Both the position numbers and the translations under genes were made by a program. Positions 1-47,128 of a stretch of 47,128 bases of DNA are shown here, one piece after another. The stretch covers positions 1 through 47,128 of IMG/VR virus record IMGVR_UViG_3300042923_001800; one strand, given 5' to 3'. The notes under the pieces are model-generated. The model did no database searches. It saw only the letters and a list, made by a program, of their open reading frames with translations, and had not been told where the DNA came from. Origin of the DNA: a virus. Its lineage: Duplodnaviria; Caudoviricetes. The number at the start of each line of letters is the position of its first letter. The first letter of the stretch is position 1.

Positions 1-41
1 TTATGCTTGTAGGAGCAATGAATCCATGTCCGTGTGATTAA
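1..41 (+). pseudogene. comM: End of the 5' fragment of host comM/yifB (Mg-chelatase-like ATPase), cut at the prophage left junction
   Basis: + frame from base 3 reads M-L-V-G-A-M-N-P-C-P-C-D-stop; the ComM/YifB hallmark is (F)xLxxAMNPCPCG and the match breaks at the G codon. Confidence 0.8.
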
Positions 42-1629
42 CACCTTTGACAATATCATTATCTTTGGTGAAGCTATACTTTACGCTGATATCAGCAGTT
101 TTGCGGCCGTTTGGGTTATCTATAGTTTGAATATCAATTCGTTTAACCAAAGACTTAACTATATCTCTCTTATCTTTAAAGCTGGCAGCTCCATCAATCT
201 TTTCTTTCATGCTCAGTAATAGTTCCTCAACCGTGTTAAATTTTTGTTCTAAAGTACCTTGTGAGTTAATCTGTTTATCTAAATCGTGGAGTAACTCATC
301 GTTAACTAAACACTCATCTTGTATTTTTGTAAGTTGCATTTCAACGTCAGCAGCATTTATAATTTTTCTTCTAAACAAGTCAAGTATAGATTGTTTTTCT
401 TCCTCTTTCACCTTAATAGAATATGCAAGTTGGTCTCTTTGAGTCTTAAGACTATCAACTCTACTACTTGTATCTTCTAAATTCTCTTTAATGGACCCTA
501 TAACCTCACCAGGATTATTTATAAAGTAAAGTATATCATCCCACACTAATTGCTCTATAAACGCCGCAGGAACGTTTTTGGAAGCACACTTACCATTTGC
601 TTTACCTTCATAACTATATTTACCTGTGCATGCGTAATAGCTATTTTTTTTATCTCTGTATGTGACACCCATATATGAATTACCACAACAACCACATTTT
701 ATTAGGCCTCGTAGAAGATAATCTCTAGTAGAGTTTCTCATGGACTCAATTTGGTTATTAGTAAGAACTGTTTGAGCTACTAGCCATGTAGATTCATCCA
801 CGATAGCAGGCACTTGTCTCACTATAATTTCTCTATCTTTTTTAGTGCTTCTTTTTCCATATTCATGAATTCCTTTATAAGTTTTACTTCGTATTATTCT
901 TCGTATTGCATTAGAGTTCCATATACCAGCTGTAGATTCTTTACGCTTCCCTCTAGTTATCTTTCTATCGTCTTTAGTATAAGAGGTAGGTAAACCTAGA
1001 GCGTTTAGGTAGTGGGCAGTTCTTATCGTGCTATAATTCTGATTAGCTATTAAATCATATATAAGTTTTATTATATCTGCCTCAGACATATCATAATTAG
1101 GTAGAAGAGAGTCATTTATTTGCAAATATCCCTCGCTATCTACAATATAACCATACGGAACTATGCCGCCTAACCACTTGCCATCTCTAGCAGCTCTATT
1201 AGCTCCATGCCACATACGTTCAAGTATAGTTTCTCTTTCAAGGTCAGCAACACCAGCTAGCATAGTTATCATAAAGCGTCCAGAAGGGTTGGAAGTATCA
1301 AAAGGCTCTGTCATGGATTTTATCTGTATTCCGTAGCTTTCGAGTTCATAGATAGAGTTAAGAGTAATACGCGCTGATCTTCCGAGCCTGTCAAGCTTGT
1401 AAACTAGCAAGGTATCAAACATTTTATTTTTAGCGTCTTCAATAAGTCTTTTTCCCTCAGTTCTTTCATGCAGCGGCACTGTTCCTGATATGCCATCGTC
1501 TTTATAAAAATCATGAATCTCCAGCTGATGCAAATCACAATATTTTGTTGCAAATACTATTTGATTTTCTATTGTAGACCTGGTGGCTTGATCTTCTGTG
1601 GAAACTCTTCCGTAAACAGCAACTTTCAT
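1..1629 (-). CDS. Large serine recombinase (integrase)
   Basis: YGRVSTEDQ catalytic Ser motif, DRLGR, recombinase domain, CGCCG...C...C zinc ribbon, coiled coil; SD AAGGAGG. Confidence 0.97.
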   Translation of the reverse strand: MKVAVYGRVSTEDQATRSTIENQIVFATKYCDLHQLEIHDFYKDDGISGTVPLHERTEGKRLIEDAKNKMFDTLLVYKLDRLGRSARITLNSIYELESYGIQIKSMTEPFDTSNPSGRFMITMLAGVADLERETILERMWHGANRAARDGKWLGGIVPYGYIVDSEGYLQINDSLLPNYDMSEADIIKLIYDLIANQNYSTIRTAHYLNALGLPTSYTKDDRKITRGKRKESTAGIWNSNAIRRIIRSKTYKGIHEYGKRSTKKDREIIVRQVPAIVDESTWLVAQTVLTNNQIESMRNSTRDYLLRGLIKCGCCGNSYMGVTYRDKKNSYYACTGKYSYEGKANGKCASKNVPAAFIEQLVWDDILYFINNPGEVIGSIKENLEDTSSRVDSLKTQRDQLAYSIKVKEEEKQSILDLFRRKIINAADVEMQLTKIQDECLVNDELLHDLDKQINSQGTLEQKFNTVEELLLSMKEKIDGAASFKDKRDIVKSLVKRIDIQTIDNPNGRKTADISVKYSFTKDNDIVKGVNHTDMDSLLLQA

Positions 1630-1650
1630 ATATTAATCCTCCTTAGTGTC

Positions 1651-1742
1651 AAAAAAAATAAAAAACCCACTCCAAGCAATTAGCTTACAATGGGTTTCAT
1701 GAACCTCTAATTTATCTAAAAATGGGGATGAGTGGGTCTCTA
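1651..1742 (-). ncRNA. Candidate structured leader/sRNA, copy A (upstream of integrase)
   Basis: Closing stem ACCCACUC/GAGUGGGU, inner AAGC-UAAUU-GCUU hairpin, long U-tract; repeated at 3055-3146. Confidence 0.65.
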
Positions 1743-1747
1743 TATAT

Positions 1748-1776
1748 AGAATATCAAACGTGCGTTTGTGTGTCAA
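1748..1776 (-). promoter_or_regulatory. SigA-type promoter with LexA/SOS-like palindrome in the spacer
   Basis: TTGACA-17bp-TATTCT; CAAAC-N4-GTTTG at 1755-1768. Confidence 0.7.
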
Positions 1777-1857
1777 TGTGATTATTATACGTATTTAAAT
1801 AAATCTGAAAATACTACAACATATTTATAATATTTATGCCGTATTTATCAATTCGAC

Positions 1858-2919
1858 TTATAACATATCATAAATTGAATAAATATAGTGTTCTATTGTT
1901 AATGACTTCCATGTGGTTCTATTGCCTGGATGAAGTACATTATCTTTTTTATTAATAATACCAATGCATCCAGGGCATATCTGCTTGTGATGACTATCTA
2001 TATTACTCCAAAAATTAGAGCTTATAATTGAAGGTGCTATCACTGTTGAGTAGGTTTTAGGGTGCATTGAGGGATGTGCTGTGAAGCCTATATATCTATT
2101 TAAAGTATTAGTGTAAAAGATATTTGTTATATAACCCCTAAATGACTCTGTAAGTGAATCTTTTTTTATTCCAGAAAAATCACCAAATGCATCAAAACCA
2201 AGTTTTTTATAATCGTTCAGAAACGAGTTGTCAAAATCATTAATTACGGAACAGTTTTTAATAGTTGAATTTTTAAAACTATTTGTAATAACACTTCTAA
2301 CTAATACAGTCTTACATTTAGATGCATTTTTTATGGCATTAATTTTCATATAAATATTAAATAAGTCAGCAGTAATATGTTTTTTTTCATCTAAATCTAA
2401 TAGTAATATATCTTCTTTTTTAATCAAATTACTAAGCTCATTAATAACAGAGTCTGAAACATCGTTATATAACCTAAAACAAACACTATTTCCATTAAAG
2501 GTACTTCGTAGCTCTTTCTCCTGAAAAGTTAGTGTTCCACTTATATATTTTTCTCGTGGGTTATAGGTAATAGTAGGAATCAAATTTTTTATACAAGACA
2601 AACTTTTTAGATAGCTAATTCTAGTATTTATACAATTATTTATTGGCTCAAGAAATTCCTTATATTTATTCTCTATTTTCGGTGTATTGAGGTCTATGTA
2701 CATTGGTATATCAATTATAATTGGAAATTTATAATTTGATAGTTCTTTGGGATATACCTCATAGAAAGTTTTTGAAGTTTTTGGAATCCTGCCAGAAGGA
2801 TAAAGTTGAACAATTTCGATTAGTGGCATTATTTTACCTGTAGTAAACACATTTGTAGACGACATGGTCTTTATTGCAGCTATTTCTGATTGCCTATATC
2901 TTAGTATAGGAATATACAT
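1858..2919 (-). CDS. Beta-family (sce7725-like) protein
   Basis: N-terminal MYIPILRYRQSEIAA, PLIEI, FGDF and C-terminal WK....HY motifs typical of this family; 353 aa. Confidence 0.75.
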   Translation of the reverse strand: MYIPILRYRQSEIAAIKTMSSTNVFTTGKIMPLIEIVQLYPSGRIPKTSKTFYEVYPKELSNYKFPIIIDIPMYIDLNTPKIENKYKEFLEPINNCINTRISYLKSLSCIKNLIPTITYNPREKYISGTLTFQEKELRSTFNGNSVCFRLYNDVSDSVINELSNLIKKEDILLLDLDEKKHITADLFNIYMKINAIKNASKCKTVLVRSVITNSFKNSTIKNCSVINDFDNSFLNDYKKLGFDAFGDFSGIKKDSLTESFRGYITNIFYTNTLNRYIGFTAHPSMHPKTYSTVIAPSIISSNFWSNIDSHHKQICPGCIGIINKKDNVLHPGNRTTWKSLTIEHYIYSIYDML

Positions 2920-3054
2920 AAATCCACCTTATTTTTATTATTTACAGTACATAATACTTTTAATTAAGGGTATTTATTCGTGGTTTTAAATCTAATGTTA
3001 AGATATTTTTCCTAATAAAATGTACACTGATTAATGGGTGTGTGCATAACTTTT

Positions 3055-3146
3055 AAAATAAATAAAACCCACCACAAGCAATTAAGCTTATAATGGGTTT
3101 CATGAACCTCAAAAATATAAAAAACGGGGGATGGGTGGGTTTATAT
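3055..3146 (-). ncRNA. Candidate structured leader/sRNA, copy B (upstream of beta-family gene)
   Basis: Closing stem AAACCCACC/GGUGGGUUU, AAGC-UUAAUU-GCUU hairpin, GAGGUUCAUGAAACCCAUU core identical to copy A. Confidence 0.65.
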
Positions 3147-3150
3147 TTAT

Positions 3151-3179
3151 AATATAACAAACATGTGTTTCTGTGTCAA
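3151..3179 (-). promoter_or_regulatory. SigA-type promoter with LexA/SOS-like palindrome in the spacer
   Basis: TTGACA-17bp-TATATT; AAAC-ACAT-GTTT within 3158-3171. Confidence 0.7.
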
Positions 3180-3197
3180 TATGGTATTTATTCTAAA

Positions 3198-3743
3198 TTA
3201 GCATCTAGCACAAAGCCTTGAATAATCAGTTTCAGCAATTTGTTTAGAAATAAAAAGATTAATTATCTGCTTTAAAAATGTAATAAAGTTTGCTGAAATT
3301 ACCTCATTTGAAATATTATAACTATTCTCCTTTACTATATTCTGATTTTTTAAAAATCCTCTTTCGTAAGCGGGCTTAAAGGTTGGATCTGAAAATATAT
3401 TTAGTACAATATAGTCAAAATGCTTAAAGCAAATTTTTATATAAATATAAAATATGGAAATTAATAACCCCTTAGAACTTAATAAATGTTTCTTTTTAAG
3501 TTTATATTTCTTAGAATTTAATCTTTTTGATTTTAAGTATTTATCAATCAACTTTTCTCTTTGCATTGTTGCCCTAAAAGGTACTATTAAGGGTATTATA
3601 AGAATAGCAAAATATAAAATAACTGCAGATAATAAATTAAATTTACATTTTCCTTCTTGATTAACAGCAATAATTAGTCCAATAAATGAAAATACAAAAA
3701 ATACAATTACACATGCGCTAAGCGCAATTTTCAAATCAATCAA
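3198..3743 (-). CDS. Membrane protein, unknown function (lysogeny-region accessory)
   Basis: 181 aa ORF with SD AGGAGGTG and 2-3 hydrophobic segments. Confidence 0.75.
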   Translation of the reverse strand: MIDLKIALSACVIVFFVFSFIGLIIAVNQEGKCKFNLLSAVILYFAILIIPLIVPFRATMQREKLIDKYLKSKRLNSKKYKLKKKHLLSSKGLLISIFYIYIKICFKHFDYIVLNIFSDPTFKPAYERGFLKNQNIVKENSYNISNEVISANFITFLKQIINLFISKQIAETDYSRLCARC

Positions 3744-3764
3744 GATTTCACCTCCTAATATGGA

Positions 3765-4259
3765 TTATCCTGTAGTCGAAGTTTGAATTTGATAATTATG
3801 TTTGTCTTTTGAAACTGCTTGTTCTCGAGTAGAACTTTTGTGTCTTCTAAAGACAGGAACTATTTCTAAACAGGCTATAGCGGGAAAAATTAATAATAGC
3901 CAGCTAATAAAACTCATAGATAATCTAAAATTTGTTAAAATATTTGAACCCTGGTCAATTTGTAATAACCTGCTACCAGAACTTGCAGGCACTAAAATAT
4001 TGAATAATCCAAGTAAATCTATAATTCCTATAATAATTATACAGCAAATAGCTATAATTGAAACTACTTTTTGGAAAACTAGCTCTCTCGAGGCATCAAA
4101 AATGCATAGATAATCATAAGTTAATCCAAGCAAAAAAATAAATGTACTTTTAAATAAGTCTGGAGGAGTCTTACAAGTAGTCGCTATAACAAGCCAAGAA
4201 AAAAACACTATAAAAATTCTTGCTATCTTTAGTAAGCTATTATCATATCCTTTTTCCAA
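3765..4259 (-). CDS. Four-TM membrane protein, unknown function
   Basis: 164 aa ORF, four hydrophobic stretches, SD AAAGAGG. Confidence 0.75.
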   Translation of the reverse strand: MEKGYDNSLLKIARIFIVFFSWLVIATTCKTPPDLFKSTFIFLLGLTYDYLCIFDASRELVFQKVVSIIAICCIIIIGIIDLLGLFNILVPASSGSRLLQIDQGSNILTNFRLSMSFISWLLLIFPAIACLEIVPVFRRHKSSTREQAVSKDKHNYQIQTSTTG

Positions 4260-4460
4260 TACAAAAACCTCTTTTCTCTATGAATAACTATTATCATAAA
4301 CTTTTTATAAATAAAGGGTTGGTGCTCTGTGGCTCTCAACGTATGGTCGTACGTATTTTTATTTTTAATATAGTTGCTATATTTCGACATATAAAATCTA
4401 ATTACGACAAATTACATTATTTCAAGTATTTTACTCAAAACTGTTTAAAAAATACTCAAA

Positions 4461-4886
4461 TTAATATAATTTGAGTTGAAGTAATTCTTTAGGCATATTA
4501 ATATCAGCTGCTATTTGCTCCATAGTATAGTACTCAGGATAGTTATGTATAAATTCATCTTGAATAAGCAATTCAGAAGAGAACTTATTTGCTTCGATTT
4601 CGAATTTATTTTTCACGTAAAATGTATTTCTCTCAATAAATAATATATTTAATTTTGCATGGAGAACAGCATGTCCTAATTCATGGCTACATACAATCAC
4701 TTTTTCAAAATCATCTAAATTACTATTGATATGAATGATTTTGTTTTTAGGGCAAGATTGATAGAAGCCTCTTATATTGCCTAATGGTTCATAAATTATT
4801 TTTATTTTTAAACAATCAGCGAGTTCAATAGGGTTGTTTGTGCCATATTTTTTTATAAGCTTTTTTACTATCTTCTTTATATCCAA
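4461..4886 (-). CDS. immA: ImmA/IrrE-family metallopeptidase (anti-repressor protease)
   Basis: HELGH zinc motif, E.EANKF, adjacent to XRE repressor. Confidence 0.93.
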   Translation of the reverse strand: MDIKKIVKKLIKKYGTNNPIELADCLKIKIIYEPLGNIRGFYQSCPKNKIIHINSNLDDFEKVIVCSHELGHAVLHAKLNILFIERNTFYVKNKFEIEANKFSSELLIQDEFIHNYPEYYTMEQIAADINMPKELLQLKLY

Positions 4887-4929
4887 GATATCATCTCCCC
4901 AATTACTCGACCATTAACCCATGATTAAC

Positions 4930-5442
4930 TTATTCTTTATCTTTTCTATATTTTTTAGGAGTAAATCTCTTCTTATTAGAAATTTTAGCAATCTCAAGAC
5001 CATTTTTTATTGCTTGTTTCAAAAGAAGTAAATCATTCTCATCTAAAATTTCTCCATTAAGCATAAGGCCTTCTTGCTCTTCAATATAATCCATAGTTTG
5101 ATTTAAGAGTTTTTCAACATCTTTTTCATCTTTCCTGGTAAAAGAAGGGTGAGCTGATTTAGCTTCCATCATAAGAATATTACCATTATTATCTTTAAAT
5201 AAAATGTCTGGTCTACTTATGTGTCCAGCTGCAGACATTAATTTTTCATAAGTAACGTTTGTATCTTCGGTACTATAAGCTAGTTTTTTGATGATTTCTG
5301 GAGTAGGAGCATTGTCTATACTCTTGTTAATATATCCAGAAACATATGCTCTGCTTACACCGCTATTGTCAGAGTATTGTTTATTATTTCTACTTCCACG
5401 TGCCTTAATTAGTAATAGGCTAAATTTATCTTTATCAAACAT
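4930..5442 (-). CDS. XRE-family HTH prophage repressor (ImmR/CI-like)
   Basis: HTH GVSRAYVS...PTPEIIKKLA; C-terminal GLMLNGE...TPKKYRK tail typical of clostridial repressors; start moved to ATG at 5442 on SD GGAG. Confidence 0.88.
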   Translation of the reverse strand: MFDKDKFSLLLIKARGSRNNKQYSDNSGVSRAYVSGYINKSIDNAPTPEIIKKLAYSTEDTNVTYEKLMSAAGHISRPDILFKDNNGNILMMEAKSAHPSFTRKDEKDVEKLLNQTMDYIEEQEGLMLNGEILDENDLLLLKQAIKNGLEIAKISNKKRFTPKKYRKDKE

Positions 5443-5475
5443 AATCATCACTCCTACAATTATTGTAAAGTTAAG

Positions 5476-5585
5476 CGTCAAAATTTTCAACATGATGGAA
5501 GTGTAAAATTTTTTATCTTTTAGTGTATAATATATTGACACAGCAATATAATAGTAGTATATTTAAAGTGTCAAATAAATTGACG
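5476..5585. promoter_or_regulatory. Divergent genetic switch: operators YGTCAA-N5-TTGACR and rightward promoter
   Basis: 17-bp palindromes at 5569-5585 (best), 5524-5540 and 5476-5492; TTGACA(5535)-17-TATATT(5558). Confidence 0.7.
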
Positions 5586-5600
5586 GATGGAGGTGAGTAA

Positions 5601-5852
5601 ATGAAACCCAATATTATAAAGATTGAAGAGTTGCTTGAAAAGCATTTTGATGGAAATAAAGCTGCATTTGCAAAAGCAATTGGGGTAGAAAGGTCACAAA
5701 TATCAGCCTTGGTAAATCATGGTGGTCGAGTAGGTGCGAAGTTCTACGGAGGATTAATAGCCTATTGTGATAACCATGGCTTGAATTTTAGAGACTATAT
5801 TTTTTTACCTCGATACGTCAAAATATTAGACAGAAAAATATCTGTATCTTAA
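5601..5852 (+). CDS. Cro-like HTH regulator
   Basis: 83 aa, NKAAFAKAIGVERSQIS HTH, divergent from repressor. Confidence 0.85.
   Translation: MKPNIIKIEELLEKHFDGNKAAFAKAIGVERSQISALVNHGGRVGAKFYGGLIAYCDNHGLNFRDYIFLPRYVKILDRKISVS
5816..5832. promoter_or_regulatory. Auxiliary operator in 3' end of cro
   Basis: CGTCAA-AATAT-TAGACA, one mismatch to the operator consensus. Confidence 0.5.
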
Positions 5853-5902
5853 TCTAGTCTACCCAGCACTTTGAAAATTTAATAGAAACGGAGGATGGAA
5901 AA

Positions 5903-6607
5903 GTGGGGAACGATTTACAGGTTATTGATGAAAGACAATTATTAAGCAGAAACTTCCGAATGTATGCTTCTTATGAAAATCCACTGTTCTTAGCTAAGGA
6001 TGTCGCTGAGTGGATTGAGCATAGCAATTCAACTGTTATGTTGCAAAACGTAGATGACTCTGAAAAGGTACTAAAGAATGTTTATACCCTTGGAGGAAGT
6101 CAAGAAACTTGGTTTTTGACAGAGGATGGTCTTTATGAAGTTTTGATGCAGAGTAGAAAACCTATTGCTAAGGAATTCAAGAAACAAATAAAGCAAATTC
6201 TTAAAGATATTAGAAAGCATGGAATGTATGCCAAGGAAGAGCTGCTGGATAATCCAGACTTGCTGTTTGATGTACTAATTAAATATAGAGGGGAACGAAA
6301 GAAGAGATTAGAGCTTGAGCAGACCAATACAATTCTAATGCACGTAAACAAGACATATACGGCTACAGAAATTGCAAAAGAATTGGGAATACCTTCTGCA
6401 ATAGCACTCAATAGAAAGCTTTATGATATGAAAATTCAGTTCAAACAAAATGATACATATGTCCTTTATTCAAAGTATGCGGATAAGGGATATGTGGAAA
6501 TAAAGCAAGAAGTAATGGATAACGGGAAAGTAATATACCACAGGAGATGGACTCAGTTAGGAAGAGAGTTTCTTCTGAAATTGTTCAGTAGCCAAGAGGC
6601 TTGTTAA
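5903..6607 (+). CDS. Phage antirepressor (BRO-N plus KilAC-like C-terminus)
   Basis: PLFLAKDVAEWI, TEDGLYEVLMQSRKPIAKEFK, IRKHGMY, WTQLGREF. Confidence 0.92.
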   Translation: MGNDLQVIDERQLLSRNFRMYASYENPLFLAKDVAEWIEHSNSTVMLQNVDDSEKVLKNVYTLGGSQETWFLTEDGLYEVLMQSRKPIAKEFKKQIKQILKDIRKHGMYAKEELLDNPDLLFDVLIKYRGERKKRLELEQTNTILMHVNKTYTATEIAKELGIPSAIALNRKLYDMKIQFKQNDTYVLYSKYADKGYVEIKQEVMDNGKVIYHRRWTQLGREFLLKLFSSQEAC

Positions 6608-6678
6608 TAAAACAAAAACTTAAAATTAAATAGGGTTTCGTGAACGTGGGATGAGGGCACTAAACAGGAGGGTTTCTA

Positions 6679-6834
6679 ATGTTTGATATGAATGAGTTTA
6701 GATGTCCAGAATGTAATAAGTTAATTTTTAAATACAGATTAAAAGGGTCGTTGGTGTTAGAGGTTAAGTGCACTAGGTGCAATAAAATTGCTTCGTTGGC
6801 AATAGGAAGGATGGCGAGCTCATGGGAAAGTTAG
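6679..6834 (+). CDS. Com-family zinc-ribbon regulator (51 aa, not in ORF track)
   Basis: EFRCPECNKLIFK...EVKCTRC, matching the Mu Com pattern RCxxCnKLL...IKCxRC; SD AGGAGG. Confidence 0.8.
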   Translation: MFDMNEFRCPECNKLIFKYRLKGSLVLEVKCTRCNKIASLAIGRMASSWES

Positions 6835-6977
6835 TGGCTATAGAGAAGCAACAAATGAAGTCTGGAAGATTTGAATGTACTGTTACTAAAGAGTTTTATG
6901 CAGGGGAAGAGGAAAGAGCTGCACAGGTTAAGGCTTTAAAGTACATAAAATCGTTGGAATACAGAAAGGAGGCTTAA
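6822..6977 (+). CDS. Small hypothetical protein (51 aa)
   Basis: MGKLVAIEKQQ...RKEA; SD AGGA; overlaps the Com-like gene end. Confidence 0.6.
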   Translation: MGKLVAIEKQQMKSGRFECTVTKEFYAGEEERAAQVKALKYIKSLEYRKEA

Positions 6978-7074
6978 AAAGCCTTATAAAAATTTTTACT
7001 CAACCTAAAATGCATAGACTGCTCAATATATTCTATGCAAAAGAAAAAAGAATAGAACCGGGGGATGAGAAAAA

Positions 7075-7230
7075 TTGAAAATTCTTAAGAAACCTCTTAG
7101 TAGAGACGAAAGGTTTTTTCTAATAAGACAAGGCATTAACCCTAATAATTTTTTATTAACTAGAAAGACAGCAGACAACTACGAGTTTTACAAAATAAGT
7201 ACGGGAAAGTTAGTATCCATAAGAAGATAG
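7075..7230 (+). CDS. Small phage protein (DUF6906-like, 51 aa, TTG start)
   Basis: LKKPLSRDERFFLIRQGINPNNFLL...; SD GGGGA. Confidence 0.6.
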   Translation: MKILKKPLSRDERFFLIRQGINPNNFLLTRKTADNYEFYKISTGKLVSIRR

Positions 7231-7242
7231 GAGGAACAAGAA

Positions 7243-8103
7243 TTGGCAAATGAATTAGCATTAAAAGACAGAGTATTAAAAGATACCAACTCAGCTCTAA
7301 TGAAACTTATAGACAGCAAGGTGCAGGCAATGCCTAAGGACTTTAACAAGACAAGATTTATGCAAAATTGTATGACAGTGCTTCAGGATACTAACGGTAT
7401 AGAAAAATGTAATCCACTGAGCACTGCAAGAACATTATTAAAGGGTGCATTCCTCGGATTAGATTTTTTTATGAAGGAATGCTACGCGATTCCCTACAAT
7501 GACTACAAAAACAACACTTGCAGCTTGCAGTTCCAAACAGACTTTAAGGGCGAAAGAAAACTCATGAAAAAGTACTCTGTTAGAGCTATCAAGGATATCT
7601 ATGCAAAGGTTGTTCGTGAAAGTGATGAATTTGAGGAGATTGTAAAAGAGGGAATACCAACTATTAATTTTAAAGCCAAACCCTTCAATACTGGAAAGAT
7701 AATAGGAGTGTTTGCAGTTGTGCTCTTTGATGATGGCGGAATGCTTTATGAAACTATGGCAACAGAGGAGATAGAAAAGATAAAGACTAATTTCTCTAAG
7801 AAAGATAAGAACGGTAATTATTCAAAGGCTTGGGAAGCAACTCCTGAGGAAATGTATAAGAAAACAGTAATTAGAAGGCTTCGAAAATCTGTTGAACTTG
7901 AATTCGAAAGCCAAGAACAAGCGCAATCCTTTGAAGAAACTAGCGAGTTTGAATTTAAGAATGCAGCAGAGAAACCTAAGAGCACAGAGAAGTCTCCTTT
8001 TGAAAAGGGTGCAGCTGTTGAAGCCGAGTATGAAGAAGTCCCTACTGGATCCATGTATGAGGGAACACCTTTTGAGGATGGTGGTAATAATGCAGCTAAC
8101 TAA
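7243..8103 (+). CDS. recT: RecT-family ssDNA annealing recombinase
   Basis: GAFLGLD...ECYAIPY, FQTDFKG, W...EEMYKKTVIRR, acidic tail. Confidence 0.93.
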   Translation: MANELALKDRVLKDTNSALMKLIDSKVQAMPKDFNKTRFMQNCMTVLQDTNGIEKCNPLSTARTLLKGAFLGLDFFMKECYAIPYNDYKNNTCSLQFQTDFKGERKLMKKYSVRAIKDIYAKVVRESDEFEEIVKEGIPTINFKAKPFNTGKIIGVFAVVLFDDGGMLYETMATEEIEKIKTNFSKKDKNGNYSKAWEATPEEMYKKTVIRRLRKSVELEFESQEQAQSFEETSEFEFKNAAEKPKSTEKSPFEKGAAVEAEYEEVPTGSMYEGTPFEDGGNNAAN

Positions 8104-8872
8104 AGATAATTACTATTCACCTGAAGCTGATAGAGTTTATATGTCAGTTAGCCAGTTTAAAAGCTTCCGTAAATGTGAAGCTAAAGCAAAAGCTAAGCTT
8201 GATGGCACATGGCAGGAACCTAAAAATGAAGCTTTCTTAATTGGATCATATGTGCATGCCTGGTCAGAAGGAACACTCGCAGAATTTAAAAAAGAACATC
8301 CAGAGCTCTATAAAAAATCTGATGGTGCCTTAATGCAAAAGTTTGATATAGCTGAAAAGATGATAGCGGCTCTTAAGGATGATGAATTTGTAACTATGGT
8401 CCGAGAGGGTCAAAAGGAAGTAATAATGACAGCTGAGCTCTTTGGTGTAGCTTTTAAGTGCATGATAGATATTTATAATCTAGACAGTGAGGTTATCGTG
8501 GACCTTAAGACAACAAGAGAGATACATAAAAAGTACTGGAATGATGATAAGAGAAAATTTGAAAACTTCATAGAGTGTTATGACTATCTATTACAGATGG
8601 CTGTATATGCGGAGATTGATAGGATAAACAGAGGTTCAAATAAATACTTCTTACCCCATATAGTTGCTGTTAGCAAAGAAGATGTACCTGACAAAGCTGT
8701 AATATTCCTTGGAACTGATTATATAGCAGATAAGCTGCTTGAATTAGAATTAGGGATAGGTAGAGTAGTTAGAGTAAAACAAGGCTTAGAAGAGCCAATA
8801 CGTTGCGAGAAATGCGATTACTGTAAGGCAACAAAGAAAATAACTGGTGTAGTACATTACACAGATTTATAA
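8090..8872 (+). CDS. PD-(D/E)XK exonuclease (RecE/DUF3799-like)
   Basis: MSVSQFKSF, KCMID...IVDLKTT, YLLQMAVY, CEKCDYC; start moved to ATG 8090. Confidence 0.88.
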   Translation: MQLTKDNYYSPEADRVYMSVSQFKSFRKCEAKAKAKLDGTWQEPKNEAFLIGSYVHAWSEGTLAEFKKEHPELYKKSDGALMQKFDIAEKMIAALKDDEFVTMVREGQKEVIMTAELFGVAFKCMIDIYNLDSEVIVDLKTTREIHKKYWNDDKRKFENFIECYDYLLQMAVYAEIDRINRGSNKYFLPHIVAVSKEDVPDKAVIFLGTDYIADKLLELELGIGRVVRVKQGLEEPIRCEKCDYCKATKKITGVVHYTDL

Positions 8873-8885
8873 GGAGGAAGTTAAT

Positions 8886-9206
8886 ATGACAACAACATCA
8901 ATGATTCATTGCGAGTTTGATAATAAGGTGAATATAGAATTAAGTGAGGTTCAAGATACTGGAAACGGTACATACAGGACTTTAAATATAGGCTATTCAG
9001 TAACTATATTCATGACAGAAAAACAAGCTGAGCAGCTCTGTGAGATTATGGAGAAAGAGTTATACGATGAACCTACATATAAACAGCTAAACGAAACATG
9101 CATGAAACTTCAAATGAAAGTAGAAGAGCTGGAAGAGAAATTAAGAGAACAAGAAGAAGATAATGAAAGCGCAAGAGAACATTTGAGTTTTCAAGATGTT
9201 ATATAA
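8886..9206 (+). CDS. Hypothetical coiled-coil phage protein
   Basis: 106 aa ORF, SD AAGGAGG. Confidence 0.75.
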   Translation: MTTTSMIHCEFDNKVNIELSEVQDTGNGTYRTLNIGYSVTIFMTEKQAEQLCEIMEKELYDEPTYKQLNETCMKLQMKVEELEEKLREQEEDNESAREHLSFQDVI

Positions 9207-9294
9207 AAATACACCCTTTGGCGAGGGTGCATTCACTGGATTATAAGAATTGGATAAGAGCTCTGAGAAAGCTCTTGTCCCCCACATTATAGCA
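9203..9294 (-). ncRNA. Candidate antisense sRNA with two hairpins
   Basis: Minus-strand TG-C-TATAAT (9286-9294), hairpins 9252-9280 and 9211-9230, then a U-rich run. Confidence 0.4.
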
Positions 9295-9306
9295 CAAAGT
9301 TAGGAG

Positions 9307-9573
9307 ATGGGGAACATGGATAAAAAAAGGCTATATGGTGCAAGACTTGCTGTTTTAACAATAGTCCTTTTAATAAGTAGTATATGCAGCATATCAAATC
9401 TTTATACGAAGAATAAGGAATTTAAGATGATTTACAAAGTTCAACAGGGTGAGAAGCTATCAGATATATCTAGGAAATTCAAAGTAGACAAGCAGGTAAT
9501 CTCAGTTCTGAATGAATGCGGTGAATATATAGCAGAGGGTACAGCTTTGAAGATACCTATTAAAATAGATTGA
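9307..9573 (+). CDS. TM plus LysM domain protein (YneA-like architecture)
   Basis: N-terminal hydrophobic helix then YKVQQGEKLSDISRKF...LN...I.EG..LKIP. Confidence 0.8.
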   Translation: MGNMDKKRLYGARLAVLTIVLLISSICSISNLYTKNKEFKMIYKVQQGEKLSDISRKFKVDKQVISVLNECGEYIAEGTALKIPIKID

Positions 9574-9590
9574 ATAAAAAGTAAAAGATA

Positions 9591-9728
9591 CCCCTCCATA
9601 TTGTGGACCCCTCCACCACAAGGACACTAACTATATATATAAAGATAAATTATATATAAATATATATATTAATTATAAATATTGTTCCCCTCCATATTGT
9701 GGAGGGGGTGCTAATCAATATGGAGGGG
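9591..9728. repeat. Probable replication origin: iterons flanking an AT-rich unwinding element
   Basis: CCCCTCCATATTGTGGA at 9591 and 9687, partial at 9608, inverted copy 9716-9728; nearly pure A/T at 9632-9683. Confidence 0.75.
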
Positions 9729-9752
9729 TATATAAAAAGAGGTGATAAATAA

Positions 9753-10436
9753 TTGGATAAGGTCATAGATAAAACCTCAGGCTTTCATTTCACGATAGTA
9801 GATAATTACATTCTTGAAGGCGCTGAACTAAGTGATAGTGAACAAATAGTTTATATACACCTTAAAAAATATGCTTCAAGCAGCAATTCATGTTTTCCTG
9901 GAGTTCCGACACTAGCCAACAAACTAAAGAGGAGTAAGAACTATGTAAGAGATGTGCTTAAGACCTTAGAAGATAAAGGCTATATTAAAATTGATTATAG
10001 GTACGGTCAAAGCAATGAATATACTTTGCTTCCTTATCCTGAATATGTGACAGAACAGGAGACAAAAGATGAGATAACTGGGGTAGTAAATCTAGGAATA
10101 AGTGATGTGCTTAAATGCTATCAAAATAATATAAATCCAACTTACGGATCTATGGAAAGAGATAAACTTGTAAAATGGTTTGAAGCATTTGAAGAGAATG
10201 CGGAAATTCTCATTAAATCAATTGAAATAGCAGTAGATCAAGGAGCTAGGAAGATTAAATTTATTGAAACGATACTTATTGATTGGAAACAGAATGGAAT
10301 AATTACGGTAGAACAAGCTGAAGCGTATACAAGACTTAGAGAAGAGAAGAAGAGAGGTGGCAAAAGTGGAAGTACTGGCGAGAATACTGGAGCAAGCACG
10401 TCAGAACTCTATGACTTCAGCAAATACGGAGGCTAA
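9753..10436 (+). CDS. Replication initiator (N-terminal winged HTH plus DnaD domain)
   Basis: FTIVDN...CFPGVPTLA...LEDKGYI; FIETILIDWKQNGIITVEQ. Confidence 0.9.
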   Translation: MDKVIDKTSGFHFTIVDNYILEGAELSDSEQIVYIHLKKYASSSNSCFPGVPTLANKLKRSKNYVRDVLKTLEDKGYIKIDYRYGQSNEYTLLPYPEYVTEQETKDEITGVVNLGISDVLKCYQNNINPTYGSMERDKLVKWFEAFEENAEILIKSIEIAVDQGARKIKFIETILIDWKQNGIITVEQAEAYTRLREEKKRGGKSGSTGENTGASTSELYDFSKYGG

Positions 10437-11166
10437 GGAAGTTATATATAAGTGCCCAGCATGCAGAGATTCAGGCTGGGTAATTACAGAGGAAGGCAGA
10501 TATAAACAATGTAAATGTGTGGAGATTGAACATCTTAAAAGACTTTGGGAGAACTTTGGTATCAAGTCTAGTGAAGTCAAAAAGTTAAATGATTATGTGC
10601 CTTTTGATGAAGTTACCAAACAAGCTAAGGAAGAGGCAGTAGAGTACATAACGAGCTTTGAAAAAATTAAATGTAATAGGCAAAACTCCTTTGGATTATT
10701 CGGGCAGCCAGGAGCAGGCAAAAGCCATATTGTTATAGCTGTAGGAGCCGCACTATTAAACAGAAAAGATAACCCTATACCTGTGGTGTATATGCCCTAC
10801 ATAGAAGCCTCCAGAGAGCTTAAAGCCAATGTAAATGATGATGAGTATTATAACAGTTTGTTAAATAGGTATTCCAGGGCCAAGTTATTAATAATTGATG
10901 ATCTATTTAAAGACAAAATGAGAAATGGTGAGCTCATCAAAGGAGCAAGTATTACAGAGGCTGATATGAAACATATATATCCTATTTTGAACTATAGATA
11001 CTCCAATTACTTACCTACGGTGTTTTCTACAGAATGCAGCCCATACATATTAAATGAACTTGATGAGGCTTTGGCTGGCAGAATATTAGAAAGCTGTGGA
11101 GACAACATGATTATCTTTAAAGGTAAACAATATAACTTTAGAATGAGGAAGTTTACGAAAGGATAG
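10357..11166 (+). CDS. DnaC/IstB-like helicase loader ATPase
   Basis: CPACRDSG zinc motif, Walker A GQPGAGKS, Walker B LLIIDDL. Confidence 0.92.
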   Translation: MAKVEVLARILEQARQNSMTSANTEAKEVIYKCPACRDSGWVITEEGRYKQCKCVEIEHLKRLWENFGIKSSEVKKLNDYVPFDEVTKQAKEEAVEYITSFEKIKCNRQNSFGLFGQPGAGKSHIVIAVGAALLNRKDNPIPVVYMPYIEASRELKANVNDDEYYNSLLNRYSRAKLLIIDDLFKDKMRNGELIKGASITEADMKHIYPILNYRYSNYLPTVFSTECSPYILNELDEALAGRILESCGDNMIIFKGKQYNFRMRKFTKG

Positions 11167-11173
11167 GAAAAAT

Positions 11174-11536
11174 ATGAATGCATTCAAAAAAGCTAATAAT
11201 TATTACTCTGAAATGAGATATGAAGAAGCTATAAAGTTTTATGAAAAAGTAGATCCTAAAGATTCAGTTTATAATACGGCTTTATATAATGTAGCTGTAT
11301 GTATGCTAAAACTTAACAGGTATGAGGAAGCAATAGAGGCTTATGGCAAAGTGTTAGATATAAATCCGATACATCACAAGTCAATTTTCAATCTTGGATA
11401 TTGTTATGCCCAGTTAAACAACAAGAAAAAGGCTCTCATATACTTCAATAGAGCATGGGCACTTGATAATGACGATGAGAGCTGCAGTAAAGCTATAAAC
11501 TTAATTTTGAAAACTTACAGGGGGATGGGAAGATGA
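11174..11536 (+). CDS. TPR-repeat protein
   Basis: Three TPR-like repeats (YEEAI..Y.K, N.G..Y). Confidence 0.88.
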   Translation: MNAFKKANNYYSEMRYEEAIKFYEKVDPKDSVYNTALYNVAVCMLKLNRYEEAIEAYGKVLDINPIHHKSIFNLGYCYAQLNNKKKALIYFNRAWALDNDDESCSKAINLILKTYRGMGR

Positions 11537-11655
11537 GAAAAAAGAAACAAAAGGCGGATTCGATGCTTAAAACCATAGCTACTATGAGGCTTGCTAAATC
11601 TATGAATTTTACATTTGAAGAAGCAGCTGGCAAGCTGAAAGCTATGTTCAGGTGA
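11533..11655 (+). CDS. Small basic protein (40 aa)
   Basis: ATGA overlap with TPR gene; fills the gap to the HNH gene. Confidence 0.55.
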   Translation: MRKKKQKADSMLKTIATMRLAKSMNFTFEEAAGKLKAMFR

Positions 11656-11661
11656 TAAAAA

Positions 11662-12327
11662 GTGGATACTAAGATCTGTATTAAATGCAAGGAATCTAAA
11701 CCATTGAATATTGAATACTTCCAACCAAGAAAAGATAGTAAAGATGGATTTAGAAATGAATGTAGAGCATGCACTATTTTGAAGAAAAAAATTTATTACC
11801 AAAATAATAAAAACAGATTTATCGAAGCGGCAAAACAAAACTATGAAAAAAACAAAAGTCACGTTGCTAATCGCAGAAAAGAAAACAAAGAACTATATGT
11901 TAAGCATTGGGCAAAGTACTATAAGGAAAATAAGTCTAAACTTGCAATGTATAAAAGTAAATATAAAAAAGATAATAGAGAAAAATCAAATAGCTATAAA
12001 CAAGTATATAAAGCAAGAAAAAAGTTACTACCAAGTACCTTAACAGCTGAACAATGGGAAGTCATAAAGAAAGCCTTTGATAATAAGTGCGCGTATTGCG
12101 GTCTTGAGAAAGCATTAGAACAGGAGCATTTTATAGCATTATCAAACGGTGGTGAATATACAGCTAATAACATTATATGTGCTTGCAGAAGATGCAATAG
12201 CAGCAAGAATAATAGTAATTTCTTTGAGTGGTATCCTAAACAAGAATTTTATAGTAAAGCAGGAGAAGAAAAAATACTTATTTTTTTAAACTATAAAGAA
12301 GGGATACAGCAATTAAAATTTCTTTAA
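11662..12327 (+). CDS. HNH endonuclease
   Basis: CIKC...CRAC zinc finger; CAYCG...EHFIALSNGG....NII.AC..CNSSK. Confidence 0.9.
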   Translation: MDTKICIKCKESKPLNIEYFQPRKDSKDGFRNECRACTILKKKIYYQNNKNRFIEAAKQNYEKNKSHVANRRKENKELYVKHWAKYYKENKSKLAMYKSKYKKDNREKSNSYKQVYKARKKLLPSTLTAEQWEVIKKAFDNKCAYCGLEKALEQEHFIALSNGGEYTANNIICACRRCNSSKNNSNFFEWYPKQEFYSKAGEEKILIFLNYKEGIQQLKFL

Positions 12328-12382
12328 GACTTAAGGTAATGGATAATGGTCAATTTTCAATGGTTATATAGAGGGTGATATT

Positions 12383-12577
12383 TTGCAGAGATGTTTAATT
12401 TGCAATAGAAAATTGAAAGATGAGGAAAGTATTGAACGGAAGATAGGTCCTTCTTGTTGGCAACTGATTCAAAAGTTAGCCAAAGAAGAAAAAGCTAAAC
12501 GAAAGGGTAGATTAAAGTTTAATAAGAATGAGGTAAAAGGCCAGGTAACAATATTTGAGTTGGAGGATGTTAAATGA
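12383..12577 (+). CDS. DUF6011-like zinc-binding protein
   Basis: RCLICNRKLKDEESIERKIGPSC. Confidence 0.75.
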   Translation: MQRCLICNRKLKDEESIERKIGPSCWQLIQKLAKEEKAKRKGRLKFNKNEVKGQVTIFELEDVK

Positions 12578-12849
12578 GTGAAGAAGAGGTAATAAGTCAA
12601 TTAGAAAGTCTTAAGGATAACTCAGTCGATTTTATGAAATACGATGAAGATGGAGAAGAGGGAATCTGGGGCAAAGACATTAAAGCTTTAAACAAAGCAA
12701 TAGAGGCTATCAACGAAAATGAGAAGCTTAAACAGGAAGCTATATACCACATGAAAAGAAGTGTACAAGCTGAGAGGCTGCTTAAAGAAAATGAATGTTT
12801 CTGCCCTGTATTGCAGAGGAATGAGATAAGGGACTTTTTAAGAAGTTAG
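12574..12849 (+). CDS. Hypothetical phage protein
   Basis: 91 aa ORF with SD GGAGG. Confidence 0.75.
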   Translation: MSEEEVISQLESLKDNSVDFMKYDEDGEEGIWGKDIKALNKAIEAINENEKLKQEAIYHMKRSVQAERLLKENECFCPVLQRNEIRDFLRS

Positions 12850-12864
12850 TTAAGGAGGAACAAA

Positions 12865-13098
12865 ATGAAAGAGTGTTACGGGAATTACATGGAATATCCG
12901 ATATGCAAAGGACATTGCAATTGTGAAGAAAAAGGATGTAGAACTAAAACCAATATTGAAAAGGGTACTTGTGATTGTGAATTTAAAGCTAATTGTCATT
13001 TGGTAAGACAGCATTTACAAGGTCACTTTAAAACCAAAAACCCCGAACATACAAAATTAGATTGCTGGTTTTATTCTGCATTTCTTGGGCAACTTTAG
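12865..13098 (+). CDS. Cys-rich hypothetical protein
   Basis: 77 aa with many Cys; SD AAGGAGG. Confidence 0.7.
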   Translation: MKECYGNYMEYPICKGHCNCEEKGCRTKTNIEKGTCDCEFKANCHLVRQHLQGHFKTKNPEHTKLDCWFYSAFLGQL

Positions 13099-13164
13099 TA
13101 CGCAATACAAAAAATAGGTGCTAGGGGTGCAGCTCCTGAAAAAAAGATGAAGGAGGATGTTTTT

Positions 13165-13284
13165 ATGCAAGATAAGCCAAAGGCGGCTAATAACAGGAAA
13201 GCAAGAGAAGCATTGGAAGCTTTCTTAAAAGTAATGGTGCATAATTCAAATATTACCCCAAAAAACAAAAGACAACCTCATTGA
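13165..13284 (+). CDS. Small hypothetical protein (39 aa)
   Basis: MQDKPKAANNRK...; strong SD AAGGAGG. Confidence 0.55.
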   Translation: MQDKPKAANNRKAREALEAFLKVMVHNSNITPKNKRQPH

Positions 13285-13303
13285 GAAGCTGCCTTCGAGA
13301 ATC

Positions 13304-13477
13304 TTACTTGAAAAATGACTTTATAATACTTTCAAGCAAAACTCTAACTATCCACTTAGCTATATCAGGCGCATTTTTGCGCAAAAGCTCTGTGTCAACA
13401 ATGACAACTTTGCTTTCTAAGGAAATAAAAATAACTAATAAAGATAGTATTAGTAAACCTACTTGTAAATGAGACAT
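13304..13477 (-). CDS. Small membrane peptide (57 aa) opposite to the operon
   Basis: SD GGAGG, MSHLQVGLLILSLLVIFISL..., own terminator at ~13261-13295. Confidence 0.6.
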   Translation of the reverse strand: MSHLQVGLLILSLLVIFISLESKVVIVDTELLRKNAPDIAKWIVRVLLESIIKSFFK

Positions 13478-13645
13478 AATAAACCTCCACATACAACCTA
13501 AAAATTTCTTAGCGTGAGTATATAAAATGTCATCATTTGTAAATTGATTAGTTCATTAGTATATATTTGTTAACTTAAGTAGGTATTTAAATTATGGTCA
13601 CAAATTTTAAAAAATATACCTCGATATAAAAAAGGAGATGTGATA

Positions 13646-13816
13646 ATGGAAGAACAAAAATTAAAAAGGAAAATAAAGAACTTAACATCAAATCTAGCAC
13701 AGCAAGAAGCTGAAAGAACAGGTAAAGACTATCACGAATGTATATCTCCAGCTCTTGATGAAGCATGCAGAAGGCTTGGAGTCAGTGAAAAAGAGTATAT
13801 TAAAATATTTATATAA
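13646..13816 (+). CDS. Small hypothetical protein (56 aa)
   Basis: MEEQKLKRKIKNL...; SD AAGGAG. Confidence 0.65.
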   Translation: MEEQKLKRKIKNLTSNLAQQEAERTGKDYHECISPALDEACRRLGVSEKEYIKIFI

Positions 13817-13840
13817 AAATGAAAGGTAGGTAATGTAAAA

Positions 13841-14080
13841 ATGAAAAACATAGGTATTGTTAGAAAAGTAGATGATTTAGGAAGGATAGTAATTCCAAAG
13901 GAAACTAGAAGAGTTTTAGACATTGAAGAGGGAACACCTTTAGAAATATATATTGAGGGAAAAGATATTATGCTTAGGAAGTATGAAGTAAGCTGTATAT
14001 TCTGTGATGAGGCTTCTGGTGTAACGGAATATAAGGGTAAGAAAATCTGTAAGAGCTGCTTAAAGGAATTAAAAAAATGA
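13841..14080 (+). CDS. abrB: AbrB-family transition-state regulator
   Basis: GIVRKVDDLGRIVIPKE.RR.LDI.E..PLEIY; C-terminal CIFC...ICKSC. Confidence 0.93.
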   Translation: MKNIGIVRKVDDLGRIVIPKETRRVLDIEEGTPLEIYIEGKDIMLRKYEVSCIFCDEASGVTEYKGKKICKSCLKELKK

Positions 14081-14418
14081 GGGACAAGCTGTTAAATACA
14101 GTTAAGCAGGCTGTGGCAGAGGAATTGGGGAGAACCTATTCAGAGTACGGATACAGTGACTTTAATTCAGCTCATGAGGGATATGCAATTATAAAAGAGG
14201 AAATAGAAGAAGCTGAAATTGAGTTAAATAGGATAAAACAAAAGATTGGCTGGGCTTGGGAGTCTATAAAAAGCAATGAAAATCCAGATGATGCAATAGA
14301 TTCAATTAAAAGATATGGAACTTACTTAGCATGTGAAGCTATACAGATTGCTGCTATGGCTGAAAAATATAGATCTTCACTGAATAAACGAAAGGAGGAA
14401 AAGGGGAATGGAAACTAA
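14077..14418 (+). CDS. MazG-like all-alpha hypothetical protein
   Basis: FNSAHEGYAIIKEEIEEA...EAIQIAAMA. Confidence 0.6.
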   Translation: MRDKLLNTVKQAVAEELGRTYSEYGYSDFNSAHEGYAIIKEEIEEAEIELNRIKQKIGWAWESIKSNENPDDAIDSIKRYGTYLACEAIQIAAMAEKYRSSLNKRKEEKGNGN

Positions 14419-14803
14419 ATTTAATCTGGAAACACTCGCCGGTGGAGCTTTCACCGAGAGAGTAAATCAAGCACTTAAGGAGGTAGCAGAAAATATCCTA
14501 GATCCTAACACAGACTGGAAAACTAAAAGGAAAGTGACTATAGATTTAACCTTTGTAACCAAAGAAGATAGAGATTTAACAGAAGTTGACATAGCTGCAA
14601 AGACTAAGTTAGCTCCAAGAACTTCCGTACACACTAAGATACTTTTAGATAAAGACTTTGATGGAGAAGTAATTGCTTCGGAGTTCAAGAAACAAATAGC
14701 TGGACAAACATTCATCAAGGTTGATGCAGAGACAGGTGAGATTCTAAATGAATCCGAAGTAAAACAAAGCTCAGAACTTAAGGGTTTGCAATTAGTAAAG
14801 TAA
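14408..14803 (+). CDS. Conserved phage protein (often annotated replication terminator protein)
   Basis: AGGAF.ERVN......NILDPNT..K.KRKVTI...KTKLAP. Confidence 0.7.
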   Translation: METKFNLETLAGGAFTERVNQALKEVAENILDPNTDWKTKRKVTIDLTFVTKEDRDLTEVDIAAKTKLAPRTSVHTKILLDKDFDGEVIASEFKKQIAGQTFIKVDAETGEILNESEVKQSSELKGLQLVK

Positions 14804-14827
14804 TTAAAATTTAGGAGGAATGTAAAA

Positions 14828-15541
14828 ATGTATAGTGAAAGCAAAGAGGCGTTAGAGTATTTAGTTGGTTTAGGAGCTACTGAAATAATTGAGGTAAATG
14901 GTCAAGAGTATTCAACTAAACAGTTATACCATGTTAAGATGGCAAAGCCTGCACAGCTAAAGACAACAACACTTACAGCTCTAGTGGATTACATAAAATC
15001 AAATATGGATGAGAAGTTTTCAAGGCTATTAGTTCATGTCGTAAGTCCTTCAGAGGTATCACTCTATTCAGAGCTAAGAGATGATTCTGATAGAGAGTGC
15101 TACATGTACTGTGAAGCTCTTACACCAAACAACATAAGATTTAATAATTTCCTTGATACTGAAAGCTTTAACATAATGCTTCAAAGTAGTTTTGTAGAGA
15201 ATAATGATAGAGCATTGTTGCTAAAGGTAACAGGCTGCATAAGAGATAATGCAGTAAAGGAAATAGGAGACGATGGAGTATCTCAAGCGGCTACTATTAA
15301 GACTGGTGTAGCTAGTGTAAATGATGTAAAGATACCTAATCCAGTGACATTAGCACCATACAGAAGTTTCCCAGAGATTAATCAACCTGAGTCGAAGTTT
15401 ATATTTAGAATGCAGAGTGGACCTAAGGCAGCACTATATGAGGCAGATGGTGGAGCATGGAGAAATGAGGCCATGAATAGAATAAAGGAATACTTACAAG
15501 ATATGCTGATAGATGTAGAAGGCATTGAAATAATATCCTAA
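14828..15541 (+). CDS. Conserved phage protein, usual partner of the preceding gene
   Basis: DDGVSQ...KTGV...PNPVTLAPYRSFPEI.QPES.FIFR...ALYEADGGAW. Confidence 0.8.
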   Translation: MYSESKEALEYLVGLGATEIIEVNGQEYSTKQLYHVKMAKPAQLKTTTLTALVDYIKSNMDEKFSRLLVHVVSPSEVSLYSELRDDSDRECYMYCEALTPNNIRFNNFLDTESFNIMLQSSFVENNDRALLLKVTGCIRDNAVKEIGDDGVSQAATIKTGVASVNDVKIPNPVTLAPYRSFPEINQPESKFIFRMQSGPKAALYEADGGAWRNEAMNRIKEYLQDMLIDVEGIEIIS

Positions 15542-15619
15542 TGTATGACTAATAATCAGTGAGGGCACGGTTATACTTCCGTGTTCTCATATGATAATCA
15601 TTACAAAGGAAGTGAATAC

Positions 15620-15985
15620 ATGAAATGCTGTGAAATATGTGGAAGAGAATCAGAAGAGCATCATATAGTTTTCCGAAGTCAAGCAAGCTATATGGTAAAA
15701 GTTGAACTAAATAAAAAGCTACTTTGTCTTGAACATCATAAAGGTAATGATGGACCACATTTAAATAGAAAAACTGATTTGAAATATAAACTAGAGCTGC
15801 AGAAAAAGCTATTTGAACTATTCAGCAAGGATTACTATAAAGCACCGGAGATAATGGAACTTCTAGGATTAACAGAGTTAAATATGTTTAGCTTCATAAA
15901 GATATTAAATCCAGTTGGAGACAAAGGGTTTGAAAGGCTAGATATAGTGATGAGGTGCATGGGAGGAAAGCTCTATGGAGTTTAG
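15620..15985 (+). CDS. HNH-like protein
   Basis: CEICG....HHIVFRS......N...LC..HH; start moved to ATG 15620. Confidence 0.75.
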   Translation: MKCCEICGRESEEHHIVFRSQASYMVKVELNKKLLCLEHHKGNDGPHLNRKTDLKYKLELQKKLFELFSKDYYKAPEIMELLGLTELNMFSFIKILNPVGDKGFERLDIVMRCMGGKLYGV

Positions 15986-16151
15986 AGAGTTATCAGCACA
16001 TGAGAAAGCTGCAATAACACATAGAGACCTACAAAAGAGGAAAGGACTCAGGGAAAAGGGTAAGCAAGAAGCAATGGACCATCTCTTTGAAAATACTTAT
16101 AGGATACAAAAAGCCAAGAGAGGTATAAAAAAGAGCAAGCCAGTATGGTAA
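15975..16151 (+). CDS. Small basic protein (58 aa)
   Basis: MEFRELSAHEK...; SD GGAGG. Confidence 0.6.
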   Translation: MEFRELSAHEKAAITHRDLQKRKGLREKGKQEAMDHLFENTYRIQKAKRGIKKSKPVW

Positions 16152-16169
16152 GCAAGGAGGGATTAGGTA

Positions 16170-16643
16170 ATGATACTTTCAATAGATCCAGGCAATATAG
16201 AAAGCGCTTATGTGCTACTAGATGATAATTTAAAGCCTGTAGAGTTTGGAAAGTTTATAAATGAAAATGTAAGACAAGAGTTAAGAAGATATTTAAATAA
16301 ATACCACCATGAAATTCATATAGCAATCGAAATGATAGCAAGCTATGGCATGGCAGTAGGAAAAGAAGTATTTGAAACTTGTATATGGATAGGAAGATTT
16401 ACTGAAATGGTTGAGACTTTTAATATGAATACTCATTATATCTATCGTAAAGATGAAAAAATAAACCTCTGTGGCACTATGAAGGCCAAAGATAGCAATA
16501 TAATTCAAGCTTTAAAAGATAGATTTGGGGATAAAGGCACTAAGAAAGCTCCAGGGTGGTTTTATGGTTTCGGCAAGGATGTATGGCAGGCTTATGCTGT
16601 AGGGGTAACCTACCATGATATGTACTTGAAGCCTAATGAATAG
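16170..16643 (+). CDS. RuvC-like Holliday junction resolvase
   Basis: ILSIDPG, IAIE, DVWQAYAV RNase H-fold acidic motifs. Confidence 0.8.
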   Translation: MILSIDPGNIESAYVLLDDNLKPVEFGKFINENVRQELRRYLNKYHHEIHIAIEMIASYGMAVGKEVFETCIWIGRFTEMVETFNMNTHYIYRKDEKINLCGTMKAKDSNIIQALKDRFGDKGTKKAPGWFYGFGKDVWQAYAVGVTYHDMYLKPNE

Positions 16644-16655
16644 TGAGGTGATACT

Positions 16656-17648
16656 TTGATAACTGGACCAGTTGCAGCAGAAAAGAAGATTCAAGTTATG
16701 AAAAATTTTATCAATAGTTCTGAATATGAGTCGATTAGAGAGAATCAAATAGCGCAACTTTCTAGAAGTGAACGGAAAAGATTTGAACGTCATGAGGAAA
16801 AGTTAAAGAATTGCATTAATAGTTTGACACCAACGCAATTAATACTAGTTGAAGAACGTTCCGAAATGAGAGCTCGTGAGTTAGCTGACAATAAGATAGA
16901 TGAATTCAAAGATACTTTAGATAGATGTATGACTGCTCAATTTATTTTAAGTCTACCGGACAAGAGCTGGGACGAGATAGATGAGTTTATAGATGGGCTT
17001 GCAGTTTTAGTGCAAGAAGATGTTACTAAAATTTTGGAATTAAAAAAAGAATGTAAAGGAGACCAAGATATTATGAATAAAACAATGCAAAAATGTGAAA
17101 ATGAAGTAAAGGCTAAATGTGAGGAATTACTTGAAAAAAGATTAAATCAAAAGAAATCCATTGATATATTAGTTAGCCAATTTCCAATGTTAAGCAAGAG
17201 TATGCTCACAAATGCTTATAAAAAGCTAAAGTCGGATTGGGACAAGCAATATAAAGAAGAGGAAGTAGATCCAGATATTAAGGAAGCTCTTGAATCTATA
17301 TCCGATATTATCGATGGAGATGATGAAAAGTCAGTAGATAAGATAATCAAGGAATCTGATGAATATGTTAAGCAAGCGGAGAAAGAAGAACAGCAGCCTA
17401 AAGTAGTTTGTGATGGGAATAGTTGCAGAATAGAGCCGGTAGAAAAGATTAAGGAGGAAAAAGCTATGAAAGAAACCAAGGGATTAAAAGTATTGTCTAT
17501 GACCGTAAAAGGTGAGAATGGAACTTATAGAGTATGTGAACAAGGTGTTGAATTAGCTGGAGAAAACCAATTAATTAGTTTTGGTAGTGAAGCAGACCTT
17601 GATGAATGGGTTTCAGAATACAAGCAAGTATTTGCAATGGCAAAGTAA
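16656..17648 (+). CDS. Hypothetical acidic/coiled-coil phage protein
   Basis: 330 aa ORF in operon. Confidence 0.8.
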   Translation: MITGPVAAEKKIQVMKNFINSSEYESIRENQIAQLSRSERKRFERHEEKLKNCINSLTPTQLILVEERSEMRARELADNKIDEFKDTLDRCMTAQFILSLPDKSWDEIDEFIDGLAVLVQEDVTKILELKKECKGDQDIMNKTMQKCENEVKAKCEELLEKRLNQKKSIDILVSQFPMLSKSMLTNAYKKLKSDWDKQYKEEEVDPDIKEALESISDIIDGDDEKSVDKIIKESDEYVKQAEKEEQQPKVVCDGNSCRIEPVEKIKEEKAMKETKGLKVLSMTVKGENGTYRVCEQGVELAGENQLISFGSEADLDEWVSEYKQVFAMAK

Positions 17649-17672
17649 TAAAAAATCATAATTAAACAGTGT

Positions 17673-17718
17673 TACAAGGCTGTGTACAAACCTTAATGAA
17701 ATATGTACAAGCCTTGTA
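17673..17718. repeat. Long inverted repeat upstream of the methyltransferase
   Basis: TACAAGGCT-G-TGTACA ... TGTACA-AGCCTTGTA. Confidence 0.6.
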
Positions 17719-17739
17719 TTTCAAAAGAGGGTGGAATAA

Positions 17740-19155
17740 GTGAGAGAGATAATAGTTGATAATTTTGCAGGTGGTGGCGGCGCTAGTACAGGTATTGAAT
17801 TAGCAATAGGACGTTCAGTGGATATAGCAATAAATCATGATCCTGCAGCAATATCAATGCATAAAGCTAATCATCCAAGTTCAGAACATTACTGTGAATC
17901 AGTATGGGATATAGACCCTGTTAAAGCTGTAAGAGGCAGACCAGTAGCCTTATGTTGGTTTTCACCAGATTGTAAACATTTTTCAAAAGCTAAAGGTGGA
18001 AAGCCAGTTGAGAAAAATATAAGAGGTCTTGCATGGATAGCAATTAGGTGGGCTTCTAAGGTTAAGCCTAGAGTAATTATGCTAGAAAATGTAGAAGAAT
18101 TTAAGACCTGGGGACCACTTACTAAAGATGGTTATCCCGACCCAAGTAAAAAAGGAGAAACCTTTAAACAGTTTATAGTGGCCTTAAAAAGACTTGGCTA
18201 CAAAGTAGACTGGAGAGAGCTCAGAGCATGTGATTATGGAGCACCAACAATAAGAAAAAGATTTTTCCTTATAGCAAGAAGAGATGGAAAATCTATAGTA
18301 TGGCCTGAGCCTACTCATGGAAATCCAAATGGTTTAGAGGTAAATGCTGGGCTATTAAAACCTTGGAAGACAGCAAGTGAAATAATCGATTGGTCATTAC
18401 CTTGTCCATCTATATTTGAGAGAAAAAAGCCACTTGCTGAGAATACTTTAAAAAGAATTGCTAGAGGTATTCAAAAGTTTGTGTTAGAAAATCCTAGTCC
18501 TTTTATAGTTAGAATAGGGCAAACCGGTTTTGGTGGTGATAGGCTGCAGTATGAATTATCAAAGCCATTAACGACAATAACAACTAAAGCAGAACATTTG
18601 CTTATAGCTCCATTTTTAACTAGTTATCACTCAGAAACACAACCTGGAGAAGTTAGAGGATTAGGGCTAGAAAATCCTATACATACCTTGGATACTTCAA
18701 ATAGATTCGGTTTAATATCGGCATTTATAGCCAGACAGTTTAAGAGTTCTACAGGCCATAAGATGGATACTCCGCTAGGAACAGTAACTACAGTGGATAA
18801 ATCAAGCTTAGTGACAGCTTTCTTAGTTAAATACTATGGAACTGATATAGGCCAAGCTATAGATACTCCATTACATACAATTACCACTAAGGATAGATTT
18901 GGACTTATAAAAATAAAAGGTGAGGATTATCAAATTGTTGATATTGGCATGAGAATGTTAGAACCTCATGAGTTATTCAAAGCTCAAGGCTTTCCTGAAG
19001 ATTATATAATTGACCACGATTGTGAAGGTAAGCCTTATCCAAAGACCGCACAAGTTGCAAGATGTGGTAATGCTGTACCTCCACCTTTCGCAGAAGCTTT
19101 AGTAAGAGCCAATCTTCCAGAGTTGTGCGGCGAAAAGCTAAAAGAAGTAATTTAG
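17740..19155 (+). CDS. Orphan C5-cytosine DNA methyltransferase
   Basis: FAGGGG (motif I), SPDC (IV), ENV (VI), R.R.F (VIII), GNAVPP (X). Confidence 0.95.
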   Translation: MREIIVDNFAGGGGASTGIELAIGRSVDIAINHDPAAISMHKANHPSSEHYCESVWDIDPVKAVRGRPVALCWFSPDCKHFSKAKGGKPVEKNIRGLAWIAIRWASKVKPRVIMLENVEEFKTWGPLTKDGYPDPSKKGETFKQFIVALKRLGYKVDWRELRACDYGAPTIRKRFFLIARRDGKSIVWPEPTHGNPNGLEVNAGLLKPWKTASEIIDWSLPCPSIFERKKPLAENTLKRIARGIQKFVLENPSPFIVRIGQTGFGGDRLQYELSKPLTTITTKAEHLLIAPFLTSYHSETQPGEVRGLGLENPIHTLDTSNRFGLISAFIARQFKSSTGHKMDTPLGTVTTVDKSSLVTAFLVKYYGTDIGQAIDTPLHTITTKDRFGLIKIKGEDYQIVDIGMRMLEPHELFKAQGFPEDYIIDHDCEGKPYPKTAQVARCGNAVPPPFAEALVRANLPELCGEKLKEVI

Positions 19156-19165
19156 AGGTGATCCA

Positions 19166-19339
19166 ATGAAAGTAATGATCATGAAATGTTCTAAGGAAGG
19201 AGCCTGGTGGAAAAGTTCCATAGGTAAAATAATAGACGTGATCAAAGAGCTAGATGATGATTATTTGGTAAAGGTTAAAGATAAAAAGAGAGAAGGAAAT
19301 CATATTCTAAAAGCTGACTGTGCGGTTATCGAGAGATAA
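19166..19339 (+). CDS. Small hypothetical protein (57 aa)
   Basis: MKVMIMKCSKEGAWWK...; SD GAGGTG. Confidence 0.65.
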   Translation: MKVMIMKCSKEGAWWKSSIGKIIDVIKELDDDYLVKVKDKKREGNHILKADCAVIER

Positions 19340-19378
19340 ATGAATATATGGCAAACTAATCAAAAGGGGTGAGGGAAT

Positions 19379-19849
19379 GTGAAAGTAAGTAAAGAACTTA
19401 GTAATAGCGGTGGGTATTTTATATCTGTTGAGATTGGGCATAGAGGTAACAGAAGTTATTGGACATCACCACCTATCTATGGAGTTGATAATCATCATTA
19501 TAGCTTTGAAGTTGAGTATCTAAAAGGAAGATACCCTATCATAAATACAAAGGTAAAAGCAAAACAATTTTCATCATTATATAAAAACTTATGGATAGAG
19601 GTAACGCCTTATCAGCTAGGCTTAATGCAGCATTGTATAGGAATTGGTAGGAAGAAAAAGCCGTACAGAAATCATTTCTTTACTCAAGAAACCGACAAGG
19701 ATTGGAATGAGCTTGTTGAAAAAGGATTAGCAGCCAAGGGTACTAAACATCCAAACAATGATGAATTTATATACTTTTGGTTAAGTAAACAAGGGCTAGA
19801 ATTTGTACTTAGAAAGTCTGTAAGTGATAAAGTTTATAACGAACTTTAA
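19379..19849 (+). CDS. Hypothetical phage protein
   Basis: 156 aa; MQHCIG...YRNHF...WNELVEKGLA. Confidence 0.75.
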   Translation: MKVSKELSNSGGYFISVEIGHRGNRSYWTSPPIYGVDNHHYSFEVEYLKGRYPIINTKVKAKQFSSLYKNLWIEVTPYQLGLMQHCIGIGRKKKPYRNHFFTQETDKDWNELVEKGLAAKGTKHPNNDEFIYFWLSKQGLEFVLRKSVSDKVYNEL

Positions 19850-19861
19850 GGAGCTGATTAA

Positions 19862-20452
19862 GTGAAACAAATGTGGCAGCCTATACAGGTCTTAGGGATG
19901 AAAGAAACTGAAAAAGGGACAATCCTCCAGGTTTCCACCAAGGCTTCAAAGGAGGAAATATTAAGATATTCAAATGGTTGCTTAAAAGGTGAAATCAAGT
20001 TTGAAGATGGACGGTTAATTACAGCAGAGCAGCGTAGAAAGATATTCGCAACCATAAAAGATTTTTCACTATATACCGGATATGATGCTGAATATGCGCG
20101 GCACCTATTAACATTATCTTTCTGCTATGAGAACGGAATAGAACCTTTTAGCTTAGCAAATTGTTCGATAGAGATTGCCAGGGAGTATATAAGTTACTTA
20201 ATAGGCTTCTGTATTGATAATGAAATACCTCTCTCAGAAACAGCTATAGAGCGCACTGATGACATAGGCAAGTATTTATACCTATGCATTAAAAAATCAA
20301 TCTGTAGTGTTTGTGGTAAGCAAGGAGTTGTTTATAACTTAAGCAATGGTAATAGGATATCTCTCTGTAACCTGCACCATGACGAAGCTAAGTTAAAGGG
20401 ATTGCAGGAGTTTGAATGGTTATATAAAGTATATGGATTAAAAATAAAATAA
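19862..20452 (+). CDS. Putative HNHc nuclease (DUF968-like)
   Basis: DGR.IT.EQRRKIFA..KD, CSVCG, LCNLHHDEA. Confidence 0.75.
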   Translation: MKQMWQPIQVLGMKETEKGTILQVSTKASKEEILRYSNGCLKGEIKFEDGRLITAEQRRKIFATIKDFSLYTGYDAEYARHLLTLSFCYENGIEPFSLANCSIEIAREYISYLIGFCIDNEIPLSETAIERTDDIGKYLYLCIKKSICSVCGKQGVVYNLSNGNRISLCNLHHDEAKLKGLQEFEWLYKVYGLKIK

Positions 20453-20476
20453 TTTTAAATACATAGGGGGAAAAAA

Positions 20477-20722
20477 ATGAGTAAATGTGTGGTCAAATTA
20501 ACACTAGTTGAGCTATATGCAATAAAGCATGCTCTTATAAAGCAAGTAATCAAGAAAAACAATAGACTTGAGCAAATATGTACTGAAAGTATACCTGCAG
20601 ATTGGGATTCAGAATTAGAAGAGGAATTCACTAAGCTAAATAAGGATATTGAACATGAGAGAGCGTTAGTTAATATGTTTGAGCGCGAGATAATATCATA
20701 CAAGCAAGCTAAAAGAATTTAG
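20477..20722 (+). CDS. Hypothetical protein
   Basis: 81 aa ORF with G-rich SD. Confidence 0.7.
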   Translation: MSKCVVKLTLVELYAIKHALIKQVIKKNNRLEQICTESIPADWDSELEEEFTKLNKDIEHERALVNMFEREIISYKQAKRI

Positions 20723-20727
20723 AAAGG

Positions 20728-20982
20728 GTGAGGGGAACAAATGATATGAGGGAAGCAATATTATGGGTAACGGCAGCAACATCTTTATTAATAACTTTTC
20801 ACTTGGATAAAAAGAAGAGAGAGGCGGAGAAGCAACTTAAAATTAAAAAATATAGATGTAAATACAATGAGCAAGTTGGATGCTTTGGGATGTGCTGCAA
20901 TTTGTGCGACATAAGAAAAGAGTGCCAAAGGTGCTGTGGGGAAAATAATAAGTACTGCGGCGGATTAGTGGAGGAGGAATAG
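20728..20982 (+). CDS. TM plus Cys-rich hypothetical protein
   Basis: Hydrophobic N-terminus and many Cys; true start may be a downstream ATG. Confidence 0.65.
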   Translation: MRGTNDMREAILWVTAATSLLITFHLDKKKREAEKQLKIKKYRCKYNEQVGCFGMCCNLCDIRKECQRCCGENNKYCGGLVEEE

Positions 20983-20983
20983 A

Positions 20984-21436
20984 ATGAAGGATTACTTAAG
21001 AGATTATGCTACAGCAGCGTTCAGGTTTTATGCTAAGAATGGTATGTCAGCTGAGAAATATAAAGAAAATATATATAATCAAGCCATGGAAGATATGAAA
21101 AACAGAGAAATAAGAGTAAAAGATGGAATATCTAAGCCTACTGAAACTGCTATAACAAGAGCGGAAAACGCAGTAGATGAAAAGATAGCTGAACTTAAAG
21201 ATATGGAAGCAGTTGAAAAGGTATTAGCAGAGCTTAAAGGAACTAGGAGAGTATACATAGTACAAGCTATAGAGATTGTTTACTTTAATAAGCCAGAGAA
21301 AGACATTGAGCTAGGAGATATACAAGATAGAGTAAACGTAGCAACTATAGCTATACCAGCAAGCCAAAGAAGCATTTATTACTGGTTAAGGCAAGCTAGA
21401 GAGTTATTTGCATATAACAGAGGGCTAAGAATTTAG
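20984..21436 (+). CDS. RinA/ArpU-like late transcription regulator
   Basis: DYLRDYATAAFRFYA..., C-terminal HTH SQRSIYYW...ARELFA..RGL; last gene of the early block. Confidence 0.7.
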   Translation: MKDYLRDYATAAFRFYAKNGMSAEKYKENIYNQAMEDMKNREIRVKDGISKPTETAITRAENAVDEKIAELKDMEAVEKVLAELKGTRRVYIVQAIEIVYFNKPEKDIELGDIQDRVNVATIAIPASQRSIYYWLRQARELFAYNRGLRI

Positions 21437-21604
21437 AAAGTTTTAATTAAATAATAAACAGTTAGAATGAATACTTTTTTAGCATATTAATTTATTAAAG
21501 TTTAACCAACAATTTCATCAAAATATTTCCATTCATGATATAATGTCTATTAGAAATAAAAGTAAAGCCTAATGACGTTTTTAGGTATTTGGAGGAATAG
21601 TTTA

Positions 21605-22366
21605 ATGATAAATCACGAAGCTGCTAATGGTGATAATCAATCATTTAGCAATGTATTCAAATCCAGTCATGTTATTTACAAAGATAATCATAGAAACTGG
21701 GGAGTAGCTTACTTAAATACACAAGCGTATAAGATTCTAAAAGATACAATTTTATTTACACAAGTTAAAGAGTTTATGAAAGAAACAGAACAATCCAAAA
21801 AAAACATTGGAACTGGTATTTATATTCCTACACCTATAATTACTACTTATGTTCACAATATAGTCTTGGAGAACTTAAAAGTTGCAGCCGCATTAGAAAT
21901 TCACTTAAAAGCACGATTACTTAAAGAAGGCTATATATTGCAGTTAATTAATAAGGGAGAACGATATAATAGATTTAAGGAATTAAGAAAAAAACAAGAA
22001 ACTCAGCCAATAAGTGTCGATGAATATTTTGATATTGATGATTATCACTTTGATGGAAATGTAAATAGATTGATTGGGTTATCAGAAAATAGCATAAACT
22101 TTGATAGAATACTAAATAAGGTTGGATATAGAGATGCTCTTAAAATAAGAGATAATAACATACTGCAAATTATAGATGATTATAGAAATCTAAGAAATCA
22201 AATCCATTTGCCTGATATCGGAGCTGAAATAGAATATAAATATAATGGTAGTGATAGAGTGAAAAAAATAATTGAATTTGTAAATATAGAAATAATTTGC
22301 TGTACAAATGATCTAATAAACAATCAAAATTTAAGATTTCGATTACTAGAAAAATTCAGTATTTAA
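21605..22366 (+). CDS. Moron, HEPN-like protein
   Basis: AALEIHLKARL and YRNLRNQIH motifs; own TGATATAAT promoter (~21536); SD GGAGG at 21591. Confidence 0.55.
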   Translation: MINHEAANGDNQSFSNVFKSSHVIYKDNHRNWGVAYLNTQAYKILKDTILFTQVKEFMKETEQSKKNIGTGIYIPTPIITTYVHNIVLENLKVAAALEIHLKARLLKEGYILQLINKGERYNRFKELRKKQETQPISVDEYFDIDDYHFDGNVNRLIGLSENSINFDRILNKVGYRDALKIRDNNILQIIDDYRNLRNQIHLPDIGAEIEYKYNGSDRVKKIIEFVNIEIICCTNDLINNQNLRFRLLEKFSI

Positions 22367-22477
22367 ATTACTATAAAGTGTTTGAAGCTAAATCTATACT
22401 GTAACATTGAAAACAAAATTTTGTAGTATTTGGGAATTATACTTAATAAAAGTTTGCAGTAACAAGGGTATGTCAAG

Positions 22478-22575
22478 TGATATAATGTATATAGTTGATA
22501 AGGCTGTGATTGCTGACAGGGACTACAAACTGTGTGGCAACAGTACAAGCATCCAGAAATGGGTGCTTTTTATTT
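22478..22575 (+). ncRNA. Extended -10 promoter, short structured RNA and terminator (possible late leader)
   Basis: TG-A-TATAAT 22478-22486; hairpin(s) 22504-22544; AAGCATCC/GGGTGCTT plus U-run. Confidence 0.5.
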
Positions 22576-22599
22576 AATAGAATATTCATATAGTATATA

Positions 22600-22707
22600 T
22601 TGTTAGTTAATAGTTTATATTATATAATATAAATATAGAACACAAAATCCCAAATTAATAACCCCCCTTCACATAGCAGTTGGTTTCCCCTAACCAGCTG
22701 CTTTTTA
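22600..22707 (+). ncRNA. Candidate C-rich sRNA with promoter and terminator
   Basis: TTGTTA-17-TATAAT; UCCC, ACCCCCCUUC, terminator with UCCCCU loop. Confidence 0.55.
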
Positions 22708-22732
22708 ATTTGCAAGAAAGGAAGTGTAATCA

Positions 22733-23059
22733 ATGAATCAGCTATACAAAAAAGATGAATATATCATATTTCCTGTAGGAGGCAGCTATATAGTTTGTAA
22801 TACAAGGAAGGTCTTTGAAAATGGACATACCCATGTGAAAAGGATTGATATTGGAAAATTACTTATAAGTTTGGTCATTGAAAAGAAGCTTCCTAAGAAT
22901 CCACATTTAGTAGACAACCTTATAAGAATAGCTGATGATAAAAATTATATAGAGCAGCTTAAAGAGTTTAAGGAAACTATAGTCACAGATAAAGATATAC
23001 AAGATTTCATGAGGCATGATAGCTTTATTAGAGTTAGAGGAGCTTTGAGGAGAAGGTAA
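22733..23059 (+). CDS. Conserved clostridial phage protein
   Basis: YIV.NTRK.FENGHTH motif; 108 aa. Confidence 0.75.
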   Translation: MNQLYKKDEYIIFPVGGSYIVCNTRKVFENGHTHVKRIDIGKLLISLVIEKKLPKNPHLVDNLIRIADDKNYIEQLKEFKETIVTDKDIQDFMRHDSFIRVRGALRRR

Positions 23060-23088
23060 AAAAGAGATAAATAATATTATCTCTTTTT
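23058..23088. terminator. Bidirectional intrinsic terminator
   Basis: AAAAAGAGATAA...TTATCTCTTTTT. Confidence 0.65.
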
Positions 23089-23477
23089 ATAATATATATT
23101 TAATTGTGTAGTCTATGGCTTTTTTATATAGCGCTGAAAACCAGCACTATAATGTTATTATGATAAGCAAAACCTGAGGATAAATAAAACAAACAGGTAT
23201 TATTGACTGTTTGCCCGTATATATAAAATACGGTAAAAAATAAACCTCAGAATGGCTATCATTATAGCTATTAAAAGCCACAAACATCCACTCCTTATTA
23301 TTCAATTTTACTGCATCTTTATTATAATAAAGAATGATATATTAAACAAATGTAATTAATGGAAAATTGTAGGAAGTAATATTTAATTATTTACTTTATT
23401 AAACTTAAATATTTCGACAATAGCAGGAAACCTCCCTTTGGTATAGAAGTTATTATGTAGGAGGGAGGTGAGTTGTA

Positions 23478-23786
23478 ATGACTTATGAAACAGCAATTGA
23501 TTATGTTAAAAATAAAGTTGACTCAATCTATAAAGTGGTAGATGTATTTGAGATTACTTTAGGTGAACAGACTATTAAAGTGAAAATACTAAATGGATTT
23601 AACGGTATATTTTACTACAGAAACAGTCATTGGTATCATGGTCCAGAACAAGCGGGCCCATACATATCATCTATAAATGGTTTTGATACCGAAGGTGAAG
23701 CTTTGCATGCAGCGGTAAGAGAACTAACATTCTTCTATAAACCGGAGCATGAAGGTGAAAACTGGATTGTAAATCAAAGATTTTAA
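23478..23786 (+). CDS. Moron, hypothetical protein
   Basis: Strong SD GGAGGTG, SigH-like promoter 23423-23449, terminator 23785-23810. Confidence 0.8.
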   Translation: MTYETAIDYVKNKVDSIYKVVDVFEITLGEQTIKVKILNGFNGIFYYRNSHWYHGPEQAGPYISSINGFDTEGEALHAAVRELTFFYKPEHEGENWIVNQRF

Positions 23787-23866
23787 GAGCTCTTAACAGG
23801 GCTCTTTTTTATGATATTGAATAAAATTATACTTCTTGTCCATAATAAAAATGGATAGGAGATGAA

Positions 23867-24445
23867 ATGATGGAAAATGTAATTAAAATAAGAAAAGTTG
23901 AGCTTATGGCTAAAACTATTTTAATAGTAGCATTAACAGTGTTTTTTGTAATAGTTATGCTGCTACATTCTTTAGGGTTTGAACTAGTAATTAATATATT
24001 GATAAATCTTGCATCAAGCTTTCTAGGAATTAGTGGAGGATATTTTACAGCTACTATAATAGAGAAAAACAAAGAAATAGGTAAAGCTGTAAGAGTGAAA
24101 AATAATCTTTTGTCAGTAATTAAAACTGAAATTTACTATAATAAAACTATATTTTATGCGGATTATATAGATGAAAGGAATACGCAAGATTTTTTAGATC
24201 TAGACGATAAGCATGAATTTCAAACAAAAGAATGGGATATGTTCAAATTTAAGGTTTATACTGAAGGCATAGATATATTAAATAATGATGGGTTTGAACG
24301 TTTGACTGAGTTATATAAAATGTTCGAATTAATCAACTTGCATAAAAGGATAGAAATGTTAGTTACTGAAAAAAATAAAAATGAGATACTTAATTATATC
24401 TACAATAATATAGAAGAAATAGAATCTCATTTGAGGGCCGAATAG
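23867..24445 (+). CDS. Moron, two-TM membrane protein
   Basis: Two hydrophobic helices then soluble domain; terminator GAGGGCC..GGCTCTTTTT. Confidence 0.75.
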   Translation: MMENVIKIRKVELMAKTILIVALTVFFVIVMLLHSLGFELVINILINLASSFLGISGGYFTATIIEKNKEIGKAVRVKNNLLSVIKTEIYYNKTIFYADYIDERNTQDFLDLDDKHEFQTKEWDMFKFKVYTEGIDILNNDGFERLTELYKMFELINLHKRIEMLVTEKNKNEILNYIYNNIEEIESHLRAE

Positions 24446-24493
24446 GCTCTTTTTATATTCCAACAAAATTAATAACCAACTAGGGCAGGTGAG

Positions 24494-25408
24494 GTGATAG
24501 TGGGAAGACAGAGGAGTCCTGATAGAGATAAAGCAAAACAAATGTATATAGATTCTAATAAAACTTCGCTATGCAAAGATATTGCCAAGGAACTTAGAGT
24601 ATCTGAAAGCCAGATAAGAAACTGGAAAGCAAAAGATGATTGGGATAATAAAAATAAAATTGCGCAACCCAAAAAGAATAATTGCGTAACTAATAAAAAA
24701 AATGATACTAAAAGTTTAAAGAAAGAGCCTAAGCATTCAGCAGTTACTGATTTAGAAAAAGCAGAAATGACTGATAAGCAAAGGCTCTTTTGTATTTATT
24801 ATATAAAATACTTTAATGCTACTAAAGCTTATTTAAAGGCTTATGATTGCGATTATAATACAGCGATGGTAAATGGATGTAAACTGCTAATAAACACTAA
24901 GGTTAAAGATACAATTACAATCCTTAAAGCAGATAAGCTTAAAGGAGCTATGCTTGAGCCTGGAGATGTGCTTCAAAAGTATATAGATATAGCCTTTGCA
25001 GATATATCGGACTTTGTAGTATTTGGACAAGAAGAAGTTGAAGTTATGGGTCCATTTGGCCCTGTAGTAGATAAAGATGGTGAAAAAGTAACTAAGATGG
25101 TCAATAGTGTTAAGTTTAGATCCTGGACAAATGTAGATGGAACTTTAATAAGCGAAATCGGTCAAGGTAAAGATGGAGCTAAACTAAAGCTATACGATAA
25201 AATGAAAGCCTTAGATTGGCTTGCTAATCATATGGATTTACTTGATACCTATACTAAAGAAAAGCTTGAAATTGAAAAGCAGAAACTTGCAATAGTTAAA
25301 ATTAAAGCTGGGGATGGAGAAGAGGAAGAGGTTGAGGATGATGGTTTCATAGAAGCTCTCAAGGGTGAAGTGGCAGAGGTGTGGTCAGATGAAGAAAATA
25401 ATAAATAG
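24494..25408 (+). CDS. terS: Terminase small subunit
   Basis: N-terminal HTH IRNWK..D.W; TDKQRLFC..Y...FNATKAY; KLYDKMKAL. Confidence 0.92.
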   Translation: MIVGRQRSPDRDKAKQMYIDSNKTSLCKDIAKELRVSESQIRNWKAKDDWDNKNKIAQPKKNNCVTNKKNDTKSLKKEPKHSAVTDLEKAEMTDKQRLFCIYYIKYFNATKAYLKAYDCDYNTAMVNGCKLLINTKVKDTITILKADKLKGAMLEPGDVLQKYIDIAFADISDFVVFGQEEVEVMGPFGPVVDKDGEKVTKMVNSVKFRSWTNVDGTLISEIGQGKDGAKLKLYDKMKALDWLANHMDLLDTYTKEKLEIEKQKLAIVKIKAGDGEEEEVEDDGFIEALKGEVAEVWSDEENNK

Positions 25409-26741
25409 GATTAAGAAAACACTATTTAAGTTTAGTCCATTCTCTGTAAAGCAAAAGAAAGTCCTTACCTGGTGGCTGCCCAACTCTCCTGTAAAAGATA
25501 AAGATGGAATAATAGCTGATGGATCCATAAGAAGTGGTAAAACTTTATCTATGTCATTGTCCTTTGTAATGTGGGCCATGGAGACATTTGATACAAAGAA
25601 CTTTGGTATGTGTGGTAAAACAATAGGTTCATTTAGGCGTAACGTATTATTTTGGCTAAAACTGATGCTTAAAGCGAGAAAGTACAAGGTACAGGACTTA
25701 AGGGCTGACAACTTAGTTATAGTAACTAAGAAGGGTAAAACTAATTACTTTTATATCTTCGGCGGTAAGGATGAGAGGTCTCAAGACTTAATCCAAGGTA
25801 TTACACTCGCAGGTATATTCTTCGATGAAGTTGCTCTAATGCCTGAAAGCTTTGTTAATCAAGCAACAGGGCGTTGCTCAGTTGAAGGCTCTAAATACTG
25901 GTTTAATTGTAATCCTGATGGACCGTATCATTGGTTTAAACTGACTTGGATAGATAAAATTAAAGAAAAAAATATCTTGTATCTTCACTTTACTATGGAT
26001 GATAATTTATCACTTAGTGAAGCAATAAAAGAAAGATATAGAAAAATGTATTCAGGTGTATTCTTTAAACGCTATATCTTAGGTCTTTGGGTAATGGCAG
26101 AGGGTATCATATATGATATGTTTCAAGAAGCTGTCCATAGAGTTAATACTATGTTTAGGCAGTATACTGAGTATTATGTAAGTATTGACTATGGAACTCA
26201 AAATGCAACTGTATTTATTCTTTGGGGTAAGTATGAAAATAAATGGTATGCAATAAAAGAATATTACTATAGTGGTAGAGAAGAAGTAAAACAAAAGACT
26301 GATAATAAATACTACGAGGATTTAGAAAAGTTTTTAGGGAATATCATTCCTAAAGCAATAATAATCGATCCAAGTGCAGCTTCATTCATTGCTTTAATAA
26401 GAGAGAAAGATAAATATGAGGTACGCAAAGCAAACAATGACGTTGAGGACGGAATAAGAAATGTAAGTACAGCTTTAAGCCTTGAAGTAATACTTTTTAA
26501 TGACTGTTGCGAAATGACCTTTAGAGAGTTTTTCTCATATATATGGGATGAAAAAGCAAGCAAAATTGGCAATGATAAGCCTATAAAAGAAAACGATCAT
26601 GCCATGGATGCTATAAGATACTTCGTAAATACAATACTTAAAAATAAGCTGCAGCCTTATAGTGATGAAATTTACAATAAAGGAAAAGGCGTTATTAAAC
26701 CTACAAATCCTTATACTAAGAAAGGAGGTCATGTATTCTAA
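25389..26741 (+). CDS. terL: Terminase large subunit (PBSX family)
   Basis: DGSIRSGKT Walker A, FFDEVALM, CNP, IDYGT, NDHAMDAIRY. Confidence 0.96.
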   Translation: MKKIINRIKKTLFKFSPFSVKQKKVLTWWLPNSPVKDKDGIIADGSIRSGKTLSMSLSFVMWAMETFDTKNFGMCGKTIGSFRRNVLFWLKLMLKARKYKVQDLRADNLVIVTKKGKTNYFYIFGGKDERSQDLIQGITLAGIFFDEVALMPESFVNQATGRCSVEGSKYWFNCNPDGPYHWFKLTWIDKIKEKNILYLHFTMDDNLSLSEAIKERYRKMYSGVFFKRYILGLWVMAEGIIYDMFQEAVHRVNTMFRQYTEYYVSIDYGTQNATVFILWGKYENKWYAIKEYYYSGREEVKQKTDNKYYEDLEKFLGNIIPKAIIIDPSAASFIALIREKDKYEVRKANNDVEDGIRNVSTALSLEVILFNDCCEMTFREFFSYIWDEKASKIGNDKPIKENDHAMDAIRYFVNTILKNKLQPYSDEIYNKGKGVIKPTNPYTKKGGHVF

Positions 26742-28225
26742 TGGCTGATGTAAGAGAAATACTTTTAAATCTTCCAGATGTGGAGAAAAAAGAACGAAAA
26801 AGAGTAAGAGCTGATTATTATTTTTATAAAGGCAAGAGCGCTGATTTAGAGTTGGCTAAGCAAGACAAAGCATTAACAGGTCAGAGCTGGGATGTTAATG
26901 ACAATGTTGATTATACACCAACTCAAGATATAAGAAACAAAGTTAAACCACTGCTTAAGAAGCAAGCTAGGTTCATGTTTGGTAATGAGCCTTTTATTAA
27001 TTTTAAGCCTGATAATTTAAAAAATGACAAAGATAACTGTGAAGCACTAAGACGTTTCATTGATGATGTACTACAAAGCAATAAGTTTTGGAATAACACT
27101 AGAAAAGCTTTCTTGATGAGTACGATTAAAAAAAGAGTATTGCTAAGAGCTGAAGCTAATCCAGGTATGCCTATAGTTATTAAGTATGAAAACATTGAGG
27201 ACTTTTATTATAAGGAGCAAAACGGAGCTTTACTTGAAGCTAAGTTCTTTGAAGAAGATGAGGGCAATGCATTTGTAGAAGCAGACAAAGATAAGGTCTA
27301 CTACATTCATACATACTATTATGATAAGCCTAGTGAGTCAGCAAATGTAGAAGCTTACTATAAAAAGCAAGCATACAAAGGTGATGACCTTAATACACCT
27401 ATTGAAGAAACTAAGCAACAAACTGGATTCTATAAAATACCTTGTTGGTTAATAAAGAATGGTGGGGAGCTTGGGGACGAGTTCGGCGAAAGTGATGTAA
27501 ATGAATTAAGGGAGCCACAAAACTTATATAACAAGAAAAATTCAGACTTTGCAGATGCCTTAAAGTTTCAAATGTTTGGAGCAGAAAGTATCATCGATGG
27601 ACATCCAGAAGATGTGAATAAGCTTTCTATAGCGCCTAATGCTGTACATGCTATAAGAACAGATAATAAGGCTGCAGATAATGGTAAGCAAGCTGTTCAC
27701 AATAGGTTAGAATATAACTTTGGCAGTGCAGAAGCTATTAATACTTATTTAGATAGAATAGACCATGATATGAAAGATATACTTGATATGCCTAATATAA
27801 AAGACTTAACAAATATACCAAGTGCCAAGGCTATGAAGTATATGTACAATGACCTAATAAGTCGCTGTGAAGAAAAATGGAATGATTGGGAGCCTGTGCT
27901 TAAAGAGTTAATAAACTTTATTATCCAAGCAGCTCCATATAGCTATAAAGGATTGTTTAAAAATGAATGGTCCAACTTAGAGTATACCATGTTGTTTTCT
28001 CATAACTATCCATTGCCAGCTGATGAAGAAGATAAGAAGAAAATAGCCCTGGAAGAGATAGTTACAAAAGTTAGGTCTATTCGTAGCTATATTAAAGAGT
28101 TCACTGATGAAGAAGATGCAGAAAAAACATTAAATGAAATTCTTGAAGAAATAACTCTTATAGCTTCCGCTGAATCCGAGCAGCCACAACTTAGCGACCC
28201 AAATAAAGGTGGTACAAATGAATAA
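26741..28225 (+). CDS. Portal protein (SPP1-like)
   Basis: 494 aa after TerL; G.SD...L...Q..YN...SD, S.KAMK motifs. Confidence 0.88.
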   Translation: MADVREILLNLPDVEKKERKRVRADYYFYKGKSADLELAKQDKALTGQSWDVNDNVDYTPTQDIRNKVKPLLKKQARFMFGNEPFINFKPDNLKNDKDNCEALRRFIDDVLQSNKFWNNTRKAFLMSTIKKRVLLRAEANPGMPIVIKYENIEDFYYKEQNGALLEAKFFEEDEGNAFVEADKDKVYYIHTYYYDKPSESANVEAYYKKQAYKGDDLNTPIEETKQQTGFYKIPCWLIKNGGELGDEFGESDVNELREPQNLYNKKNSDFADALKFQMFGAESIIDGHPEDVNKLSIAPNAVHAIRTDNKAADNGKQAVHNRLEYNFGSAEAINTYLDRIDHDMKDILDMPNIKDLTNIPSAKAMKYMYNDLISRCEEKWNDWEPVLKELINFIIQAAPYSYKGLFKNEWSNLEYTMLFSHNYPLPADEEDKKKIALEEIVTKVRSIRSYIKEFTDEEDAEKTLNEILEEITLIASAESEQPQLSDPNKGGTNE

Positions 28226-29174
28226 TGAGTATCTTAAATTAGTCCATGAAGCTTTAAATGATAAAATACAGCTTGCTCAAGGTAATGGAAAGTTATTAAA
28301 AAAACTATATGAAGAGGTTGCAGAGGATTTAATTAAGGCTGCAGGTAAGTCTAAGGGCTTCAACAAAGCTTGGCTAAATGATTATTCTAAGGTTGTTATG
28401 ATTAGATTGAAAGAGCTTGAAAGTAATATTTATAGTCTTAATGAGGATTCTTTAAAATCAAGTTCACAAATTGCGGCAGCTGTACAGTCTACATTCTTTG
28501 AATATATAGAGGAAAAGTTTCAATTAGATATCCCAAAAGAACTATATAAATCTATTTATTCTGTACCTGAAGATGTAGTTTTAAAGCTAATAAGCGGTAA
28601 TTTATATAAAGATGGCAAAGGGTTAGCAAGCAGAATATGGAGTTCTACTAATAAAATGAATAGGGATATAAATTATGTATTAGCTAAAGGAATAGCAAAT
28701 CAGAAACCATATTTAGAAATAATTAAAGACTTGGAAAAGTATGTAGATCCTACAGCTAAGAAGCCTTGGAACTGGAAAACCGTTTATCCAGGTGTGAATA
28801 AGCAAGTTGATTATAATGCTCAGAGAGTATTAAGAACAGGAATGAATCATGCTTTCTATTTAAGCACTATGGAAAGCAATAAAAGGAACCCTTATGTGGA
28901 TTCAGTACATTGGGAACTCTCAGGGCAGCATTATGAAAGACAAGTTAAAAGATTTGGACGTGATGAATGCGACGATTATTCAGAGCAAGATAGATATGGA
29001 CTAGGCACTGGTAATTTTCCAAAGGATGATGTTCCAATTCCTCATGTTCAATGCATGTGCTCTCAATATGGTGTAGTACCAAAGAGTATGGATGACATAG
29101 GAAAGGAATTAGGCGACTGGCTGGCAGGTGGAAGCAATAAAATGTTAGATGAATGGTATGCAAGTGTAGCATAG
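28218..29174 (+). CDS. Minor head morphogenesis protein (SPP1 gp7/Mu F-like)
   Basis: LASRIW, YNAQRVLRT, CDDY, P.PHVQCMC. Confidence 0.85.
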   Translation: MNNEYLKLVHEALNDKIQLAQGNGKLLKKLYEEVAEDLIKAAGKSKGFNKAWLNDYSKVVMIRLKELESNIYSLNEDSLKSSSQIAAAVQSTFFEYIEEKFQLDIPKELYKSIYSVPEDVVLKLISGNLYKDGKGLASRIWSSTNKMNRDINYVLAKGIANQKPYLEIIKDLEKYVDPTAKKPWNWKTVYPGVNKQVDYNAQRVLRTGMNHAFYLSTMESNKRNPYVDSVHWELSGQHYERQVKRFGRDECDDYSEQDRYGLGTGNFPKDDVPIPHVQCMCSQYGVVPKSMDDIGKELGDWLAGGSNKMLDEWYASVA

Positions 29175-29186
29175 AAAGGATGTATC

Positions 29187-29510
29187 ATGGGAAATCAAAA
29201 ATTAATCTGTGATAAATGTAAAAGAGAAATAAAGCTAAAACAAAAACACACTAAGATAGTTAAAGTAGAGGGCGACATCGAAAGAATGTATTTCAAATGT
29301 CCTCACTGTAATACTAAATATACCATTTCCTATACAGATGTTGAGTTTAGAGAAAACATAGAAAAGATAAAACTTATTATGTTCGAGCTCTCAGATAAAA
29401 CTCTTTCTGAAGAAAAAGTTAAGGAATTAGTAAAAGCTCGAGATAGACTAATTGCTAAAAATAAAGAGATTTCTCAAGGATATAGGAAGAAATATGAGGG
29501 CGAGGTGTAG
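29187..29510 (+). CDS. Zinc-ribbon hypothetical protein
   Basis: CDKC...CPHC. Confidence 0.75.
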   Translation: MGNQKLICDKCKREIKLKQKHTKIVKVEGDIERMYFKCPHCNTKYTISYTDVEFRENIEKIKLIMFELSDKTLSEEKVKELVKARDRLIAKNKEISQGYRKKYEGEV

Positions 29511-29518
29511 AGCAGCTT

Positions 29519-29800
29519 ATGAAACCAATTAAAACTAATACATCTAACTGTATTCTTAAAGCTCTAGAACAAAAGATAAGAAACCCATCAAACAAAATTT
29601 ATATAGTTATTCCAAAGGATAAAACTGAGAGAGGAATTCCACATTTTATATGGAAAATAAAGAATGGTGAATATTATCATTTTACATTTGAACATAAAAG
29701 AAAAATGAATAAATGGTATAAGTTTGTTTTGTTCAAAGGATATATAGAAAAATTCCCTTTACAGTTTCTAAAGCAGGTGACTATTAAAAAAGTTATCTAA
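29519..29800 (+). CDS. Hypothetical basic protein
   Basis: 93 aa ORF; terminator-like hairpin 29799-29826 follows. Confidence 0.6.
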   Translation: MKPIKTNTSNCILKALEQKIRNPSNKIYIVIPKDKTERGIPHFIWKIKNGEYYHFTFEHKRKMNKWYKFVLFKGYIEKFPLQFLKQVTIKKVI

Positions 29801-29834
29801 GACATAGAGATATGTCTTTTTATTTTATTCAAAA

Positions 29835-29925
29835 ACCGTCTTTTTAAGCTTTGAGGTAGACGTAAAAGAAAAGAAGCACTCGTTAATGTCGAGGACGAAC
29901 CGCGTTAAAAGCGTATTAAGGAGGA
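29835..29925 (+). promoter_or_regulatory. Structured cis-leader of the scaffold gene (GP20 RNA motif-like)
   Basis: Three short CG-rich stems with recurring CGT(T/A)AA, directly before the SD. Confidence 0.5.
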
Positions 29926-29934
29926 TTTTATATT

Positions 29935-30552
29935 ATGCCAAATTTAAAAGAAATCATAGGTGAAGAAGCCTTCAAAGCTCTTCCAGAGGAAACAAGAAAT
30001 AAGTACAAGGAAACAGACTTTGTTAATAGTGCTGACTATGTTCCAAAAGATCGTTTCTCACAGGTTACGACTGAGAAGAATGATTATAAGCAGCAATTAG
30101 CAGACAGAGATAAACAGCTTACAGATTTACAAGGTAAAGTTAAAGACAATGAAGTTTTAACTAAAGAAATCGAAAATCTTAAAACATCTAACTCAACAAC
30201 TGCGGCTGACTATGAAAAGAAGCTTCAGCAAATTCAATATGATGTAGCATTAAGCAATGCTCTAAAGGATAGTAAAGCAAAAGATATAAACCTTATAAAG
30301 GCTTTACTTGATAAAGATAAGCTTAAAGTAAATGGTGAGGAAATTATCGGTCTTAAGGAACAATTAGAGACTATTAAAAAGGACAGAGATTACTTATTTG
30401 AAAAAGAAGTACCTGGAACAGGATCATTTAGCACAGGGGGCAAAGGTAATGCTGGAGGCGGCCAAGAGTTAAGCCTAGGAGAAAAGCTTGCAAAAAGTAA
30501 ATCAGATCAAGCTAAGACAAGTGAATCAATAGATAAATTTTTTAGTAAATAG
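29935..30552 (+). CDS. Capsid scaffolding protein (Phage_GP20-like)
   Basis: YVPKDRF..V, coiled coil, AKD...IKALLD, GL.EQL..IK....YLF. Confidence 0.9.
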   Translation: MPNLKEIIGEEAFKALPEETRNKYKETDFVNSADYVPKDRFSQVTTEKNDYKQQLADRDKQLTDLQGKVKDNEVLTKEIENLKTSNSTTAADYEKKLQQIQYDVALSNALKDSKAKDINLIKALLDKDKLKVNGEEIIGLKEQLETIKKDRDYLFEKEVPGTGSFSTGGKGNAGGGQELSLGEKLAKSKSDQAKTSESIDKFFSK

Positions 30553-30564
30553 GAGGAATAATGT

Positions 30565-30906
30565 ATGAGACAAAGTTCAAGAAGCTTATCCGGTGAGCAA
30601 AAAAATATATTAGCATATGGACAACATTTCTTAAATGTAAATGTTAAGGTAGTTAAAACAGATGCTACATTAGTTGGCGGTATTCTACCTGTAGGAACAA
30701 TAGTTGATAATGCAGGTAAGAGTGTTAATACTGCACCATTAGGGGCTACTGCATTTGGAGTTGTGTATGAAGATGTTGACTTCAATAACTCAAAAGGAAC
30801 TGAGGTTGTACCAGTAACTATACATGGTTTTATAAAGACAAGTGAGTTACCTGCAGCTCCAGTAGCAGAAGCTAAAGCAGCATTAAAAATGATCCAATTT
30901 ATTTAA
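30565..30906 (+). CDS. Head decoration protein
   Basis: Between scaffold and capsid; ILPVGT, GVVYEDVD, HGFI....LP. Confidence 0.75.
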   Translation: MRQSSRSLSGEQKNILAYGQHFLNVNVKVVKTDATLVGGILPVGTIVDNAGKSVNTAPLGATAFGVVYEDVDFNNSKGTEVVPVTIHGFIKTSELPAAPVAEAKAALKMIQFI

Positions 30907-30925
30907 TTTTAAGGAGGAATAACAT

Positions 30926-31963
30926 ATGAATTTACAAGATTTTATAAGCGCAAAAGAAATAGCACTATATATTCAGAACTTACCACCAAAAACTGCAATT
31001 GACCAAGCCTTATTTCCTAACACAAAGCAATGGGGAACAGAAATAGAGCTTGCTAAAGGTTCAAGACAAAGGCCTGTAGCTTTAAAAATGTCTACTTTTG
31101 ATGTAGCTGTTAAGCCTAGAGCTTTAAAGGCTGATTTAAAGATTGATAAAAAGGAACTTCCATTCTTCAAGGAATCTGTACTTATCAAGGAAAAAGATAG
31201 GCAGCTTTTAATGATGGCTCTTCAGGCTAATAATCAGAACTTAGTAGAGCAAATAGTTTCCCAAGTTTATGAAAACTATCAATCCTTAGTAGATGGCGCT
31301 GGAGTACAAGCTACTAGAATGAGAGCTCAATTAATCCAAAAGGGTGTAATTAACATTGTTACTGTCGATGGTGACATAGTAGTTGACTATGATGTTCCAG
31401 CAGCACATAAAGAAACTCTATTAACTACTGCAAGATGGTCTGACCCATCATCTGATGTAGTGGGGGATATCCAAAGATGGCAAGGTGTATTAACTGATGA
31501 GGGTTATGCTGCACCAAGCAGAATGTTGCTTACTAAGACTACCTTTGGCTATATCTCACAGAATACTGCTATCCTTAATGAGTTAAAGGCTCGTAACTTG
31601 GGAGAAGTTATAGTAACCAGCCAAGACATAATAGCTTATTTAAACAGAAAACTAGGAATATCTGTAGGTATACTAAATGGTACTTTCATAGCTGAGGATG
31701 GTTCCACTATGAATTACTATGAAGATGACTATGTAACTTTAATTCCAGATGGAGCTCTTGGAAAAACTGTTTATGGAACTACTCCTGAGGAAGCAGATAA
31801 GGTATATGGCACCGGTAAGCTTGATACTCAAATAGTTAACACTGGTGTTGCAATTACTACTATGCTTAAAGAGGATCCTGTTACAGTAGAAACAAAAGTA
31901 TCACAATTAGTTCTACCAAGCTTTGATAGAGCTGATGAGTGCTTCTTTGCTATAGTGGCTTAA
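30926..31963 (+). CDS. Major capsid protein
   Basis: 345 aa; LPFFKES, VDY.VP..HK, LGKTVYGTTPEE. Confidence 0.92.
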   Translation: MNLQDFISAKEIALYIQNLPPKTAIDQALFPNTKQWGTEIELAKGSRQRPVALKMSTFDVAVKPRALKADLKIDKKELPFFKESVLIKEKDRQLLMMALQANNQNLVEQIVSQVYENYQSLVDGAGVQATRMRAQLIQKGVINIVTVDGDIVVDYDVPAAHKETLLTTARWSDPSSDVVGDIQRWQGVLTDEGYAAPSRMLLTKTTFGYISQNTAILNELKARNLGEVIVTSQDIIAYLNRKLGISVGILNGTFIAEDGSTMNYYEDDYVTLIPDGALGKTVYGTTPEEADKVYGTGKLDTQIVNTGVAITTMLKEDPVTVETKVSQLVLPSFDRADECFFAIVA

Positions 31964-31968
31964 CAATG

Positions 31969-31990
31969 GAGTGGAGTTATTCTCCACTCT
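31969..31990 (+). terminator. Hairpin after the capsid gene
   Basis: GAGTGGAG-TTATT-CTCCACTC. Confidence 0.55.
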
Positions 31991-32019
31991 AAATTTATTT
32001 AAAGAAAGGAATGAGGTAA

Positions 32020-32229
32020 ATGGCTAAAGAAAAAAGAACTATTAAAGTAAAAGCTAAGGTCAATTTAAAATATGATAAAGATGTGATTAAGATTGGCCAG
32101 GAGTTTTTAGTTAGAAAGTCAGATGTTGAAGATATTGAAACTTATATAGAGGTTTTAGGAGAAGTCAAAGATGAAAAGGATCCAGACAAAGGTGGTAATT
32201 CCGATGATGAGAAAAAGGCTGGAGAGTAG
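32020..32229 (+). CDS. Small head-associated protein
   Basis: 69 aa directly after the capsid gene. Confidence 0.7.
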   Translation: MAKEKRTIKVKAKVNLKYDKDVIKIGQEFLVRKSDVEDIETYIEVLGEVKDEKDPDKGGNSDDEKKAGE

Positions 32230-32238
32230 GTGAGTTAA

Positions 32239-32535
32239 TTGGATGATTTAACTCACCTAAAATTATTAATACAGGAAAAGAAATATCCATATTTTACTGA
32301 TGAAGAGTTGATAGGATTCTTATCAATAAATACTGGCAATGTTAAAGTAACTGCCTCAAAGTTATGTCTTATGAAAGCAGATATGGAAAAGAGCATTAAA
32401 GTAGGACCAATTACTATAGAAAATCCTAGTCCTGAGTATTGGACTAATCTCTCCAACCAATATTTATCAGAATCGCCAATAGAAAACACTTCAAATGGAT
32501 ATTACAATACCTCTATGAAAAGAGCTGATGAGTAA
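32239..32535 (+). CDS. Head-tail adaptor
   Basis: PYFTDEEL...L motif and position. Confidence 0.7.
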   Translation: MDDLTHLKLLIQEKKYPYFTDEELIGFLSINTGNVKVTASKLCLMKADMEKSIKVGPITIENPSPEYWTNLSNQYLSESPIENTSNGYYNTSMKRADE

Positions 32536-32894
32536 TGCTTAGTAAACAAAGATTAAGACATGCTGTGATTAAAGGTATATCTCAAATGCCTAGTGAAGTT
32601 GTAGTTTATAGAGAAGTCTTGAATAGTTATAAAGAGCCTGAGGATGAACCTATTTTAATAGCAAATCTAACTGGCTTATTATATGAAAAAGAAAGAGCCA
32701 TAAACCTCTTATTACAAGATAAAGGGGAAACGCTTGATAAATATTCAACACGGTTTTTAGTTGACTATAACGAAGAATCGATGAAGGTACAAACTAATGA
32801 TATTTTAAGTATTGGTGATAAAAAGTATAAAGTTATTTACCCAGGAGAGAATTTTGAAATTTACTATGATATGGTGGTGGAGTTAGATGGGTAG
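32535..32894 (+). CDS. Head-tail joining protein
   Basis: Position and size (119 aa), beta-rich. Confidence 0.65.
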   Translation: MLSKQRLRHAVIKGISQMPSEVVVYREVLNSYKEPEDEPILIANLTGLLYEKERAINLLLQDKGETLDKYSTRFLVDYNEESMKVQTNDILSIGDKKYKVIYPGENFEIYYDMVVELDG

Positions 32895-33240
32895 CTTAAG
32901 CTTTAATATAAATGATGTATTAAAGAAAATGAATATTATAAATAATAAAGTAGAAAAAGCTACTCAACTTTATGCTGAATCTGCAGCCAAGAAAATGGAA
33001 GCTGACATGAAGAAAAAAGCACCTTGGACTGATAAAACAACATTAACTAGACAAGGATTGAATGCAAGGGTATTTAGGACAACAACTGGCAAGGAAATAA
33101 GACTTTCAAGCCCTACAAATCAATTCAAGTACTTAGAATTAGCAAATGAAAAAAAGTATGCTATAGCATGGCCTACGGTTCAAAGATGGAGCGGCGAAGT
33201 ATTGAGTGGATGGGCTAGTATGATATCAAGAATAAGGTGA
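32887..33240 (+). CDS. HK97 gp10-like neck protein
   Basis: APWTDKT...R.GL, YLELANEKKYAI. Confidence 0.75.
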   Translation: MGSLSFNINDVLKKMNIINNKVEKATQLYAESAAKKMEADMKKKAPWTDKTTLTRQGLNARVFRTTTGKEIRLSSPTNQFKYLELANEKKYAIAWPTVQRWSGEVLSGWASMISRIR

Positions 33241-33244
33241 TAAA

Positions 33245-33589
33245 ATGATAAGAGTATATGAGTTTCTACAATCAAAAGGAATTGATGTTTATTTTATAGG
33301 TCAACATCAAGGGGAATGTAAGGCACCATATGTAGTTTTAAAAGATGATAATACAACTGGGCATAATGGTTCTAATAAGATCGGCTCACAAGTTGTAGAT
33401 ATCATTTTTTTTATGCCTCAAAATCAATTTACAAAAACAAAAAGCTTTAAAAGTGAAATAAAAACATATTTGAAAGAATTAAACTTTTTAAGGTATACAG
33501 GCATTGAAACTGGGACTGTTACAGATGATGAAAAGAAAGCTTTAACATTTAGTGTGTTATATCAAATACAAAAAGAATTGGAGGGTTAA
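33245..33589 (+). CDS. Tail terminator protein
   Basis: GQHQGEC..PYVV; directly before the major tail gene. Confidence 0.7.
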   Translation: MIRVYEFLQSKGIDVYFIGQHQGECKAPYVVLKDDNTTGHNGSNKIGSQVVDIIFFMPQNQFTKTKSFKSEIKTYLKELNFLRYTGIETGTVTDDEKKALTFSVLYQIQKELEG

Positions 33590-33591
33590 AT

Positions 33592-34140
33592 ATGCCACTA
33601 TTAGAAGGAAAACCAATAGTTAATATAAAAAAGGTTGAAATTATAACAGAAGAAACTACTCCTCAAACATTTACCTGGGATACTGCATCAGAATGTGAGC
33701 AATCTCCGGATATATCTGAGGGAGAAGAAACCATTTTAAGAGTGAAAGACACTATATATGCTAGTGATAGAACTGAGGATATAGTGTACGGCACTACTCT
33801 TACATTTTCAGATAATCTATTCCATCCTGAAGTAATTGAGGTTATTGATGGAGGTACATTAGTAAAGGATGTCGGTGATATTATTACAGGTTATGATGCA
33901 CCGGTTATAGGTACTCCTGTTAATAGAAAGAAATTCACACTAAATATTTATACTGAAGAAAAGGATGCAGATGGTGAAGTTGTAGGTTATGTTAAATTCT
34001 CATATCCACATTGTAAAGGAAAACCATTTAAGGCTAGCGTGAAAGATGGAGAATTCTTTGCGCCGGAGTATTCCTGCGTAAGTAGACCTAAAAAAGGCGA
34101 AAAGCCTTACGGTATTAGTTTTCTAACAGAATTAGTTTAG
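33592..34140 (+). CDS. Major tail tube protein
   Basis: 182 aa acidic, beta-rich; YPHCKGKP...DGEFFAPEY. Confidence 0.78.
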   Translation: MPLLEGKPIVNIKKVEIITEETTPQTFTWDTASECEQSPDISEGEETILRVKDTIYASDRTEDIVYGTTLTFSDNLFHPEVIEVIDGGTLVKDVGDIITGYDAPVIGTPVNRKKFTLNIYTEEKDADGEVVGYVKFSYPHCKGKPFKASVKDGEFFAPEYSCVSRPKKGEKPYGISFLTELV

Positions 34141-34158
34141 TAGAAAGGATGTAAATAT

Positions 34159-34578
34159 ATGAACATTACAAGCGTTGAACAATTAAAAGATATGGCAAAA
34201 GGGCAAATAGTTGAGTTGCCAAGCTTCGGAGATGGAGAGCCTTTTGTATGTAGAGTTAGAAGAGCCAGCTTATTGGGTTTAGCTGTTAAAGGCACCATTC
34301 CAAATCCTTTGTTAGTTGCTGCGAATCAATTATTTTTCGGTAAGAGCTCTAATAAACAAGAAGTTGATTTTAAAGAAACTGGAAAGGTGTTTGAAATTGT
34401 AGCTAAAGACTGCCTAATAGAGCCAACCTGTGAACAAATAGAAGAAGCAGGGTTAACATTAACTGATGATCAAATAGTAGCCCTTTTCAATTTCTCACAA
34501 CAAGGCATAAGAGCCTTGGACCCCTTTCGTACAAAGCAAGGAGATACTGAGAATAATCAGAATCAGCCAAAAGTATAG
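34159..34578 (+). CDS. Tail assembly chaperone (G-like)
   Basis: Between tail tube and tape measure; G.IPNPLL..A..LF, LTDDQ. Confidence 0.8.
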   Translation: MNITSVEQLKDMAKGQIVELPSFGDGEPFVCRVRRASLLGLAVKGTIPNPLLVAANQLFFGKSSNKQEVDFKETGKVFEIVAKDCLIEPTCEQIEEAGLTLTDDQIVALFNFSQQGIRALDPFRTKQGDTENNQNQPKV

Positions 34579-34801
34579 GCAAAGACCTAGCGAGGTAATG
34601 GATATAGATGATCCATATCTCGCTTTTTGCTTTGATGAAGCTGTGGAATTAATCCTATCACAGCAGTATGTAGATGAAAAAGGCAAGAATAAGTGGAGAA
34701 ACAGGCCTAAATGGAAAGAAACAACAGATAAGAATTGTACTCAAAATAATAATAGTGAGCTAATAGCTGAAATGCAAAAAGAGTTAAAAAAGCAAATGTA
34801 A
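34526..34801 (+). CDS. Tail chaperone extension (T-like), probably reached by +1 frameshift
   Basis: +1 frame open from 34511; Y.QRPSEVM.I.DPYLAFCFDEA begins upstream of the only ATG (34598). Confidence 0.65.
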   Translation, partial: FVQSKEILRIIRISQKYRQRPSEVMDIDDPYLAFCFDEAVELILSQQYVDEKGKNKWRNRPKWKETTDKNCTQNNNSELIAEMQKELKKQM

Positions 34802-34813
34802 GGAGGTGGGAAA

Positions 34814-37678
34814 ATGATAAGTGCTGGAGAAGCTGTAGCGGTATTGTCATTAAATACTTCACCCTTTACAGCTAGCATAAAATCAGCTGGTCAAGACTTA
34901 AAAAGATTTGTTGATGGAACTCAAACAGAAGAAAAAAGAATTAAAGCTTTAGGGTCAGCTATAAATGGTGTTGGGTCCTCTTTAACTAAAGGATTTACAG
35001 TACCTATGGCAGGTGCAGGAGCAATAGCTACTAAAGTATTTATGGACTTTGAAGCTCAAATGAGCAGAGTTAAAGCTATATCAGGAGCAGCTGGAGAAGA
35101 TTTTAAAAAACTTAATAATGAAGCGAAAAGACTAGGTGCTCAAACGGCATTTAGTGCCAAAGAAGCAGCTAATGGTATGGAGAACTTAGCAAGTGCAGGT
35201 TTTAGTGTTACTGAAATAATGGATGCTATGCCTGGTATGTTAGATTTGGCAGCAAGTGGAGGCACAGATTTAGCAGTTGCAGCAGATATAGCAGCTTCTA
35301 CATTAAGAGGATTCGGTCTTGAAGCTAAAGAAGCAGCTCATGTATCAGATGTATTGGCTAAGGCTGCCGCAGATACGAATGCAGGAATAGAAGATACTGG
35401 CGAGGCTATGAAATATGTAGCACCAGTTGCTAGAGCAATGGGATTGAGTTTAGAAGAAGTAACTGCAGCTATAGGAGAAATGTCTAATGCAGGAATTAAA
35501 GGTGGCCAAGCTGGAACTGCGCTAAGAGCATCATTAACACGACTCGCAAATCCTACAGATGAAGCATCAAAGCTAATGAAAAAGTTAGGATTTGATGCGT
35601 ATAATTCTTCAGGCAACATGTTACCATTAAAAGATATAATAGCTAATCTTGAAAAGTCTATGAACAAATTAACAGATGAGCAAAAACAACAAGCTATAGC
35701 AACAATATTTGGACAAGAAGCTATGTCTGGAATGTTAACTCTTGTCCAAGCTGGACCACAAGAATTGGACAAGTTAACACAAAGCTTTAAAAATTCAGAT
35801 GGTGCAGCTAAAAAGATGGCCGACACAATGAAAGATAATCTAAAAGGTCAGTGGGACAATTTAACTGGAGCTGCAGAAGGCGCAGCTATTGCAGTTGGCG
35901 AAAGACTAGCTCCAATGTTAGGCAAATTAGCTGAAAAAGTTAATGAGGCAGTAGACTGGTTTAATAATTTATCAGATACCCAAAAGGACCAAATAGTTAA
36001 GATTGGGTTAATGGTGGCGGCGGCTGGACCCTTATTGGTTATAGGTGGGAAAATGATAGGAATTATAGGTTCTTTAGTAGGTGGGGTTAGTAAACTTACT
36101 ACAGGATTTAAGCTATTAACGACGACTACATCAGCAGTAAAAACAGTTGCTATAGTTGCGCAAGGTGCCTTAGGTGCTACAAGTGTTGCAGCTAGCACTG
36201 CCGGAGCTTCAGCAGTAGCTGGTGCAACTGGTCTTGGAGGATTAGCTAGCAGTCTAGGTGGAGTTGTTGTAGCAGCAGCGCCATTTTTATTAGCAGGTGC
36301 AGCAGTAGCAGGTATCGGATATGCTGTTTATAAAGGTATGACAACAGAAGCAGTACCAGCGATTGACTTATTTGCAGATAAAGTAGAATCTACTGCAGCG
36401 GTGGTAACTGATGCTAATGGTGAAATGGTAGTATCAACTGAGACGAGTGTTACTAAGATAAGTGATAGCACTCAAAAGGCTGTAGGAGCATACATATCAC
36501 TTGATAAAGATGCTACAGGGGCTTTACAGTCCTTGCAGTTAAACAGCACTACAATAACAACAGATATAGCAACCCAATTATCTACGACCTTTGCAAATAT
36601 GGGAGAACAAATTAAAACAGGACTTAAAGCAGACTTTGATGACCAATATACAATAATGCAAGAGTTTTATACTAACTCTAAGGCATTGAGTGAGGAAGAG
36701 GAAGCTAAAACATTAAAAAACTTGCAAGATAATTATAATTTTCAAAAGGAAATTGTAGATGGTGGCACTAAAGAAATTAACGAAATAGTTAAAAAAGCCT
36801 CAGATGAGAAAAGACAGCTTACTGATGAAGAAGCAAGGATAATTGCTAACATCCAAAACAATATGAAAACTCAAGCTATAAAAACCTTATCTGAAAACGA
36901 GGTTGAAGCTCAAATTATACTCCAGAGAATGAAAGACTATGATACAAGAATTACAGCAGAGCAATCTGCTGAACATATCAAACAGCTTAATGATAGTAAG
37001 GATAAGGCTATTATGGCAGCTAATGAAGAATATGAAAAAAGAATAGCTACAATAACTAAACTAAGAGATGAAAGTGGAACAATTAGCGCTGAACAAGCTG
37101 ATAAACTAATAGCAGAAGCCACAAGACAGAAAGACGGTATAATTGAAAAAGCTGAAGAAACTAGGCTTGGGGCAATAGATAAGATGAGGGAAATGAACAG
37201 TGATTTAGATCAACAGGTTGATACCAGCAGTGGTGAAATACTTACTTCATGGGATAAGTTGAAAAGATGGTGGTCAGGTTGGAAACCTGAGACGAAGTCT
37301 TTTCAATACCAGGTCACCGCAAATAAATCTCAAATGGATTCAGGACTTGGATATGCTACAGGTACTTATTCAGCAGGAAGTGGATTACACTGGGTAGGTG
37401 AAAGAGGTCCAGAGTTGATGGAGCTTAAGGGTGGAGAGAGAATTTATAATGCAGCTGAAAGTAGTAGAATTGCTAATTCAATGACATCAGCAAGCTCCAA
37501 TTTAAACAACGATGGTATCGAAAAATTATTAGAAAAGGTTAGTAAGATTCTAGAGAATACTAAGAATACTGGTAGTGAGGTAAATGTAACTCAGCATATT
37601 TATTCAACAATACCTAGTCCAAGTGATATAGCGAGACAGACTAAAAGTAATTTGCAACAATTGGCATTAAATTGGTGA
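34814..37678 (+). CDS. Tape measure protein (TP901-family core)
   Basis: 954 aa Ala-rich; FEAQMSRVKAISGA, GIKGGQAGTALR, GERGPEL. Confidence 0.95.
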   Translation: MISAGEAVAVLSLNTSPFTASIKSAGQDLKRFVDGTQTEEKRIKALGSAINGVGSSLTKGFTVPMAGAGAIATKVFMDFEAQMSRVKAISGAAGEDFKKLNNEAKRLGAQTAFSAKEAANGMENLASAGFSVTEIMDAMPGMLDLAASGGTDLAVAADIAASTLRGFGLEAKEAAHVSDVLAKAAADTNAGIEDTGEAMKYVAPVARAMGLSLEEVTAAIGEMSNAGIKGGQAGTALRASLTRLANPTDEASKLMKKLGFDAYNSSGNMLPLKDIIANLEKSMNKLTDEQKQQAIATIFGQEAMSGMLTLVQAGPQELDKLTQSFKNSDGAAKKMADTMKDNLKGQWDNLTGAAEGAAIAVGERLAPMLGKLAEKVNEAVDWFNNLSDTQKDQIVKIGLMVAAAGPLLVIGGKMIGIIGSLVGGVSKLTTGFKLLTTTTSAVKTVAIVAQGALGATSVAASTAGASAVAGATGLGGLASSLGGVVVAAAPFLLAGAAVAGIGYAVYKGMTTEAVPAIDLFADKVESTAAVVTDANGEMVVSTETSVTKISDSTQKAVGAYISLDKDATGALQSLQLNSTTITTDIATQLSTTFANMGEQIKTGLKADFDDQYTIMQEFYTNSKALSEEEEAKTLKNLQDNYNFQKEIVDGGTKEINEIVKKASDEKRQLTDEEARIIANIQNNMKTQAIKTLSENEVEAQIILQRMKDYDTRITAEQSAEHIKQLNDSKDKAIMAANEEYEKRIATITKLRDESGTISAEQADKLIAEATRQKDGIIEKAEETRLGAIDKMREMNSDLDQQVDTSSGEILTSWDKLKRWWSGWKPETKSFQYQVTANKSQMDSGLGYATGTYSAGSGLHWVGERGPELMELKGGERIYNAAESSRIANSMTSASSNLNNDGIEKLLEKVSKILENTKNTGSEVNVTQHIYSTIPSPSDIARQTKSNLQQLALNW

Positions 37679-37679
37679 G

Positions 37680-38558
37680 GTGAGATATTTGCAAGAAAAA
37701 TTAATTTATACGAATGAAAAAGGTTTAAGTGTAGAAATATCTCACTCAAGCCTTTTTTTTCTTAAAAAGGTCGACGGCTTGGCTGCCATTAAAAATATAA
37801 TATATACTTCTAAGGGTGTTATGCAAGATGGCGTAATGGCTACAGGACAAAGCTTAGACATGAGAGATATCTCAATTGAAGGTAGTATTAATTCTACAGA
37901 ACAAGAAGAGACACTGAAGCATAGACAAGAACTAATAAAAGTATTTAATCCAAAGCTCAAGGGGACTTTAAGATATGAATTCGGGGATTTTATCAAAGAA
38001 ATTGATTGTAAGATTGAAATAGCACCAACATTACCATATACGGATGCAACATTTAAGAATTTCTTAATACAATTAATATGCCCTAATCCTTATTGGAAAG
38101 ATGCTGCTGAATCTAAGGAGGAAATAGCGTTATGGAAAGGTGTTTTTGAATTTGATTTAGAGCTTTTCCAGGAGGGTATAGAAATGGGTCATAGAGAGCC
38201 AAGTCTTATAGTTAACGTACTTAATAATGGTCACGTTGCCTGTGGAATGAAGATTGAATTCAAAGCTCTTGCTACAGTAGTTAATCCTTCAATTTTAAAT
38301 GTAAATACTGAAGAATATATAAAAATAAATAAAACCATGGTTGCTGGTGAAGTACTAAATATATCAACTTCTTATGGAAAAAAGAAAGTAGAAAATGTCT
38401 TAAATGGAGTAACTAGTAATGCATTTAATTATATAGATTTCCAGAGTACATTCCTGCAGTTAGATCCAGGCGACAATCTCTTAAGATATAATGCAGATAC
38501 TGGTATTGATAACTTAGAAGTGAGCATATATTATGCTCCTCAATACTTGGGGGTGTAG
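37680..38558 (+). CDS. Distal tail (Dit)-like protein
   Basis: After the tape measure; L.CPNPYW, N.G....G..I.F.A...V.NP, FLQL.PGDN. Confidence 0.85.
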   Translation: MRYLQEKLIYTNEKGLSVEISHSSLFFLKKVDGLAAIKNIIYTSKGVMQDGVMATGQSLDMRDISIEGSINSTEQEETLKHRQELIKVFNPKLKGTLRYEFGDFIKEIDCKIEIAPTLPYTDATFKNFLIQLICPNPYWKDAAESKEEIALWKGVFEFDLELFQEGIEMGHREPSLIVNVLNNGHVACGMKIEFKALATVVNPSILNVNTEEYIKINKTMVAGEVLNISTSYGKKKVENVLNGVTSNAFNYIDFQSTFLQLDPGDNLLRYNADTGIDNLEVSIYYAPQYLGV

Positions 38559-38561
38559 ACT

Positions 38562-39728
38562 ATGGAACTTTATATATTCGATAGAGAACTTAATTTTAAA
38601 GGTGTTTTAGATACCTTTTTTTCTTTTAGATGGGTAAGAAGATATTATAAAAGTGGCGAGTTTGAGCTGCAATGCACAGTAACTCCTGAAAGCTTAGGTT
38701 TATTACAAAGAGAAAATATAATCTTTAAAAAGGGTGACAATGAAGCTGGTTATATAGAATATAGAAATTTGAAGCAAGACAAAGAAGGAAAGGAAGTATT
38801 AGTTTTAAAAGGTAAGTTTCTTACTGGATATCTAAATAGGCGTATTATTTGGGGTGCTGAAATATTAAATACTACCACTGAAAATGCCATGAGAACACTT
38901 GTAAATAATAATTGCATTAATCCTGTAGACCTTAACAGAGTAATAAATAATCTTATTCTAGGCAGTTTAAACAATTTTACTCCTGCAGTAAACTACCAAG
39001 TATCTTATAAAAATCTAGCAGATGAACTTGAGAATCTAAGCAATATAAGTGATTTAAGTCATAGAATTAACTTTGACATTGCTAATAGAAAACTAGTCTT
39101 TGATGTATATGAGGGACTAGATAGAAGTATAAATCAAAGTATTAATCCAAGAGCAATATTTAGCAAAGAATTTGAAAATATATTAGAGCAAGAGTTTACA
39201 GATAGCCTTAATAATTATAAAAACTTAGCACTTATAGGCGGAATTGGAGAGGACGCTGCAAGAAAACTAGTAACTATAGGGAATAGTGCAGGACTAGATA
39301 GATTTGAAACATTTGTAGACCAAAAAAGCTTATCTAATAAAGTTGATGGAGTAGTTATGAGTGATACCGAGTATACTAATCTATTAATTGAAAAGGGTAA
39401 TGGAACATTAGCTGAAACTAAGGAAATACAAACTTTTGATAACAAGATTAATATTAATTCTAATTTAGTTTATAAAACTGATTTTGATCTAGGAGATATT
39501 GTTACTTGTACATCTAAAAGGTGGGGCATTACTTTAAATACAAGAATTACTGAAGTTGAAGAAGTTTATGAAGAGCAAGGTCAACGGATTAATATAATAT
39601 TTGGTAATAATATTCCTACCTTAATAGATAAGATCAAGAGCATGTCAAAACAGCAATCTGGTGCCGGTGGTATTAGTACGACAACAAGTGCTGAGATAAC
39701 TGTAATTGATGGTGGAAGTTTTGTATAG
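38562..39728 (+). CDS. Tail hub / siphovirus Gp37-like protein
   Basis: W.RRYY..GEFEL, GLDR.E.FVD, Y..DFDLGDIVT. Confidence 0.87.
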   Translation: MELYIFDRELNFKGVLDTFFSFRWVRRYYKSGEFELQCTVTPESLGLLQRENIIFKKGDNEAGYIEYRNLKQDKEGKEVLVLKGKFLTGYLNRRIIWGAEILNTTTENAMRTLVNNNCINPVDLNRVINNLILGSLNNFTPAVNYQVSYKNLADELENLSNISDLSHRINFDIANRKLVFDVYEGLDRSINQSINPRAIFSKEFENILEQEFTDSLNNYKNLALIGGIGEDAARKLVTIGNSAGLDRFETFVDQKSLSNKVDGVVMSDTEYTNLLIEKGNGTLAETKEIQTFDNKININSNLVYKTDFDLGDIVTCTSKRWGITLNTRITEVEEVYEEQGQRINIIFGNNIPTLIDKIKSMSKQQSGAGGISTTTSAEITVIDGGSFV

Positions 39729-39743
39729 AAAGGATGTGATAAC

Positions 39744-40490
39744 TTGGAAAAATCGAGTTTCTTTAACTCTGTGAATGGCGATAGGAAATATAAAGCTTCT
39801 GATTTTGCAGAGTATTTTAATTCATTACTTACGAATGGTGTATTCCCCAATCCAAACACCAATTTACAGGTATTAAGTAATAATAATATGACCGTTACTC
39901 TTAAGGTGGGAAAGGCTTGGATTAACGGTTATATTTATTTCAATACAGATGATTTAATCTTACCTATAGAAGTTGCTGACGGTGTGCTTAATAGAATAGA
40001 TAGATTAGTACTTAAGATGGATACAGTAAATAGAAATATAACGGCTAAAATCAAAAAAGGCGCTTTCGCTAGTACCCCAGTTGCTCCTAGCTTGCAACGT
40101 GATGCAGATGGATATGAACTTGGAATTGCAGATATCTATATAGGAAAAGGTGTTGTAAGCATATTACAGGCTAATATTACTGATTTAAAGCTTAACACGA
40201 CTTATTGTGGCATAGTTGGGAGTTTAATTCAGCCAGATACAACTGCAATATTTAATCAATACCAGGATTGGTTTAATACAAAGTCTGGCCAGTATCAAAC
40301 TAATTTAGATGCTATGGAATCACAGTTTCAAAGCGATTTTAACACTTGGTTTGCTTCAGCGCAAAATACTTTAAATGGAGATATTGCTGGCAATTTACTT
40401 ACTCTAATCAATGCAATACCTAAAATTTATGAAGGAGCAACCGAACCTACAGGAATAACTAGTATAGATTATTGGAACAAAGAAATTTAA
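39744..40490 (+). CDS. Baseplate/fibre-anchor structural protein
   Basis: FFNSVNGDRKY.A.DFA.YF, G.AWING, RIDR.V, ITD.......CG.V. Confidence 0.82.
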   Translation: MEKSSFFNSVNGDRKYKASDFAEYFNSLLTNGVFPNPNTNLQVLSNNNMTVTLKVGKAWINGYIYFNTDDLILPIEVADGVLNRIDRLVLKMDTVNRNITAKIKKGAFASTPVAPSLQRDADGYELGIADIYIGKGVVSILQANITDLKLNTTYCGIVGSLIQPDTTAIFNQYQDWFNTKSGQYQTNLDAMESQFQSDFNTWFASAQNTLNGDIAGNLLTLINAIPKIYEGATEPTGITSIDYWNKEI

Positions 40491-40505
40491 GGGAAGGTGA
40501 GCTAG

Positions 40506-41522
40506 TTGTCTCAAACAATTCAAATTAAAAGAGGTCTTAAAGTTAATTTACCAACATTAGCATCAGGAGAAATGGGATTTTGTACAGATACAAAAGAAGT
40601 TTATGTAGGTGATGGTACATCAAATATTTTAGTTGGAAGGGTTATGATAGGTACCTATGCATCAAGGCCAAATGCAGGTGTACCAGGTAGGCTTTATTAC
40701 GTCAATAGTGGCGCAAACATAGGTTATATTTACTTAGATGATGGCAGCGCATGGCAAAGAGCAAATGCGGTATCATTAGGCGATTTATCTGGTAACCTTG
40801 ATAATATAACTGATGGCACAACATACGGTAAAGTTAAAAATACCGAACTTTACAATGGTCAGGTAAAGCAAATTAGTGATGGTACGAATACTGTTACAGC
40901 AAGTGAAGGTAAGACACATATTAACGATGTTGCAAAGCATAGAACGATTAATGATTCGGGAGGCGCAGTAACAGACCTTTGGTCAGCTCAAAAGATAGCA
41001 AATGAAATTGCTCTAGCAAAAAAAGGGATTGAATATCAGGATTCGGTAAAAGATAAAGACTTGCTAACGCCTCCAGCTTCACCGACTACTGGGGATAGAT
41101 ATATTATTGCTACAGGCACTGCAACAGGCACATGGGTAGGCAAAAATACACAAATAGCAGAATGGAATGGTAGTGCATGGGTATTTTATGCTCCTGCAGA
41201 AGGTTGGACATGTTTTATAGATGATGAAGATAAACAATACTCATTCAATGGTACAGCTTGGGTTAGGACTGGTGGGGCTCTTCAAACAGTTACTGCAGGT
41301 GCAGGACTTACAGGTGGGGGACAGGCTGACACTGTAACTCTTAATATTGGTGTAGGTAATGGAATTACTGTTAATGCAGATGATATAACTGTAAAAGCTT
41401 ACAAAGGCATTACAGTAGATGCTAATGGTGTTGCTGTAAATATAGATAATGCAAGTATTATATATGATAGTGCTAATGGAAATAGATTAATGGTAGCAAC
41501 AGTTGATGGTGGTACCTTCTAA
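40506..41522 (+). CDS. Tail fibre protein with DUF2793-like domain
   Basis: IQIKRG....PTL..GE.G..TDT N-terminus; PP.SP..GDRYII...W.G....IAEW. Confidence 0.82.
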   Translation: MSQTIQIKRGLKVNLPTLASGEMGFCTDTKEVYVGDGTSNILVGRVMIGTYASRPNAGVPGRLYYVNSGANIGYIYLDDGSAWQRANAVSLGDLSGNLDNITDGTTYGKVKNTELYNGQVKQISDGTNTVTASEGKTHINDVAKHRTINDSGGAVTDLWSAQKIANEIALAKKGIEYQDSVKDKDLLTPPASPTTGDRYIIATGTATGTWVGKNTQIAEWNGSAWVFYAPAEGWTCFIDDEDKQYSFNGTAWVRTGGALQTVTAGAGLTGGGQADTVTLNIGVGNGITVNADDITVKAYKGITVDANGVAVNIDNASIIYDSANGNRLMVATVDGGTF

Positions 41523-41533
41523 GGAGGGTCATT

Positions 41534-41845
41534 ATGGCAAAGATTAAGATAAAACGTGGCCCAGAAGCAAATTTAAATAGCATAACTCTTGATGATGGCG
41601 AGTTAGTATTAGCAACTGATACTAAAAATTTATATGTTGGCGTATCAGGACAAAAGATTTTGTTAGTCAATACATCTACAAACGGAGATATGCAAAAAAA
41701 CATATATGATACTGATAATGATGGAATAGTTGACCAGGCTGAAAAAGTAGACTGGTCTGGTGTGCTGAATAAACCTGTAACAACACTAAGTGTAACTGAA
41801 CCAAGTTCAACAAATGCTGGAGACTCCTGGGAAAAAATATTATAG
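41534..41845 (+). CDS. Short tail fibre adaptor
   Basis: Same N-terminal KRG..GE...TDT motif; GDM.K.IYDTDNDGIVD. Confidence 0.75.
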   Translation: MAKIKIKRGPEANLNSITLDDGELVLATDTKNLYVGVSGQKILLVNTSTNGDMQKNIYDTDNDGIVDQAEKVDWSGVLNKPVTTLSVTEPSSTNAGDSWEKIL

Positions 41846-41858
41846 AGGAGATGATTTT

Positions 41859-42266
41859 ATGCCAGATACAGAAGTAAATATAGAAATGCGAAAAAGAAAT
41901 TCCACAAATGATGGATGGATTATTAGATATCCTGTAACTAAAGCAGCTAATGTAAAGACTGCTGGTGGAAGTGACGTTGAAACGACGTTGGCTGCTATTG
42001 TGAAAGTAAAGAGCAATGTAACCATACTATCTACAGGATGGGTAAATAATATAAGCACACTAGGATATTGGACTTACGATTATAATGATGCAGACATAAC
42101 AAGTTCTACTGTAGTAGATATTAACATTAGAGTAGAAGACTTAGAAAAGGCTAGCGATTTAAAATCCGCTAATTTAAGCTCAAGCGGAAGTGTAAGGCTA
42201 TATGCTAAATCTAAGCCAGAGAGCAATTTAATCGCAGACTTGAAGTTTACTAGGGCGGTGATATAG
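41859..42266 (+). CDS. Tail fibre-associated protein
   Basis: SD AGAGGAG before ATG 41859; YP.T.A..V motif. Confidence 0.7.
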   Translation: MPDTEVNIEMRKRNSTNDGWIIRYPVTKAANVKTAGGSDVETTLAAIVKVKSNVTILSTGWVNNISTLGYWTYDYNDADITSSTVVDINIRVEDLEKASDLKSANLSSSGSVRLYAKSKPESNLIADLKFTRAVI

Positions 42267-43673
42267 ATGGCAGTAGGAAGAGTTAATGTTGGAGGCTCTT
42301 CATTAGGTCTTAACACCAAAATTAACATGTTCGTACAATCTAGTCAACCTACGCCTGTTAATAAGGGCGATATATGGATAGATACCCCATTATTAGCCAA
42401 TACGCTATATGTGTATGAATACGGGAAAATGCCACCACAAGTAGCGGGCGCTGTATGGCTTAGCATTTACGACGTAGATTTAAAATTTACTATACAGAAA
42501 GCCTTGCAAACGTTCGGCAGCAATAAAGCCGAGATAAACGTAGACTATTCTTCTGAACAAATATTCGATACCAATATAGACGGCGGAAAATACGTAACCC
42601 TGCAGAACGACTTTATGCAAGTCTACGGGTATATAGGTACGGCTAGAATATGGGATAGTGTAAATAACAAATGGGTATTCCCTACCTCGTCGAAGATGTG
42701 GACAGGTACAGCCTGGAAAACCTTAAGCTTAATTAATAATGACTACGCACTTTTCGGGGTAACTACATTCGTTACAACAATTTACGGACCCGACGGAACA
42801 GTAAAAAAGACGCTACCTGCCAACGCTGTACGTATGGGCGCTATGGGTTACGCAAAAGACAACCGCTTCGTTGCAATAAGGTATGTGAGCGCCACAGTTT
42901 ATTATTTAGACGTCTATACAGAAGACTACGAATTAATCAAAAGCGTGTTGTTAACAAACGTATTGAAGCTATACGCTTACACAAAGAACGCCATATGTAT
43001 AGACAGCCAAGATAACTTATACTATTCAACCACTAACGGAATAGTGAGAGTAAATCTTAATACCGATGTACAGACCGTTATAATAAGCGACTTATCAGCG
43101 GGCGCGAGTGAGTATGTAAGGGATATGATATTAGACGACGAAAACAAGCGCCTTTATTATGTTACTACAGACGACCTTATAACTGTGGTTAACCTACTTA
43201 CAAATACACAATCGAACTTAATAACGAACCTGTACGACACAGGCTTGACATTAACTTACTTCGGCTTAAATATTGACGGAGTGCTATACTGCCAAAGGGG
43301 AACGGGCGCGGTAAAAGTTACCTTCGATAAAACAGGGGCGCCTATTGCTACGACTACGGGGTCAACTTCGGGCTATGGGGGATATTTGAAGTACGGAAAA
43401 GACGGTCAAATTTTAGGTAGATACGGTTCTACTAGAGTAGATATAATTAACCCCGACAACACAGTAACGCCGTACGTAGCAAATGGCGCCAACTTTTATT
43501 ATGCTGTAGCTTTCCAATTAAGGACTGGCGAATTTTACACACATGATAATGCAGTAGTGGTTAAACTAGACAGCGCGGGCGGCGTTATATGGAGTAAAGT
43601 TATGTCAGACGAAGCGCGCGTAGGAATTACACAAACATTTTTCCCAGCACAATACCCAACATATTTTAGATAA
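42267..43673 (+). CDS. Putative receptor-binding protein (beta-propeller-like C-terminus)
   Basis: Last large tail gene; P.P..KGDIW linker; repeated D..D.LY blades. Confidence 0.72.
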   Translation: MAVGRVNVGGSSLGLNTKINMFVQSSQPTPVNKGDIWIDTPLLANTLYVYEYGKMPPQVAGAVWLSIYDVDLKFTIQKALQTFGSNKAEINVDYSSEQIFDTNIDGGKYVTLQNDFMQVYGYIGTARIWDSVNNKWVFPTSSKMWTGTAWKTLSLINNDYALFGVTTFVTTIYGPDGTVKKTLPANAVRMGAMGYAKDNRFVAIRYVSATVYYLDVYTEDYELIKSVLLTNVLKLYAYTKNAICIDSQDNLYYSTTNGIVRVNLNTDVQTVIISDLSAGASEYVRDMILDDENKRLYYVTTDDLITVVNLLTNTQSNLITNLYDTGLTLTYFGLNIDGVLYCQRGTGAVKVTFDKTGAPIATTTGSTSGYGGYLKYGKDGQILGRYGSTRVDIINPDNTVTPYVANGANFYYAVAFQLRTGEFYTHDNAVVVKLDSAGGVIWSKVMSDEARVGITQTFFPAQYPTYFR

Positions 43674-43688
43674 TAGGAGGATAGGAAA

Positions 43689-44021
43689 ATGATATATTTA
43701 AGCGATCTAACAGAAATAGGACCAGACAAATATGTGGTTGGCTACGTTCATCATCAACCCTTTTCAGAAGAGTATGGCTTGAGAAAAACTAAGTCAGAAC
43801 TGGAACAAACAGGGTATTTTGTTGAGTCAATTCCACAGCCTTCCCAAATAGAAGGCAAAGAGCCAATTATATGCTACAGTAAAAATTCAAACACGATATT
43901 TTACGAGTATCAGGACAAGCCTCCAACAGAAGAAGAACTGCGTATAGCAGAATTAGAAAACCAAGCAATATACAACTTAGACCTAGACTTTAGACTTAGC
44001 AAAATAGAATTAGGATTATAG
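43689..44021 (+). CDS. Tail fibre-associated small protein
   Basis: PF....GL.KT..EL...G..VE.IP.P. Confidence 0.7.
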   Translation: MIYLSDLTEIGPDKYVVGYVHHQPFSEEYGLRKTKSELEQTGYFVESIPQPSQIEGKEPIICYSKNSNTIFYEYQDKPPTEEELRIAELENQAIYNLDLDFRLSKIELGL

Positions 44022-44034
44022 GAGGAATGTAAAA

Positions 44035-44178
44035 ATGACTTGCGCTTATTGTAAAAAGGTAATCACAAACAACACTTATGGAACTAAAGAGGAAATGATG
44101 GAAAAGCTGGATGTGTTCTTGCTTAATAATAGAATTACTCAAGAACAATACACAGAGTTAGTCGGATTATTAGGATAA
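44035..44178 (+). CDS. XkdX-like small protein (47 aa)
   Basis: KLDVFLLNNRITQEQYTEL; SD AGGAGG. Confidence 0.72.
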   Translation: MTCAYCKKVITNNTYGTKEEMMEKLDVFLLNNRITQEQYTELVGLLG

Positions 44179-44279
44179 GACTGAATAGAACATAGGATGC
44201 CTGAATCAAAATAAAAATGTTTTATTTATTTATTAGTAGGGTACTATAAATAAATAAATATTTAACTGGAGGCATTGAG

Positions 44280-44525
44280 ATGAAAGAGGATAACGAGTTA
44301 ATAAAAGTAGTAGAGTTTGCTAATAAAGTATACTTGTGTCCAGTTCTTCCTAATGGATTGGAATTTGGAAGCGTAGCTGTGGCTAGTTCAAAGGATGAAG
44401 CGAAAAAAATTATTAAAGAGGCTGTAGAAAGAGAGGGATGGGAAGTTGAAGAGGACAAAATGGTCTTGCAGGAAATTGATACTACATATGCTAATGCAGT
44501 AATTATTGATCCACTTAATAGTTAA
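44280..44525 (+). CDS. Moron, acidic hypothetical protein
   Basis: SD GGAGG; AT-rich upstream gap; terminator 44533-44562. Confidence 0.7.
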   Translation: MKEDNELIKVVEFANKVYLCPVLPNGLEFGSVAVASSKDEAKKIIKEAVEREGWEVEEDKMVLQEIDTTYANAVIIDPLNS

Positions 44526-44580
44526 TTTACATGAGGGTAGAAAATCTACTCTCTTTTTATTTTAAGAAAGTAGGTGTAAC

Positions 44581-44880
44581 ATGGGTGAAAACTGCAAAGA
44601 TTGTCTGCAGCTTGAAACATTAAAAAGTGAAGTAAGTGAGCTAAAGACAAAAGTTAATAAGCTTGAAGAAAAAATAAATGTAATTGAGAAGGACACAGCA
44701 ATTAATCAGGAGCAAACTAAAATGGTGTTCAAAATCCTAACAGAAATTAAAGATAGCATAGAGAAAATATCCGATAAATTTGATGAAATTGAATCTAGAC
44801 CAAGTAAGCTACTATATTCCGTTGCAGGTGGAATTATAGTAGCTATTATTATGGTCGGATTTAAATTTGTAGGTAAATAG
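44581..44880 (+). CDS. XhlA-like/holin-like protein
   Basis: Coiled coil plus C-terminal TM, directly before the endolysin. Confidence 0.7.
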   Translation: MGENCKDCLQLETLKSEVSELKTKVNKLEEKINVIEKDTAINQEQTKMVFKILTEIKDSIEKISDKFDEIESRPSKLLYSVAGGIIVAIIMVGFKFVGK

Positions 44881-44896
44881 AAAGGAGGAACGTACT

Positions 44897-45679
44897 ATGA
44901 AAATATCAGGAAGAGGAGGACACAATGAATTATGCCCTGGAGCTAGAGCATTACTAGATGAGGTAAACGAGGACAGAAAGATATTTGCAGCAAGTAAAAA
45001 ATACTTAAGCACTAAGCATGAGTTTATTGATTGTACTCCAGCACCTATTGCAGGACAAAATAATGATTTATCTTATGGAATTAACAAAGCTAATAATTCT
45101 AAGTCTGACTACTTTTATTCTGTACATCTTAATAAAGCTTATAACAATTATGATGGTAGAATTGGAGCTGAAATATGGCTTTTAAATGAAAATAGTAAGC
45201 TGATATCTGAAGCAAATAGAATACTTAATAATTTAGAAAAACTAGGGTTCAAAAATAGAGGAATAAAGTATGCAGTAAAAGAAGGTAAAAGACTTGCGGA
45301 GTTAATCAGCACAATTATGCCAGCAATGATTATAGAGTGTTTTTTCCTAGAGGCTACTGAGGATGTGGCAGTATATGAAAAAGTTGGAGCTGATGCTATA
45401 GGTTTCGCTATAGCTAATGGGATAGACACTACAATTTTAAAAGAAGCATCTAAAAAATACTATGTTGTAACTAATTATATTCAACCTGGCAAGTATGGCA
45501 TTGAACTTATTTCTTTATGGAATAAATATTTTTATGATTTGGGCATTGAAAGGATCTATCTTGAAACAAATGAAAAAGGTACCTGGCTAGAAACTCAATA
45601 TATGGATAAAGGCAAGGCTCAAATGCTTGCAGACAGACTAAAAGCAGATAACCTATTATGGGAATTAAAAGAGGAATAA
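44897..45679 (+). CDS. Endolysin, N-acetylmuramoyl-L-alanine amidase (Amidase_3)
   Basis: GGH...GA....E, SVHLN, NRGIK, PAMIIECFF. Confidence 0.93.
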   Translation: MKISGRGGHNELCPGARALLDEVNEDRKIFAASKKYLSTKHEFIDCTPAPIAGQNNDLSYGINKANNSKSDYFYSVHLNKAYNNYDGRIGAEIWLLNENSKLISEANRILNNLEKLGFKNRGIKYAVKEGKRLAELISTIMPAMIIECFFLEATEDVAVYEKVGADAIGFAIANGIDTTILKEASKKYYVVTNYIQPGKYGIELISLWNKYFYDLGIERIYLETNEKGTWLETQYMDKGKAQMLADRLKADNLLWELKEE

Positions 45680-45694
45680 AGGGAGGAAAATTAA

Positions 45695-46018
45695 ATGTTA
45701 AAACAAATATTATGGGACTATAGATATATAATTTTATGGGTACTTACTGCTGTAATTTATGTGGTAATAATGGGTAAAGAATGGTGCAAGAAAAAGGCAT
45801 TGGAACTAATGTTGGTAGCGAAGCAGCTCTCGAAAGAAAAGGTATTAAGCAATGGACAACAACAACAAGATTGGGTTGTAAAAGCTCTGTACCTAGTTTT
45901 AAAGAAATTGAAAATACCATTTGTATCTGAAGAAGCTTTACGGCCTTTTATTCATAAACTTTATATTATGGCTATGGACAAGCTAGATGATGGAAAATTA
46001 AATAACAGCATACAATAG
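45695..46018 (+). CDS. Putative holin
   Basis: N-terminal TM, G......V...Y, D.LDDGKLN. Confidence 0.68.
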   Translation: MLKQILWDYRYIILWVLTAVIYVVIMGKEWCKKKALELMLVAKQLSKEKVLSNGQQQQDWVVKALYLVLKKLKIPFVSEEALRPFIHKLYIMAMDKLDDGKLNNSIQ

Positions 46019-46023
46019 CAGAA

Positions 46024-46063
46024 ACCTAGAGGGAGAAATCCTTCTAGGTCTTTTATTATTTTT
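46024..46063 (+). terminator. End-of-lysis intrinsic terminator
   Basis: ACCTAGAGGG-AGAAAT-CCTTCTAGGT plus U-rich run. Confidence 0.8.
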
Positions 46064-46064
46064 T

Positions 46065-46091
46065 GAAGGATTTTATATTTATTTGTTGAAT
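46065..46091 (+). promoter_or_regulatory. SigH-like promoter
   Basis: GAAGGATTT-11bp-GTTGAAT matches RNAGGAWWW-N11/12-RNNGAAT. Confidence 0.6.
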
Positions 46092-46134
46092 AAATAATAT
46101 ACATGTTTGTAAAATTTTTGGAGGTATATAAATA

Positions 46135-47007
46135 ATGGTAATTGATTGGGAAAGTATAATTGATAAATTAGTGAAGGTAGCTAGCATTGGCTCAACTATA
46201 TTTGTAGCTATACAGGTTTGGTTTCTTAAAAAAGACTACAAAGTTAAAAATGATAAGGCCGAGCGTGAAAAAGCAATTGAATTATCAAAATTTTATTGTG
46301 AAAAGATAATACCAAAGATAAGTTACTTTTTTTACATATTTAAAAATATTGGTGTAGATAAGATTTTAGGAGATTTAAAGTATGCTGACTTAAAAGAGTT
46401 TGACAATTCTGAGATAAATGATTTAATTGGAAAGAAAAACTTAAGTACAATAAATCAAAAAGTGGATAATGTTGATTTGAATATATTAATAAATGCTAGT
46501 AATTTATTGCAAGAAAAACCTTTAAATGAATTTTTGAATGACTTGACTACACTCGAGATTGAAAAAAGTATACAAAAACAAGCAAAGCGAGAAATAGCTT
46601 CAACTAAGAGTGATGAAAAGAATGAGATCTTAGATAAAAAAGATGATGAAAAAAAGAAACAACAAATCAATCAAAGAACTTATATATATTATAAAAGTAA
46701 ATATTGTAGTGAATTTGAATCTACAATTACAGAAACATTGAATTTTTTAGAATATTTTTGCATGAGCTTTAATAGTGGAATTGCAGATGAAGAAACGGTT
46801 TATCAATCTCTACATCAATCATTCTTAGGTTGTGTAAAAGTGCTATACTTCTGGATTGCACAGCAAAACTTAAGTGGAAAGGATAAGTACTATACAAATA
46901 TAATAAAACTTTTTAATAAATGGTCGGAAAGGTACAATGAACAATGCACTAAGGAAGTAGAATTACAGAGAGGCATAGCTCATGTGAAAAAATCTATAAA
47001 AAAATAG
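46135..47007 (+). CDS. Moron, N-terminal TM plus DUF4760-like domain
   Basis: LN.LEYF......G.ADE...Y...........Y..I........Y.N...L...W pattern. Confidence 0.65.
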   Translation: MVIDWESIIDKLVKVASIGSTIFVAIQVWFLKKDYKVKNDKAEREKAIELSKFYCEKIIPKISYFFYIFKNIGVDKILGDLKYADLKEFDNSEINDLIGKKNLSTINQKVDNVDLNILINASNLLQEKPLNEFLNDLTTLEIEKSIQKQAKREIASTKSDEKNEILDKKDDEKKKQQINQRTYIYYKSKYCSEFESTITETLNFLEYFCMSFNSGIADEETVYQSLHQSFLGCVKVLYFWIAQQNLSGKDKYYTNIIKLFNKWSERYNEQCTKEVELQRGIAHVKKSIKK

Positions 47008-47040
47008 AAGGTCGCATCTAACGGCCTTCTTCTTTATTTT
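47006..47040. terminator. Bidirectional terminator-like hairpin
   Basis: AGAAGGTCG...CGGCCTTCT between converging ORFs. Confidence 0.6.
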
Positions 47041-47128
47041 CGTTTTCGTCAAGCTCAACATTATTATCTTCAGTTTCTTCTTTTCTTTCAGCATTAGGAG
47101 CAAACACTTCGCAAAATTGACCCCACAT
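47018..47128 (-). CDS. Short acidic ORF (36 aa, possibly truncated by the window edge)
   Basis: MWGQFCEVFAPNAERKEETEDNNVELDENENKEEGR-stop. Confidence 0.45.
   Translation of the reverse strand: MWGQFCEVFAPNAERKEETEDNNVELDENENKEEGR

Follow-up and report, generated by a model that had tools for sequence, protein, structure and literature searches.

A Com-type RNA motif at a predicted prophage integrase terminator and its antisense complement in the early lytic mRNA

The leader of the integrase gene in a Clostridium-type prophage and the early lytic mRNA transcribed from the opposite strand carry complementary segments, and the core of this complementarity lies within a relaxed match to the RNA motif recognized by the Com protein of phage Mu. 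The element is real and conserved, and it combines Mu Com-type RNA recognition with antisense pairing, applied to prophage excision. The window analyzed here is a 47-kb provirus record (47,128 nt) that encodes a serine integrase, cargo genes, an ImmA/repressor pair, and a rightward early operon in the order cro, antirepressor, Com-like gene (com), and recombination genes. As read from the sequence, a promoter with a LexA-type box, a leader, a terminator, and the integrase gene follow one another in this order, and the complement of the leader is situated in the early lytic operon upstream of com (Table 1). Our preferred reading, to which we assign a probability of roughly 0.45, is that the leader is a Com-opened, SOS-gated integrase attenuator whose terminated RNA likely pairs with the com-xis mRNA and dampens it.

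Table 1. Coordinates of the features discussed; positions refer to the window unless a locus is named
Feature	Position	Strand	Remarks
Large serine integrase, 542 aa	1..1629	-	Pfam Resolvase, Recombinase, Zn_ribbon_recom; directly downstream of leader A
Leader RNA A, about 85-90 nt	1652..1741	-	Start inferred from promoter
Predicted intrinsic terminator, leader A	1652..1698	-	Folding
Relaxed Com box GAGGUUC-AU-GAAACCC	1692..1707	-	3' half is terminator 5' arm; complement of 6633-6645
C-rich segment, complement of 6648-6655	1725..1732	-	Window-specific; replaces relatives' second Com hairpin
5' segment of RNA A	1734..1742	-	Com half-site; 3'-arm partner; complement of 6670-6678
Promoter A, TTGACA-17-TATTCT, extended -10	1748..1776	-	LexA-type box 1756-1767
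Beta-protein gene	1858..2919	-	Pfam PF14350, E 1e-14, 54.8 bits; downstream of leader B
Leader RNA B, second copy	3055..3144	-	Com box 3095-3110; terminator form dominates
Promoter B, TTGACA-17-TATATT	3151..3179	-	LexA-type box 3159-3170
Strict Mu-Com motif GAGNNCC-N3-GAGNNCC	4321..4337	-	Just downstream of immA; sole one in window
ImmA-like metallopeptidase and HTH repressor	4461..5448	-	Pfam Peptidase_M78 above cut-off; HTH_3 under cut-off
Early lytic transcript start: rightward promoter through antirepressor	5535..6607	+	Promoter call and domain matches
Cro-like gene	5601-5852	+	First gene of early lytic transcript
Bro-N/KilAC antirepressor	5903-6607	+	Early lytic transcript
Target block 1, conserved 13-nt core	6633..6645	+	Follows A-rich stretch
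Target block 2, 8 nt	6648..6655	+	Within G-rich motif kept before com in relatives
Target block 3, 9 nt	6670..6678	+	Overlaps Shine-Dalgarno 6666-6671; ends at com start codon
Com-like zinc-ribbon protein, 51 aa	6679..6834	+	hhalign, PHROG, Pfam
51-aa ORF overlapping com stop	6822..6977	+	Place of xis-like genes in tyrosine-integrase relatives
Post-immA strict Com box, relatives	L173 3608, L175 3114, L176 2692, L177 2619, L180 2736, L183 1754, L209 2581, L231 2823
Strict Com box over terminator, unrelated com phages	L192 4247, L193 4653, L195 6405, L198 1876, L202 1330, L203 4837

The initial annotation had drawn attention to two leader-like repeats and to a complementary site in front of com, and a pattern search of the window returned all of them at the coordinates it gave. 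The repeats (1652-1797 and 3055-3200) are 73% identical and carry near-consensus, sigma-70-like promoters on the minus strand; leader A leads into the integrase gene and leader B into the beta-protein gene, with a predicted terminator at the end of each. The sequence GGGTTTC[A/G]TGAAC occurs exactly three times in the window (1692, 3095, and 6633), always on the + strand, while GGGATGAG is found at 1725 and 6648 and also at 7062, and GGGTTTC recurs at 6670. The target consists of three collinear blocks of 13, 8, and 9 nt, all complementary to leader RNA A. The third block emerged from two-strand folding: 6670-6678, situated between the Shine-Dalgarno and the AUG of com, is paired there with the RNA A 5' end (+ strand 1734-1742), with one G-U pair more. 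The predicted energies of the blocks were -21.0, -13.9, and -11.5 kcal/mol individually and -40.9 kcal/mol together. Both differences between copy A and the site become G-U pairs in the predicted orientation; in copy B, the 8-nt and the 9-nt block each contain one mismatch.

This complementarity is well above chance, and the site is real. With G-U pairs allowed, 0.027 copies of the 13-nt block are expected per 47 kb on both strands, and the two- and three-block patterns occurred 0 times in 300 Markov simulations. A duplex scan covering 9,418 windows across both strands placed the site first for the two RNAs (-37.2 and -33.8 kcal/mol, against background means of about -14.5 kcal/mol with an sd of 4), after exclusion of the locus of each RNA itself and of the near-palindromic hairpins in the repeats. 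The expectation that the site would rank first genome-wide was therefore borne out for the whole RNAs against non-self windows but not for the 20-nt core alone, for which the site came second, behind a gapped coding-region match at 8485. A non-functional duplication remnant or a chance match is a highly improbable explanation of the site: its blocks are indeed collinear with the repeat, as they would be in a decayed copy, and G-rich, Shine-Dalgarno-like words do recur (GGGATG 12 times on the + strand), but 7 of 8 phages that otherwise cannot be aligned keep the core, its place in the operon shifts, and phages without the leader are also without it. A further predicted duplex, at 7045-7070, joins the ribosome site of a DUF6906 gene to the 5' parts of RNA A (-18.6 kcal/mol) and RNA B (-21.3 kcal/mol) and is possibly a second target or possibly a Shine-Dalgarno coincidence. 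A faint likeness links the start of com (6670-6710) to the leader promoter region, read on the same strand, and the leader could derive from a copy of the com 5' region. A strong AT-rich hairpin with repeats lies at 9585-9734, upstream of the replication initiator gene, where the Rfam match was at chance level.

Comparison with Mu Com identified the com product as a CCCC zinc-ribbon homologue (hhalign 97.1%, E 7e-11, 34 columns). It matched PHROG 6417 and 13819 (E 2e-6 and 3e-5; translational regulator) and reached 18.6 bits with Pfam PF10122, under the 22.9 cut-off. The predicted structure was all-beta (pLDDT 82), fold and PDB searches with it returned generic zinc ribbons alone, none of them significant, and its closest named homologue was from Clostridium swellfunianum (85%). 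According to the Mu Com study (PMC6483171), the selected motif is GAGNNCC-N2-3-GAGNNCC, binding is weaker with the motif in a duplex, and a loop-only motif is bound weakly. A strict copy follows immA in 9/10 phages examined, compared with a shuffle expectation of 0.00. This post-immA box is near-invariant and stands before variable cargo genes; its predicted pairing with the next ribosome site, seen in some loci and mixed overall, hints at Mu-like activation of those genes. The strict motif was present in 17/36 com loci and 2/99 control phage loci, or, with near-identical loci grouped, in 15/27 com groups and 1/37 controls, the two sets differing in G+C.

Within the leaders, where the strict form is absent, the core is a relaxed Com copy, GAGGUUC-N2-3-GAAACCC, the second half of which is the 5' arm of the terminator; the relaxed motif GARNNYC-N2-4-GARNNCC, defined after the leader boxes had been seen, fits the core in 8/9 leaders, and the ninth needs one further change. 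A second Com copy is present in 7/7 relatives, with a variable loop, a changed stem (L178), or swapped halves (L209). The swapped order of the heptamers in the second hairpin of L209 (1545-1562) is as expected for a repeat-based motif. Strict Com boxes also overlap a terminator arm in 6/9 other com-phage groups examined, and a clean complement in the same locus was found in 0/9 of these groups with a strict box. The next genes in three such unrelated phages look, by eye, like head or packaging genes. On the + strand near com, neither the strict nor the relaxed motif was detected and the next ORF had no family match; this is not the arrangement expected for mom-like translational activation. 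Because the paired segment falls within a Com-type motif that overlaps the terminator, the Com-like protein is likely an antiterminator, and the mRNA would be unneeded for that job. That the Com-like protein acts on the leader we regard as very probable.

Folding of the leaders is consistent with attenuation. The terminator lies between the promoter and the gene, and the hairpin upstream of it is mutually exclusive with it, as in an attenuator: the consensus from nine sequences has an 8-pair core whose 5' arm is shared with the upstream Com hairpin. These core pairs are invariant and therefore offer no support from covariation. The 3' arm of the leader has two alternative partners, the core, which gives the terminator, or the 5' end; the helix of the 5' end with the 3' arm was formed in 94% of cells, and just one of its pairs varies on both sides. 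In RNA A the two folds are only about 1 kcal/mol apart (-22.9 kcal/mol for the terminator and -21.8 kcal/mol for the 5' end paired to the same 3' arm), while the terminator dominates in RNA B and in several relatives. The terminator fold sequesters part of the core in most leaders (probability 0.55-1.0, 7/8 valid folds); the fold of the 5' end onto the 3' arm frees the core and therefore suits a released small RNA acting in trans, although it could also weaken either model of antitermination. When the Com hairpin is imposed on RNA A, a long helix closed by the 5' end forms beside the U-tract and might itself terminate transcription.

To find relatives, an alignment of Com was used, which gave 36 loci in viral contigs, together with leader patterns independent of com, which added two more phages. 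A profile built from 12 leader sequences and run on 325 loci and the window separated members (at least 78 bits) from all the rest (at most 12 bits). Nine leaders in eight distinct phages, which share <0.5% of 21-mers pairwise, were recovered in this way; they precede four tyrosine and four serine integrases (the integrase of L231 being read by eye), and all eight phages encode Com-like proteins, including two that were found without using com. A loose leader pattern yielded 109 loci, one of which was a new member. A first leader pattern had given seven loci that were judged to be chance matches, and no com was found in 26 bacterial genomes reached through chance loci. Searches for relatives through the integrase (6 loci and 2 annotated records), RecT (13), and the antirepressor (80) returned no leader, and BLASTN of the leaders against phage and plasmid collections found nothing. 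Scans with the bipartite-site pattern returned one locus in viral contigs, not alignable to the window, and 63 loci from unrelated taxa in genome contigs, none of which scored as a leader. In L173, a phage with com and no target, a terminator-like leader remnant with no promoter is seen at 1783-1823.

The target was retained along with the leader in 6/7 relatives, in which an intergenic site on the lytic strand was the core's best partner anywhere in the 11-19 kb locus; L178, which is also without a strict Com box, had just a weak match over the com start codon, ranked fourth. The sites are A-rich upstream (47-67% A in 30 nt) and located 5' of com, directly before it in L175, L180, L209, and L231. 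The fixed link to com proposed in the initial annotation did not hold throughout: in L176 and L177 (2/7 relatives), the site stands ahead of the gene that follows cro, some 1.4 kb before com. Nor is the target bipartite as a defining feature, as conservation is confined to the 13-nt block; the 8-nt block is seen in the window alone, and 7/7 relatives have the second hairpin in its place. In the whole records of L176, L177, L209, and L231, the core pattern occurs exactly twice and on the same strand (4/4 whose leader fits it), and it occurs 0 times in L173 and L183, which have com and no leader, and in L070, two of these three records being <90% complete. The L180 record has four further matches with one mismatch, compared with two for a control pattern. 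A G-rich motif (GGG, ATG, GGGC; window 6646-6665) stays before com even where the target has moved; no conserved partner for it was found among the relatives, and its ATG was rejected as the start of an upstream ORF because frame and length vary.

Leader and target have kept their complementarity, and its orientation is the one needed for RNA-RNA pairing, with the same strand used in the relatives. The core is identical in 4/7 relatives, and 5/7 leader-target differences across the eight phages are G-U-compatible. A one-base deletion is common to the leader and the site of the window, while the L180 leader has the deletion and its site does not. The leader-target covariation looked for in relatives was not significant (permutation p of 0.063 for cognate versus shuffled pairs with L178 and 0.29 without it); therefore, the evidence is one of conservation and co-occurrence, not of demonstrated covariation. 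Architecture, motif, and co-occurrence are established on sequence grounds, and real RNA-RNA pairing between the leader and the lytic mRNA is strongly favored.

The lack of significant covariation is one of the points that would fit an alternative without any RNA-RNA pairing, in which the site is a near-palindromic DNA protein-binding site or a Com half-site on a leftward transcript. The core does hold a palindrome (TTC-N2/3-GAA), and the minus strand matches a Com box in its loop and 3' half, a loop-only motif having bound Com weakly in PMC6483171. However, the two halves of the palindrome are 2 nt apart in some sites and 3 nt in others, the minus strand has no first Com heptamer at 8/8 sites, no leftward promoter-like site was found within 400 nt in 6/8 phages, and the two extra blocks of the window are collinear and G-U-compatible. 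The orientation is identical in every case, which also speaks against an orientation-independent DNA site. We consider this alternative unlikely.

A LexA-type box lies between the -35 and -10 elements in 9/9 leaders, the GTTY half of which was part of the later search patterns; the boxes start with GAAC in two leaders, AAAC in six, and AAAT in one. The Clostridium LexA operator consensus is GAAC-N4-GTTT/C (PMC4234289), and the AAAC start in 6/9 boxes, unlike the published GAAC, counts against the LexA reading. Within the 47-kb window, the strict pattern for the box was found solely at the two leader promoters. We infer LexA/SOS control of these promoters. Given the box, we predict an RNA that appears upon DNA damage and is not constant in lysogens, which argues against a C4/CI-like immunity RNA, the analogy drawn in the initial annotation. 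A LexA-like box also stands directly upstream of the integrase in L065, L066, L069, and L070 (about 9950-9990), whose integrases are 54-56% identical to that of the window and which have no leader; thus, the leader appears to be a detachable module.

In the preferred reading, DNA damage would turn the leader promoter on and, without Com, the transcript would stop as an ~85 nt RNA that pairs with leaky lytic mRNA through the 13-nt core. In this phage the three paired blocks would cover the com ribosome site, so that Com stays low. After repressor cleavage, the lytic mRNA would exceed the small RNA and Com would accumulate; Com on its hairpin would then block the 5' arm of the terminator, the integrase would be transcribed, and the inhibitory RNA would be removed. 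Such a double-negative loop would couple the integrase to Xis or an equivalent, and leader RNA, mRNA, and Com together would form a switch tying excision to full induction. An HTH_17 excisionase-like (Xis-like) gene follows com in 4/4 tyrosine-integrase phages, and the ORF at 6822-6977 is a candidate directionality factor in the window. It has five homologues with 74-78% local identity, one of which adjoins com in Clostridium swellfunianum as judged by locus tag; an Atlas match (0.75) was uninformative, and family searches gave no match. Com binding, read-through, and pairing in the cell, together with its sign, are what we infer from this arrangement.

Repression is the probable direction of the pairing. 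Three points favor it: antitermination can be explained by Com with no part for the mRNA, the duplex extends over the com ribosome site in 3/8 phages (the window, L175, and L178), and all sites are located upstream of com. In the other five phages, the duplex ends well upstream of any ribosome site, and repression there therefore needs another route, e.g., decay. It is quite improbable that the small RNA instead stabilizes or activates the lytic mRNA, for example by shielding a processed 5' end, so that SOS would feed forward into com and xis. Stabilizing small RNAs are known in Firmicutes, an SOS-induced RNA would more simply be a helper of induction, and the site follows an A-rich stretch, often far from the ribosome site; against this, the pairing covers the com ribosome site or start codon in the same three phages, and folding showed no conserved inhibitory target fold for the RNA to open.

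The second-ranked reading, possible but doubtful, is an RNA-triggered control of the terminator, in which the lytic mRNA would pair with the nascent leader, block the 5' arm of the terminator, and turn the integrase on, alone or with Com. The mRNA segment would then be a natural transcription-activating RNA that opens the integrase terminator by way of the same hairpin read by the Com-like protein, a proposal that we hold only tentatively. The conserved core always contains the GGG that pairs with the CCC of the terminator, the nascent leader binds the site at about -31 kcal/mol, and the site does not keep one position in the lytic operon, as would be the case if it merely had to be transcribed. 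With the three blocks paired, RNA A keeps a remnant hairpin of -6.8 kcal/mol that is set back from the U-tract. Folding fits removal of the terminator by a trans RNA only with all three blocks paired, however: when the core alone is blocked, the 5' end pairs with the 3' arm at -18.9 kcal/mol, and 5/8 phages are without the second block. The core also lies just ~35 nt before the end of the terminator, which would leave a short window for a low-copy mRNA. Finally, Com boxes gate terminators elsewhere without a clean complement nearby, and Com alone therefore appears sufficient. If the mRNA trigger were true, it would form with Com and LexA control a three-input excision gate common to tyrosine- and serine-integrase phages.

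Several known systems resemble parts of this arrangement. Mu Com/mom (PF10122; PMC6483171) shares the small CCCC zinc ribbon and the bipartite motif (strict at 4321-4337 and relaxed in the leaders), but there the box precedes mom in a translation-inhibiting stem, whereas here it overlaps a terminator before the integrase, is on the opposite transcript from com, and is accompanied by a LexA-type promoter and an antisense complement. As to protein-bound hairpins that overlap or exclude the 5' arm of a terminator, the comparison is with BglG/SacY and PyrR-type antiterminators. These are protein-dependent as well; they differ in an unrelated protein and RNA motif, and the present case adds the context of phage excision and an antisense partner. 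The C4 RNA of P1/P7 and the CI RNA of P4 are bipartite antisense RNAs directed against the early lytic/antirepressor transcript, and the likeness is that of a small phage RNA with split complementarity to such a transcript. In contrast to C4 and CI, the leader RNA is predicted to be SOS-induced and is an attenuator product encoded 5 kb away on the other strand, with one conserved block and, in this phage, a target after the antirepressor. Rfam searches gave no relevant match in the window (E up to 1) or in four relative leader loci (E up to 5). T-boxes, pT181-type attenuation, and synthetic STARs share a trans RNA complementary to a terminator arm; T-boxes read tRNA, the pT181 RNA promotes termination, and STARs are engineered, whereas the trans RNA here would be a segment of mRNA. 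Searches of the open-access literature brought up neither a description of termination control by Com nor one of an integrase leader with an antisense partner.

To our knowledge, the timing of integrase relative to Xis during the induction of Firmicute prophages is poorly known. The module is a small, testable circuit comprising an 85-nt RNA, a 51-aa protein, and a 13-nt site, and it is found with both integrase classes. It points to a probable function for the widespread, uncharacterized Com-like gene and would extend the role of Com from translational activation to terminator control, with an added antisense layer that was not found in the other Com-terminator phages examined.
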